Source: Eremomyces bilateralis CBS 781.70 (taxonomy: Eukaryota). From it: a stretch of DNA of 64,000 nucleotides. How positions within the stretch are numbered: position 1 is the stretch's first letter; every line of letters starts with the position of its first letter. Made by a program: the position numbers and the translations under genes. The DNA lies in NCBI GenBank assembly GCA_010015585.1, contig ML975151.1. One strand, given 5' to 3'. Below the pieces are notes generated by a model. That model had not been told where the DNA came from. It worked only from the letters and a program-made list of their open reading frames with translations, and ran no database searches. Positions 1 through 64,000 of this stretch are shown piece after piece.

Positions 1-728
1 GTGGTGCTATAGGCATCGTGGACGAGATCTCTGGCGATGTCCATGGTCTCTCGTCGCCGTTTTCGAACGCTCGCCTTGCTTCGCATGGGAAATATGGACA
101 CAAAATGTGTTCAATAATAGATATTTGTGTGAATACCGACCGAGAAAGGCGTTATATGACATCCAATGGGTGTTTTCCAGGCTCATTCGACCGTAAGCTC
201 CGGAACGATGGCTGGATGGTGATTTCGGTGTGGTCTAGTTCATCACATATTAGCGTTTTTCACCCGACACAAGCATGGACATGTAAAAAAAAATCAATTA
301 CGAGATAGAGCATACTTTAATACACAATCGATCAGATTTTGGAGTACATACGACGTGTTTTGATGTGGTTATTAATGGATCGTGATTTTGTCAAATCCGC
401 AGAGATACATACAAACCACATACAAAATTTATGCAGAGCAGTGCGCGTCATTGACAGAATCCTCAGGCTATTTACCAGAGGAGTAGTTAAAGTAACGTGA
501 CCTTTTACAAAAAAGGTTAGACTCCCCTGAGAAATAGCCTGAGCTTGCTGAGGTAACTTTGCGCGACGTGCCTCGCCACGTCACGTGCTGCTATAATTGG
601 ACCCCTATCCCGAATTCACGATCCTTCCGGCCAACAAACTTGATCTCGCATCCTCCTCACCTTCTAAGTGTAGGCTCTTAAGTGTAAGCGTACGAGTGGA
701 GCACTGTCCTCCGCCAAGTTTCGTAGTG

Positions 729-2780
729 ATGGCAGTCGAAGAAGAAACTATAGCGCCCCGCTCGATCCATGCCCGTATCGCAGCCCTCAACATCAACCAA
801 GTCGGCACCCCAATTCCCAATGCTGGCGCGAGGGGCGGACACTCCATCGCGAAGGCCGCCGGTGGGAAGAAGCCGCCTCCGCCTCCTCTCCCGCCCAAAC
901 GACATGAACAATCACCTCGATCCGAATCGGCAGATATCCCGTTAAAGAGCAATGGAGTGGCCACCGCCCGGAGAATTGGACACGGCACCGTTCCGGCGAG
1001 GCAAACTCCCCTCGAAATCCTCCCTCCACCCGGCGTGAGTTCCCAGAACGGCGCAGCAGAATTGAAACCGGCACTGCCACGGCGTCCGCAAAAGTCTCCC
1101 ACGGCAGAACAGCCACCATCACTCCCTGCTCGTCGGCCATCCGAGGCACCCTCGAGCAGACGAGCATCGATTGAGTCCACGTGCTCCGCCGTGTCAGGAA
1201 AGTCCTCCCTTTCCAGCATCGCACGGGCAAATGGAAGCGTGGAATCACTGGCGTCGACCACATCCGGACGAATTAAGGCCCCTCCATATGATCCTTCGAC
1301 GCTTCCCCCCTTGCCGGAGAAAAGGGCGAAAGACGAAGGCAATAAGCCTGCGTTACCGAATAGGCGGAGCACAAGCAGGCTGGCGGTGGAAGACACCGAG
1401 GAGAGGCCCCCGTTGCCATCGCGAACGAGAACCGCGCCGGGCGGAAACGCCAGCGATAATAGCAGACCTAGCTTACCCAAACGATCAGCTCTCGACTGGG
1501 CTATGAACAAAGACGCCGAAACTCCTCCCCAACTACCGCGCAGGGGACAGAATGGCAACTCTGCCGCTCCGCCCCCAATCCCACTCTCATCTCGTCCCGA
1601 CCTGGGCGAGCTGAACAAGACCAAACCACATCTCAACGGCGCGTCCAACGGCGCCTCAGCGCTGGATAATTCGAAAGCGCGCTGCCTCATCTGTCGCGAC
1701 TTCCAGGCGGTGGACGAACACGCGGCTCGCTTCCCACGCCAATCAATCCCATCCAACGATATGAAATGGCTCGCACATCAGCTTACGTCCCCGTTTCCGG
1801 CTCACGTCGACAAAGCGCGTGCGATTTTTACTTGGACCCACCACAATGTCGAATACGACTGCAAGGCCATCATTGACAAGAGCACCCGAGCTCCTATGAC
1901 CGCGGAGAACACCATCGCTCGCGGCCTGGCGGTTTGTGAAGGTTACGCAAACGTGTTCCACGACTTGGGGGTGGCCGCGGGCCTGGAAGTCGAGAAGGTG
2001 AATGGACATGGCAAAGGGACCGGCTATGCTGGGGCGACGGCAGATCGGATTCCGCCCCCCAACCCATCTGGTCACGCGTGGAACGCGGTCAAGATCGAGG
2101 TGAACCCCGAGGTCGGTCCGTCAGCGGGGATGTATTGGAAGCTAATCGACCCGTGTTGGGGGGCGGGTTCGGTGAACAATTATCATGAAGGCTACATCAA
2201 GGGGTTCAAACCCGCGCATTTCATCATGTCCAACGACGAATTCGGCATCAAGCATTTCCCCGCGGACGAGCGTTGGTTCTGCCGCTCGGACGGCCGCCCG
2301 TGGACGTGGGAGCAGTACATTCTCAGCGATGTGGGCAAGAAGGATGGCCCGAAAACGTGGAGCTTCGAGCACGTCGAGCCCGGGATGGACGATCGCACCT
2401 TCCAGCCGACGACGGGCAAAATCCCCCTCCACGACCCGAACGGCGGGCCGACGGTCCGGTTCGCGGTGCGACGCAAGTGCCCGCATTGGGACCCCCTCAC
2501 GAACGGCATCGGGAAGTCATACCTCTTCTTGGTGAAGGTCGGGGATCGGCCCGGTTACCTGCAAGATCAGCTGCCGATGAAGCACGATGGGTACAACTGG
2601 TGGCTGGACGTGCCGCGGCGGGAGCTGGGGAAGCCGGGGGAGCTGGTCGATATTCGGACCGTGGGCACGATGGGCGAGAAAGACGGGAAAGGTTTGACAG
2701 AGGATGAGTTTTATCGCCTGATGAAGAGTTCAAGCGGCATCACCTTTAACTCCATCCTGGCGCAGTGGGAGTTGGTCTAA
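729..2780 (+). CDS. Transglutaminase-like (kyphoscoliosis peptidase/Cyk3-type) domain protein with long proline-rich N-terminus
   Basis: Intronless ORF, first ATG at 729 (MAVEEE). Cys-His-Asp motifs AVCEGYA, GHAWNAV and LIDPCWGAG, plus ARAIFTWTHHNVEYD. The N-terminal half carries many PPLPxR/PALPxR motifs. Confidence 0.85.
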   Translation: MAVEEETIAPRSIHARIAALNINQVGTPIPNAGARGGHSIAKAAGGKKPPPPPLPPKRHEQSPRSESADIPLKSNGVATARRIGHGTVPARQTPLEILPPPGVSSQNGAAELKPALPRRPQKSPTAEQPPSLPARRPSEAPSSRRASIESTCSAVSGKSSLSSIARANGSVESLASTTSGRIKAPPYDPSTLPPLPEKRAKDEGNKPALPNRRSTSRLAVEDTEERPPLPSRTRTAPGGNASDNSRPSLPKRSALDWAMNKDAETPPQLPRRGQNGNSAAPPPIPLSSRPDLGELNKTKPHLNGASNGASALDNSKARCLICRDFQAVDEHAARFPRQSIPSNDMKWLAHQLTSPFPAHVDKARAIFTWTHHNVEYDCKAIIDKSTRAPMTAENTIARGLAVCEGYANVFHDLGVAAGLEVEKVNGHGKGTGYAGATADRIPPPNPSGHAWNAVKIEVNPEVGPSAGMYWKLIDPCWGAGSVNNYHEGYIKGFKPAHFIMSNDEFGIKHFPADERWFCRSDGRPWTWEQYILSDVGKKDGPKTWSFEHVEPGMDDRTFQPTTGKIPLHDPNGGPTVRFAVRRKCPHWDPLTNGIGKSYLFLVKVGDRPGYLQDQLPMKHDGYNWWLDVPRRELGKPGELVDIRTVGTMGEKDGKGLTEDEFYRLMKSSSGITFNSILAQWELV

Positions 2781-3953
2781 GGCGTTTGAATCCGCCGAAC
2801 TGGCTGGTTCGATCCGAACGGGTAGTTTCCAACGACAGCACAGCATGAGAATCTGACGTTCCTACGATGACATTACGAGCGTTGAATAGATACCACTCTT
2901 TGTTGGAGTTATGGCGCAATGTACGGTTCGATTTTTTGCTCAATACTAATGGCACCGCATTTGACATCAAGAACCGTGTAGCCGTGCCCTCACAACTGAA
3001 GTCTGAGGCCAACGGAAAGCTCGGGACGGCGATCTCTGGGACTCTAGCTGATCAATCTTTGAATAGTGGGGAGGAGTCTCTAAAAATCGTGCATTTTATT
3101 AGGATTATAGTCATTTATGCCTATGGAGCCATTACCAAGCATTCTCCGCCTCAATCCGATTGGAATCGGACCCCTTCAACGGTCGATTTGTCGTGATGAT
3201 AAGATGCTCGACATTATTAATAATTTTCCGTCTAAGGAATCCGATCCAGGAATCCGACTGTCTGAATTCGCTGGAATAGGAAATCAAGGAAAAGAAAAAA
3301 AATCTCGTCGAATCCGAGCATGAAGTTACTGATACGTAGATCATCTCCACTGAAGCAGGAGTGGCGCAGTCACCAGGAAAGCCACCAGCTTCGGTCCAAT
3401 GTAGGCATCAGGCTTCGACTGGCGTTTCCATTGGTAACTCAATGGGCGATTCTCGCTCCCCCCAGGCATAAACACGACTTAATTATACGAGGAAATCGTC
3501 CGATGACTCTGGACTGGTTGATGGATGACCGATATTAGGCCAGGGCTGATGCACGATCTCCAGTCGCTCAGTCAGCACCGCCCGGTTTAGGTACGTGTAT
3601 CTCCACCATCGGCACGCGACACCTCGCGAAGTGACGATCGGATGGGCTAGTTACGAATCTCGGATCCTTTCGCTGTGCCTACAATCCGGATTAATCCCGG
3701 ACCTGGTCTGACGAGGTCGAAAAACATGGGGAAGCGAGCTCTCGTGCCTTGAATCCTTCAGGAATTTGCCGTTGCGCCCACTGCGTTTGATATCCTGGTT
3801 ACCTACTGACTATTCATCAAGTTCGATTCTTAAGTCCTTCGCATATAGTTATTTGTTTGTTCTTCGCCTTCATGTTAAATTATCGAGCAGTTATGATCTC
3901 TGCGTCTTTAATCACAGCCTAGGAAGTCTGTCGGTGCCTCAGTCGCTACCATT

Positions 3954-5297
3954 ATGACCGTCAAAGGTCTGACTCAGATCCCGCATCTTCATCTTCGATC
4001 GTATCACTACCTCGGCCGGCGAAGAAGGATTGCCATTCTAGTTATTGGCGCTTTGGTCCTAATTACGCTCTTTTCCCCAGCTGTTCCCCAGCTGAGGGGA
4101 TACCCGCTGAAATGGCTCCCGACAAGCTTCGAGTCGTTGCACGAGAATCTGGAAAACCTCGCGCTACCACATCCATTCCGTTTTTGGTCGGGCGGCGAGG
4201 ATGGTCTAGATGTGGACGGCCGGTATCTGTTCCAGAAGAATTTAGCGGCCGGGCAGGAGGGGAGCATTGGATTATATTGGGACAAGGAAACTGATGAGAC
4301 GGTTGCCATCAAGACGTTCACCAGCCGGCATCGAAACCCCATTCCGCTCGAGATCCAGGAACGTTTTATGACCGCGACGGCTCAGATTTCGCACTGGCCT
4401 ACCGAGATCGAAGCTGGACTTCTGCTCTCTCATCTATACCGGTCGTCTCCCCCAGATATCATTGACGGCTCGTCGCCCGCGGCGGTTCCCTTCACGACGC
4501 CTCGTGATTACTTCGTCATCGAATATCCATATCGATACCCAGCGAAATCCCCGGTCTGGCATATGGTGACTTCATATCTTCCCAGCGGCTCCCTCAAGCA
4601 GTTCATGAGGACAGCCCGCTCCCGAGACCGGTCGATGTCCATATCGGAATACGAGCGACTGCTCCGTTCGACCGTGTTCAAAGATCTGTTCTCGAACCTC
4701 CAGTGGCTACACGACACAGGCTACTGCCACAATGACATTAAGCCGTCCAACATCTTCGTCGAGGCCGGATTCTCCGAGGACGAGGACATCCCAAGCCGCC
4801 TCCTACTCGGCGACCTCGGCAACGTCCGCGAGATCGATCATCCGTATTACAGGTCGACGATCTGGGGACCGGAGAGGAACCAGTGGGTCGATTGCATCGC
4901 GAACGACGTGCGGCGGTTGCTAAAGAGCTATCTGTTCTACTTGCGGGAGACCGTCGATCGCGACTGGTTTGATTTCGAGCTGTATGCCGAGCGCGAGGAG
5001 TGGAGCCGGCTGTACTGGAGCTTTATCAGGAGTCCTGGCGATGTGCGCCATTTGAGAAACCTAGAGCGAGATATCCAATCGCCTTCTCTAATTTTCTCCG
5101 CAAAATCCTTTGCCGAGCCTGAAAGCGATGTCGACCTCGATCAACTCTCTTTGCGAGAAAGAGAAATTCTCGACGCATCGGTTGCTCGAGAGTTGAAATG
5201 CAACAGCCTTGGAATCAATTTCCTCGACTGGTGGCGACTCGGTGGTTTCTGGCAGCCGTACGTGCTGGAAGATAACAGTCGAAGGAGGCATATTTGA
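3954..5297 (+). CDS. Atypical protein kinase-like protein with N-terminal membrane anchor
   Basis: 447-aa intronless ORF. RRRR is followed by hydrophobic IAILVIGALVLITLF. Kinase motifs AAGQEGSI, VAIK, HNDIKPSNIF and LLLGDLG. Confidence 0.8.
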   Translation: MTVKGLTQIPHLHLRSYHYLGRRRRIAILVIGALVLITLFSPAVPQLRGYPLKWLPTSFESLHENLENLALPHPFRFWSGGEDGLDVDGRYLFQKNLAAGQEGSIGLYWDKETDETVAIKTFTSRHRNPIPLEIQERFMTATAQISHWPTEIEAGLLLSHLYRSSPPDIIDGSSPAAVPFTTPRDYFVIEYPYRYPAKSPVWHMVTSYLPSGSLKQFMRTARSRDRSMSISEYERLLRSTVFKDLFSNLQWLHDTGYCHNDIKPSNIFVEAGFSEDEDIPSRLLLGDLGNVREIDHPYYRSTIWGPERNQWVDCIANDVRRLLKSYLFYLRETVDRDWFDFELYAEREEWSRLYWSFIRSPGDVRHLRNLERDIQSPSLIFSAKSFAEPESDVDLDQLSLREREILDASVARELKCNSLGINFLDWWRLGGFWQPYVLEDNSRRRHI

Positions 5298-5428
5298 ATG
5301 GGAGGCAGCCATATTATTTGGAGGCCATCCTTTTCAGGCCTCGTGAGATGTTTCTCTCAGTATGAATACCTTGAATACTCCCTAGCATATCACTTTGGTT
5401 AGTCATGCCTTCAGCCGTCTAAGCAGCA

Positions 5429-6232
5429 CTAGCAGGCGAGTTGATATGGGGTTTTCCATTCGATTCCTGGGGTATTCAAGGGACATGAGATGTCAGGCTC
5501 ATACATGGTAACCACGATGTCTCCGGAGTGGATACGACGCAATGCACGGCAGATTTCAATTTGCTCTTCCCTCACGAAACCTTTCTTCCAAGCCAACTGC
5601 TTCTCATCTTGAGGAGGTCTTCGTGGCATGGATGGACGTCATCCCGCAGAGATTGGCTTAGATTGTCTGAGTGTTCTCTTTCATATGGATCTTGGGGTGG
5701 AACGCTTCGAATCACAGGCAATGGTTGACCCTTCTCCTAGGAGAATAAAGAGTTCGTTGGCGTCAACTCGTACTGACGATCCTGGAAACCATAGAACCGG
5801 CTCTTAATATCCGCGAACCACAATGTCCGAAACAAAACTCTGAAACCAGACCAGTCAGGATCCCAGGAAGGCAATCCGATACCTCCTCTTAGAGGGCTAG
5901 TGAAGCGAGATCCTTGAAAGAAATCAGGATCCCGAAAGCACGTAATGTTTAATGTCTTGTTAGATATCCCGTTTTTATAACATAATATATAATACTCTTG
6001 CAAGGAGGATATGGTGCGGTGGACAGTGGACAGAGGAGTGGAAGTCTTGGGAGTCTGTTTTGGTACCGTATCTGTACTGTATCGTACGTACTACCCATTC
6101 AGAAACGCAATGGAAGGGATATACTCTTCTCACATATGGTTGAATCCAGTATGACCGTACAAAGTCCTCGAATCGAGACCCCAAGTCTACGTCTGACAAT
6201 GGGTGCATCATCAATTCATCCAGCGACTCCAC
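5429..6232 (-). pseudogene. Probable degenerate HET-6-like (heterokaryon incompatibility) gene remnant
   Basis: Three broken minus-strand ORFs in order: FVRSYWIQ, LPSWDPDWS (compare LPSWVPDW of HET-6-like proteins) and KKGFV...SGDIVVTMY (compare the GDxVxVL C-terminal motif). They are separated by stops and frame changes. Confidence 0.4.
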
Positions 6233-7206
6233 AAGATCAGGGATGGTGATTGTTACATGTGCTACCCGCGCTGAAAATCCTTTCCATATCTCTCAAGTCT
6301 TCCACTCCACTCATAGAACCAACCCATCCTCCGCTACCTGATGATGCCCGCACATGGCTGACCCGACCGAAAGGGTCGCCAGTGGTCGCCGTCACACAGC
6401 AGGAACGATAACGACGGTGACACGTTACATCGATCGCCATCGGACCCTTGAGATCCGAGTGCAGTTCAACGGTTTCGTTCCTCTAACACCCGACGTTGTG
6501 CGACGCCTGGGAGCGCACACTGTACAGGACCATTCGGCGATATCGGGCAGCTTGCTCACTCATCGCCGGAAGTGGTGAAGCGGGCGAGAGTGAGGGTGGC
6601 GATGGGCTGACAATGACTTTAAATCGGAAGGACGAGCGCATCTTCGTTTCTCTACCCCCCATGCATCCCTTCTGAGCTCTTGCAGTCCGGTCGTCAGCGC
6701 CGTTCGGAGTCGCCATGGTTGACCATGTCCAGATCTGTCCCGCCTTGACTCCAATGGGATATTTGAAACTGTGGACAAAGGAAGGGGTGTAGATCACGGA
6801 CGCGCGCGTGGGAGGTTTGAGAAAGGATCCTCATTCCTCGGGCGCTTTGAAATCACCGGGACACAGCCAGCGGGGAGGTGGCTCTTCACGCCTTGGGTTC
6901 GCGAGCCTCATATGGAGAACGATCTCTGGTTTCGCTGGTGGTGCAGGGACACCGCAGAATGATTTGAGCAGCACGCTCTGTCTTGTACAAGTATCGTGTA
7001 AGGAACAGCCCGTAGTCTGTACAGCCATGTACATCAATGTTACCTTACTAAGAAATAGCCTCAGTAATAGCCTGTATCTCGAACCTTTGACCCCGCTCCG
7101 CGGAGGATCATGATTAGCATCAGATCCCCTCCCAGCCCATAAGACAAACCTTAGCCAATCAGATCATATGTACAAACACACAGTGGTACTGTTCTAACTC
7201 TTCTGG

Positions 7207-7240
7207 ATTAGCGCAAGTATTAGCGCACGTATTAGCGCCC
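7207..7240. repeat. Short 12-bp tandem repeat (ATTAGCGCA.GT, about 3 copies)
   Basis: attagcgcaagt attagcgcacgt attagcgccc read directly. Confidence 0.7.
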
Positions 7241-8795
7241 AGAGACTAGAAAAGCGCTTGGACCCTCGGACCCTTTTGACACCAAGGCCCGTCCCAACGG
7301 GAAAGCGCCGTCAAAAGCGCCACCGATGAAATTTCGGGTAAACCGCATAGTTGACGTCATTAATATGGGGTATTAATGTACAGAAACCGAAGAGCATGGC
7401 TGCTGCATAGCACCACACAGTGACTGCACAAAGTCTTGTGCTGTTGTTGCAGGATCATCAGATTCCTCCCCGCTTCGAAATTCGGATGAATGATGGCGAC
7501 ATGGCGTTAAGTTGTTACGGTGGAGTTAGGTATTAGGTTTCTCTTTGCTTTTAGCCGTGAGCAGTGAGCACTGATGGAGCGGATATCTCATGGATCCTGG
7601 CGATCGACCGTGTTAGCGTAGAGGGAGCTCTCGGGTTACGGCCTATAGGCAACGCTGAAAGAGAAAGAATTAAGAAACGATAGGAGACGCAATCGGATCT
7701 GATGCCTTATCGGAGTTATCGCTGATTGCAAAACTGGGCCCCGGGAATGGATGGGTGAGCAGATTGATGCTATCTGGAATGTGCAATGTGCTACAGTACT
7801 GATTGGAATTCGGAATCCAAGCGCCTTGAATGTGAGCCCAACTCCCAACAGAGCAGATGATCCTTCGATTCAGACCACCAGGATGTGTGGGTGCTGGAAC
7901 TACCGTACTCAGCCTCGTTGTGAAGAACGGTCGCGGGGGAAAGACCCTGAAAATCGACGATCGGAGTGAGATCGCCAGCGCAATACGGGAGGATTACGCC
8001 ACTACCTTCTAAGTATAGGCACTCATGCCGTTGTATAGTGAGCACCAGTGTATATCGATCTACAGGCCACAGTCTACAGTTTTTACCGCAGCTGGGCACC
8101 ATGGAAAGGAAAGGGAGGTCTGTACGACTGATGGGCCTCCCAACGCCCCAGAAAGGGTCCGATCATCGAAATCGAGGCATCGGAAATTTTCAGCAATCAC
8201 TTTCAACGAGTGCGAAGGATTCTGATGTTGGACATGATGGAATAGTGATGCGAATTGATGATGTACAATACATCTGTCGAGTGTAAAGGAACCGTCGCCG
8301 GTTCTCTCAACACGTCATCGTGGGTTGGATGTTCTAATGGCAGAGTAATGCTAGGGTATGATAGGAAATAGGCATGATAACGCCGACGCTATGGGTACAT
8401 GATGAGAGCCGTCCTAGCGACTTTCGTGTCCGCTCTGGTGACGATGGGTATCAATCTCGAGGTCTCCGCTCTCCGCTCCGACTCTTCAAGAATAAAAACC
8501 GCTAGGTACGAAGAAAGGACATGCGATGCCATGGGGTTTCGATGGCGCGGAAATGATACGCGATGTAGGGGAATGCGTTTCGCCGAACCCGCGCTTGCGC
8601 TTGTAGATAGGGCACGCCGAATGCCGCTCGAGGGAATATCGGTCATGACAGGATAGGTGACGAGGAAGCCGTCCTTATGATCGGTGCCAGCATGGAGAGC
8701 TTTTGTATCCCGTTCCAATGCCATTCAATCTCGCTTGCCTCCCTCAATGCAGTCCGAGAAACCCTATCAACATCCTTCGCTCTTGACACCGAGTG

Positions 8796-9569
8796 TCATC
8801 CTCCCTCCCCTTCCCGCCTCGTCCCTGCACTCAAATAATCCCCCCCCTTCATCTCCCCCTCCAACTCCAACGGCGTCACCGGCCCCGGACTCCCCGCCAA
8901 CGGCACCAACTTCGGACTGACCGGCCTGCCCGACGGCCCCGCCGCGAACGCCATCCCCGTCATCATCGGGAACGGCGCGCCGCCGTACGCGTGAAACGGG
9001 GAGCTCGGCGCGCCGCCGCTCGGTTGTCGGGTGGTCGGGGGTCGGGGGCTCTGTGAGGCGAGGAGCTCGCGCTGGTAGGCGTAGAGGGCGCGTTGGGCGT
9101 CGGAGTGGGGGCGTTGGGAGGTGGTGCGGGGGGAGGGGGGCGGTTGGGGAATGGGAGGGGGATTGGAGGGTGTGGAGTTGGTGGTGGTGGAGGGAAAGTT
9201 GGCGGGGTGGAAGCGAGGGAGGTTAGGGAGGGCGAGGGAGGGAGGGTTGGGGTGGGTGGTTGCTGAGGGGTTGGTGGACGGTGCGGTGGTGTAGGTGGGA
9301 TGGGAGGTGTATGAAGAGGTGTTGGTCGGTAGGGCAGGTCGAGCGCGTGCGCCGCGGCGTGGTGGTGAGTCCATGGTTGATAATTGCGAGGAGCGGTCGT
9401 CAGATGAGGGAGAGGTAGTGAAACGGTCGTGGTTGGAATCTGGTGTGGATGGCGACCGGTTCGTGGGTGAGGGGACGAGGGTTGATGTGGATGACGATGT
9501 GGAGGTCGATAACCTACCGAGTGTCTCGGTGGTCGAGCCGTCTATGTCGTAGGAACGGGTCGCAGACAT
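8796..9569 (-). CDS. Ser/Pro/Thr-rich low-complexity fungal hypothetical protein
   Basis: Long ORF with islands LPRFHPANF, SDAQRALYAYQRELL and PVSPKLVPLAGSPGPVTPLELE. The start is uncertain (ATG 9569 or 9374). Confidence 0.65.
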   Translation of the reverse strand: MSATRSYDIDGSTTETLGRLSTSTSSSTSTLVPSPTNRSPSTPDSNHDRFTTSPSSDDRSSQLSTMDSPPRRGARARPALPTNTSSYTSHPTYTTAPSTNPSATTHPNPPSLALPNLPRFHPANFPSTTTNSTPSNPPPIPQPPPSPRTTSQRPHSDAQRALYAYQRELLASQSPRPPTTRQPSGGAPSSPFHAYGGAPFPMMTGMAFAAGPSGRPVSPKLVPLAGSPGPVTPLELEGEMKGGDYLSAGTRREGEGG

Positions 9570-12521
9570 CAACGTGCAGCGCGTGAGGGATGGTCTGGTC
9601 GAGGAAAGCAGCTCGGCGACTCGAGTGGTCGACTCGCCGGATACCCGTACACGAGCGGGAGACAGTGACGTACTGGGAGCACCTTGGCCGGGTGCCCGCT
9701 GGCGACGGCGAGCAAGATGAGACCGTGTATGGTCGGGTGAGTGGTGGCTGTCAAGGCGACGGAATCGGTTTGAAAACGGTGCTGTTGCGAAAGATATTTC
9801 GTGGAGGTGCGATGGACATAGAGAAAGAGGATGTAGAGGCAGACAAAAGACTGGAGTGTCGATGTTCATCAATGTTCCAAGTCTGGGGTGGTCAGGGGGT
9901 GGGAATGGGAAGAAATGATGGAAGGGAGGGCTGTTTTAGTGTTTTAGTACAGGTGAAATGGTGACTGTGCAGGGTCGGGAGGGCGATTTGCGGGGAGAAA
10001 GATTGCCAGGGAAGTTTCCTACTCTCCAGTTCTCCAGGTGTCAAACACTCAAACGCCGGCTTCCACTATTTCGGCCTATTCCATTTCCATTCGGTCCAGA
10101 TTCCCCAGAAAATCCTTTTCTTTCTCATCAATCCGCCATTTCGTATGGGACCCGTTGCAGTTCGTGGAGGCGTTGGACCCGGTGACGGCGTGACGGGAAT
10201 GACGGGAATGCCGAATGACGGAGGGGGAAAAAAGGGACTTTGCGGCGATCCAAGCGCTCCAAGCGCCAGTGTTTCTGGCGGTCTCCATTGTTTCCTGCTC
10301 TTTACTCTTTAGCCATCTTCGCTCTCAGTCATTCGCGTTCGGGTTGTCTAGAGTGCCAGAGCGCCAGTCTTGGACACTTGGCCGGATAAGTTCTCTGCTG
10401 CAGATGCCAGGCCAGGGAAATTCGGAAATCAGTCCACTCGCTCGCCTTCACGCTCCGTTCACAGGATACAGTACTCAACCAAGGTAGGACTCAGGCATGC
10501 ATCCCCCACCTTCTGGCGCTGCCGTCGCTTGGAGTAGTGACGTGCTCATCCACTGCAAGTGTCCATCCATGTCGCCATGTAATAGGCTGAACTGGTCGAA
10601 TGCCTGGTTCGACGACAGTGGGAAATCTCGGTTCCGAGGCAGACAGACCACAGATGTGCGATGATGAGTTGTTGACCCGCCTCCAGAGTCGTGACCACCC
10701 CCCATGATGGACCCGACGACGAGTGACCAACCCGTCCTGCGCCCACCAACGCCGTCAGACGGTCTGGTGGCCCCCGTCCCGTAGGCTGTAGCGCCAGATC
10801 CAATCGCGGGGCCTTTCGAGGCTAAAGTGGTTATTTCGGTACCGTAGCGGTCGGGCGTCGGCTATGGACTGGCGTGTCCACTCCTGGTGCTCCTGGCGCT
10901 CCCATCCGTCCGTTCCGGCGATGGGGTGCCTCGATAGTCAATGGTCTAACTTAGTTAATATTAACTAACTAGCCAACTAATAGTTATTCAGACTAACTTC
11001 ATTACTACGTTTGGCGAGGCGGTACGCCGGTACGGAGTACAGAACTAACAGAAAAGCCAATTATTAATTGACAATTGTAGTGGCCTTCAGGCTCTTCGTG
11101 GTTGTACAGCCAGGTGACGCACGGTATGGCTTTTCACTGTCTAGTCCGACTGAGCCTCCATGATGGCCAGTTGACCAAAGACCAAGACAACCGTTTTACC
11201 ATCTTTCTCAACTAACCATTGTCAAGCAGCCGAACCTGTTAGGGTTACGCAAGTCCCGTACCCAGTGGTTCCAGTCCTAGATTGGCGCCCATCGTCTCCG
11301 ACCCTCGCCTCATCAGCGCCAATATAAAAATCCAGCCATGCACACCGAACGTAGTTGCAGAGCGCTCCCCTAAAAGGATTGGCACAAAGCTTGATTACCC
11401 CAGCTGCCGTCCAAACGAGGATTTAGGTGGGTTCGATGCTCGGATCCTGCGGTTCGAATTTCCACATACGGTTCGCGAAATGGGTCGTGGCTGGGAGAAG
11501 GACTGGTGAGTTCCATGGTGATTTGGAGTCGCAAGTCGACGAGATCGATCCCGCGGATACTTCCGTTTCGCGTTGCACAGCAACGTTGTTGCGTCCGCGA
11601 GGTGGTTCAAAATCCAGCGGTGTGACCGATCCGGCCCCTTCGTGCGTCGGGTAGGGACCCCGAGTTTGCAACGCACACATCTACTCATATCTGTACCTCC
11701 AGTTTTACCAGCATCTTACCAAGTCTACAATATACGAATCGCAACTGAGTAGTTTAGATTTCTCATGCAGGGAAGAATTGCAGGTTGTGGCCTGCCTTAT
11801 CAGATCGCACTTGCATATGTGCCAAGTCTGCTGCAAGGCGACTGTTCGGGCAAATGCAACAGAAGGTGGTTCGACATCTGAGAATCATAATGCATGTCGG
11901 CCACGTGGTCGTGATGGACTTGATCATATCCTAGCTCTGAGCTGACCTTACGAGACGCCGCATAGTGGAGGAAGATCCAGGATCGATGGGCGATCCGAGA
12001 CCGGCTGTTCTTCACGATGGGCATCTAGCGGTAAGTAGGTTTGGGAGTAAGGCCTGCGTCAGCCCTAGGGACGAGAGTAAGATGGCCGTGGTGGTCGAGC
12101 AAATCGAAGCATTGTTTCACAGCAGGCGACGATGCAGCAGCAGGATCGGATCTAGCCCATCGCATACTCCGCATTGACGGATCACGATCCCATTCCAGAA
12201 GCATTGAAATCGCCCAATAACAAGGGATCAGGTGAGCTGAAAATGCTTTTCATCCATGTCCCCGAAAACGCTTTCGTAACTCGGCATCAATCCTGCTTGC
12301 ACCCCCATACATACATTGACCGCGCCTTGTCCCAAACCACGAGTACCAGCGGCTGAATACTCAGGGGCTGCCCGCCGCGCTAGCCGCAGCGACGCCCGGG
12401 TGGTTGAAGTAGAGCTCGGAATAAACACACCCGGGCGATGCCTTGCCGAAGAACAGGTGTGGCCGGCTCTGTTAGACGCAGGCAGATGCGCGAACCTGCA
12501 ATAGACGAGAATGGCGATCGC

Positions 12522-13967
12522 TCATCGTGGTCCCAGCTTCTCTAAGGCGCGGGATCCTTGCTCGTCCCATTCCTGTTTCGAGATCCACATGTTCTCCTTA
12601 TCCGCCATCTGAAACCATGTTAGCTATCCCGCAACACAAACTAGGACAGGATCAGGCTTACGATGTTTGCGAGCACTGCGCCTCCCAAGAATACCATGTG
12701 CCTCCTCCGTGGCGGGTCTTCGATACGGACCTTAAATTTCTGGAGGCGGGTTAGCAACAGGTGTGGCGCGTCAGGGGATGAACTCACATTCAACCGCTCC
12801 GGGTTTCCACCCAGCACCTTAGTCAACCAAAGTTGCCGGAGTTCCTTCTCCAACCGGCTAGGAAGTCCCGGATACATGCTGCTGCCACCCGACAGGACCA
12901 CGGCTTTGTAGAGACTGCTTCGCACGTCGACGTCGGCCGCCTGGATGGTGTTGAATAACAATTCGGCGATCCCCGGCTGCTCCACGTCCACCAGATGAGG
13001 CTGGAACAAGCATTCCGGCGCCTCGAACCGCTCCGACCCCACCCTAATGACCCGTCCATCGGGGAGCGTGTACGACTCGACGAGCACCGTCGTGTCCTCG
13101 GAGAGCCTCTGATCCAGCTCCAGATCGTACGAGACGTAGCACAGCTTCTCCTTGATCTGCCGCACCGTCTCGAAGTCGGCCGTGCGGTTCAGCGCGTATC
13201 CGCGCCGCAGCAGCAGCGCGATCAGGTTCTTCGTCACGTCGCGCCCCGCCACGTCCAGCCGCCGCGTGAGGTGATTGAGCACCGTGCTCTCGTAGACCGG
13301 AATGACGTGCGTGACGCCATCGCCCGAGTCGACCACGACGCCGCTGGACAGGCCTTGCGCGTACAGCGCCAGGACCGCTTGGATGGCGACGTACACGCCA
13401 CCGAAGTTGTAGCGCTCGAACATGACTTCGCACATCTGCTCGCGGTTCCGTAGCGGGTTCATGGGCGGTTCGGTCAGGAGGATCTTGCGGCCCGTCGGGT
13501 CGATACGCATCTTCTCGTAGAAGGTGTAGTCCCAGAGATGCTGCATGTCATCCCACCGCTTGACGATGCCGTTCTCCATCTGCGGGACTCGTGAGACGTT
13601 GGGACATGCGGAACCACCCCGGGGAAGCTTACTGGATATGTGATTTGGAGCATCGATCGCGCCGTGGCGGCTTCGTCGCCGCACATGATGTCCTTGACGA
13701 CGATGTCGCCATCTCGCTCTTCGGATCGGAGGATCGGACGGCCGATTATTGATGGGTACTGATGATCTGGGAAGTTCTATGGCGAAGGGCTCAGCAGCTG
13801 TAATCGGCGGTATCCGGCGGAATCAATGCTGCATACCTGGCCTGCATATCCAGCTTTCAAGAAGCCCGTCCCACCGTCGAGGACTGTGAATAGTTAGGCA
13901 TACGTCTGGACACTGTAGCTAAGTGGAGGGAGATGGGTGGGGTCATACCGATTGGGAGGTCCGACAT
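12522..13967 (-). CDS. ARP2: Actin-related protein 2 (Arp2/3 complex subunit)
   Basis: Spliced reading [21 protein letters not shown]...[14 protein letters not shown]...[12 protein letters not shown]...[21 protein letters not shown]...[11 protein letters not shown]. Five GT-AG introns. Confidence 0.96.
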
Positions 13968-14574
13968 ATTTTAGCACGCAGAACTCAACCGCCTGAACCC
14001 GACTGTATATATGGTCTCGAGGATTCAGGAATCTGGATACAGGAACGCAGCTGGCACTTATAGCGAGTTCGGGATATACGTCAAGGTGGGATGTTGAATG
14101 CTTAGATGCTTACAGGAGTCCCAGCCCGCAACCCTGAGAACGCGACGACTTGGCGGGGACCGGAATTTCAGTTTAACCGATGCTGGTTCCTGTCGCCCAC
14201 CGCAACTTGTGAAGGCGAAGTTGAAGCTGTAAATGAAGACGGTGAAGTCACTGGAGGCAAGGCTGGTATGTGTTGGGAGAATTTGATGATATTTCAACGG
14301 AAATCAATGCTTTGGAACTTAGAAGCTGCTACTAATGAAAACCGTGTTTGTGTTTGGATAGGACACGATATCTGATCAGAGCCTCACACTTCTCGGCTTC
14401 CCTAGTAGATGCCCAAGACTGCAAGTCCATATCTGGTCTGGCAGTACACCCGACACCGAACCTCCTGCATATCCATCCTGTCCAGCAGTAATAGAGGGTT
14501 TAACTACCACGAGCCACCAGTAGCCACAGGAACCGTCCAACACCGGGAACGGCGCCTTCCCGAACGGAATTCCT

Positions 14575-15108
14575 TTATGCTTCGCTTGATTCCCCCTCCA
14601 GGACTTTCTTCTCCGTAATAGGCGTCACCGCTGCAATGAGAACAAACAGCATCCTCGCCCACTCCGTGCTGCTCGGGTTATTCCATGCGTGGTTCGTCCC
14701 ACGTTGCACGACTATATCGCCACGCTTGAGGAGCCTCGTCTCGCCGCTGTCCAGCGCTGCCTCCATCTGCCCTTCCAACACCACGCCGTAGTCGATGCTC
14801 TCGGTGATATGCATGGGCCCATTACTCGCGGGCGCGAAGTCGACGATCCGCAGGACAGAGCCATTGGAGATGGTTAGCCCGGGGGGGGTTTCTAGATGGC
14901 CTTCGTATGCTTTCAGGTCGGCGCCGTTGTTGAGGTCAACCGGGAAGCCGGACGTAGCATATCCCAAGGTCGCTGCAACGCGTCCTACTGGAAGAGGAGC
15001 GAATTTCAAATCTGACGGTGGCGTCGATAGAAACACCGCTTTTCCTGACTGGGGGTCTTGAGCAGTGATATGCCGACTGATGGGGGGTAACTCTCCAACA
15101 TGCGCCAT
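14575..15108 (-). CDS. Cupin-domain protein (cupin_2 type)
   Basis: MHITESIDYGVVLEG and GDIVVQRGTNHAWNN cupin motifs; intronless, 177 aa. Confidence 0.9.
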   Translation of the reverse strand: MAHVGELPPISRHITAQDPQSGKAVFLSTPPSDLKFAPLPVGRVAATLGYATSGFPVDLNNGADLKAYEGHLETPPGLTISNGSVLRIVDFAPASNGPMHITESIDYGVVLEGQMEAALDSGETRLLKRGDIVVQRGTNHAWNNPSSTEWARMLFVLIAAVTPITEKKVLEGESSEA

Positions 15109-15615
15109 ATTGTGTCAATGCTAGGTTCTTGACTTGAATGGGTATAGATTAGGGATGCGGTCAAGTCTCAGTATTCTAAACTAACATAAACAAGGCAATG
15201 AGCCAAGTTCTCGAGTCTTTACTCTGGAGATCTTGAGCAATGGAGCCAGGGAGTGTTGTCGCCTGTCGGTTGTCACATCCACCGTGCCACCATCAACATA
15301 AGCAACCCATAACTACCCGAACCATATTAGTCGAATATCGGTTAGTCTCTCCCCCTGGCGACACGACGAGACCAATGGACCACAACAACGTCAGAATCCC
15401 GCGCTTCCCGCCAAGACCCGGAAATTGTCTGCGCCGTCTGGCGAAGAAAGATATGAAGATCTGACGACGTGAAGACGTGTAGACATGAACTCGTGAATCG
15501 TGAATCCCATTGTTCCCTTCTATATTACTTCTTTTCTCGCATTTCGCATTTCGCATGCATGTCGCTGCTTCCCTTTAGTCATTCCTTCTTCCTTCCATTT
15601 CATTAATCATCCATT

Positions 15616-17358
15616 ATGGCAGAACCATTTCCCACCCTCAACTCGACATCTCCGGACCCTTCGCATCACCATACGGGTAGCGCGTCCGGCGAGAACGGCT
15701 CCATTCGACAGAGACGACGAAAGAGCACCGGACTACGCGGCGAACCTAGGGGCGATACAGCTGCACCCGCTTTCGCGACTCTGAATGATCGGACGCCGAG
15801 TACCATGGGGACGGAGACGCGGTCGGGAGCTCTCACGGTATGTCCAGACCTCCACGCCCAGACGCGATAGTCGTCTTGACGTACCGCAAATTGGGTAGGA
15901 CTGATCGATACAGGGGAAGCGATCCGAAAAATCCCAGCGACGGTCCAAGCGACGAAAAGTCCGCTCAATATTCCAACGATGGAAATCCATTTCATTTCGG
16001 CACACTTGGCTGAACCCGCTGCTTCTCTGCCTTGCCGTCGTCGGGGTGTATCGCCTTTCCCCGGGCCCGTCGAATCCCCTCCATCCCGCCCTGTTCCTCT
16101 CGTATCCTCGCGGTCCTAAGGATGATGATCCCTCGGCGACCATGTACGGCAAAGGCAAGAAGGATTTCGCGTTCGTCGCGTTCTACACGATCTTCCTAAG
16201 CTTCACGCGCGAGTTTATCATGCAGCGGTTCCTGCGGCCGTTGGCATTGCACTACGGTATCCGCAAGCGAGCGAAACAGGCCCGGTTCATGGAGCAGCTG
16301 TACACCGCGATCTACTTCTCCGTGCTCGGCCCGTTCGGGATGTACGTCATGTCGAGGACGCCCGTGTGGTACTTCTCGACGCCCGGAATGTATGCGGGCT
16401 TTCCGCATAAGGAACTAGAGGGCGTCTTTAAGGCCTACTATCTGATCCAGGCGAGCTACTGGCTGCAGCAGATGATCGTCCTGCTCCTGATGCTCGAAAA
16501 GCCACGGAAGGATTTCAAAGAGCTGGTCGCACATCATTTTATCACACTCTCCCTTATCTTTCTGAGCTATCGCTTCCACTTCACTTACATGGGAATTGCT
16601 GTGTACATCACGCACGACATCAGCGATTTCTTCCTTGCTGTAGGTTGCCTTTGATCTTCCGTCGTTCTACCGCTGACGTGAAACTCCAGACCTCAAAGAC
16701 GCTTAATTACCTAGACTCGCCCGTCGTGGTCCCATACTTTGTGCTCTTCGTCGGGATTTGGACCTACCTGCGACACTACATCAACCTTCGAATCATCTTC
16801 TCGTTCTTCCCGTACGTAACCCTGGGATGGAATCCTCACCCCCTCACCGAACCCAACACGCAGCCGCTATTCGCTCTCCCTGCGCCGTTCATCCCCAGCG
16901 GCGACCCCGCGACATCGCAGCTATACGTCTGGCCCAGCCAATTCAGCTCCATCGGTCCGTACCAAGTAGTCTGGGAGACCGGACAGTACAAATTCTGGGT
17001 GGCGCAAATCATCACCCTCTCCCTCCTCGCTAGCTTGCAGGCCGTCAACATGTTCTGGCTGTTCCTCATCCTTCGCATCGCCTATCGGCTCGTGCGCGGC
17101 GGTGAGAAGAAGGACGACCGGAGCGACGATGACGAAGACGAAGAAGAAGAAGAAGAAGAGACCATCGCACCCCACCCGGTCAAACGCGAACCCGAGATCC
17201 ACGTCATCGGGATGGATAAAGCCCCTGGCCACAAAGCGACGGCGATGTCATTGGGTGTCCCAGTCGCCAATGGAAAACTGGGGAACGAGTCGGACGCCGG
17301 GTCGGCGTCAGAAACCGGCCGAACGTTGAGGAGGAGTCCGAGGAAGAGGAAGGTGTGA
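15616..17358 (+). CDS. Ceramide synthase / sphingosine N-acyltransferase (LAG1/LAC1 family, TLC domain)
   Basis: Lag1 motif EKPRKDFKELVAHHFIT...THDISDFFLA|TSKTLNY, RFMEQ and an acidic C-terminal tail. Introns begin near 15838 and at 16640-16690. Confidence 0.93.
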
Positions 17359-17848
17359 TCCCTTTCTGGGTGCGATTCGGCTCCACGATGTTACGGCTCT
17401 GTAGCATTCTTTTGCGGCATCGGTCCTACTTGCGGCATGGCGTTCCCAGAGTTCGATGCAGGTGGCTAGATGCAGTTGGCTAGATGAAGGCTGGGGCGCG
17501 TTTCCTGCTTGGGATGAGGTCACAGGCGCAGGTGGATGGCGGTTTGTGCGTTACTGTCACATACCTCGATTCGAGACCTTACCTGTAGCTCCCCTTCTGT
17601 ACAGAGTTTCCCTAATAGGGTGCATTCCCTCCCTTCTCCGATATTCTATTACCTGGCTTCACTTCTTGTTATCTCTGTACTTAATCGTCAACTTTCCAAC
17701 GGCGACCGATTTTCGTACTTGTGCGGAATGATGGACGCCGGTACATTTTGGAATCCAGTCATCATGTAATGCGTGGCATGTAATTTATCTCCAGACCTAT
17801 ACAAACTACAATGCTCCTACTCCATTCCGCCCGGCTTGATGGTGTTCA

Positions 17849-19540
<1,692 letters not shown>

Positions 19541-21258
19541 ATTGCTTTCTGTGATTCTCGCGCCGAATTCTCAACCTCAGCAGCTTCCCGAATACTGATT
19601 ATCCGACAAAAGTGTGCGAGCGAAGGATATTTCAAAGTTTCAAGCTACCGTATCCAGCAATGCTTTCTAAGTGAATGACGTTCTGGACTCGCGCTGTGTT
19701 CCGTCACGGCTGCGTATGATCACCGATAGCTAGAACCCCACACCTTCCGAGCTTTGGGATTCAAGAGTGGGGTTGCTGCAGAAAAGCAATCGGATTACCA
19801 GCGTCACTCGAGCCAGTTCGCGCGAGACTAGGGAATTCTTGGGTTTACGCGCGACGAGACCTGGCTAAATGCGAAGAGACCACATCGCTCATCGTCCATG
19901 ATGGTTCAACTGGCTGGATTCGACGGGCCTTCGCAGGCGCACTGGACGGATTCCAGGCGGATACTACCGGTATGTATGCATCTTTTAGTCGAAATGGGAA
20001 AAAGTATCCGATGGATCGCTGGAGCTCTGGAGCAGTTGATGATCATCCACAAACCATCCGGTACTTACGCTGACCAATGCCGGGAACACTTCCTACGGAG
20101 TAGATTTACCACTTCATAATACGTTTGAAGTCGAATCTGTCCGCCGCGAGTATACCACCGATCACCAGCTTAAATAAATCTGTAGGGAAAGCCAAACTTA
20201 CCCCTGGTTCGGGTGTCTATCGGTAATGTATCGATGGTAGAGAACCCAAGTGAGTGTTCTCACAGTCGTTGGCATGTCAAATTATGCAGTGAAAGAACAA
20301 AGCGAAGAATAATTAAGGTACTCTATAAATATTTGTCAGTGAGTGACAGTTCAATCTTAGGAAAAGTCTAGAAATTGCCCGCACTAAATCAACTAACAAT
20401 GGCAGCATTCGACCCTTCACCTGGATCCTGAGTGGGCTAGTTTTCAACTTCAGTGTCTCGTGGGACGCATATTTGTTTGGATATGATCAGGCTCTACAGG
20501 ACAAGACGCTCTTGTAGACCTGTCCTTTTATGTCTGTAGTTCATCGACACAGTTGCCTGAGAACATTGCCTCTTCGCTGCTACCTTTTCAAAGAACAAAG
20601 GTAGCCATGGTGGAAGTGAGGCTTCGGGGACCACCCCCCAAAAAGATCTCATGGGATTCTGCATGGTACTGAGCAATGCTATACCGGAAGCCTCAATCTG
20701 ATCAATCGGACGCCACAGCGATTCCCCCCTTCCCCTAGCGTTCTCCCTAATTGTGACTGGAAGCTTCATTGTCCCTCTTTCCATAGGCAGCGCAAGTTCG
20801 CTGATTTTTTTCTGTACGGTGATTGATAGGGAAAATGCATCCGACCTTCCTCTCTAACGAATTGTCATCCCAACTCGGACGGTAGAGTGAGTGGCTTAGG
20901 CTTTGTAACTGGTCGTCACCACTGAGAGACGCTATGGGATTTGTACAACCAACGAATGGATAGTAGCCCTCCACTGTCGAGTAGGTCCTCGCACTTGCTC
21001 TTGCGATGGATTCCGAAGGCTGTGTATTCCCTACTCGCTCATACGAACGGATGAGGTAGTGTAAGGAGTGACGGACACGGAGGGAGATGAAAGATGGCTG
21101 ACGTGGTAGGAATTCGTGTGAGATAAATAGCGGTTTCGCTCAATCAGGTGATTAATGCAGCGACACAGTGGAAAACACCGTTAGATTCCAAAAGAGCGTA
21201 GATAGATTGACCTTGATCCTTCAGAGCCGGATCCTACGAAAACAGGCTGTTCCTGCAG

Positions 21259-21979
21259 CTATTTTATATGGTTTATAATGGTGATATTTTCCCTAAAAAG
21301 GGAAAGAATAGGGATATAGAATCGAATACGGAATGAAGCCGTGGAGAAACGCCAAGAAACACAGATATTCTGTGACACTTTATGATCAAGCGCAAATCTC
21401 AGTCGGGCTTCTTTTATTTCGGCTGTAAGTCCAGGCTTTCTTGTTGGTTTGGTCTTTCTGAAGCCTGAAAACCGGAGGATTCGCCAGACGGTGATATCTG
21501 ACACCCCTCCAACCTCTATGGCAATTTGAGCACAGGTTTTCTCCCGACCATATCGATCAGTACGGACCTTAGATAGGACATCTGAGGTAGTCTCTTCAGT
21601 CTGTTTCGTAGGCCGTCCAGAACGTGAGCCGTCTTCAACATGATGGTCAAAAATCTTCTTGCTCTCTGAGGGATTCAGGCCTCGTGCGATGGCCTTGCGG
21701 TAGATTGAATTAAGTGTACGAGGTTGAATTCCGGTAATAAATTCAATTTCAGTATTAGAAATTCCTACAAGCTTTAACGCCAAAGCTTGAGCTCGAGTAG
21801 CACTATCATACGAAGGCATTCTGCCTATTGATTGACGGAGAAGAGAAAGACAGAAAAAACAACTCTCTCTCTCCCCGGATTAGGATGAAGAGGAGCAGAG
21901 GACACATCAGGACGCTAATAGACGCTAGTGACGCCACAGTGCACATACCAGGAAAAAACTTTTGAAAGGCGCCTCCGTA
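21259..21979 (-). mobile_element. Truncated Tc1/mariner-type DNA transposon (N-terminal transposase fragment)
   Basis: ORF 21819-21259 has an HTH region with RSGRP, TVWRILR and KPTRKPGLTAEIKEARLRFALDHK, then loses similarity before any DDE domain. A candidate left end TA-CGGAGGCGCCTTTCAAAAG lies at 21979; no matching right end was seen. Confidence 0.8.
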
Positions 21980-22245
21980 GCGGATTCTCTATTGCTGGCC
22001 TTGGCAGACTAACGCTCTTAGGCATTACCCATATGCACCTGTGTGTGAAGCAAACCACCGTGTAGGCAAGGACCGGACCCAGAACTTGAGTGGAGTGTAA
22101 TGTTTGAATTTGAACGACCAGCCACATGTCCGTGGGTTTCTCGATGACTCTCCGTCTGAGACGATCTTGAACAGATATCAGCCGTATACATCCTCGACTT
22201 ATCGACATAACGTGCCAACTACGGTGGTGTAGACCTGCGGCAACG

Positions 22246-22395
22246 ATGCGCCTCTTAAAACTCGATGGCAACGTCAGTTACATCCTGGAGACATTGGGAG
22301 CCACCGCCACAATCCCTCCTTGTGCCATATTCTGCGGAGATCAAGCGAAATCCGACGGCCTGTCCTATTTTCTGGGTAGACACATGCTGCATCTA
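22246..22395 (+). pseudogene. HET-domain gene remnant (internal deletion plus frameshift)
   Basis: MRLLKL...IPPCAI is joined directly to FCGDQAKSDGLSYF, then after one extra base TGG GTA GAC ACA TGC TGC ATC reads WVDTCCI. Confidence 0.8.
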
Positions 22396-22699
22396 TCCTA
22401 TCGAACCGGGATCAAACACCGCAGAAACTTGAGGTTCGGACCTCTGTTTTGTGAACTGTTTTTTTCTGCGCATTTAGCGTCTCGGATCCAGAAATTTCAC
22501 TCTCCATGTTATTAAATTGAAATTCTATCTATACATCATGTTTCTTTAATCAGATCTCTTTTCGATGCAGAGCCATAATACCTGATTGCAATGCTCGTGA
22601 CACTCGCGTGTAGAAAATTCACCTCTAGAAGTTGATGGATCAGCCCTGAATTCGAACGATATTCTTTCTACCTTAGGGAGAACTTCCATATTCAATTGT

Positions 22700-23752
22700 C
22701 TATTTGAATAGCTTCATTTGAGCCCCAAGGCGGCTGAATAGCTCAAACTGCATCCTTTCAGCTGCTTTAGGACCACGAAGTATGTCACCAGCTATATCAG
22801 AACCAGGCGGGAAATCATGTTCGAAAACTGGCTCTCCAGAACCCCTCATATTAGCTAAGACTGCCTGTCTGAAATGCCATCGTAGAAGCGAATCAATAGG
22901 TGCATCACAGCGAGCAAAATGCTCCTGATCGAGATGCTTGCCGGCAATATTTTTCGATGTAGGCCTAAATGCCACGACCTTATACTTGTCCTACGATAAA
23001 TATTAGCCTCAATCTCCAACATAGATATACGATATACATACATCTGGGTTGATCGAGATAGCATAGGCATCAAAGAGTTGATGCACAGCGGAGTCAAGCA
23101 ATAGTCCATTCTGTACTGAGTTGATAGATCCTCCCTTAGCCGGTTGAATTGTAATCCATCTGCCATAGCTGTGGTTGATCCAGTGACCTTCGTGGGCTAG
23201 TGGGAAAATATGTGCGGCTTCGAATCCATCCCAGAGCTCAATTCCAGCAAGTATTGGTACAGTTTCCCCAGATATGACGCATCGACGATCTCGCAAACGA
23301 ACAGCCTCACGGAAGGCGGAGACATGGGTTCCGGAAGCACGGCTGATCGTTCGGATGAGCCATGGCTCAATATTGACTTGCAAAGGAACTGCTGATCAAT
23401 TAGCCATATCACTACATCAAGGGTTGATGAACCAACCGTCAGAAACAATGTAGTACTTCCCAGGTTTAAGCGGATGATCATCCTTTTCAATCTTTGTCTT
23501 ATCCTCATCTCGTAGATAGAAGGGACTTGCAAATATGAAAAGAATCTCAATCATTGAGTAGAAATTTGCATTTGTGACGCCGGCGGTGAGAACCAGACCA
23601 CCAAGCACAGCATTAGGATCATTGGCGTCGTAGATGTGGATATCCCGCCCGAATGAGCGATTGAGTGGAGGAATAGCGCGTCCTTGTGACGGATTCAGAG
23701 GGTTGGAGGCTTCGGGAGAACCAGACGTTGTTATGGGGGAGGGGGACGACAT
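22700..23752 (-). CDS. HNH endonuclease-domain protein (fungal HNH_2 type)
   Basis: FREAVRLRDRRCVISG, FEAAHIFP, INSVQNGLLLDSAVHQLFD and LLRWHFRQAVLANMRG. Two GT-AG introns (about 23437-23395 and 23041-22993). Confidence 0.88.
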
Positions 23753-25859
23753 GGTGGACGCTTAGGAAGCAAAGGTGGCATGAGGATGGCAGATGACAGG
23801 TGCAGGCTTGCAACCAGCATGAGACTATGGTAATTAGGTGCAGGAGCCAGAGACGATGGATGGTTCAAGCAAATAAGTGTAGTGACGGTAGTTGAGGTGT
23901 CGTACAAATCGAGCTTGAGCTCTGAGCCAAAATCGGATGCCGCGAATCCCCAAAGGGTAGCGCACCCCCGCGCACCCCCGCGCACCAAGGGAGTCGTATT
24001 TCAAGCCACAGAATGAGCCACAGAGTGTTATCACGTGATTATACAATTTGGACAGGACGGGCTCGATAAGAGAGGGCAATACCCCGCTGATACCGGTCGA
24101 TCAATATGAAATGGGAAGGGAATTACACGCTCTGAGAAACCCTTGCCAAAAGTCTTGTCAATACCTAACTGCGCAAGTGAAGTCGTCCTGGGAAGGTGCA
24201 GGTTGGCGGGAGAGTTTCGACATCAAGCTTGCGATTAATCATCAGTGGTGATCACGTTTACCTAGCGGGATATTGTTCGATACAAAGGGCGTCAAAATGT
24301 GGGCCCTTAAGGAATTCAGACGGAGAGGGAAAAGAGAAGGAAGGGAGGGAAGGAGGGTATGTATTTATGTACCGTACTAGCACCGGCTGGAGACTCATCG
24401 CCGCGAAGTATAACATTTCATTCCGCAACATTAAGAGAGTCAAGAAAGAACTCTGTATCAAGCCAAGGGTATCTTCGGACTGAACGGTTCATACAATGCC
24501 CTGGTCTAGTAACAAGGGGGGACGTATCTCCGATACCATATCACAACAAATTGTCGACATTAAAGTGGCGCGAAGAGGAGTCTAGTACTATGTACACGAA
24601 AACGGCCATAGGAGAGACTCTTATAAATTCGGAAATACGTAGAATTTATGCTGAGAGCACGTGAGTGATTAGGAGTATATAAAATCAAGCACCTTACAAG
24701 GTCTAACGGAAAACTCGCCCCTTAGGTACCGGACCGGGCAGCGGCGCACTCGTCAACGCGCTGGCCACTGGAACACCCGCTCCGACATATCTCTGTATTA
24801 ACTATAACAAGCGATTGACGAGTATTACGAGACAGCACTCTTCGTGAAGACCCAGGTGTCGAACCTTGCTCTATCTACCCTTCTCCTAGATTCCGAAGGG
24901 GGACGTCCCTTTTGGGGATTTAGCGTGGTTGGGTAGATTCGACACCAGGTATAGGCGTATGCGGATTAGTCATGGATCGAGGCGATGCCTCGGGTAATAG
25001 ATGTTGTTAGACAAGTGAAGGAGCAGCGGCATGATGTTCCTATCATCGAAGGAGGGGCAGATTGTTATCTCCTGAGAGCCGGTATTGTACGCCCGTTCCA
25101 GGAAAAATTGCTGCGACTTCCTCAAACCATCCTGTAATAGAGATACCATCCAGCTTGATAATTTGCATCTCTATCATGATTAATTCATTCAAGCCATATC
25201 GACCACGGCCCGTCGTCCATGATTCAATGAATGAGTTCCAATGGCACACGATCGGTGGGAGCCATGTCTCCTAGAAATCCGGACGCCCCAAGGGCCGACA
25301 CTATTTTTACAGATTATTCGATAAACATGCGTGAAGAAGCGACACGTAGGGCGGGAAGTAAATGGTAGGCGTGAAACAACCCGGGGAAGTTCTTCGCATC
25401 ACTGGCATCTCCAAGCGAAATGGTGAACGAGATGAGGAGACGCCGAGGATAGAGGCTCCGTACGGACATGTCTCGGAGGAGATCGGGCGTCCCGAATGAA
25501 GAAGGCGATCGGCCATCGAAAACAACCAACATTAGACAAGTGTGTAGAGCAATAACGAATCCGAAGAGACGGAACACCCAATCCATCCATCCTCAGTCTC
25601 ACATCGGCCGAACCAGGATCATATTTGAAAAAGTGGACGTCTCTTCATTGATTTAGTTGAATCACCATCGCGACTAAGTAATAGCTAAGTGGAAAACAGA
25701 TTTACCGCTCACGCGCGCTGGAACGATGAACGCGGCGCGGAAGAAGAGAAGGCCGGGCCGAAAATTCATAAACAAGAAGAAGGGGGTATATCGTTCTCTT
25801 CCAAAAAAAGGGATAGATGACTGAGTATATAGCGTGGGTGAGGCGCGAAATGCCCGGGC

Positions 25860-27252
25860 TTATTCGAGGATGTAGTAGATGGTGCCCGAGGCGATCGAGA
25901 CCTGGGAATATCGTCAGTCGCTGCGACAAAAGATCGTCGACGAGACGGGGGATTGCTTACCGTGCAACCCTTTTCATTGCATCCAGTATCACTGCAGTAC
26001 TGTCCGTCTTTGTACTCGCACGTCCCCGACATACCGTCCCCTTCCAGGCGGACGGTATACTTCTGCTTCTCGTTCGTTGTCGGCACATTCTGGAAGATGC
26101 TTATCCACGCACTTCCGTCGCGGAATCCCACCCCAAAGTTCATGGGAGCGTAGTTGCCAGTGTTTCCGCCGGGCTTCCCCCACTGGCAGCCGTCCTCGAC
26201 GGACACGCCGGCGGGATTGGCATAGTACTGGGCGGAGGTCTTGGTGCCCTGCCAATTGTAGAAGTTGTCCGCATCAGGGCATGTCAGTGGTACTTCAGTA
26301 CCAGGCTGAGCATCGACAGGGACCGTTTCGGCCTCGGTACCTAACTTAGGTTAGTGATCATGTTGTGAAAGGCCATCGATGCGGTACGACAGAGCATGTC
26401 AACCAGATGTTGAGGGGATCGTCGGAAACCCATCGGGAATATTTGTGGGACTCCTGAGCATCGGACGTAAAAGTGGACGATGATAACTGATTACTCACCT
26501 GGATAGTCCGTCCTACAAATAGCAACGTTCTTCCCCATCTTGTTCTTTACTTTGACCGATACTTTGTCGGTGCCCTTTCCACATAGTTGCTTCGTCTTGC
26601 TGCTGGTGACCCGAAGTTTTCCGTCCTTGCACAGCAATCCGCCGACACTCTGCCCGGTGGCTCCCTGCATGTCGGGCCACTGAACCTTCTGGTATCCGGG
26701 TTTGCAAGCGTAGCTGCAGTATGCGCCTTCGACGCAGCAGTTCCCATCCTCGCACTGACTCGTGGTCACGGTCATGATGTCGTTGAACCCCGTGGTGCTG
26801 ACTTCGTTCGGCTTCTGCACACCAGTCCAGCCGCCCAAGTTGGTCCACGGAATTTTGACCGCGCCATACTTCTCGGGGAACACGGAGCAGTCCAGCTCTC
26901 CATCCGGGAAGTCAGACGCATCTCCGCCGCCTCCCGATGAAAACGAGCTCTCAGAGACTTGAGGTTTCTCCTGCGCTTTCTGCACGGGCTGAGAAGCGGG
27001 CGCCGGGCTAGGAGAGGGCGTCGGCTCGGGTTTGGCGGCGATCTGCACATCGCCGCCGTCCTCCATGCGGAGGGTGCCGTTCTTGACGCCCCCTTGGGCT
27101 TCGACATCGTCAATTAGGCCTCCGTCGAGCTCATACACCACCACCACGGTGGGGTTGGCACACTCGCGCTTGTGGAATTGGGCATGACCGTGCGGGTGGG
27201 GTTTGGCGACGGCGACGGCCGCCAGCAAGGAGAGAACGGCAGCGGTCTTCAT
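25860..27252 (-). CDS. Secreted SUN-family (GH132) beta-glucanase-like cell wall protein
   Basis: Signal peptide MKTAAVLSLLAAVAVA and Cys-rich SUN motifs FPDGELDCS, YCSYACKPGY, GQSVGGLLC, VAICRTDYPG|TE and GNYAPMNFG. Two introns. Confidence 0.92.
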
Positions 27253-29912
27253 TGCGATGGAGTTGCAATTTTATGCGCGAAGTCGGAAAACGCGGTTCTC
27301 TCGGAACGAGTGACGAATCGATCGATTATTAGAGCTTCCAATACTTTTGCGACGTGGTCGAATTATTCGCGCGATGCGAGCGAGCGGCAGCGGAGGCCGA
27401 GGCGGAGGGAGGGTGCTGGGATAAGATATTCCAAAGAGTGAATGGGAGTACTAGACCCCGATAGTTGGTGGAATATATAGCCAAAGGAAAGGGAGGTGAA
27501 TGCGACGGAGATGTGAAATCGTTTATGCCATGCAGCGGAGCATTAAGGAGTGAATGTGGTGAAGCGTGAAAGGGAGAGAATGGAGGAGGGATGACAAGCT
27601 CGTGAGAGACTGAGGGAAACGGTGAGAGGAGGAATGGTCGTATGGGCAAATGGCGCATTCTGACTGCCGTGGCGGACTGGTAGGAACGAGCGAGGAACAG
27701 AGCGAAGGAAGCCAAGACAGGCAAGCACAATTGCACAATTGAACCAATCAGCCAACAATGTAGCAACAACCAACCCAATGAAGCATCGCTGCCCGGCCCG
27801 TGCAGCCAGTCTAACTCTCAGCTGTCGTGTAACCGGCAGGCGCAATGAGACTTGGATTCTGGCCAAGCAAGCACTGATGTACGACAGTTTCCACTCCTTC
27901 CACTCCTTCAAGTGCTGCAGGGGTTGGGTAGGGGTTGTCATGGAAAAGAGAGCCGCCAGTTAACATCCATAGCATATGGTTGGCCGACGCTATTCCGTAC
28001 CTGCACTAGGCAGTCGGGCCAAGCCGCCATCCCAAGCCAGAAAGCTTTCAATCTTTCACTCCGGAAATTGGCTTGTCAATATTTGCGAATCACCTCAATT
28101 TACCCATACGATCTCTCCGGTCACTGGTAAGACTGAAGGATGGGTTGGAACTTGGAGTGCGCGAACTAAGCCGTCTATTAGCGGTTTCGGTCACTCGTCA
28201 CTCGTCACCCCATCTTGATCTTCATCCGTTGGAAATTGGAGATTGGAATTCGGCAATGCAGAAGTCCAGACCCGACCGAACTTCTGATCAACACTCCCCT
28301 CCCCAGATCAAAATCCATGCTCAACTGTCACTCACTGCTCCACACATCACTAGATCAGCGAACAACTATCCTAACAAGGGAAATGATGACCACCGCCTTA
28401 ACTCTAAAAGCTTTGCACTAGCATTCAATGGTCTTGAAATATCACGAACTGGAGAAATTACCATCGTCAAAGACTCAGGATTGAAGGGACAAGAACCTCT
28501 CCTGCCGTCAACCAATTTAACATTTCTACCAGTGGACGATCCCATCCGAGTTTAGAACCCAACCAATGCCTTTGTTATGTTCCGAACCATTATGCCTCAA
28601 TCGCCGTTGACTGTTTCTTCTCTTGAGCTCCTGTCCAATGGAGGCATTCTGATCCTGAATCCTGAATTATTGGGACCGCTGGCGCCGAATTGACGCAGGC
28701 GGCAAAGACGTAGGAGCGCCGAGTTTTTGCCTTTGGACGTCTGGATCGTATCATGAGTTATACTTGCAACTTGAACGAGGCATGTGGCTTTGTTTTGTTG
28801 TGGTGATTCTGGGCTCTGGCGAATATGTAAAACATCCAGCTGGACTGCTGGTGGTATTCCTCAATCTCGCTTGTCCGCGTGTTTTGACCAATCGGCCAGG
28901 AGAAACATCTCTGGCCAGTGGCCAAGCACTACTCCGTACAATTACTCTACCTGATGGGTTGGCGTGAGGCGTTTGAGCAATTTCAATTTGGGTGAATTTA
29001 ATGCCGGAAATCGGAATCCCATCGTTTCGATATTCCGGAAAATTGGCTCTCGATCGTGAGGCTCGGCTTAGGGGGGTGGAGATTTTGGGGATCTTGATCT
29101 CGAGCCAGTTGAGTCGAATATTGCTTGTTCTGGGACCCGGACTCCTTTAAGTCACATCTCCTGTAGCTTCGTCTGGACGTTGACTGAAGAGTGGCGATGA
29201 TTTCTCACGTCGGTTCAAAACAACCGTAGCTCTACCCAGCAATAGCTTCTATTTTATATCCGACAGGAGACATTGGTCGGATCATCACTTGGTCCATCTT
29301 TCGTGATATCAATGCCAACCTGCTCGAGGACATAGCTGCCTTGAGATTGGTCCGGTCCATGCCTCCATGAGTCCATGGTGATTTTCCGACTACCCTACGT
29401 ACAAACATACATATCTCCGACGGTGAGCTAACGACGGTCGAACAATTCAATGTGGTATGTAACACGAATTGATGTCTGTTAGTGTGCATGCAAATGCACC
29501 GTTGTACCGTACCTATCTTATCTTGACCAGTTGTGGAGCACGAGACGGACATCGTCGTCATCAAGCTGTGCGCCATGTACGACCTTGCCAAAGCATTGGG
29601 ACAACGGTTTCAGCCGTGTGTCACTCGATGGTGCTTACATATGTATTTGCCTTGGGTTGGATTGGATGTCGTCGAAGGGAGGGGCAGCAATCAGTGTACA
29701 AGTAGAGAAAGATGTTAAATTCTTCGAGCTTTGGGATTCATCTTTCAGTAGTAAGTCTAATAAACGTCTGTTTTTACACCAATTGTACACGTGAATACAA
29801 GGACATTGCGCCTTGCTATACAACTAGTCCTCTATAATATGTCTGTATATCGTATGCACCAAGACGACACCATCCCTCCGCCAACCGATCAGAAATGTAA
29901 ACCCCCAAGTCA

Positions 29913-31394
29913 TCACACCTGCAATTCCTGGACCGGCTTCCCAAACACCCTCGGATACCGATGCTTCAATCGGTCCCAAACCGACATCTCTTGAGGTTGT
30001 GCTTGCTGCATCTTGATCGCTGCCGGGGCCCTCGCCGGCTCCAACAATGTCGGGCTCTCACCCCTCAACCTCTGCCTCTGCCCCTCCAGGCTTCCTTCTG
30101 CCAGCACCTGATTTAATCGCTCTTGGATCTCCTCGAGGCTAGGCGCCGGTGGGTCCCTCGGATCCGGCGCCACGAACCCCACGGCGACCGCCCGCTCGCC
30201 CCAGTTCTTCGTCGGCGCCTCCTCCGTCTCCCCCTCGATAGTATGCTCCCTCGCCACGTCCTGGAACACCTCGGGGAACGCCCGGACCAGCGCCGAATCC
30301 ACCCGCCACTGTACCCGCGACATCTCGCTATGCTCCACCGCCTCCGGCCAGTCGGGCGCGTACTCGTTATCTGGGAAGTTGTACCACTGGAGATGCACGC
30401 CTTCCATCGTGAACTCGGACGGCTGTTTGCCCAACATCAGGTTCCGCCTATGTCCGTGCTTCGGCAGCGGGAGCTTGCCTGCCCGATAGAGCTCGGCCCG
30501 TTGGTCTTCTTCCGCATCGCGCGCAGCCTGCTCCTCCGGGGTAGGCGGCGGAGGGGAGGGGCCATCGCCGTTGGGACCGTATGTCTGAACAGCAAGGCGC
30601 ATGCGCCGGTCGCGGATCTGAAGATTCCAGATGCGTTTTCCGAGCTTCGTGCGCTGCTCGCGGGTTTCTTGGGTCTGCTCTTCCAGTCCCTTTAATTCCA
30701 GGAGTTCCGCTCGTGCGGACTTGATTTTCTCCTTAATTAACTCGAGCTCCTCCGGCGTCGCCAGCCTCGCGAGCTCTCGGTCTCGAGCTTCGTCTTCCGC
30801 AGCCTTTTCGGCCGCTTTGGCTTCTAGCGTCTGTGCCTTCTCTTGCTGTCGTTCGCCCGCTTCTTCTTGTAATCGTAGCACCTTGGCCACGTCCGCAACC
30901 GAGTTCGCCTTCTGATCCATCAAGTGTCGCGCAATTCCCCTCTGGTCGGGTAAAAACTGGTGCTTGGGCATGTCGAGGCGTTTCGCGTCTTCTCTTGTGA
31001 AAAGTTCTTTCCAATGCAGTTCTCGGAGCTTCCGGAGTTCTCGGAGCTTTTTGAAGGCATCGAGGCCTTGTCGACCGGTGGGAAAACATAATGTGACGAG
31101 TGGCACCCAATTATCTTTTCTTATGGCCGCCGGTTTCGACTTCTTTCCGACAAAGGGGATCTGTCGCAGCATCGCACTGCCCTGGTAGAGGTGAGTCGGG
31201 AATCTCAGTCCAAGGTTGGGCATGCTTCATACCTTCATCTGCTGTTGTAGGGAGTACACCACCTGCTTCGTCATAATATGGGTATAAGCAAATACATATC
31301 TGCCATTCTCGACGCGTGTCGCATCCTTTGTCCCCAAAGGGATGAACTTCTGTCGGATGACCCTCTTCATCTTCTGTCGGATGACCTTCGTCAT
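29913..31394 (-). CDS. MHR1: Mitochondrial ribosomal protein mL67 / mitochondrial homologous recombination protein Mhr1
   Basis: Exon 1 MTKVIRQK...GRYVFAYTHIMTKQVVYSL, an intron near 31232-31184, then RQIPFVGKKSKPAAIRKDNWVPL, FKKLRELRKLRELHW and LMDQKANSVADVA. Confidence 0.85.
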
Positions 31395-31948
31395 CTTTGT
31401 AGCCCTCCGGACGTTATCTTCCTGCTTGAATTGGAATCATTGGCCTTGGCCCAAAGCGCGATGAGGTCCGCAAAACAGGAATGGATACAATGAACGTATT
31501 GGCTTGGTTGCAATGAATGGTGAGCCTCGATGTCTGATCAACTCAACTGCTGGATTGATTCAAGAAAATGTGTGAGCTACACACGGCAACTTCCGGAGCA
31601 CTTGGAAAATTATGGGTCCATATCAATAGCACCACGTGACCGGATTCCACGCGTTGAGCTTGGGATGCGAAGCACATGCTGACGCTTGCTGTAACAAGAA
31701 GCTCCAAGTACAAGACACCACGTCAACCACCTATTATGTTTACCGGTAGCTACGGGTCACTGTGAATGTTCTCTATGTGCAAGGCATGATCGCTGCAGCG
31801 ATGCGTTTGCCGTTTAAAAATGCCGTCGCAGAAGTCTCGTTTCTCCATCTCGACCTCCTATGCGCATCGTCCTCTACATTCCAGGAGACGGAGAGTGACC
31901 GGGACCGTTTGACGCGAAGAGTAAAACCTTACCTAAAATCCTCAAAAT

Positions 31949-34067
31949 ATGGCGCCTGAGTCGGACCAACAAGAAGTTGCAGACGAGCCCAATGGACGCC
32001 GTCGTGAGCGACCATGGTTGTTACCATATGTAAGACCGGAAACAAATCTTGGCCGAAGATCAAGAGCTGCGCTCATTACAGATATTATAGAACCGCCGCT
32101 TACGAAATCTTAATGGAATAACCTTGAGGAATGTAACCTTGCATCCGAAGTCCGTCAAACGATCCCGCCGCAAAACCATCGACGATGACGCTTTACCGTA
32201 CGCCCTCAAGACACCAGGGAAGATCGTATTGCATCGTGATTCTAGGGGGTGGGATAAAGGGGTGGAGCGCTCTCGGTCAAGTAGCGATTTGAAAGCCGCT
32301 GCCAAGGACTCTTTCCGAGAAACACAAACGGTTAAAGAGAATGGGCTGCTAGAACAGGAACCTGTGGTACAAGACAGTGGCCTAGTCAATGGAACGCATG
32401 AACTAGGTAAAAACCGTAGTAAAGAGGGTGGAAACGTTCCTGAAGATAGGCATGGATCCGTACCGAACGGTCTACCGCATACGCCACAAACATCAGCAAA
32501 GGCTCGCTCCAGCAGTCAAGATCAGGATATGGCCCCGTTACGGAAGACATCGTCGAAACTGAGGAGAAGAAGTACGATAGAGCAGTGGTATGAGAATGCG
32601 CCAGCCAGACAGAACCGATGGTTCGAAGCGGTGCATTCTCATCTCCTCGACGTATTCTTTTCCCTCCATATTTCTGACGACCCGGAGCCAGTCTACGTCA
32701 GCGAAATTGTCAAGGATACAATGAATCCCAACTTTCGCCATTTCGATCTGTCCAACTGTGCTCCATCTATCAGTCGGAAAGACGGCATTGTTGTCAAAGT
32801 CTGGACAAAAGGATATGGAGGCAGTTCTTTTAGGCACCTCGTCGAATTGACTGCCGACCTTCGCGCCCTGCAATTCATTGGAAGGGACCTAGCGCATTTC
32901 CACCACCCGTTTCCCGACAACTGTGTTATATTTCATCTTAGCGACGGTATATATACCTCTTTTACAGACATCCCGATGTCCGAAACCTTTCAATCCTTTG
33001 CACCAGGACCATGGGGCCGACCCGGCGATTCCCGCCCCCCCGAACCGGTTTCTTCATACGACCAACTGATGCGACTGGGGACGTTGGATCAGTGCCTACA
33101 GGATATGCTGAACAGTCGCGCCCGCTTTAAATCACGGCTCGACGAGTTTCTTGTCGAAACTCGACCGGAAACTGAAGCGGTTACACTCCTTCCTTCCGCG
33201 AAGCAGCACGCTGCCGAGGTGGAGAAGGCCATTGACCAACAAACAAAACGGAACGCAGCCAGGAAAAAACAAACTATTGAGCTCCAGGATTCGTTATCAA
33301 GTCGCCGTCAACTGATGGCTGCTGGACGAGCAGCGATGGACAAATCGTTATCGGAAATGGAGGCAGCAGAGCCAGAGACGATTGCTGTGACGAACGCAAC
33401 TTCAGGAGTGCAAATCGAAACCCAAGCCCATCGACGTCGCGTCTGTACAGACCTTGAAGTAATCTACCCCATCGAACCCACTCCCGGCAAGAGCCTTTCG
33501 TTTACCATTCGTGGGCTGGCACTCCCGGATGCGCACGAAGCTGTCGACATGGCCGAATCCGACTCCGAACGCGAGAAATTGGGTGCCGCGCTGGGGTTTG
33601 TGGCACAGATGCTGAAAATGCTGGCAGCGTACATGGGATGGCCGCTCCCGTACCCGATCGAACCGCAAGGCTCGACGTCGTGGATCGAAGACCCTATCTC
33701 CGTGATGCCTGGCGACGCTGGCTCCTCCGCGACGGCATCCGCGACAAGCGCGTCTGCTAGCTCGGGGAGCAAGAAGAATCGGAGATATCCCCTGTTTGTC
33801 AAAGGGGTTCCCAAGTTCCGGGCGGAATACGCATTCTTCTTGCTGAACAAGGATATCGAGATCCTGGCTCAGCATATGGGACTGAGGCTGTTAGACATCA
33901 GGCAAACATTACCGAATCTGAAATACATCCTCTTCGTCGCCACTGCTGGAGAGGGAGAGTTGCCTGAAAGGAAGAAGGGGGGTGTTCGGGGACTTGGGAC
34001 GGCCTTGAAGGCATCGTCAGCTGTTTCTGGTGGAGGAAGATCTCGGATAGCCGGTACCAAGAGGTGA
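31949..34067 (+). CDS. VPS38: UVRAG/Vps38-like subunit of PI3-kinase complex II
   Basis: RERPWLLPY|NRRLRNLNGITLRN (intron 32030-32090), C2-like FFSLH...PVYVSE...MNPNFRHFDL, a coiled coil, and C-terminal RAEYAFFLLNKDIE...DIRQTLPNLKY. Confidence 0.85.
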
Positions 34068-34829
34068 AAAGTGGAAGGGTATTTGGAACTTCTATGCCAT
34101 GCGCCTTTGCCTTTGCGCGCGATAGAAAGACATGGACTATTTGCTACGGGTTTGGTCGAAATGATACCCAAGATTTACGGTTCATTGGTTCATTAGCACG
34201 GGTTTAGCCGGCTCAGTTCAGATCATAACTAGCCGCATAACAGGTGGTAAATACAACTACCTATTATCCAATGCGACGGCTGATACTCCGATCGTGACGT
34301 CGGATCTCAACTTCGAGACCTGAATCCAGCTAGGATACACATCCATCCCGTTTCGATGAGCTCCGCAAGGATGCACGGTTACGCCCCCGACGCGTGAGAT
34401 TGGCGACCACCCCGGGATATGACGTCACCCGCCAACGATCTCTAGGGTCTCGATATCACCCTGATACTGTGATGTATGAAATGCAGCACCGATTGGATCT
34501 CCATGCCAATTCGGCCGCTCGAAAGCCAAGTTATAGGAGTTGCAATTCGGGGGGCGTGAATATTGCGGGCCATCAGGGCCTGGAAACCAGGAATTGGAGG
34601 AGCATCCCTCCGAACGACATCATCGCCCCCTCTATTGATTTCGAACCCTGAAAGGCTTATGGTATATTGAGACCGCAGTGTTGGACTTGGTCGAAGATTG
34701 TCTATTAAAACAGCAAATACTTCGATTTTCCTCTATCAGAATCATCAACTTCCAATGAAACCTACCCCGCGTTCCATACGAATATCGGCTACACAACATT
34801 GAAACGACATATCAGAATAGCTATCGACC

Positions 34830-35992
34830 ATGGAGACCCTATCCAATGTAGCGTCCAACGTCTCGACGTCGGCTCAGAAAATTCTCTGGGGCGAACAGGC
34901 GGGACAGCAGCAGAACGAGACTGGTGGAATAGAACCTCTGTCCGGTGAGAAGGGTCGCGGTACGCTCGATTCACCGTTCGACAAAGGCAACGAAGGTATG
35001 TATTCTTACCTTTTATTCTTACCTTTATGATCCCGACATATACCTGATCCGCTGCACCATTCTGGGTTGCTATTGAATAGAAACTAACAGACCCATCAGA
35101 TCCATCCGAAGTCGGTCCCAGCGCCGCGAGTGCCTCCAGTGCCTCCAGTTTTCCGAGTGCTTCCAGCACTTCCAGCGTCTACAGTGCCGTGAGTGATCCT
35201 AGTGCCTCCAGTTCTCAGAGTGCCTTTATGGCTCCGGGTACCACTGGAATTTCAACGGCTCCTGGCGATTTGACGGCTCCGGGCGCTTCGACGGGTGCTA
35301 AGACTCCGACGGGTCCTAAGGCTCCGAGAGCTGCTGAGGCCCCGACGGCTGCTGCGGCTTCGGCTACTACTGATGCTCCGACCGCTCCCAGTGCTCCCAG
35401 TGCTCCCGCCGCATCATCCAACCCGAGCACCAGTGCAACCGCCGGCGCCGGCCACGAAGTCGGTTCCGCAGACCCCAGCACCGCGCAGAAGCCCACACAG
35501 AAGCACCAAGGCGCCGACCGACCGACCGAAGAACCATCGGGCGAGGATGCGAACCCCGAACAGATCATGGCGAAGCGTGGCCCTAATGACCATTCAGGGG
35601 AACCGATGCGGACGCACGACGGCACGGAGCACAGAGATGAGAGAGAGGGCGAGACGAACACGACGAAGAACGAGAATGAGGGAACGGGCCAGCAGCACGT
35701 TAAGACCACGGGGCTCGCGGCGGAAGGCGGGGATTTCGATGCGACGATGCCCGGAGCGGGGACGGAAGCGAGTCGTAAGTTCTATTGAACCCGTGAAAGC
35801 TCCCCTCGCGATAGTGATATCTGACACGTTAATAATATAGGTATCAAGAATAAAAAGGGTATCAGCGAGGGTGTCACAGGCCAGACCGATCTCACTGCGC
35901 CATCGGACTCCCATAAGGGCGCGGGCGGATCGGGATCGCCTATGAAGCGGAGCGACAGGCTTCGGGAGAAGCTACATATCCATAAACACTGA
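34830..35992 (+). CDS. Hydrophilic low-complexity fungal protein (putative stress/dormancy protein)
   Basis: Three exons (introns 34996-35090 and about 35775-35840). Motifs EPLSGEKGRGT..PFDKGN, KHQGADRP, VKTTGLAAEGGDFDATMPGAG and C-terminal LREKLHIHKH. A TGACGTCA site lies at 34420-34427 upstream. Confidence 0.75.
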
Positions 35993-36434
35993 AGTAGTGG
36001 TTCTGCTACACGGATTGCTGGGTCGGCACTGAGAGATCGACGTACAGCATTTCATTCACCCAGGGCAAGCTCACTTCAAGAGCCGCCAATCTGATGATAT
36101 CCCCCACGAACCCCTTGGTTTGGGTTTCGCGTTATAGCAATATCTAATTTCTTGAATCTTCTTCCATGCGACGATGCCTCTGAAACGGAGGGCAACATGC
36201 AACCCGTTGATAGATATCGCGCGGCTCAAGTCTTGATCTTGGACCATTTGGTCTCCAGCCCTTCTTTCAGATTGTAAGAACGCTATAACTGTGATCCAAT
36301 GCGTTCTGCACCGACTACATCATGCGCTCCCGGAGGCCGTTCCGTGACTCTGGGTACCGTCAATCCCCTTCCGAGAATAGCTCTCCTCAGCCAGTATCGG
36401 AGCTCCGATTCCGCAACCCACCCCCTCCAACATT

Positions 36435-36883
36435 TCACCTCGCCTCCTTCCCCTCCACCATTAACCCCTGCACACCCCCCCACCCCTCCCTCCCTTCCCT
36501 CCCATCCACCCCCTCCTCCCACCACCCCTCTCTCCCAATCGTCTCCTCCCCATCCAGCTCTGCTAGCCCGGACAATACAACCGCCAGCTGCGAAAAGAAC
36601 GCGTTGACCGAGACGCGCAGCATGCGCGCGGTGGTGGCCGCGTAGGTGACCTCGAGGCGGGGGTGGAGCGGAGCGGAAGGGGAGGGATGAGGGGGGTAGA
36701 GGAAGGTGCGGGAGACGAGGGGAGAGATTTCCGGGTCGATTTCGATGGCACGGCGGATGATGAGGGCGTGGCGGGGGGGGATGGGGAGAGTGAGGGTGCT
36801 AGGGCGGTTAGGTGGATTTTGGAAGGAGGATGGGCGGGGACTTACATGCTGTGGGGGAATTTTGGATCAGCCTTGTCACCCAT
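36435..36883 (-). CDS. PCC1: KEOPS/EKC complex subunit Pcc1
   Basis: Spliced MGDKADPKFPHS|ITLTLPIPPRHALIIRRAIEIDPEISPLVSRTF...LEVTYAATTARMLRVSVNAFFSQLAVV. One intron near 36845-36799. Only the C-terminal part appears in the ORF track. Confidence 0.85.
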
Positions 36884-37293
36884 GTTGGTTGATGTTCAAG
36901 ACGATGGCATTGAGGGCCTGGTTAGGAAGCTTGGATCTGGTCGCCGTCGGAAGTTCAGGTGAAGATGAAATTGGCCGGATTGCTTGTCACGATGGGATAT
37001 TCGGAACCCCACAACTTACAGGGATATCCCCTGCACTTCTTCACTCCATTGATCTGATGTTATGGCGGCATAGTGACGTCGGTGCAACACTGTATACCAA
37101 ATATATGTACAGTACCGTACACAGCACTAGTAGTACCTATGGAGTCGAGAAATGAACCGATTTAAAACCCAATTAAGCACCAACTGACTATCCAACTCAA
37201 GCACCATCTCTATCTTGTCTCATCTCTCCCTAATCCAAGACCATGACATCTCCATCCCCCTCCGAATTCCTCACCTTCTTCCGCTACACAACC

Positions 37294-37755
37294 ATGGCTT
37301 CCAGGTCCCTCCTCCGATCATCAGCCTCGTCATCCCCCCGCCGAACCCTCCCCAGTCCTTCCTTCTCCAAATCCTTCCATTCCGCCACCCCAGCGCTAGC
37401 ATACGGGCATCCGAGCACCAACAAACCCGACCCGTTCAACGTCCGAGAGGACGCGAAGCACGCAACGCAGAAGCCCGGGGACGACCCGCAGTCACTAGAA
37501 TCTCGGTTAGGAAGGCAGTAAGTCACTGCCCGAACGCGCCACGAATCCATAGTCCCGTGCCGTGGGCCGCATTCCATGGCGGACACTCCGGAATTTGTCG
37601 CTGATCAGAATCGCAGGGCTAAAGAGCGACGTGGTAGTGATAATGCCACCGGGGAGAAGGATACAACGTCGTCGACGGCAAGGACGAAGAAGGAGCATCC
37701 GGAAGCCCCGACATTGATTGGGATGCAGGATGAGAGAGGGAAGAAGGGGACGTGA
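37294..37755 (+). CDS. Small hypothetical protein with mitochondrial presequence-like N-terminus
   Basis: MASRSLLRSS...RRTL...FHSATPALAY, a GTAAGT intron from 37518, and a last exon ending KKEHPEAPTLIGMQDERGKKGT*. Confidence 0.65.
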
Positions 37756-37974
37756 AGGGATGGAAGGACAATAGGGTTGCATAGGTGGTCTTCACAAATG
37801 GCAGATTGCTCCCTTTCTCGTCGAGGTATTGCATCGCATCGCATCGCATCGGAGCCCGCACCAGATGGACACGGCATTTAGAGCAGATCTCCTATATACA
37901 TAATTAATGCGAGAAAAGGACCGATCAGAGACGTTATTACCTGTATATCCAACCAACCACTCCCGTCCATCCCA

Positions 37975-38913
37975 CTACTTTTCATCAAACCCCGTCCGTC
38001 CAATCGCCAGCACCACCACCAGACTTGTCACGATCAACGCCCCCGCACACCCCGCAACCAACACTACACTCCCTCGACTCGCCGGAAACCGCCCCCGCAG
38101 TATATAGTGCTGCCCCTCGAAATACCGATGATACCCCGTGAATAGCACCACCATCGCCACGGCGATGAACGTCGCCCCGAGCGGCTTGCCAACGTGTCGG
38201 AGGCGCGTTTCGATGCCCGATGGGGATTGTTGGGCGAGCCAGGTGGGCGAGGCGGCGTCGAATAAGGACGGGGAGGCGGCGTCATTGGTGGCGATGGAGG
38301 TGTTGAGGCGGAAGAGCTGGGTGACGGCGATGCCGATGGAGGCGAAGGCGAGTGAAGTGCGAAGCCAGGCGAGGAATGTTCGTTCTGTGCATCGTGGATT
38401 AGCATTGCGCAGTCCTCAAGGTGGTTAAAGAACGTAGGGGATGGACGAACCTAACGCCAGATGATCGCGCGCCACGCTCCCTTTATTATCCAGCTCCACG
38501 CTTCCGTATTTCTCCACCACTTCCCTCCACCACTCCGCGACTCCCCCGCGCGGCTTCCGCTGCACCCCCTCCGATGCCGACGTTCGGCTCTCCTCGCCGG
38601 TATCTGACCGGCTCGACCCCCTCGCCCCCTCCGTCGAATGGCTACCCGATGAATTCCGGGTCCGGGTATTCGTCCCTGTCGTCGAGTATCCTCTCGCCGA
38701 GCCGGTCGCCGCGATCTCCCGTGACGCGAACGCCGTCCGCTCGTTCGCATCGTCAGTCGCCGGTTGCTTGTGTAATATGGGTGGATTGAATCGAAGGCTG
38801 GAGGAGGGTCTCACCCCGGGCTGCGATGCGTGCGGGAGAGATTCGTCTGGGTGGGAGCGCGGGCTGGGAGATCGAGCAGAGCGTGGGCGCGGGGTTGCGG
38901 AAGGGTTAGACAT
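37975..38913 (-). CDS. DUF202-domain membrane protein
   Basis: [42 protein letters not shown] followed by two more hydrophobic segments. One intron. Confidence 0.9.
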
Positions 38914-39479
38914 GTTGACCGTCGGTCGGGGATTAGATTGTTTCTATCTAGGCACATGCTCCCCTAGGATTCCACGTTAGAGTCCGAGTTCGTGGAATGA
39001 TGGAATGCGTTGATCGTGAAGACCGGGGCACAGGCCGCCTTTGCATGAAAGAACTGGATAGGTGAACTGGACATACGTACAATATAGCTGGCCGCCCAAG
39101 TGTATGCTTCGTTTATGATGCCCACTTCATTCGACCATTATCATCTTAAATGTTGCGGGGAACTAAGCAATGACATTACCCTGTTATGTACAGCTGGATC
39201 GGAGTCGCGATATCACCAGATGTTGGCGTGCTCGATCATGGCGCACCGTAGGACATGGCTGATGCAGGTTCCTGCAGCCGCTGTAGTGGATGGGGGGGCA
39301 GGGACGGCACCGGACTGGAGGCCTAGGCCCTAGACTTCCCGTCTCTTGAACCCCGATTCGGCGATTCGAATCGAGAGCTGCTCATCGATAATTCGACAGC
39401 GATAATCCCTACAGATAAACAATGCAGGAATCTCTCAGCAGGCGCTTCAGATTTCATCCCCCTCCTTCGCCCCTCCACC

Positions 39480-39762
39480 ATGCTCTTCATGATCATCGAG
39501 CATTTCACCAATGCTCCCGCCGTGTACGCCCGCTTGGCGGAGGGGGGTCGATTGGCTCCCGCGGGGTTGACGTATATCGCGAGCTGGGTGGCGGAAGACA
39601 TGAGCCGATGCTATCAGGTCATGGGAGTGCGAGGATCGGTCGCTGCTGGAGGACTGGATGAGGAACTGGGCGGATCTGGTGCGGTTCGAGGTGGTACCCA
39701 TCATCGCCTCCGCGGAAGCGGCGGTGGTGCAACGGGATGATCATACGGGGGCGTCGGCATAG
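39480..39762 (+). pseudogene. DUF3303-like small protein of prokaryotic type, interrupted by a +1 frameshift (or a sequencing error)
   Basis: MLFMIIEHF...VYARLAEGGRLAPAGLTYIASWV..DMSRCYQVM, then after an extra G at 39623-39625 ECEDRSLLEDWMRNWADLVRFEVVPIIASAEAA. No intron. Confidence 0.7.
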
Positions 39763-40158
39763 GATACACTGGTACGAGTACGTGTCACGGTGTCACTAGA
39801 TAACCGAGTCGTCGAAGACTGAGCTGAAATAAGAGACGGTAGGAACCTGACGTTTTGCAGGTTTTCATTTGGGAGCCGATCCAATCTTGGGGTCTATAGC
39901 AGCTCGTGGTGTATTCTTCTACAATCGTCCGAAGCCGCTCAGCAATAGCCCTTACAGCCATTGATTTTATGCATCATCCCATCCAACCACAGACCCCCTC
40001 CAACAACGTATGATAGCCATGAAGACTTTTTGAACATCGTCTGGAACTCCTTTAGAGCGCCCTTTTGATTCAATCCGGTCTGACCATGGCCACCTCCCAG
40101 AATGATAATGCATTGTCCGACCAATGACAGGTTGTCATCATGTTCACATTCCCCGATT

Positions 40159-41831
40159 TCAATCCATCATTTCTTTCGTCGATTTGCCCGCGCGGCTGCT
40201 CTTGATCACCCTCTTCACCTTCTCCTCAACCACATCCCAGTCGTCGGTGGGAAGGGTAACGAGTACGATCCCGAAGTGTGCCTGGATGTCCTGCAGCTGT
40301 TGCCACGATGATCGGTCATGCACGAAGCTGATGGCGACACCGACGCGGCCAAACCGACCGGTGCGACCGATGCGGTGGAGATACGTCTCAGGATCAGCCC
40401 GGCCCCCTTTTGATTCGGGAATGTCCTGGTCGACGTTAGATTTGCCACAGACGAGATCACGGTTAACGCAAACTTACGTAGTTGATGACCATGGTGACGG
40501 ACTGGACGTCAATTCCACGGGCAAGGACATTGGTCGTGATGAGGACCTTGGCGGCCCCCGATCGGAACTTGTCGATGATGACATCGCGCTCGGGTCCTTC
40601 TAAGGCACCTGACAGCTGAGCCACTTGATGCCCATCCGCTTCCATGCGACGTTGAATCTCCGCGGCAGTGTCACGTCGCTAATATCGATTAGCAAAGGAA
40701 AGATCTGAGCCGTCATTTGGAACTGACCTTGACGAAAATAATGGAGGACGCGATGGTCATAAGACCGTAGAACTGGAGGAGAATACGATATTTATCCTCG
40801 TCACCATTGCAGTCGAAATAGAACTGCTTGATGCCTTCGACATTCAACTCCTCTTGCTTTAGGGTCAACAGGTTCGATTTGGGTGCAAAGATATTGGCGT
40901 AGTGGATGACCTCGGTGGGAAATGTGGCCGAGAAAAGTACCACTTGCAACTCTTTGGGGAGGAGACTAGCTGCAGTCAGTACTACCATTTAGAAAGCCGG
41001 GCATTCATAGATACTCACTTCTTCACCCGCTTGCATTGATCTCCCATCCCTTGCTGGTCAAGCATGTTGTCTGCCTCGTCCAGGACGAGAATCTTGATCT
41101 TCCTCGCATCCAGCTGTCGCCTTCGAATCTGATCCATAACCGTGCCGGGTGTTCCCACCACGATTTGTCCCTCCGTCTTGACTCCACGCTTGGATGGATC
41201 GGGAATTGCCGTGGCGACCCGCAGCTCGTCGATGAACCTCCCCATTTGCTTCACCACCCCCTCGATTTGCCGGGCCAGCTCACGGCTAGGCGCAAGCACC
41301 AACGCCTGGGGAGACAGGTCCGTGCGATCGATACGATGGAGCATGTTCAGCGTAAAGGCCGCCGTTTTCCCCGTACCGGACTGCGACTGGCCAATGAGAT
41401 TGGCGGGAGGATTGTGCAGCAAGAGCGGAAGAGCGCGTTCCTGGATTTTGGAGGGACGACGGAAGTTCATGGCATAGATCCCTTTAAGGATGTCTTCGGG
41501 GCTATATGACTTAGTGCCATAGCTCAAGGGCGAGAGATTGAACATACAGGCTCAGGTCATCGAACGACTTGACGGAGTAGAGAGGGTTGGAAGGATCGGC
41601 CTGGAGATCGGCAAGCTTGACGTCCACGTCGAATTCCGGTTCATTGAGGCCGGAGCCATTATTCGCGGCGCTTGCGCCATCTGCCTGTGACTCGCCAAGG
41701 TCTGATTTCGTGTCGTCTTTGGTCTCGGTTGAAGCGGTCGGAGGCTCGGTGGACGGTTCGGTGGAAGGTTTGGCAGGAGGATCGAAGGAGACACGGTCAT
41801 CCAGAGAGGTTGGTTTAGCCTCGTCGGCCAT
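40159..41831 (-). CDS. DBP5: ATP-dependent DEAD-box RNA helicase Dbp5 (mRNA export)
   Basis: [55 protein letters not shown] and [12 protein letters not shown]. Four introns. Confidence 0.96.
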
Positions 41832-42562
41832 GTTCGCTGTACGATAATGACGAGATGTACGAGTGTGGATATGGGATTAGTGGAATGGCGGGGATGAACG
41901 AAGAGGGTTGTGGGAGTGGGGGAGCGTTGACAAAAGGATGAAGGAATTGATATGTTCTCAGACACGGGAAGACTGGAATTCAGGACACAAGCAGACTGAG
42001 ATCAAGTGAGACTAAGCAACTGTAATTTACAGAGGTCAGTACGGTAGCCAGGAATTCTAAGCTCAATAATGTGTGTATCGGATGGAAATCCAAGGATTAA
42101 CATGGAGAATTTGGGTTGAAGTTGTGAGTGACCGCATTTGGTATTTGTGCCTCAGGCATGAATGCAATGAAGTATCATGTGACTCTTGGTCTGGACCCTG
42201 CCCCGCAATGTGCCACGCTGCACGTGGTGTGTACTGAAAACTCAAGGCTCTAAGGCGTCAAGGCAAAAAGACGCCCTCATGGTGATGCCACACATGCAGC
42301 GGCACCACCACTGCCACTCCTCCCACTCTGGTAATGCCGACTTTCCTGACGGCATCGGATAGGATATTCATGTTAGAAGGGACAACTTGATGTACCGTAA
42401 TTGCCAGCACTATAATTCCTGCAATTCTGTATCCTTAAGTCTCATTCTATGGTCTTTTAATACAATCGTCTCTTCCCAACTCCCACCGCAATAGTCCGTC
42501 CCGAAAGCCGTCTGCATGCCTCCACCCTCCCAACCAACCCACTCTATCCTACCTATAATACA

Positions 42563-45145
42563 ATGGCGGAAGTCGACATCAATCCAAGCTTTGGCGCCGA
42601 GCTGAAGGTGCGTCCTCTATGCTAATGTCCAGTGCAGCCAGGGCTTACCATATATCTAGGATGGCTTCAAAACCGTGAACGCTTGGGTAAGGCCGGTTTC
42701 TCTCCTACACCGTCGCACCGCCCGTCGATTAATAGAGCACGAAGTTGACTTTGGATGGTTTAGGTGGGCAACGGAATTCTCTGGCTCGATGATATACAAC
42801 AGTTCTACCGGGAGAGGTCGGTGATCGAGAAGGAGTATGCGGGCAAGCTCAGTGCCCTCGCGAAGAAGTACTTCGAGAAGAAGGCCCGGAAGTCAAGCAG
42901 CATGAGCGTTGGAGACACCCCAACCGTGACTCCTGGCTCGTTGGAAAGGTATGGATGCTCTTGAAACCAATCGTAGGCTGAGACGGGGATTGACTTCAGT
43001 AGCGCATCGATGACCACCTGGACGGTTCAACTGACGACGCTCGAACAACGGGCGGCCGAACACGACCGATTCTCGACACAACTCGTTGGCCACGTGGCGG
43101 ATGTGCTCAAGGCATTGCAGATGCGCTATGAGGATCTCCGAAAGGCCCATACTGAGTATGCGGCGAAACTGGAGAAAGAGCGAGATGCGTCCTATGCCGA
43201 CCTGCGGAAAACGAAAGGCAAATATGACTCGGTCTGTCAGGAGGTTGAGAACCGGAGGAAAAAGACGGATAGCGCATTCGACTACGGAAAATCGAAAGCG
43301 ACGGTGGCATTCCAGCAGCAACAGGCAGAGATGCACAACGTCAAAGTTAGCACCGGAGATCTAAAGAGACAACTGGATTGGCTAACTGTGGCAGAACACC
43401 TATATCATAAATATAAACGTGACCAACAGGCAAAAGGAACGATACTACAACGAATATGTCCCGGAATTATTGGATGTAAGGCTCACCAGCCGACAGTGGA
43501 TTCCTCGCTAATAGCAACTTCAGAGCATGCAAGGCCTTTCAGAGACTCGAGTCGCGAAACTTAACTCAATCTGGTCCCTTGCGGCTCGAATAGAACACGA
43601 AGTGATGACTCGAAGTACATCCTATCTTGACCATCTCTCATCCGAAATCCCTCGCAACAACCCCGCCCTTGACTCGATGATGTTCGTGCGACACAACGCC
43701 GCTCCCTGGGCGGAACCCGGCGATGCCGTCTTCGAACCCTCGCCTGTATGGCATGACGATTCGTCCATCATGACCGACGAGACCGCGAAGAACTTCCTCC
43801 GCAATGTGCTCACGAAAAGCAAAGGGCAGCTTTCGGACTTGCGGAGGGATATCGACCGGCAGAAACGAGAAATCGAAGGGGCGCGGAGAGTAAGATCGAA
43901 CATTCGAGAAGGCAAGGATAACAGAGATGAGGTCGAGGTGGTCCGAGCCATATTCACATTGCAGGAGAACCTGCATGAAGTGCAACGGCAGCTGGTCACG
44001 GCGGAGACGGAGATCACGACAATAACGAACGTGGTGGGAGACGTAAGCATCGGGGCGCGCAATCATGACTTCAAAGGGGAAACATTCAAGATCCCAACAA
44101 ACTGCGATTTCTGCGGCGAACGCATCTGGGGGCTCTCAGCGAAGGGGTTTACTTGTCGCGACTGCGGCTTCACGTGCCATAGCAAGTGTCAAATGAAGGC
44201 TCCTGCCGACTGCCCAGGGGAGCAATCCAAGGAGGATAAGAAGAGATTAAAGACCGAGCGACAAGAGGCCGCTCATGTACTAGATGGGAGTCGCACGAAC
44301 GGTTCCGTCTCGGCCTCCCCATCGGTGCCAGAGCTACCGGGCAATATGCCTGGTGTGAGCCGCACGGGCACCGTTACCTCACTCAACACGCTGAGTTCGG
44401 GGTATTCGGCCCAAGGGCAACGAAGTGTGTCCACCAGCAGCGTCGTGCCAGAGATGGAAGGGGACACGCCCGCGTCAAGCATGGTTGAGAAAGACTCGAC
44501 CGTGAAGGCTTCGAAGCCTGCTGCCGGTCGACGGCGCATCCTGGCTCCTCCACCAACCGCATATGCCGGCGACAGCGGCGGGGATGGCGCGAGCGACAGG
44601 CAGCAGAAAGGCAAGATGATGTACGCCTACGTCGCTAACGGCGAGGGGGAGATCAGCGTCCAGGAAGGCGACCCGGTCGTCCTTGTCGGGCCCGATGGTA
44701 AGTCCTTAGAATCCTACGTGCCCTCCTCCCCATACTGACAACCCCAGACGGCTCCGGCTGGACGAAAATCAAATGCAACCTCTCCACCGGCCTCGTTCCC
44801 ACCTCCTACATCGACCTCCACCCCCAGCCCCCATCCGCCGTCAGCGCCATGCTTGCCGCCCCCGAGCGGCCCGGCAGCGCGTATTCCAACTCCTCCGCGT
44901 CCCTCACCTCCAGTGCACCCGCCGCGAAGAAAAAAGGCCCCGTCGTGGCCCCGCGAAGGGGGGCGAAGAAGCTGAAGTACGCGGAGGCGTTGTACGACTA
45001 CGAGTCGCGGAGCGAGGCGGAGCACTCGATCGCGGAAGGGGAGCGGTTTGTTTTGATTAGTAAGGATAGTGGGGATGGGTGGGCGGATGTGGAGAAGGGG
45101 GGGGTGGTTAAAAGCGTGCCGGCGAACTACATCCAGGAGATGTAG
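42563..45145 (+). CDS. BZZ1: F-BAR / C1 / dual SH3 protein Bzz1
   Basis: SFGAELK|DGFK, FCH motif FYRERSVIEKEY, C1 domain HDFKGETFKIPTNCDFC...CHSKC and two SH3 domains (MYAYVANGEGEIS; ALYDYESRSEAEHS...VPANYI). About six introns. Confidence 0.93.
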
Positions 45146-45628
45146 GATTTATGAGGGTTGGACGGGACGACCTGTGGGAGATATTCTTGGATCGTGCAGA
45201 TTCGTCATTCGAGATATCACCAAGATTTTTATGATGATTATCCAGGGCGTCCTAGTATGTATAGTGAATGTCTTGACCTCCTGTGTGAATTGGGGGAATT
45301 GGGAGGGGTCGTTGCAGCATTGCCACTGACAGGGGGTGGGGCATTATTGCACCAACTGCCCCACCCCCTTCACATCCTGGGATCTCCTCCGTCCCCAATC
45401 TCTCCTCCGCATTACCCTCAAACACGAGGCAACGAAATCGCAAGCGACCTCTCCAAACACAGAGGATGTCCTCATTTCTAGATCCAATTCAATTGAACTC
45501 CGATCGTCACGACACAATCAAAATCTTGGAGTTCCGTTGATGAAACGATCCATCAGCAAGGGTTCTGCGCCCTGCACCCTGCAGCTAAGCTGAAGATCCT
45601 GGCCTAGACCTGCCGCATTCGTCACCGC

Positions 45629-45645
45629 AGCGATGATTCATCGCT
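45629..45645. promoter_or_regulatory. ATGANTCAT bZIP (AP-1/GCRE-like) site within a 17-bp inverted repeat, upstream of a TATA box
   Basis: AGCGATGA-T-TCATCGCT read directly. TATATAA lies at 45710-45716. Confidence 0.55.
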
Positions 45646-45840
45646 CAGGCGGACTTGGCTTCCGCTAGCCGACTGCAAGCATCGCTTTGGATCCCCTCTT
45701 CACGATAATTATATAACTATCTCGACCACTTTCTCGAGTTTTAACTTTAAGAACGCACTCCATCTCCTGTTTCTTCCTCATATTTCCCTTTCTTAGACCA
45801 GCGGGGCCTCAACTTGCCTTGGGGTCCGTAACCTAACCCC

Positions 45841-46663
45841 CTGTACCCAGACGAGTTTGCGTTTGACCAACAATGTCGTCCTGCATCTCTCTCACACTCG
45901 TGTTCTACTCGCCCCGGAGACTCTTCGCTCCTCGAGAGGCAGGCTAATTCAAACTGTGATTCCTCCCTGCATCTAGGAGGTTCATGGTCGAGTGATGCTA
46001 CTAGTCTCTGCGGACCGGAGGTCTCCGACCCTTTTTCCAGTTTTGATTTACAGTCTTCTTCTACCTTACTTTCCCCTTACGGCCAGACTTCAATCGGCAC
46101 TGATCAGGCGTCTTCACTTGCGAATTTCGAATCTCTTTCTTTCACAGATCCGCTGGTCATGCTAGGCGACCTCGATTGCAACACTCATTTCGGATTGGGG
46201 CTCGCCGATCCGGCAGGTCTTCTTCCGCTCCCTGCACATGATTTATACGACGCGTTTCCTTCGAATGGCATGGAAGATAGCACTTCATGTATGTCCACAA
46301 TCCCCGTTCGAGATCCCCAAAGGCTAATGCCGGGCAGTATCTACGGCCCTGATGACCCCATCCTCCAGCTCCCAACCCTCCCCAACTTCACATCCCCGAA
46401 CCGCCGCTCCTCCCAGCACCACCTCTCCATCATCCATGCCCAAAAAGCGTTCCAGGAGTCCTCCCGACGACTTCTGCATCGACAAGCGCCGTCGCAACAA
46501 CCTCGCGGCAGCCAAGTATCGGCAGAAGAAGGTCGACCGGATCTCCGAGCTGGAGTCCGTGGTGGCCGACGTCACTCGCGAGCGGGACGACCTGAAGCTT
46601 CAGCTGGCCATGAGCAACAGAGAAATCGAATTGCTCCGAAACCTTCTGTCGAAGAAGGAGTGA
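45841..46663 (+). CDS. bZIP transcription factor, JlbA/IDI-4-like; start either CTG 45841 or ATG 46159
   Basis: Basic region KRRRNNLAAAKYRQKKVDRISELE plus a leucine zipper. An intron at 46290-46338 (GTATGT...GCTAAT...CAG) joins the two ORF-track frames. The frame is open back to a stop at 45829-45831. Confidence 0.8.
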
Positions 46664-47677
46664 CATGGATCCCCTGTGTCCTCGGTGTTCAGTTAAGTCA
46701 GCGTCTTTCTCTGGGTTTTCTAGCGGCATAGATTGGGGATGCGTGTTAAAGAATCAGACGATGTCGAAGCTTGTATCATTTGAAGTTTGTGATCTATTCG
46801 GCAAAATGTTTCGTCATGGGAACGGGATAGGATGTGGAAGGTTATCACGTACCCGTACGAGAGATTAGATCTTGTCACAGTCGGAACATCGTATTGATTT
46901 GGCAATCTGCATAACTACTCTCTATCTATGTGACTCTTCGACCCTTTATACCGCCATATTTTCCATCCTGCTTTGAACCACTGCTCCTCTGATTCGCAAT
47001 ACCGAAGCCATACCGTGCTCCGATCATAATGATTCATACCTATTCATCTGAGATTGTTCCCGAGGAGTGCTTAAAGCCATCCGTGACAGACTCGAAGCCG
47101 GCCATGTCCGTACTAAAAGGGGTACTGTTGAGCTAGGAAATGAATCATAATGAGTTTCGATGAGTATGTCGGCTAGAGGAGAGCCTGGAAATCAACCATG
47201 CTCCTAGACACGGAGGTGTTAGGACCGCTAGTAGCACCACACCCATCTATAGTAGGCCCGGCGGTACTGGAGGTCCATGGCCGGGACTGACTGTGCTAGC
47301 TAACATCGATGGTATAGATAACAAGGCAGAGCAATCCGGCTATTATTCCTACGCGCTCAGCCCCACGACAGAGTTCAGTGACAAGCCTCTATGCTGCTTA
47401 TATGCGAAGTTGTGAAACCGATGGGTTGGCCAGCGCACAGCAGGCTTGGAACACTCACATCATAATATCGCATTATTAACGCGAGTATCGCCTATGGCAA
47501 TCGAGTATCGCGCGATAGAGAGTTGATTGTGGAGCACGACAGGCCGGGAGCTGGCCCCACTTCCGAAGTGGAGTGTGTGAGGGAAAGCACCCCAACTGTA
47601 ACGTCTTTCCGATTGCTACCTTGAGATCTCCTTGTATTTCTTGCTCCTAATAATCTAGCACAAAAGAATAGCAAGCC

Positions 47678-48742
47678 ATGGCTACAGAGGCAATCGTCCC
47701 TCTGAATGTCCTTACAGAGCTCACCTTTCTGGAGCCGGACATCATCTTTCAGTCAGAAAAGCCGTATCGGCTTCGTTATGATCCCGGAGACGAGATTCCA
47801 CGAACCAATTGCAAATCTCAAGTCCAGAGCAACATCTTGATCCACGATATTCGTGGTAGAGAGAGCTCGTTCAGCTTGGACAACAATGGCTTTGAAATCT
47901 TGACACTAGATTCTAAGTTGGGGCCGGAAGATTTCTATGATCGCGAAAAGGTGCAGGCTGTGTATTACAAAGAGCTCCAGCAGCTTTTGAGGGACAGGTT
48001 CGGTCCCAAACGGGTCGAGATACTGGAGCATGGTGTATGAAATCGTATTGTCTGCGAAAGCGTCTTGTCTCATGATTTATGCAGATCAGGAGGAGACACG
48101 CGGAGTTCCCGATATCGATTGGAGGAGACTACGACCATCTCCAGCCTACGTCAATAATTCATATTGGTCTTTCGCCATGGCTCAACGGGGAACAGAATCC
48201 ATTGCTGACATGCTTAACTGTAGACTTCACACCACAGGCTGCGAAGGAGACGAGCAAGCGAGTCCTGCAAGTCGATCCGGACCAGTACAAGCGAATGCAA
48301 TGTCTGAAGCAAGTGCTCATCCATTACCATCGGTAGCTTGAGGTTGACATCGTCCAGTATTTGGAAGCCATTGCGGGGCCCTTTGACCGATTGGCCACTC
48401 TCGGTATGCGATGCTCGATCCGTGAGCATCGAGCAGGATTGCGAAGCAACCGATGTGGTCGAAAGGACCGGCTTTACGGAGAACTACCAGGTCTACTTCA
48501 ACCCTGCGCAGCATTTCTGCTATCTGAACAGGCAACTCGCATCCGAACTGGTCGTCTTCCGTCAGTCCGACACAAAACCAGGTTGTACCACTGGTAGGTG
48601 CATGTTGTCTCGCGGGTGACGGATGGAGAAGTGCTAACGAGCGAGAGCAGGATCTCCTCATGCCGGTTTTCGCAATCCAAACACAATGCCAGGAGAGCAT
48701 CCCAGAGAAAGCATTGAGACTCGCGCGTTTCTGTATTATTGA
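47678..48742 (+). CDS. AsaB/CmcJ/GA4-desaturase-like hydroxylase/desaturase family protein
   Basis: EKPY, IHDIRGRESSFSLDNNGF, HI|DFT, WKPLRGPLTDWPLSVCDARS, PHAGF and PRESIETR. About four introns. Confidence 0.85.
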
Positions 48743-49890
48743 AGAACGTATCTCAGATTAATTTGATCTAGTATGGGTTGAGTACGTGTAAACTATGGTC
48801 AAATTGAGTCGTAAACTGCAATCCAAATAACCAACACAACGGAATGGCATGCTTGCTGTGCATCAAATCTCTCATCTCATACAAATTATCCAGCCGATAC
48901 CACTACTTTCCATCCGCATTGTTCGGAGTAGTATGCGTACTGGTGGCCGTGCCTTCGAGTCGAATTGTTTCGCCTTTGGGGAATCCGTGCTTCTCGCCGC
49001 TCGTAACGGGTGTCTTCGGAGGCCAATGGGCCTTCCATGGTTGAGTCCGGTTATCTGTTGCCAGAACAGAGTCTTCCTTTGTGTTTGATGGCATGTTGGT
49101 CTACATACGTAAGCCCCAGGTTACGAGTAGAGGACGCAGCGTAGTCAAATACTCACCGCTTGATAGATTGGGCTTTGGAGACAGTAATGTGAAGTTCCAG
49201 ATACCTGGTTCCGTTGGAGACAATCACGAAAACCAATTACTACTTGGTAGGATAGCTTTTAGATGTTAAATTGCTAATAGCGGAGAGATTGGAAGAGGAA
49301 CACCAAAGTTTCAGACCAGTCACGAGGATACCGGACGTTGCAATCTGGCCTTCCCCCGCACCAGTGTTACCTGTAGGCCGACTATCGTAAATTCGTAATC
49401 CACCACCGAGTTAGCCATTTCAACTATACAACAGCCCGATTTGATCGAACTTAGTCTTGTTCGATAGCCAGTTTAGCTAAATTGATATTAGCTTCGTTTG
49501 AAGGCAATTGAACTTGTTGTTTTCGAGGCATCACGAAAAAACGGTGATGGATCGTTATTCTGGTGGTGAAGTGGCTAACTCAGTGGTTCGGCTAGCTCGG
49601 TGGACGGTACGGATACCATAGTGGATTACGTTAGGCACGGGGCGTTCCATATTAGGGGCCCAGTTTATCCTTTCTTGGGTTCCAATTATATGGAGCCTTG
49701 GAAGCACCCACAATCCTGGTTCTATCTCGACTCTCGAGGAGGATACGCCAAGATAACTACAGAAAACCACTAACTAACTAACCAGTTAACTATTGACTCA
49801 TTGCACCTAAAAATGGTTAGACATATGCATGCTGTGACAGCAAAGATGTGGGACCGAGCGGAACAGAAACGTTTTCGTGATCTCATCGAG

Positions 49891-52800
49891 CTATCTCGAC
49901 CAAAAGACAATTAGTCGGTCAAAATCGACCCCTTCTAGCTCTTCAAATGGTCTCTTATCTTCTGGCATGATGTCCTGAAATTTCTGTCGCGCCTCGCGAT
50001 AGAGCTTCAAGGCCTCTTTTTCCTCATTTTCTGCTCCCTTGACCTGACCTAGCTTTCGAAGAACTTTGCTCTTCCAGTACCTCGCGCGAGCCGCTTCGGC
50101 TGTGAACGCCGCGCTGGACAGATAGATCTGGATGGCTTTTTCAACAAGCGCTCTATTATTCCGAAGTTAGCCTTGTCATAGGCAGAGAATCGGGGAACTC
50201 ACAAAGCATGTTCTCCATCTTTCAGTCGCAAGAAATTGTCCGCGATTCGAATGTATGTGTCTGCAGTCCGATGGTGTCTACTTCCAAGAGTCTCTCGATA
50301 GTGGTCGAGCGCCCGCCCGTGATATTGCAAACTCTCATCGAACATCTCTAGAGACGCATACGCGTTCCCCAGGGCATATAAAAATCGCCCGGTACTGGAT
50401 TTGCAGTCAGAATCATCTCCCACACTAAGCATTTTCTTCTTACATGAACGATTCGCGATCATTATATCCAAACTTCCTTTCCCTCACGCTCAGACCTTCC
50501 AGGAGTACGTCGAGTGCTTCTGAATTGCGGCCGATTAACCAATAGACAAAGCCTAGGTTCACCAGCGGAAGTGATATCTGCCATTTCTCGAAGTTGTCCA
50601 ACTTCTCCATGCTGGATATTGACTTTTGAAAGCATTCCTCGCCTTTCTCGAAGTTATCTCGAAGCATGTAGGCACACCCAAGTTCGTTGAAAGAGAGCGC
50701 CAGTCGCATATCTTGCCCTGCAGGCCTATCGCCGAGCTCTTGGAGCATCATCTCATTGAACCTCGTCAGATGTTCCAGAGATTCCCTTCGCCAGTTGACT
50801 TCCACCGCCACGACACCTCTGTTGTGGAGAATTTCTGCCAGTGCATCCGCAACCTGTTGCTCAGATGGATTCTTATCGGCATTCACTAAGTCGAGGGGAT
50901 AAAATTGCTTCAGCTCCTCGCATATCTTTTGTGCAATGCTGCCGAACATATCCGACTCAGTGGTTTTTCCTCGCTCGTGGCAGTACCTGTCCTGTTAGGC
51001 CGGATTGATCTAAATCTGCACGGTGACTTACCACCCGCAGTCGCATACTAGTCGCGCATACGCAAATGCTCCATGGAGATCGTCCATTCTCGTATTGTGT
51101 TTGGACGCAAATCCTCGAAGGGTCATAACATGAGGCAGTAACTGGGATTTCGTTAGTATATCGCGGAGCAATTCCGTCTGCGGTCCGTAGATCAGGACAA
51201 TACCTCCTCGCATTGATCCCACCTGGAAGTCCCGTGTCTCCATGTGAATTCGCGGAAGGGCCTATGGATATGTGAGCTAGTGTTGTCACCATTACACTGT
51301 AATTTACTGACCATTTTGATGATATTAGCGTAACACACGCGTTGAATACAGCTCGATAGTAGTCAGGTTCCATCTGTTTCCTTGCTGCATCCTGGACAAT
51401 CCTATGCATTAATAACGATTCAGGTATCTTATTCTTTACCACTAGAGAGTATTTGAACAATTGCTGAACAGAACTACGGAGGGCCTGCTCTGTTGAGGGA
51501 TATCCTGGCAGACGGAAGCCGGTTGACGGGGCTTTTAGTATGTCCAGCGGAATATGATCCGGATCCAACATCGAAAGGACGTCAAGGAGAGGTCGAGAGT
51601 GGCTGATGCTATCAAAAGCGGATTCCAGGAACGAGTGTTCTTCATTGTCAATGAACCTGACCACTGGATTAATGTTCCGGCGACGTTTCGCACTTCGGCC
51701 GTGATCCTGAATCAGAAATTCTGCAAAGGATATGTTTTGCTCGACAATCCCGCCCGTCAAGTATTTCAAAGCTAGTGGATATCCTTTTACTTTGTCAGAT
51801 ATGAGTCTTGCGCACTGACGTTCTTCCTCTGACATATCCCTTTGAGCTAATATGCCGATGAAGTCCACTGCCTCTTCAGGAGTGAAAGGTTGCAGCGTGC
51901 CAGAAGGATATGTCGCGGCGTTCCATAACGTGTTTCTTCGACTAGTAATGAGGATGGACCCCGTTTCTCCCTTGGCTGGCCAGAATTCATCCAAGATCTT
52001 TGGGTCAATTACATGGTCAAGAATCAGCAACCAGGACGCTCGACTTTGGGCCGAAGTGGAGGCAAAAGTCCGTACAGGATTCTCTAACCAAGTTTTGAAC
52101 AAATCTCTGGTTAAAATCTGGTCATCTGAGTCAGCAGAGGCTTCGTCCACTAAGCCAAGCTGCTTCGTTATCTTGTTGACGTCTTCGATGATTTTCGACC
52201 GCTCATCTGCGTGTATCCAGAACACTGCGTCGAAACAATGCATATGAAGGTGCACAAATTCGATAACAACTTGCGTCTTGCCAATTCCAGCAGGGCCAAG
52301 GATAGAAAAGCTTTTGATATTGTTCGTTCCCTTTCCGACCTCATCATTAGCAGGCTCTTGGGGAAGAAGAGCATCTCGCAGGTCATCAAGAGTGGCTTTT
52401 CTGCCAAAGAAATCCGTATTTCTCGACAACGGCATATAGACGCACGGTAAGACAGTTTTCTTTGCAGCTCCTCCCGCTCCAAATACCATCTCGATGTTGC
52501 GTCTCCGGATAAATGGCTTGAGAACAGGATCAGTGGCATGGTCGTTGTATTCCGTAGAGAGGGCAAATTGCCATTCTTCAAGTGAGTTAGACTCATCTGG
52601 GGCGATGTCTGGATCGAAGAAAGAAATATCTCCGGCGTCAAGGAATTCTTTTTTCCGCCTGGCTACTTGTTTGTAGTCTTCATTTGAGCCACTACTGAGC
52701 GTACTTTCTGTATTCGAGGATGAGGCCTTGTCGCTCGGAATTTGGTCATTGAATTCGTCCAACCAAGGGAGTGAGTATGAGGCAACGTCTTGCAAATGCC

Positions 52801-54443
52801 ATGCAATATGTTTTTGCATTGCCAGTCCAACAGCGGTAGTGGTGGATGCGGCTCCCGCAGAACCTCGACGGGCAAAAGAGAATTTGGGAATCCCGGGTAA
52901 TGCTTCCCCTGAGATGGCGCAGAACGGGCACGATTTAAAGGGATTTGGGTCGGCAATTGCAGCCTGTCTCGCCAGAGTCGGTATTTGTGTTTCTTTAAAC
53001 TGCCCTTCCTTCATATGCGTTTCCCTAACATGGGCGGCATATGCACTCTCCGAGGTCAAGACTACGGTCTTCGGTCCCTGAGAGTGACCTGGGAGGCGGC
53101 AGGACCATCGTGTCGCGTGTATCTGCATATGTTTCATCCAAGTTGTTTGTTCCCGAAATGTCTTGGTAGATTCTGCACAGTTCTCGAACAAGCAGATGTA
53201 CGGTTCTAGGTCTTTGATGAGGTGTTGCCTACGACCAATTCAGCACAATTCCTCCTAACACGCCTTCGAAGACGAAGATCCCGGTCGCGAGAGGATGACA
53301 AAACTCACTTCCAATGCCCCTTTGCCAACATCCTTGTGGAGGTTAGCTGACAGCAATATGGACACTCGAATTCGGCGCGGGACTCAGGAATGTATGGAGG
53401 CGGTGGAAACCGCGATCGACCAAAGACACTTCCCACAGATGTGCCGCCTATTGAGGTTGAAGCCTTGGAGGATGTGTCGGGCTGAAATTTGGACTCGACA
53501 AAACTTGACGCCTTTGCCACTGACTCCTCCATGGCACTTCCTGGCTTGTCTTCAATCATGGGGGGTTCCTCAGAGATTATAGACGTCTGCTGGAGCGGTG
53601 CTGCTGTCGAATGCGTCAATTGAACTTCTTGGAGCGGCAGAGACGACTTGCTCTTTGCAGAGCTTCGGCGTCTGCTACCTAAGACTTTCTGATGCTTCAT
53701 TCTGTATAGAAAGAGTCGCCTCCGTGAAGCGTTGACCTTAGCCAGTCGTTTCTGTAGAGACTCATCAGCATTTCTCCACTTGCTTTGGATCACTGCAAAG
53801 CAGAATTGCTCGAATGCTTCAATCTCATCATTTCCTTCTTCATTTCTCGGTCGGAAGTTAACAGCTTTTGAGGTCTGGCTAACTATGCTTCGTTGCCGGA
53901 TTGCCCTCGCAAGCCTGTTGAGACGACTAATTGCATTTCTAGAACGGTGGAAATCTTCATGTTGGTCTGCCAGGTCATCTTCTTCCGATGAAGTCGGTTC
54001 AGAATCTGGTAGAGATCTAGCCTCGGGCGGAACTTCGGTATGAGATTCCTTATAGGCCTTGTATGACGTATCGCAATCCCGATAATTGTTTCCTTCTACC
54101 TTAGTTAACGACGTAACCTTCTATTGATCGCATAGGCACGTAACTTACCTTTCATCAAGTTCTCTGGCAGTCGAACCAGGGAGCTGTGAAGAGCCAAAAG
54201 TTGGGATTTCACCAGTGACTGCACTTTCTCGCTCTCCCGAAGTCGATAGTCAAGAGAAGCATGGTGTTCTGCCTGGGCTCCAATGTGTGCCGCCCAAACT
54301 CCAAACCTAGCTCGTTCTTCTTCAAGTTTTTCCACCAAGTCATGGAACTTCACAGGCCAGGTTGCGACGAAATTTCGATCCAGTAAATTATCAAACGCAT
54401 CATCGCATGATTCCGCGATATCTCGAATACTGCGGTCGCTCAT
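49891..54443 (-). CDS. NLR-like STAND protein: N-terminal helical domain + C2H2-type zinc fingers + NB-ARC + TPR repeats
   Basis: RFGVWAAHIGA...SLDYRLR N-terminus; FECPYC and HLIKDLEPYICLFENC fingers; RNTDFFGR, P-loop GPAGIGKT, Walker B WLLILDHV and GYPLAL; TPR-like C-terminus ending LIVFWSR*. The frame breaks traced are explained by GT-AG introns. Confidence 0.88.
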
Positions 54444-54925
54444 AGTTCCGTTGCGCTTCAGGTGGGATGTGTATTGATGGAAGAAGGTTCCAACATGAAT
54501 ACTATTTGAGAAGACGACGATCTGGCAAGCCTTATCGGTTACTTGGTCTTTCCATGCTCAAACCGGCTGAAAATCACACACAGTCCGAATCCACCTGAAG
54601 CAAGGCCACCAATCGCGAGACAAGACTGAACGAGCAAGGCGACAGCAACTTGACCGGTCAGGCTGGGCAAGGCTGTGCCAACAGCTCAATTATAGTCTAT
54701 TATCCTCAAATTGAGTTTGGAATGCTTCCCTAATGCTCTTTCTTCTACTCGATCTTGGAGCCAAGTCGGGAGGCTAAAACTATACTATCGAGTACCCGCT
54801 GCTTTGTCTGCGCATTATTCTGATTTTCTAAGAGTCAACGGTATCGATCTAGGTAGGCCAATACCGGATCGACTGGCACAAGCTTGCCAGAACTAGGCCT
54901 TGTCCAAAACCATAGCGAGATTGCA

Positions 54926-56811
54926 ATGTCTGGAGTGGAAGTAGCTAGTCTGGCACTGGCAGTGTTACCAGTGTTCATCTACGCTGCGGAGCACTTGAAA
55001 GGATACGGCATAAAACAAGAAGAGTTCTTGATGGACTTGAAGTTTGAAGTTGCCTTCTTGAACATGAACTTACAGACTGTCGTTAAAAGCCTGGCTGGAA
55101 TTCCCGATGAACGACGCCAGAGACTATTGTCGATACAAAATGCACAAGATATGGAAAATATATGGAGATCGGAGGACATTGTTCAAGCATTAAAGATCCG
55201 ACTGGACCCAGGCTTTGACTTGTTTCTCGACACCCTAAAGTCGATTCTTGAACATCTAGAAAAGCTTCTTGCTAACCTTTCAACTATGACCCATCCGAAA
55301 GATTCGGTAAGATCCCTAGTCTATGATTTGATCATCATACTGACAGTACAGCAGAAGGGACCCGAGGACTTGCGTTATACCTGTGCCAACCTTTACAAGC
55401 TTTGCGCTATCCCTCAGTCTGATTTGACCCGTTTCGACAAGATATTCGCGATACACAAGCATAGGAGAAATAACCGTATTCTCGATACCATTCAGAAATA
55501 CAATGAGAAATTGGAGAGAATCATTCTGCGCTCATCTAGCAGTTGGTTTGAGCCAACATCTTCATCAGAACTTGGAAGACGGCGGAGTCGTCATCTCATC
55601 GAACTGCGACCTTTGCTGCGTACACTATATACCACTTTGGGAGGCCTGTGGCCCTGCGACTGTCCGCAACGGCATGAAGCCCGACTTTGTCTGCTTAAGT
55701 GTCGCGATTCCGAGGACACGGAACACGAATATGTTTATTTCGATTTCTTGATGTCGCTGCGTACTGAGGAAGCCAGCCAGTACTGTAAATGGGTGGAAGG
55801 AAAACTTCGTATTGAACTAGAGCAGTAAGCTTCTTCATTAATACCGAGAGACTCTCCTTGGTAACTAACCGTCGGCATCGTAGCACACTTCAAGAAGACT
55901 CTACACGCACTGTTCGTTTCCATCTTGACGACCAAGCTTCCATGCACAGCTCCACAGTGACAGAGTCACCAACATCACCTTCATCTTCTACCCCGCTCAT
56001 TCATAGTGGGCGGAGGCGATCAATACGGTTTGCACAGACGAAAATCGAGCAACTGTGCGAGATTCTGGCTCTTAGCTATCGCCATACAAACTCTCCTGAA
56101 ATCCTCTTCGATGGCTCTTCTCTCTGGCATGTCACCAGTAGGCGACCAGTACGGAGACAGAGTTTGAAGCAGAGGCTAGGTATGGATCAGCCGCTCATCG
56201 ACACATCACTTGCCATCCTTCTCAGTGGGGAGCGAAAGTTTAGTCTAAGGGACAAGAAAATCCTGTCGGTAACTCTTGCACACTCGTTGCTCCAATTCTG
56301 TGAAGGCCCTTGGCTCAGCAAAGAGTGGAGCAAAGAGCACATATCATTCCTTCACCAGGGGAAAGACGACCTCCTTGATCCGGATCTTCGGAGGCCGTAC
56401 GTCTCTACACTTTTCCTTGAGAATGAGATAGAAGAAACTCCAGACGAGCTGTATCGAACTCACCCAAATCCTAGCGTCCTTGCATTGGGTATCCTGCTTT
56501 TGGAGATCGAGTTTGACTCGACCATCGAAAGCAAGCGGCAAGCGGAGGACTATGGCGACGACGGGCGGCCCACTATCAATACAGACCTCTTTGCCGCATC
56601 CCGGTTGCTCAACGACGTCGAAGAGGACGTCTATATCAACCACAAGAATGCCGTTTCTGCTTGCCTTTATTGTAACTTTTATGATGGAGACGACTTTAGT
56701 CTGGACAATCCGGACTTTCGACAGGCTGTGTACGATAATATTGTAGCGCCCCTTGAAGATGAGCTGTATCACGCATATAAGCTAACATCTGATGATATTG
56801 GTTTAAATTGA
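54926..56811 (+). CDS. Uncharacterised fungal protein with HeLo/SesA-like N-terminal helix and conserved C-terminal domain (DUF7580-like)
   Basis: Starts MSGVEVASLALAVLPVFIYAAEH. Central LYTTLGGLWPCDCPQRHEARLCL. C-terminal LAHSLLQFCEGPWLSKEWSKEHISF and HPNPSVLALGILLLEI. Introns near 55307-55350 and 55825-55882. Confidence 0.75.
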
Positions 56812-57097
56812 GGCAAATGAAATCACATTGTTTCGTCTCGGCATGCATATACACTACACTGTTATCCGCACACTCGTAATTACACCAGTACGTTCGGGAC
56901 GGAGTATGGAGTAGCGTTAAGTACTACTGAAATTGTCTCCAAAAGGGAGTAAAATTTATCCATAGCTTTCAATTTCTGAAACTGATGACCTCCAACTCCT
57001 GATAACTTACTTCGTTCTTGAAGCTAGAGTGATTAACCTTTAGTTATACCTGTTCAGCACAGTATATGGACAGCATACTTTGAAATAACTGATATCA

Positions 57098-57540
57098 GTG
57101 ACAGGGAATACGCTGGTTTCTTTCCAGTCGAATATGAGCTTCAACTTTGGCGGCGTCCTTGGGATAAGCAAGAGAATTGGGACGAGCAGACCAATAGAGG
57201 AGCTAGATGTGAATGATGGGCAGAAGACTGCTACCGTGATATTAAGTGGGAATGACGATATTATTGACGCCCAAACTGTGCGACGGTACCTCACGACATC
57301 CTCATTGATCACATCCTCTGCACACGATAAGGCGATTAGGAAGGCAGGTAGAATAGAAGACGTGGAGATCAACTTTGTCAACGAAGCGGCAGGAACAAGC
57401 GCAGCCACGTTTGTGAGCGGATCCAGACACCATGTTATCTGGTTCGAACGCTTCCACCACACTCAAGCTTTTGAGTTTGAGAAAGCGAGGAAAGCTATGA
57501 TCAAAGTTATTAGAGCTAGTTATAGCATCCAAGGCCACGT
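57098..57540 (+). pseudogene. Possible C-terminal remnant of an alpha/beta-hydrolase-like gene
   Basis: TVILSGNDDIIDAQTVRRYL and VIWFERFHHTQAF resemble the Asp and His catalytic segments of fungal abhydrolases. There is no N-terminal part or nucleophile motif. Confidence 0.35.
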
Positions 57541-57743
57541 ATTCGCCTCCATAGAAGGAATTGGTCGGGGACACGTCAGGTTTTCGCTAATCAGTATCAG
57601 CCACACGGACTTGCTCGGTTATCTGCTCTGGGGGCTGAGTTCCGTCTTCATCTTTGCCACTTGTGAGCAAGGCGTATGGATGCCAAACATACCTGAAGAA
57701 ATGCAGATGCCTTCCGAAAGAATGATCATCCGCATATGGTACC

Positions 57744-58422
57744 TCATCGACCCTCGTTGTCTTCGTCCTTGCGCTTCTTCATCTCCTTGCGGGTTAACTC
57801 GACTTCTACTCTTCGTTTCTTGGGCGACACTCGGTCTTGGAGAGAATCGTCCTCTCGGTCAAAATACAGGGCCCAGTTCCCAGCGCTTTCTCTCACGGCC
57901 AAGAACCCCTCCCAGCCTTCCAATGTCACTCTTCGGTCCAGCTTCGTGCAATCCCACGGTCCGATTATGTGCTCCTGGGACTGGACCCGATCGCCATATT
58001 TGACTTCGTAGGTATCCTCATCGACATAGATCCAATTCAACTGCGGTGGATCATCCATGATTGTTGAGACCAGTCCCTCGCCTTGGCGGCCCCAGTTATG
58101 ATCGGGATACGGGAGGTAGTAGCCGGCGAACGGATGTGCTTCGTCTTCGACGTTGGGCGTGGCAAGGTACAGCTAGGATGAGCTGTTAGGTTGTGGTGAG
58201 TTCATCGCCTCTTCTTCTGCTCACCTTGTTGTTCTCTAGCACCACTGCAGCCCCGTTGACCACGCTGGCATAGCGAGAAGTAGCATCGCAATTTGCTACG
58301 AGGTTCGACTTGAGCCCTCGATGCTTTTCTCTCGCATTCTGCTTCTGCCCTTGCATGACCGCTTCGTTGGTCCCAACGATTGCGGGACATGCTGCTATGG
58401 AGGTAATGATTCCAAAGACCAT
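57744..58422 (-). CDS. Conserved-type fungal hypothetical protein
   Basis: MVFGIITSIAACPAIVGTNEAV...|LYL...HPFAGYYLPYPD...GEGLVSTIMDDPPQLNWIYVD...GPWDCT...LEGWEGFLAV...WALYFD. One intron near 58223-58173. Confidence 0.8.
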
Positions 58423-58501
58423 GATTATGGGTGATTATGGCTACGAGAAAATGAAAGTCTAGCAAAGCTCCTGTCGCATATGCGGACTGGGGAACTCTAG
58501 G

Positions 58502-58540
58502 GTCCACCGATTAAGTCCACCGATTAAGTCCACCGATTAC
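58502..58540. repeat. 13-bp tandem repeat x3 (GTCCACCGATTAA)
   Basis: gtccaccgattaa gtccaccgattaa gtccaccgattac in a divergent promoter region. Confidence 0.85.
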
Positions 58541-59153
58541 CGCTCATGCGCGATGCAGCCATGACAGATGCACCCATGACGTACTGAAGGCAGCGCATGG
58601 AGAAATCAGCAGAAGAGGAGTCACTGCTTGACGGTGGATCAAAACTTTAAAACATCGGACTCCGCGCCAGTAACTAATAACCTGTTTTCTTCTCTCCAAG
58701 GCGTGTCAAGTGTGTGGAATCGGGGTCAACTCCAGGGTCAATAATGAACCAAAACCCCAGGGCCTAGACCCCGACCTCGAAATAAACTTGATTCTCGGCG
58801 CCGCTTGCATGGATAACCCCTAACTAGTTAGTTAGTGGTTCCCGTTTCGGTTAAGTATGCCTCTACCTTCCAGCAACGTCATCGTGAGACTAGCCTTGGT
58901 TTTTATGTTGGTCGCATATCTATAGGTATAAGGTAACCGAATGACGCATATTCTTCTACTGAGAAACCAAACCTACTGCTTGACTTCTCGAGTTTCACTG
59001 ACCATTACACCAATCACAAACCGCGGCTATTAACCGCAAAAGATCCGATTCCGCCGTCTCCATGTCTCAAGAGTATGTCACAATTTAGCTCGCGATACGC
59101 ATTGACTAACAGATACATTCTCCAGAGACGCCAAAAAGGACCCCACCGAGGTG

Positions 59154-59598
59154 ATGGAGCGGACAGAATCAGAGGAAAGTCCTGTTCCCAGCTCGAAGGA
59201 GCGCACGAAGCAGCGCACGAAAGAGAGCACGAAAACCAGTCGGGCGCTCCAACGGCAGAAGCAAGCCTACGACGACGACGAAGACTCGGAATTGGAGGAG
59301 TTCTTGGCGCCGCCGCCGCGAAAGAACCGACGGATGATTCCGGTTCACCAGTCTCGAATTTCCGACCGGCCCATTAAGAAAGGCGCCGAAGATAGTAGTT
59401 TGAAGATTAAGATCGAGCTGGACTTGGAAGTTGAGGTAAGTAGTGTTCTACTGCCTGGCATTTCGTCCCCTCAAATCTTATGAAATACAGGTAGAGATTT
59501 ACGCTCGCGTCAAAGGAGATGTGACCATCGGGCTGATGTAATGGCAGCTCGAGCTCTATGCTAGGGTGAAGGGGGACGTCACCATCGGTTTACTGTAA
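59154..59598 (+). CDS. Small hydrophilic protein with C-terminal LKIKIELDLEVE..YARVKGDVTIGL motif and two alternative last exons
   Basis: Donor GTAAGT at 59436. Exon A spans 59491-59541 and exon B 59548-59598. The true start may be ATG 59062 if the A5 run at 59133-59137 carries one extra base. Confidence 0.75.
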
Positions 59599-59882
59599 GA
59601 GGTTAGTTGGTCATTTCGCTTTTGAACAGAGGAATAATATTCATTTTCAGGACCGAATGATTTGTGTTATTCGCTATCCCGGGGGTCACTCATTAGGCGG
59701 TTGTCATTTTGAAAGAGGGCATGGAGTATTGTAGAGAGATAGGGTTTCCAATTCAAGCAATTGTGTGAAGGATGTATCTAGCCACACGACTCAAAGCGAG
59801 TTCTGTGTTTGTTGCGAATAGCTTTATATTGTCTTAATTGTCGTAATTGAAAGTCTCGTTGCTACTTTCCCTATCTAGTGCA

Positions 59883-60248
59883 CTAATCTTCCTCCATCTC
59901 AGCCATCTCAAGCTCCAATTGCTGCTTCTTCAGCGCTCTCAGCTTCTTCTGCTTCTTGGCTTGAGCTTCCGCTTCGCTTCCCCCCTCCGATTTCTGAACC
60001 TGTTGCTTGCCTCCACCGGAACCGACAACCGGTAATCCGTCAGTTGTCTCTCCCACGGTCTTGAGAACTGGCGACGTCACTCCGCCTACGACAGGGAGAT
60101 CCTTGGTCGTATTATCTACGGTATCCAAAACGCTAAACATACGAAGTCAGTCGAAGTCAGTCGTAGAGGAGATGGAGATTTACCCTCCGAGAAGGCCACC
60201 GTTGCCGCCTTTCTTCCCGCCACCGCCACCTCCGAGTAGTCCTGCCAT
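59883..60248 (-). CDS. Small Gly/Val-rich protein
   Basis: MAGLLGGGGGGKKGGNGGLLGG|VLDTVDNTTKDLPVVGGVTSPVLKTVGETTDGLPVVG...KKQQLELEMAEMEED*. One intron (about 60183-60133). Confidence 0.75.
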
Positions 60249-60486
60249 GTTGATTCGTGCGTTTGCTAGTGGGGATGGTAGATGATTGTAGAGGCGATCT
60301 TTTGAGCTTTTGAGGATTCGATGGGAATGGATTGTTTCTTTTCCTTCCAAATAGATCCAGTGCAGTCCGGATTAGCTCGACACTTTTATATCCGAACGGC
60401 CGCCTCTGTGGGTTCGAGACTAGATACTTGTATGAGCGCATAAGGGGGCGCGGAATAAGGCCTGGCCTGCCACTAGGATATTCGGC

Positions 60487-60536
60487 TTTTCTCAATGACG
60501 TAGAAATCTTGGGATTTTCTCGATGACGTAGAAATC
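60487..60536. promoter_or_regulatory. Duplicated 22-bp element, each copy containing a CRE-like TGACGTA
   Basis: ttttctcaatgacgtagaaatc (60487-60508) and ttttctcgatgacgtagaaatc (60515-60536). Confidence 0.55.
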
Positions 60537-61891
60537 GAGATTGAGGAATCAGGGTCCAGGGATAGTAACTTACCCTTGCAACCATATGTCCGAGTCTCGA
60601 GTTCCGATCACAGGAGATCTGCATGGCCAGGCGCCAAGCCCAAATTATCACCTGTGACCAGACTGGCCAGATTGATCAGGAATCGATTATTGCAATCATA
60701 TCGATCATAGGTGGTCACAGATAGACGGCTACGGGAAGGCGGGGGAACCTGAGGTATATAAACAGGCAAGGTCGTCACTCCTTAGGCCTTGCGTTCAATT
60801 TTCCATACCCCGATACTATATCACAACACCAGCATCTTCGCTTCACTGCTTCCCCCTCTCTGTCCTGTAAAAAGGAGTACGGCGTCAATACGGAGATGTG
60901 GTTTTCAATCCCAGAATCTTAGGCCCCTGGGACAGCCCTACAGCAGACCCTGGTAGGAAATATTTTACCCGGACCAATCAGTGCTGGGCGATTGAATAGA
61001 GTAATTACCATAATCTTCCAAAAGTCAGTTGGCCAGAGAATGGAAACCAAACTTCTGTATTCTGTAAGTCACATATACAGTAGCTGACATCACCAGTTCT
61101 TGCCTTCGGTTCGCTGGACAACTGGCTCGGTTCTAGCCATTGTTCTGCAAACTTGGTGAACAATGTCAAACCTCGTCCAAGGAAACCAGGGACATCCCAG
61201 AGTCTCTTCACGCATTAGACCCAGAATGTGAGCCATCACCTTCGGGTTCTCTTACGGTACGTATGGTACAATACCAGCTGTGGATATAGCGCTGGTGGTT
61301 GGACGGATCGAAAATGTTTCACACCACAAACCAGGCCGAATCACACTTCCCCAGGTTAGAATCTGTCAGCTCGCTTCAGGATAAAGCAGTAGGGGAGGGA
61401 TTCCTACTATCAGTTCCAATGGCAATATCAAGCCAATCATATGCTGCAACGGCTGCGGCACTGCCTGAGTGCCTGAGCTGCTTCCACCAGGTGACCGATA
61501 CCCATCTGCTCGTGGATTCCACGGTGCTTGGAGATCAACGTACTCGATGGTCTTGTGTAAAAGCTACCGAGTTCAATATGAGCCTAAACCTTCCCTAGTG
61601 CATGAATCGAACTGAATTGGGTTGATCATTGGTTCTGAGCATAAAGGCGAGCTGGGTTCGCGGTGGGCCGCCTTGTTCGGGAGAAGGAGCCCAGGCGTGA
61701 GCTCCTGTTGTCGATCAGAACTCAGAGGTTAATAGGTTCTTGGTGCACGATGAGCTGCTCATGGATGAATAATATGAATCAGTGCTTCATTGCTGACGCC
61801 TCGAAGCGTCTTTCCAGCGCCATGCGAAAATTGCCGCTCAAACCCGCTGAAATGCACTCCACGATGCCACTAACTTAAATGCAGCTCATGC

Positions 61892-63999
61892 TCAATCATC
61901 CGTCCCGGACTTCAACAACGCTAGCATTGTCTCGTCCTCCGTCTCCGCCGCCCGATCGGCCGGAGTCCTACCCATGTTATCTTTCAATGTGGGATCCGCC
62001 CCACAGCTCAGGAGAAATCGGACCATGCCGACCGAACCGGCACCAGAAACCCAGTGCAAGGCAGTGCATCCTTCCTCGTTCTGTGCGTTCACGTCCGCCT
62101 TTAGCCCGTTATTCCCTTGAAGAAGCATTTCGATGACGGCCGCATGTGAGGGCAGTTCCGCATCCTCGTCGACGGAGTCGGCCTTGTCCTCTCTGCGAGG
62201 CGGGGAGCGTGCCCGGACTGGCAACGCGACTGTATCCTGCTTGGGGTCCACGCTCTCGTCTTCGAGTCTGGGGCCATCTTTCCCGCCATATTCATGCAGC
62301 GTTTCCCCACGGAACGGATCCTGATTGTGGAAATGGGGCATGCCTGGGGACGATTCATGGCCGTCGACGACTGTGGCATCGTCCAGTTCTTTATCCTTGA
62401 GCTCGTCGTAATGTATGTTCTCGATCTCCGCATGACCTCCCCATGACGCCCAGTGAAGGGCACTGCTACCACTCGCGTCCACTCCACTGGGATCGGCGCC
62501 AACATCTAGCAGATTCTCCGCAAGCTCCACATGGCCGCCTTCCGCTGCCCCCGCGAGCGTCTCCGCCAGTCGCCGAAGGTGCTTCTGCTCTGCCTCGGGG
62601 TCGTTTGCCGCCCTGTCCGCGTCTCGTGCCTCAGCCAGCATGGCCAGCACGCCATCCGAATTGCCGAGTTTCGCAGCGTGGCGCAACGTGTACGTCTCGA
62701 CGAGGCTTTCGGCCGTGCCGCTGTTCCTCAGGAGGATCCGAGAGATGGTATCGTGGCCCTGTGACATGGCGTAGATCGCGACATCCCACCCATCATAGTC
62801 TCTCGCGGATGCATTGGCGCCTTTCTTGAGCATGCGCAGGAAGAGCTTTTCATTCCCGGTCCATGCCGCTGCATGGAGGGCGGTGGTACCGGCAGCGTCC
62901 CGCCCTTCGATGTTCGCGCCGTTAGAAAGCAGGAAAAGCACAGCATCCAGATGTCCGAAATAGACGGCGAAATGAATCGGAGGCGCTCCTATCCAATCCC
63001 ATCCTACGCCCGTTAGTTCATCAAGCTAATCGTAATATACAGGATTTACGAACCGGTTCTGTCGTGCCGAAACAGCTCATTCCCCGGAGACGGTTTCCAG
63101 TGCTCGTCTAAGTCAACGTCGTCATCCTCAGAGACAAGATCATCAAGGGTCGCGGTATCACCCGACGCAGCTGCACGATGTGTAGGCGGGAGCGCTTGGA
63201 GAAAAGCATCGAACTCAGGGTCAGTTGACGCCCACCGCGCGTCAATGGAGATTCGCCTAATAACCGGCCGCTGATAATGGACTCGCCGGAATGGGTGCAT
63301 GTATTCATCCGGAGGAAGAGTTGAACTCCGCCGTATAGAATTCTTCTTTGGATCCGAAGATTCGGGGTTCGATGACTTCCGATCGCGAGGGATACTACCC
63401 GCCGAACGAACCTTTGGTGGTGGCTTGGGTCGCTGGCGCAGATCTTTCCAGAAGTATCGCACACGGTCTTGGTTTTCGACTTTGTACCGCAGAGAGCAAT
63501 GTTTGCATTTCCGTTCGTCGGGATGCACTCCGGTCATCGTGTTCATAGACATGCACCGTGGGCATTGCTTCTCGTTATTCGACGGGGGGTGCTTCATGAG
63601 GAAGCTTAGTCCGATTCTCTTCCCGGGTTGGAACGTTTCGCTCCATCGGTCCAAGGGGACTAGCTCTCCGCCCCGGTCTTCATCCGACACGACGTATTTC
63701 CCACTCTCGACCTTCTCGTAACCCGGGCCGCCTTTATGCATGAGCAACAGAACATCTCTGAATACTTCAGGCGTCGCTGTCAGCATTAGAGGAAGGAAGT
63801 TCTGTCGTCCGAGGGCATCGTCCAAGATGATTGCCTCGGGTCCAAACCCAAACGCCATGTCTTGCGGTCCTCGCTCCCAAATCATCTCTAACTTGAACAA
63901 AGCCTCTTGCATTTGAAATTTGACATCATTGATCCCAACCTCGACTGTATCGAAGCCATTCGTTAGAAGTTTGCGGTTGTCGTCCATTGAACTGGTCAT
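61892..63999 (-). CDS. Ankyrin-repeat protein with upstream ubiquitin-like-type domain and CxxC motifs (5' end probably outside the window)
   Basis: Ankyrin motifs GTTALHAAA, GSSALHWAS and GCTALHWVS. Upstream segment IILDDALGR...GPGYEKVESGKY...PGKRIGLSF...CPRC...CKHC. Intron near 63049-63004. Confidence 0.85.
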
Positions 64000-64000
64000 G

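What the first reader, a model, noticed from the sequence alone, without database searches (positions are those of the whole stretch)
59491..59598. Tandemly duplicated 3'-terminal exon, both copies apparently under purifying selection
Seen: after the donor at 59436 there are two 51-nt CAG-preceded exons 6 nt apart, VEIYARVKGDVTIGLM* (59491-59541) and LELYARVKGDVTIGLL* (59548-59598). 13 of 16 residues are identical, 9 of those 13 codons differ synonymously, and the 3 replacements are conservative (V/L, I/L, M/L). A consensus branch point GCTGAT for exon B lies inside the coding end of exon A, while exon A's own branch point (CTTAT) is weak. Exon B is also in frame with exon A across TAA-TGG-CAG. 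Inference: an old duplication kept for alternative 3' splice choice (or readthrough), producing two variants of a short beta-strand-like C-terminal assembly motif.
Basis: partly seen in the sequence, partly recalled or inferred. Interest (0 to 1): 0.78.

Follow-up and report, generated by a model that had tools for sequence, protein, structure and literature searches.

The report
Duplicated last exon, both copies used
A small conserved fungal gene carries two back-to-back copies of its last 16 codons, RNA shows that both are spliced in, and most relatives keep the same pair, so almost the same protein is made by two routes.

Summary
Units A (59491-59541) and B (59548-59598) are as described. 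They share 13 of 16 residues, and 9 of the 13 shared codons differ synonymously.

The gene matches a 123-aa hypothetical protein of Eremomyces bilateralis at 100% identity. Spliced contigs of one public run join the donor at 59435|59436 to both acceptors. Contig depths are 128.5 for A and 90.7 for B, and they sum to about the 215.4 of the upstream contig.

The pair is old and widespread. 72 of 80 related metagenome loci carry both units, always ...GLM-stop first and ...GLL-stop second. Both units evolve like translated sequence: pN/pS is about 0.05 for each, and synonymous sites between A and B are saturated.

In most relatives A is contiguous with the upstream exon. Its first codon is GTA in 39 of 39 unique loci, B follows a YAG, and the Leu-Met codons of A read YTRAT. 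A therefore looks like a coding intron made by tandem duplication.

Stop-codon readthrough is rejected: the A-to-B distance is a multiple of 3 in only 12 of 47 unique loci.

Splicing in the relatives and the reason both units persist are inferred. I class it as a new variant of a known kind.

The parts
58906..59061 (+). 5' untranslated region, as far as the RNA contig reaches
   Evidence: X1 contig record 1 begins at 58906 and runs to 59435 across intron 1.
59062..59072 (+). Exon 1 coding part (M S Q and two bases of E)
   Evidence: The ATG is at 59062. The spliced product matches P0002, which begins MSQEDAKK.
59073..59125 (+). Intron 1 (53 nt, GT..AG)
   Evidence: Joint 59072>59126 in an X1 contig at depth 215.4.
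59126..59435 (+). Exon 2: a disordered N-terminal part, then the conserved ...RRMIPVHQSRISDRP...SSLKIKIELDLEVE
   Evidence: Translation P0001. 38 relatives were found and 20 columns are invariant.
59436..59490 (+). Intron 2, short form (55 nt), from donor GTAAGT to the acceptor of unit A
   Evidence: Joint 59433>59489, read with the cut 2 places further right, GT..AG. X1 record 2, 115 nt, depth 128.5.
59491..59541 (+). Terminal coding unit A: VEIYARVKGDVTIGLM plus stop. It is part of the intron when acceptor B is used.
   Evidence: An A-type ending occurs in the close relative P0003.
59533..59537 (+). CTGAT in the Leu-Met codons of A: candidate branch point for acceptor B, with the branch A 11 nt before the intron end
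   Evidence: Sequence. The same YTRATG is present in 47 of 47 unique two-copy loci. Use as a branch point is inferred.
59542..59547 (+). Spacer TGGCAG, which carries the acceptor of unit B
59436..59547 (+). Intron 2, long form (112 nt), from the same donor to the acceptor of unit B
   Evidence: Joint 59433>59546, read with the cut 2 places further right, GT..AG. X1 record 3, 58 nt, depth 90.7.
59548..59598 (+). Terminal coding unit B: LELYARVKGDVTIGLL plus stop. This is the ending of the deposited gene model.
   Evidence: P0002 ends ...LDLEVELELYARVKGDVTIGLL.
59602..59650 (+). 3' UTR intron (49 nt, GTTAGT..CAG), starting 3 nt after stop B and 60 nt after stop A
   Evidence: Joint 59599>59649, read with the cut 2 places further right, GT..AG, in X1 record 4. 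A consensus donor lies 2-16 nt after stop B in 26 of 47 unique loci.

Best explanation
The last 16 codons, the stop and a few bases of this small Pezizomycotina gene were duplicated in tandem long ago, and both units have stayed translatable.

In this genome one strong donor (59436) is joined to either of two acceptors 57 nt apart. Joining to A gives ...VEIYARVKGDVTIGLM, with B left in the 3' UTR. Joining to B removes A as intron and gives ...LELYARVKGDVTIGLL.

In most relatives there is no separate intron. The first codon of A (GTA) is itself the 5' splice site, the Leu-Met codons of A supply the branch point, and a YAG before B is the acceptor. Unit A plus its spacer is then a 50-91-nt intron of the kind a tandem duplication across an AG|GT creates. 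If it is left in, translation ends at the stop of A. If it is spliced out, translation ends at the stop of B.

Because the duplicated piece contains the stop codon, both RNA forms encode nearly the same protein. Each unit is read in a sizeable share of messages, so each stays under purifying selection and neither can decay.

Shown here: both junctions occur in RNA of this organism, the pair is conserved, and both units have a coding-type substitution pattern. Inferred: splicing at the GTA in relatives, translation of both forms, and persistence by this mutual lock-in, not by a need for two different proteins.
For: RNA. Run X1 gives four GT..AG joints. They include 59435>59491 (depth 128.5) and 59435>59548 (depth 90.7), whose depths sum to about the 215.4 of the shared upstream contig.

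Conservation. 72 of 80 metagenome loci have both units, 7 have one and 1 is unresolved. The first unit always ends in M-stop and the second in L-stop. Unspliced gene calls P0007, P0009 and P0031 from close relatives show both units in a shifted frame.

Selection, over 47 unique loci:
- Between loci, A has pS 0.713 and pN 0.034, and B has pS 0.699 and pN 0.036.
- Within a locus, A against B has pS 0.738 and pN 0.059, so recent gene conversion does not explain the likeness.
- Variability by codon position is 0.075/0.016/0.368 for A and 0.108/0.005/0.354 for B.

Splice signals written into synonymous sites, over 39 unique loci with A contiguous:
- The first codon of A is GTA in 39 of 39. For B it is 2 of 39, and for the neighbouring Val codon 1 of 39 (Fisher 6e-20 and 3e-21).
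- The Asp codon is GAT in 12 of 12 for A and 2 of 11 for B.
- TAG or CAG directly precedes B in 39 of 39.
- YTRATG ends A in 47 of 47.

Loci where the donor sits elsewhere do not keep GTA. L039/40 have GTC with a GTATGC donor inside A, and L056, L060 and L001 have GTG behind an upstream intron.

Single-copy loci look like the two expected losses. L053 has GTC...GLL-stop, as after loss of the intron. L057-59 and L061 have GTG or GTT...GLM-stop, as after loss of B.

Literature. The tandem-duplication route to an intron, and the cost of poor splicing at its birth, are described in PMC3443670 (passages read) and PMC3265369 (abstract, sections 5 and 7 read).
Against: RNA evidence comes from one data set of one organism. 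Its library type is not on record. I take it as cDNA only because its contigs lack the introns.

No RNA was seen for any locus where A is contiguous, so splicing at GTAGAG, GTAGAA or GTAGAT is inferred. From memory of the fungal GTRWGT consensus, these are poor donors.

No protein evidence exists for either ending.

The loci are not phylogenetically independent, so the Fisher values overstate significance.

A single origin of the duplication is not proven. The L041-L048 group has an intron at the same place in both units, which fits either an independent duplication or later intron turnover.

Keeping both units through at least five different exon-intron layouts could mean that the pair is useful in itself, which a pure lock-in does not predict.
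Confidence: 0.75

Rival explanations
1. Protein-neutral expression switch. The choice of A or B hardly changes the protein but changes the fate of the mRNA. With stop A, the spliced 3' UTR intron leaves an exon junction 58-88 nt downstream of the stop, a geometry that triggers exon-junction-dependent nonsense-mediated decay (NMD). With stop B the junction is 2-16 nt away and the message is spared. Splice choice would then set the protein level.
For: The 3' UTR intron 59602-59650 is spliced in X1. It starts 3 nt after stop B and 60 nt after stop A. A consensus GTGAGT or GTTAGT donor lies 2-16 nt after stop B in 26 of 47 unique loci, with stop A 58-88 nt upstream of it. Junctions 50 nt or more after a stop can elicit NMD, and the exon junction complex takes part in NMD in Neurospora crassa (PMC6173133, passages read, citing Zhang and Sachs 2015).
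Against: The 20 unique loci of the VDLY-type group and type III have no such donor within 40 nt of stop B, yet keep both units. If A-form messages were mostly destroyed, selection on the coding sequence of A should be weak, but it is as strong as on B. The A-junction contig is the deeper of the two in X1. NMD sensitivity was not testable here.
Confidence: 0.2
2. Two functionally different proteins. The C-terminal residue (Met or Leu), and in this genome also V/L and I/L at positions 1 and 3, give the two isoforms different properties. The pair would be kept for diversity, as with other tandemly duplicated alternative exons.
For: The M-first, L-second rule holds wherever both units end intact: 61 of 61 loci, plus the extra loci seen. 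The pair survives several changes of exon-intron layout. Tandem exon duplication as a source of alternative isoforms is a known pattern (PMC9013439, abstract read).
Against: In many loci the products differ by that one conservative residue only. Met in A is also what the branch-point-like YTRATG requires, so it need not be selected at the protein level. Single-copy loci and gene calls exist with either ending. No functional data exist.
Confidence: 0.15
3. Stop-codon readthrough. The ribosome reads through the stop of A into B, which is in frame here, and makes a protein with two repeats.
For: In this window B is in frame with A across TAA-TGG-CAG.
Against: The distance from A to B is a multiple of 3 in only 12 of 47 unique loci, against 19 and 16 for the other two classes. 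Many loci have a second stop directly after A. In the relative sampled by run X2 the second unit starts 13 nt after the stop. Direct splicing to B is seen in X1.
Confidence: 0.02
4. One junction is splicing noise. Only one unit matters, and the other is a decaying leftover of a duplication or an assembly artefact.
For: The deposited model uses B only, and most gene calls in relatives use A only.
Against: Both junction contigs are deep, 128.5 and 90.7. Both units show coding-type conservation over 47 unique loci, with pN/pS about 0.05 each. Of the 72 two-copy loci, B is visibly altered only in L037 (ending ...GSL), and L048 is cut by the contig end.
Confidence: 0.03

Closest known systems
Intron creation by tandem genomic duplication across an AG|GT (the model reviewed in PMC3443670; vertebrate ATP2A1 intron re-enacted in PMC3265369; potato RdRp case PMC4974935, seen in a search listing only)
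   Same: In the common layout the candidate intron runs from a GT at the start of the first repeat to an AG just before the second repeat. Its length equals the repeat period (50-91 nt), and removing it restores an essentially unchanged reading frame and protein.
   Different: The duplicated piece here includes the stop codon, so the unspliced message also encodes the normal protein. The intron body has stayed a translatable copy under purifying selection across fungal classes instead of decaying. In the window's own lineage a separate strong donor upstream has taken over. Splicing of the contiguous form was not seen directly.
Alternative homologous exons from tandem exon duplication (PMC9013439, abstract read), for example the alternative last exons KRAS4A/4B (PMC9882654, listing only) and U2AF1 exons 3/Ab (PMC5224494, listing only)
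   Same: There are two adjacent homologous coding units, only one is translated in a given mRNA, both are conserved, and in this window both junctions are seen in RNA.
   Different: The known cases give clearly different protein segments. Here the products differ by one to three conservative residues. The upstream unit is not skipped as a cassette. It is either the terminal exon or part of the intron, and its last codons serve as the likely branch point for the downstream acceptor. I recall such cases as described mostly in animals. My searches found none for this family.
Exitrons and retained coding introns (recalled from the plant and animal literature; no paper read here)
   Same: In the common layout it is an intron with coding potential that lies inside what gene callers take to be one exon and is spliced only in part of the messages (inferred).
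   Different: As I recall, exitrons lack stop codons and change the protein by an internal deletion. This one ends in a stop, is followed by its own replacement copy, and its length shows no preference for multiples of 3.

Membership tests
Alternative 3' splice sites / alternative last exons from tandem exon duplication | Two adjacent coding units of common origin | tested here: met
   13 of 16 residues are identical. Alignment z is 7.3, and 0 of 2000 shuffles reached the score.
Alternative 3' splice sites / alternative last exons from tandem exon duplication | Both junctions present in RNA of the organism | tested here: met
   X1 contigs carry 59435>59491 (depth 128.5) and 59435>59548 (depth 90.7). 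This is one data set, and its library type is inferred from its spliced contigs.
Alternative 3' splice sites / alternative last exons from tandem exon duplication | Both units kept by purifying selection in relatives | tested here: met
   72 of 80 loci carry both units. pN/pS is 0.047 for A and 0.051 for B over 47 unique loci.
Alternative 3' splice sites / alternative last exons from tandem exon duplication | The isoforms differ in function | not testable with these tools
   The products differ by 1-3 conservative residues. No functional data exist.
Intron made by tandem duplication of an AG|GT segment | GT at the start of repeat 1 and AG just before repeat 2, with intron length equal to the repeat period | tested here: met
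   39 of 39 unique contiguous loci have GAG|GTA at the start of A and TAG or CAG before B. The period is 56-91 nt in these loci. In the window itself the donor lies 55 nt upstream of A instead.
Intron made by tandem duplication of an AG|GT segment | Removing the repeat restores the original coding sequence | tested here: met
   The predicted spliced product equals the unspliced one except for the last residue, and sometimes position 12.
Intron made by tandem duplication of an AG|GT segment | The repeat is in fact spliced out in RNA | not tested
   No RNA data for a contiguous-layout locus could be laid. Support is indirect: synonymous-site signals and coding conservation of B.
Programmed stop-codon readthrough | The downstream extension is kept in frame with the stop | tested here: not met
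   The units are in frame in 12 of 47 unique loci, and second stops often follow A.
Exon-junction-dependent NMD target (3' UTR intron rule) | A spliced junction 50 nt or more downstream of the stop codon | tested here: met
   Stop A lies 60 nt before the donor of the spliced 3' UTR intron, and stop B 3 nt before it. In 26 of 47 unique loci the distance is 58-88 nt for stop A and 2-16 nt for stop B. The rule itself is from PMC6173133.
Exon-junction-dependent NMD target (3' UTR intron rule) | The transcript is stabilised when NMD is disabled | not testable with these tools
   This needs upf1 or exon-junction-complex mutants.
Any curated protein family | A match above a Pfam gathering score | tested here: not met
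   4 proteins were scanned and none matched above threshold. The protein atlas returns only 'hypothetical protein' clusters of Ascomycota.

The most novel reading that the evidence does not exclude
The duplicated ending is a conserved device for regulating a gene by splicing without changing its protein. Unit A, read when the coding intron or the proximal acceptor is used, places the stop 58-88 nt before a conserved 3' UTR exon junction, which would make the message sensitive to nonsense-mediated decay. Unit B places an equivalent stop 2-16 nt before the junction, which would spare it. The cell could then tune the amount of one and the same protein by splice choice. The back-up copy of the C-terminus would exist precisely so that the switch is silent at the protein level.
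Probability: 0.2. Interest if true: 0.85.

Novelty: new variant of a known kind. Interest (0 to 1): 0.72.

Why it matters
Three points would matter if this holds.

1. It would be a natural, long-lived example of an intron born by tandem duplication whose body is still a working copy of the exon that follows it. Because the duplicated piece carries the stop codon, poor splicing of the newborn intron costs nothing. That removes the main obstacle discussed for this route of intron gain in PMC3265369 (section 7 read).

2. It is a conserved alternative splicing event, with both alternatives under protein-level selection, that yields almost the same protein. It therefore warns against reading conservation of alternative coding exons as proof of protein diversity. 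It also opens the question of whether splice choice is used here to control the message rather than the product.

3. Splice signals are written into codons: GTA for the first Val, GAT for Asp, and YTR-ATG for Leu-Met. This gives a clean case of dual coding.

Practically, gene models of this family are inconsistent. Some end in GLM, some in GLL, and some read on into the intron.

Tried and rejected
RNA holders. The look-up of sequencing runs listed no holder on record as RNA. The library type of X1 is my inference from its spliced contigs. X2, a relative, gave one contig with unit A followed 13 nt after its stop by the start of a second unit. I cannot tell whether it is RNA or DNA, so I use it only to show the tandem there.

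Own genome. None is held for this window, so paralogues in the genome were not searched.

Protein families. Pfam gave nothing above threshold for 4 proteins. An earlier try failed because 16-aa peptides are too short. The protein atlas gave only unnamed Ascomycota clusters, best score 0.88.

Structure. The AlphaFold2 model from a 59-sequence alignment had mean pLDDT 58.8, pTM 0.20 and no secondary-structure elements. I ran no fold search on such a model.

Self-assembly. Complex prediction with four copies of residues 72-123 returned 'no answer', score 0.00. This is no evidence either way.

Longer or fused forms. 18 hits of 211 aa or more were listed. The 7 I read are N-terminal over-extensions or models merged with a neighbouring gene, and give no domain context.

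Profile search. It found 283 cluster representatives at E up to 0.001. The 129 newly fetched ones were scanned, and none holds two units in one reading frame.

Upstream intron as a decayed third copy. For 59436-59490 against unit A plus spacer, the global alignment gave z 1.86 and p 0.056. Local alignments in four lineages gave p 0.26, 0.99, 0.21 and 0.026. The idea is not supported.

Isoform pairs among database proteins. I looked for the same species with both endings. The best GLM/GLL pairs are 90-98% alike upstream, never identical, so this gives no direct evidence of two isoforms from one locus.

Literature. Searches for the peptide motifs and two locus tags found 0 papers. Searches on intron gain by tandem duplication and on tandem exon duplication in fungi listed nothing about this family (listings and abstract starts only). 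Two searches failed on term syntax. One was re-sent in corrected form.

Earlier notes of this scan. There was nothing at this place or for this protein. A word search returned duplicated last exons in other genes of other genomes, which did not change my reading.

Full report
**What is in the window**

The stretch 59491-59598 translates to VEIYARVKGDVTIGLM, stop, WQ, LELYARVKGDVTIGLL, stop. Each 51-nt unit follows a CAG, and 6 nt lie between them.

- 13 of 16 residues are the same, and 9 of those 13 codons differ synonymously (read).
- By Nei-Gojobori counts there are 12.0 synonymous differences on 12.3 synonymous sites and 4.0 non-synonymous differences on 35.7 sites.
- The likeness is far beyond chance: z is 7.3, and none of 2000 shuffles reached the score.

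The units end a small gene on the + strand:

| Feature | Coordinates |
|---|---|
| ATG | 59062 |
| Exon 1 | 59062-59072 |
| Intron 1 | 59073-59125 |
| Exon 2 | 59126-59435 |
| Donor GTAAGT | starts at 59436 |

The product with ending B is 100% identical to a 123-aa hypothetical protein of Eremomyces bilateralis CBS 781.70, so the window is from that fungus or a near-identical one.

**RNA**

One public run (X1) holds 70% of the sampled words of the locus. Its library type is not on record. Its contigs lack four GT..AG introns exactly, so I take it to be cDNA.

- A 477-nt contig (depth 215.4) covers 58906-59435 with intron 1 removed and stops at the donor.
- From there two contigs go on. One joins 59435 to 59491, unit A (115 nt, depth 128.5). 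The other joins 59435 to 59548, unit B (58 nt, depth 90.7).
- The two depths add up to about the depth of the shared upstream contig. This is what a fork in an assembly graph should give, and it suggests roughly 59:41 use of A and B in that sample.
- This is one data set. Contig depth is a coarse measure, so the ratio is approximate.
- A fourth joint removes 59602-59650, an intron in the 3' UTR that starts 3 nt after stop B and 60 nt after stop A.

**The family**

Exon 2 finds 38 small proteins. A query from the other branch of the family finds 539. A profile finds 283 cluster representatives at 50% identity.

Named members come from four classes:
- Dothideomycetes: Paraphoma, Aureobasidium, Microthyrium, Rhizodiscina, Paraphaeosphaeria.
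- Leotiomycetes: Hyaloscypha, Pseudogymnoascus, Lachnellula, Drepanopeziza and others.
- Eurotiomycetes: Coccidioides immitis CIMG_07153, an Aspergillus, Myotisia.
- Geoglossomycetes: Trichoglossum.

All are annotated as hypothetical. No Pfam family matches. The proteins have a variable, low-complexity N-terminal part and an almost invariant C-terminal 45-50 residues...SRI.DRP...SSLKIKIELDLEVEV[ED][IL]YARVKGDVTIGL[ML]. The motif is always at the very C-terminus. Longer database entries are over-extended or merged models.

An AlphaFold2 model has mean pLDDT 58.8 and no helix or strand, so the fold, and the idea of a beta-strand assembly motif, stay open.

**The pair is conserved**

I fetched 80 related loci from metagenome contigs. 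87 of 421 pattern matches encoded a relative, and the best 80 were kept.

- Both units: 72 of 80. These are 61 by a 13-residue pattern, L036, L041-L047 with each unit split by its own intron, L048 with the second unit cut by the contig end, and L056 and L063 with the second unit split by an intron.
- One unit: 7 of 80 (L001, L002, L053, L057-L059, L061).
- Unresolved: L080.

Wherever both are present, the first unit ends ...GLM-stop and the second ...GLL-stop. L037 is a slightly altered exception, with ...GSL.

By nearest named protein, two-copy loci include close relatives of Paraphoma (L026, 89%), Aureobasidium (L007, 86%), Pseudogymnoascus (L052, 88%) and Hyaloscypha (L079, 94%). The pair is therefore present in at least Dothideomycetes-like and Leotiomycetes-like genomes. 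As I recall, these lineages separated hundreds of millions of years ago. The class assignment rests on best protein hits only.

Three unspliced gene calls from closer relatives of the window (P0007, P0009, P0031) also show both units, read in a shifted frame.

**Both units evolve as coding sequence**

These figures are over 47 unique two-copy segments, the window included.

| Comparison | pS | pN |
|---|---|---|
| A between loci | 0.713 | 0.034 |
| B between loci | 0.699 | 0.036 |
| A against B within a locus | 0.738 | 0.059 |

Variability by codon position is 0.075/0.016/0.368 for A and 0.108/0.005/0.354 for B.

Within one locus A and B are as different at synonymous sites as copies from different loci. 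The likeness is therefore not kept by recent gene conversion, and each unit is under its own protein-level constraint. B can only be translated if it is spliced to the upstream exon, so its conservation is itself indirect evidence of splicing in the relatives.

**The common layout**

In 39 unique loci unit A is not behind an intron. It follows ...LDLEVE directly, which is why most gene callers report ...GLM. In these loci:

- The first codon of A is GTA in 39 of 39. The first codon of B is GTA in 2 of 39, and the Val codon two positions upstream in 1 of 39 (Fisher 6e-20 and 3e-21; the loci are related, so these values are generous).
- Where the second residue is Asp, A uses GAT in 12 of 12 and B in 2 of 11.
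- TAG (28 loci) or CAG (11 loci) stands directly before B in all 39.
- The Leu-Met codons of A read CTGATG (27), TTGATG (17) or TTAATG (3). This is the YTRAY form of a branch point, about 10-25 nt before that AG. None of the 47 Leu-Leu endings of B reads that way.
- The distance from A to B is 56-91 nt in these loci, an ordinary length for a fungal intron as far as I recall.

The simplest reading is that GAG|GTA... is a 5' splice site, A plus its spacer is an intron, and B is the exon that replaces it. If the intron is retained, translation stops after ...GLM. If it is spliced out, translation stops after ...GLL.

This is the geometry expected when a tandem duplication spans an AG|GT (PMC3443670, passages read). 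The special twist is that the duplicated piece includes the stop codon. Hellsten et al. found that such a newborn intron is spliced at only about 6-16% and discussed the cost of the unspliced form (PMC3265369, section 7 read). Here the unspliced form encodes the normal protein, so there is no cost. The copy inside the intron stays under selection for as long as splicing is incomplete.

I saw no RNA for any of these loci. This step is inferred.

**Other layouts**

The pair survives changes of gene structure.

- L039/L040: the first codon of A is GTC, a GTATGC donor lies 8 nt into A, and B lacks the first three codons.
- L064-L073: a long intron follows the third codon of the unit, and two acceptors 52-57 nt apart lead to shortened units.
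- L041-L048: both units hold an intron at the same codon.
- The window, L056 and L060: a separate intron with a strong donor lies upstream of A, so A and B are alternative acceptors. A then no longer needs GTA, and it is GTG in L056, L060 and L001.

The single-copy loci look like the two possible ways out. L053 has a GTC first codon and ends GLL, as after loss of the intron. L057-L059 and L061 have GTG or GTT and end GLM, as after loss of B.

I tested whether the window's upstream intron is a decayed third copy. The similarity is not significant (p 0.056; p 0.26, 0.99, 0.21 and 0.026).

**What it is not**

Readthrough of stop A into B is possible in this window by frame. However, the two units are in frame in only 12 of 47 unique loci, many loci have a second stop right after A, and in the relative sampled by X2 the second unit starts 13 nt after the stop.

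A decaying leftover is excluded by the substitution pattern and by the depth of both junction contigs.

**Why both are kept**

My best explanation is a lock-in. Once a good share of messages uses each unit, damage to either gives a faulty protein, so both are held by purifying selection. Only a clean deletion or a complete shift of splicing frees the gene, which is what the few single-copy loci look like. I give the whole account about 0.75. Within it, the two junctions, the conservation and the selection pattern are shown. Splicing in relatives, translation of both forms and the lock-in are inferred.

Two further readings are not excluded and are not exclusive of it.

1. The last residue, Met or Leu, may matter for function. 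Against this, it is the only regular difference, and Met is also what the branch-point motif requires.

2. The choice may set mRNA fate. In 26 of 47 unique loci a consensus donor lies 2-16 nt after stop B, so stop A is 58-88 nt upstream of that junction. These 26 are the window, 24 VE-type loci and L023. In the window this intron is spliced. Junctions 50 nt or more after a stop can trigger nonsense-mediated decay, and the exon junction complex takes part in it in Neurospora (PMC6173133, passages read). Against it, the Leotiomycetes-like loci lack this donor yet keep the pair, and A is as constrained as B.

**Novelty**

Alternative exons from tandem duplication, and introns from tandem duplication, are both known kinds. 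I found nothing in print on this family or on this arrangement. The motif and locus-tag search returned 0 papers, and the topic searches were seen as listings only.

Earlier notes of this scan hold duplicated last exons in other genes of other genomes, but none for this gene.

What is new is the combination of four things:
- a terminal duplication that makes the spliced and the unspliced or alternatively spliced messages encode nearly the same protein;
- conservation across classes of filamentous ascomycetes;
- splice signals embedded in codons;
- survival through several exon-intron layouts.

I class it as a new variant of a known kind.

**Limits**

- RNA evidence comes from one run of inferred type.
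- There is no RNA for the contiguous layout and no protein evidence.
- Taxon labels of metagenome loci are by best hit only.
- Fungal genomes could not be fetched.
- Supplements of the cited papers were not consulted.

Noticed in passing
window 59602-59650: A 49-nt intron in the 3' UTR (GTTAGT..CAG) is spliced in the X1 contigs. It starts 3 nt after stop B. A consensus donor sits 2-16 nt after stop B in 26 of 47 unique related loci, so this UTR intron is itself conserved in the Dothideomycetes-like group.
   Followed up: partly
window 59546 to beyond 60000: One 1856-nt X1 contig (depth 28.6) runs from unit B through the spliced 3' UTR intron and on across the convergent minus-strand gene. That gene has an open frame at 59883-60146 that continues upstream after a likely intron and encodes a glycine- and lysine-rich product. 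The 3' ends of the two genes may overlap, but a contig across two genes does not show a single transcript.
   Followed up: no
window 58502-58539: A perfect 13-nt tandem repeat, GTCCACCGATTAA, in 2.9 copies, lies about 370 nt upstream of where the RNA contig of this gene begins. It could be a repeated promoter element.
   Followed up: no
window 59190-59234: An imperfect 12-nt tandem repeat of 3.3-3.8 copies lies inside exon 2. It encodes the repetitive KERTKQRTKESTK stretch of the disordered N-terminal part.
   Followed up: no
L041-L048 (for example L041 1686-1906): In this group of loci both terminal units are interrupted by an intron at the same codon, between the Gly and Asp of ...KGD.... 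The introns differ in length (57 and 50 nt), and I saw no evident likeness between them on reading the sequence. This fits either a duplication that included an intron or later parallel change. It bears on whether the duplication had one origin.
   Followed up: partly
proteins P0005-P0010, P0013, P0014, P0016, P0017, P0031, P0172, P0174: Many database gene calls for this family are wrong at the 3' end. Some read on into the intron after ...LDLEVEV, some retain it in frame, and some are merged with the next gene.
   Followed up: partly
proteins P0053, P0112, P0155, P0172 (Pseudogymnoascus): Pseudogymnoascus strains carry two to three diverged paralogues of this small gene. One type ends ...VGLLE.
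   Followed up: no
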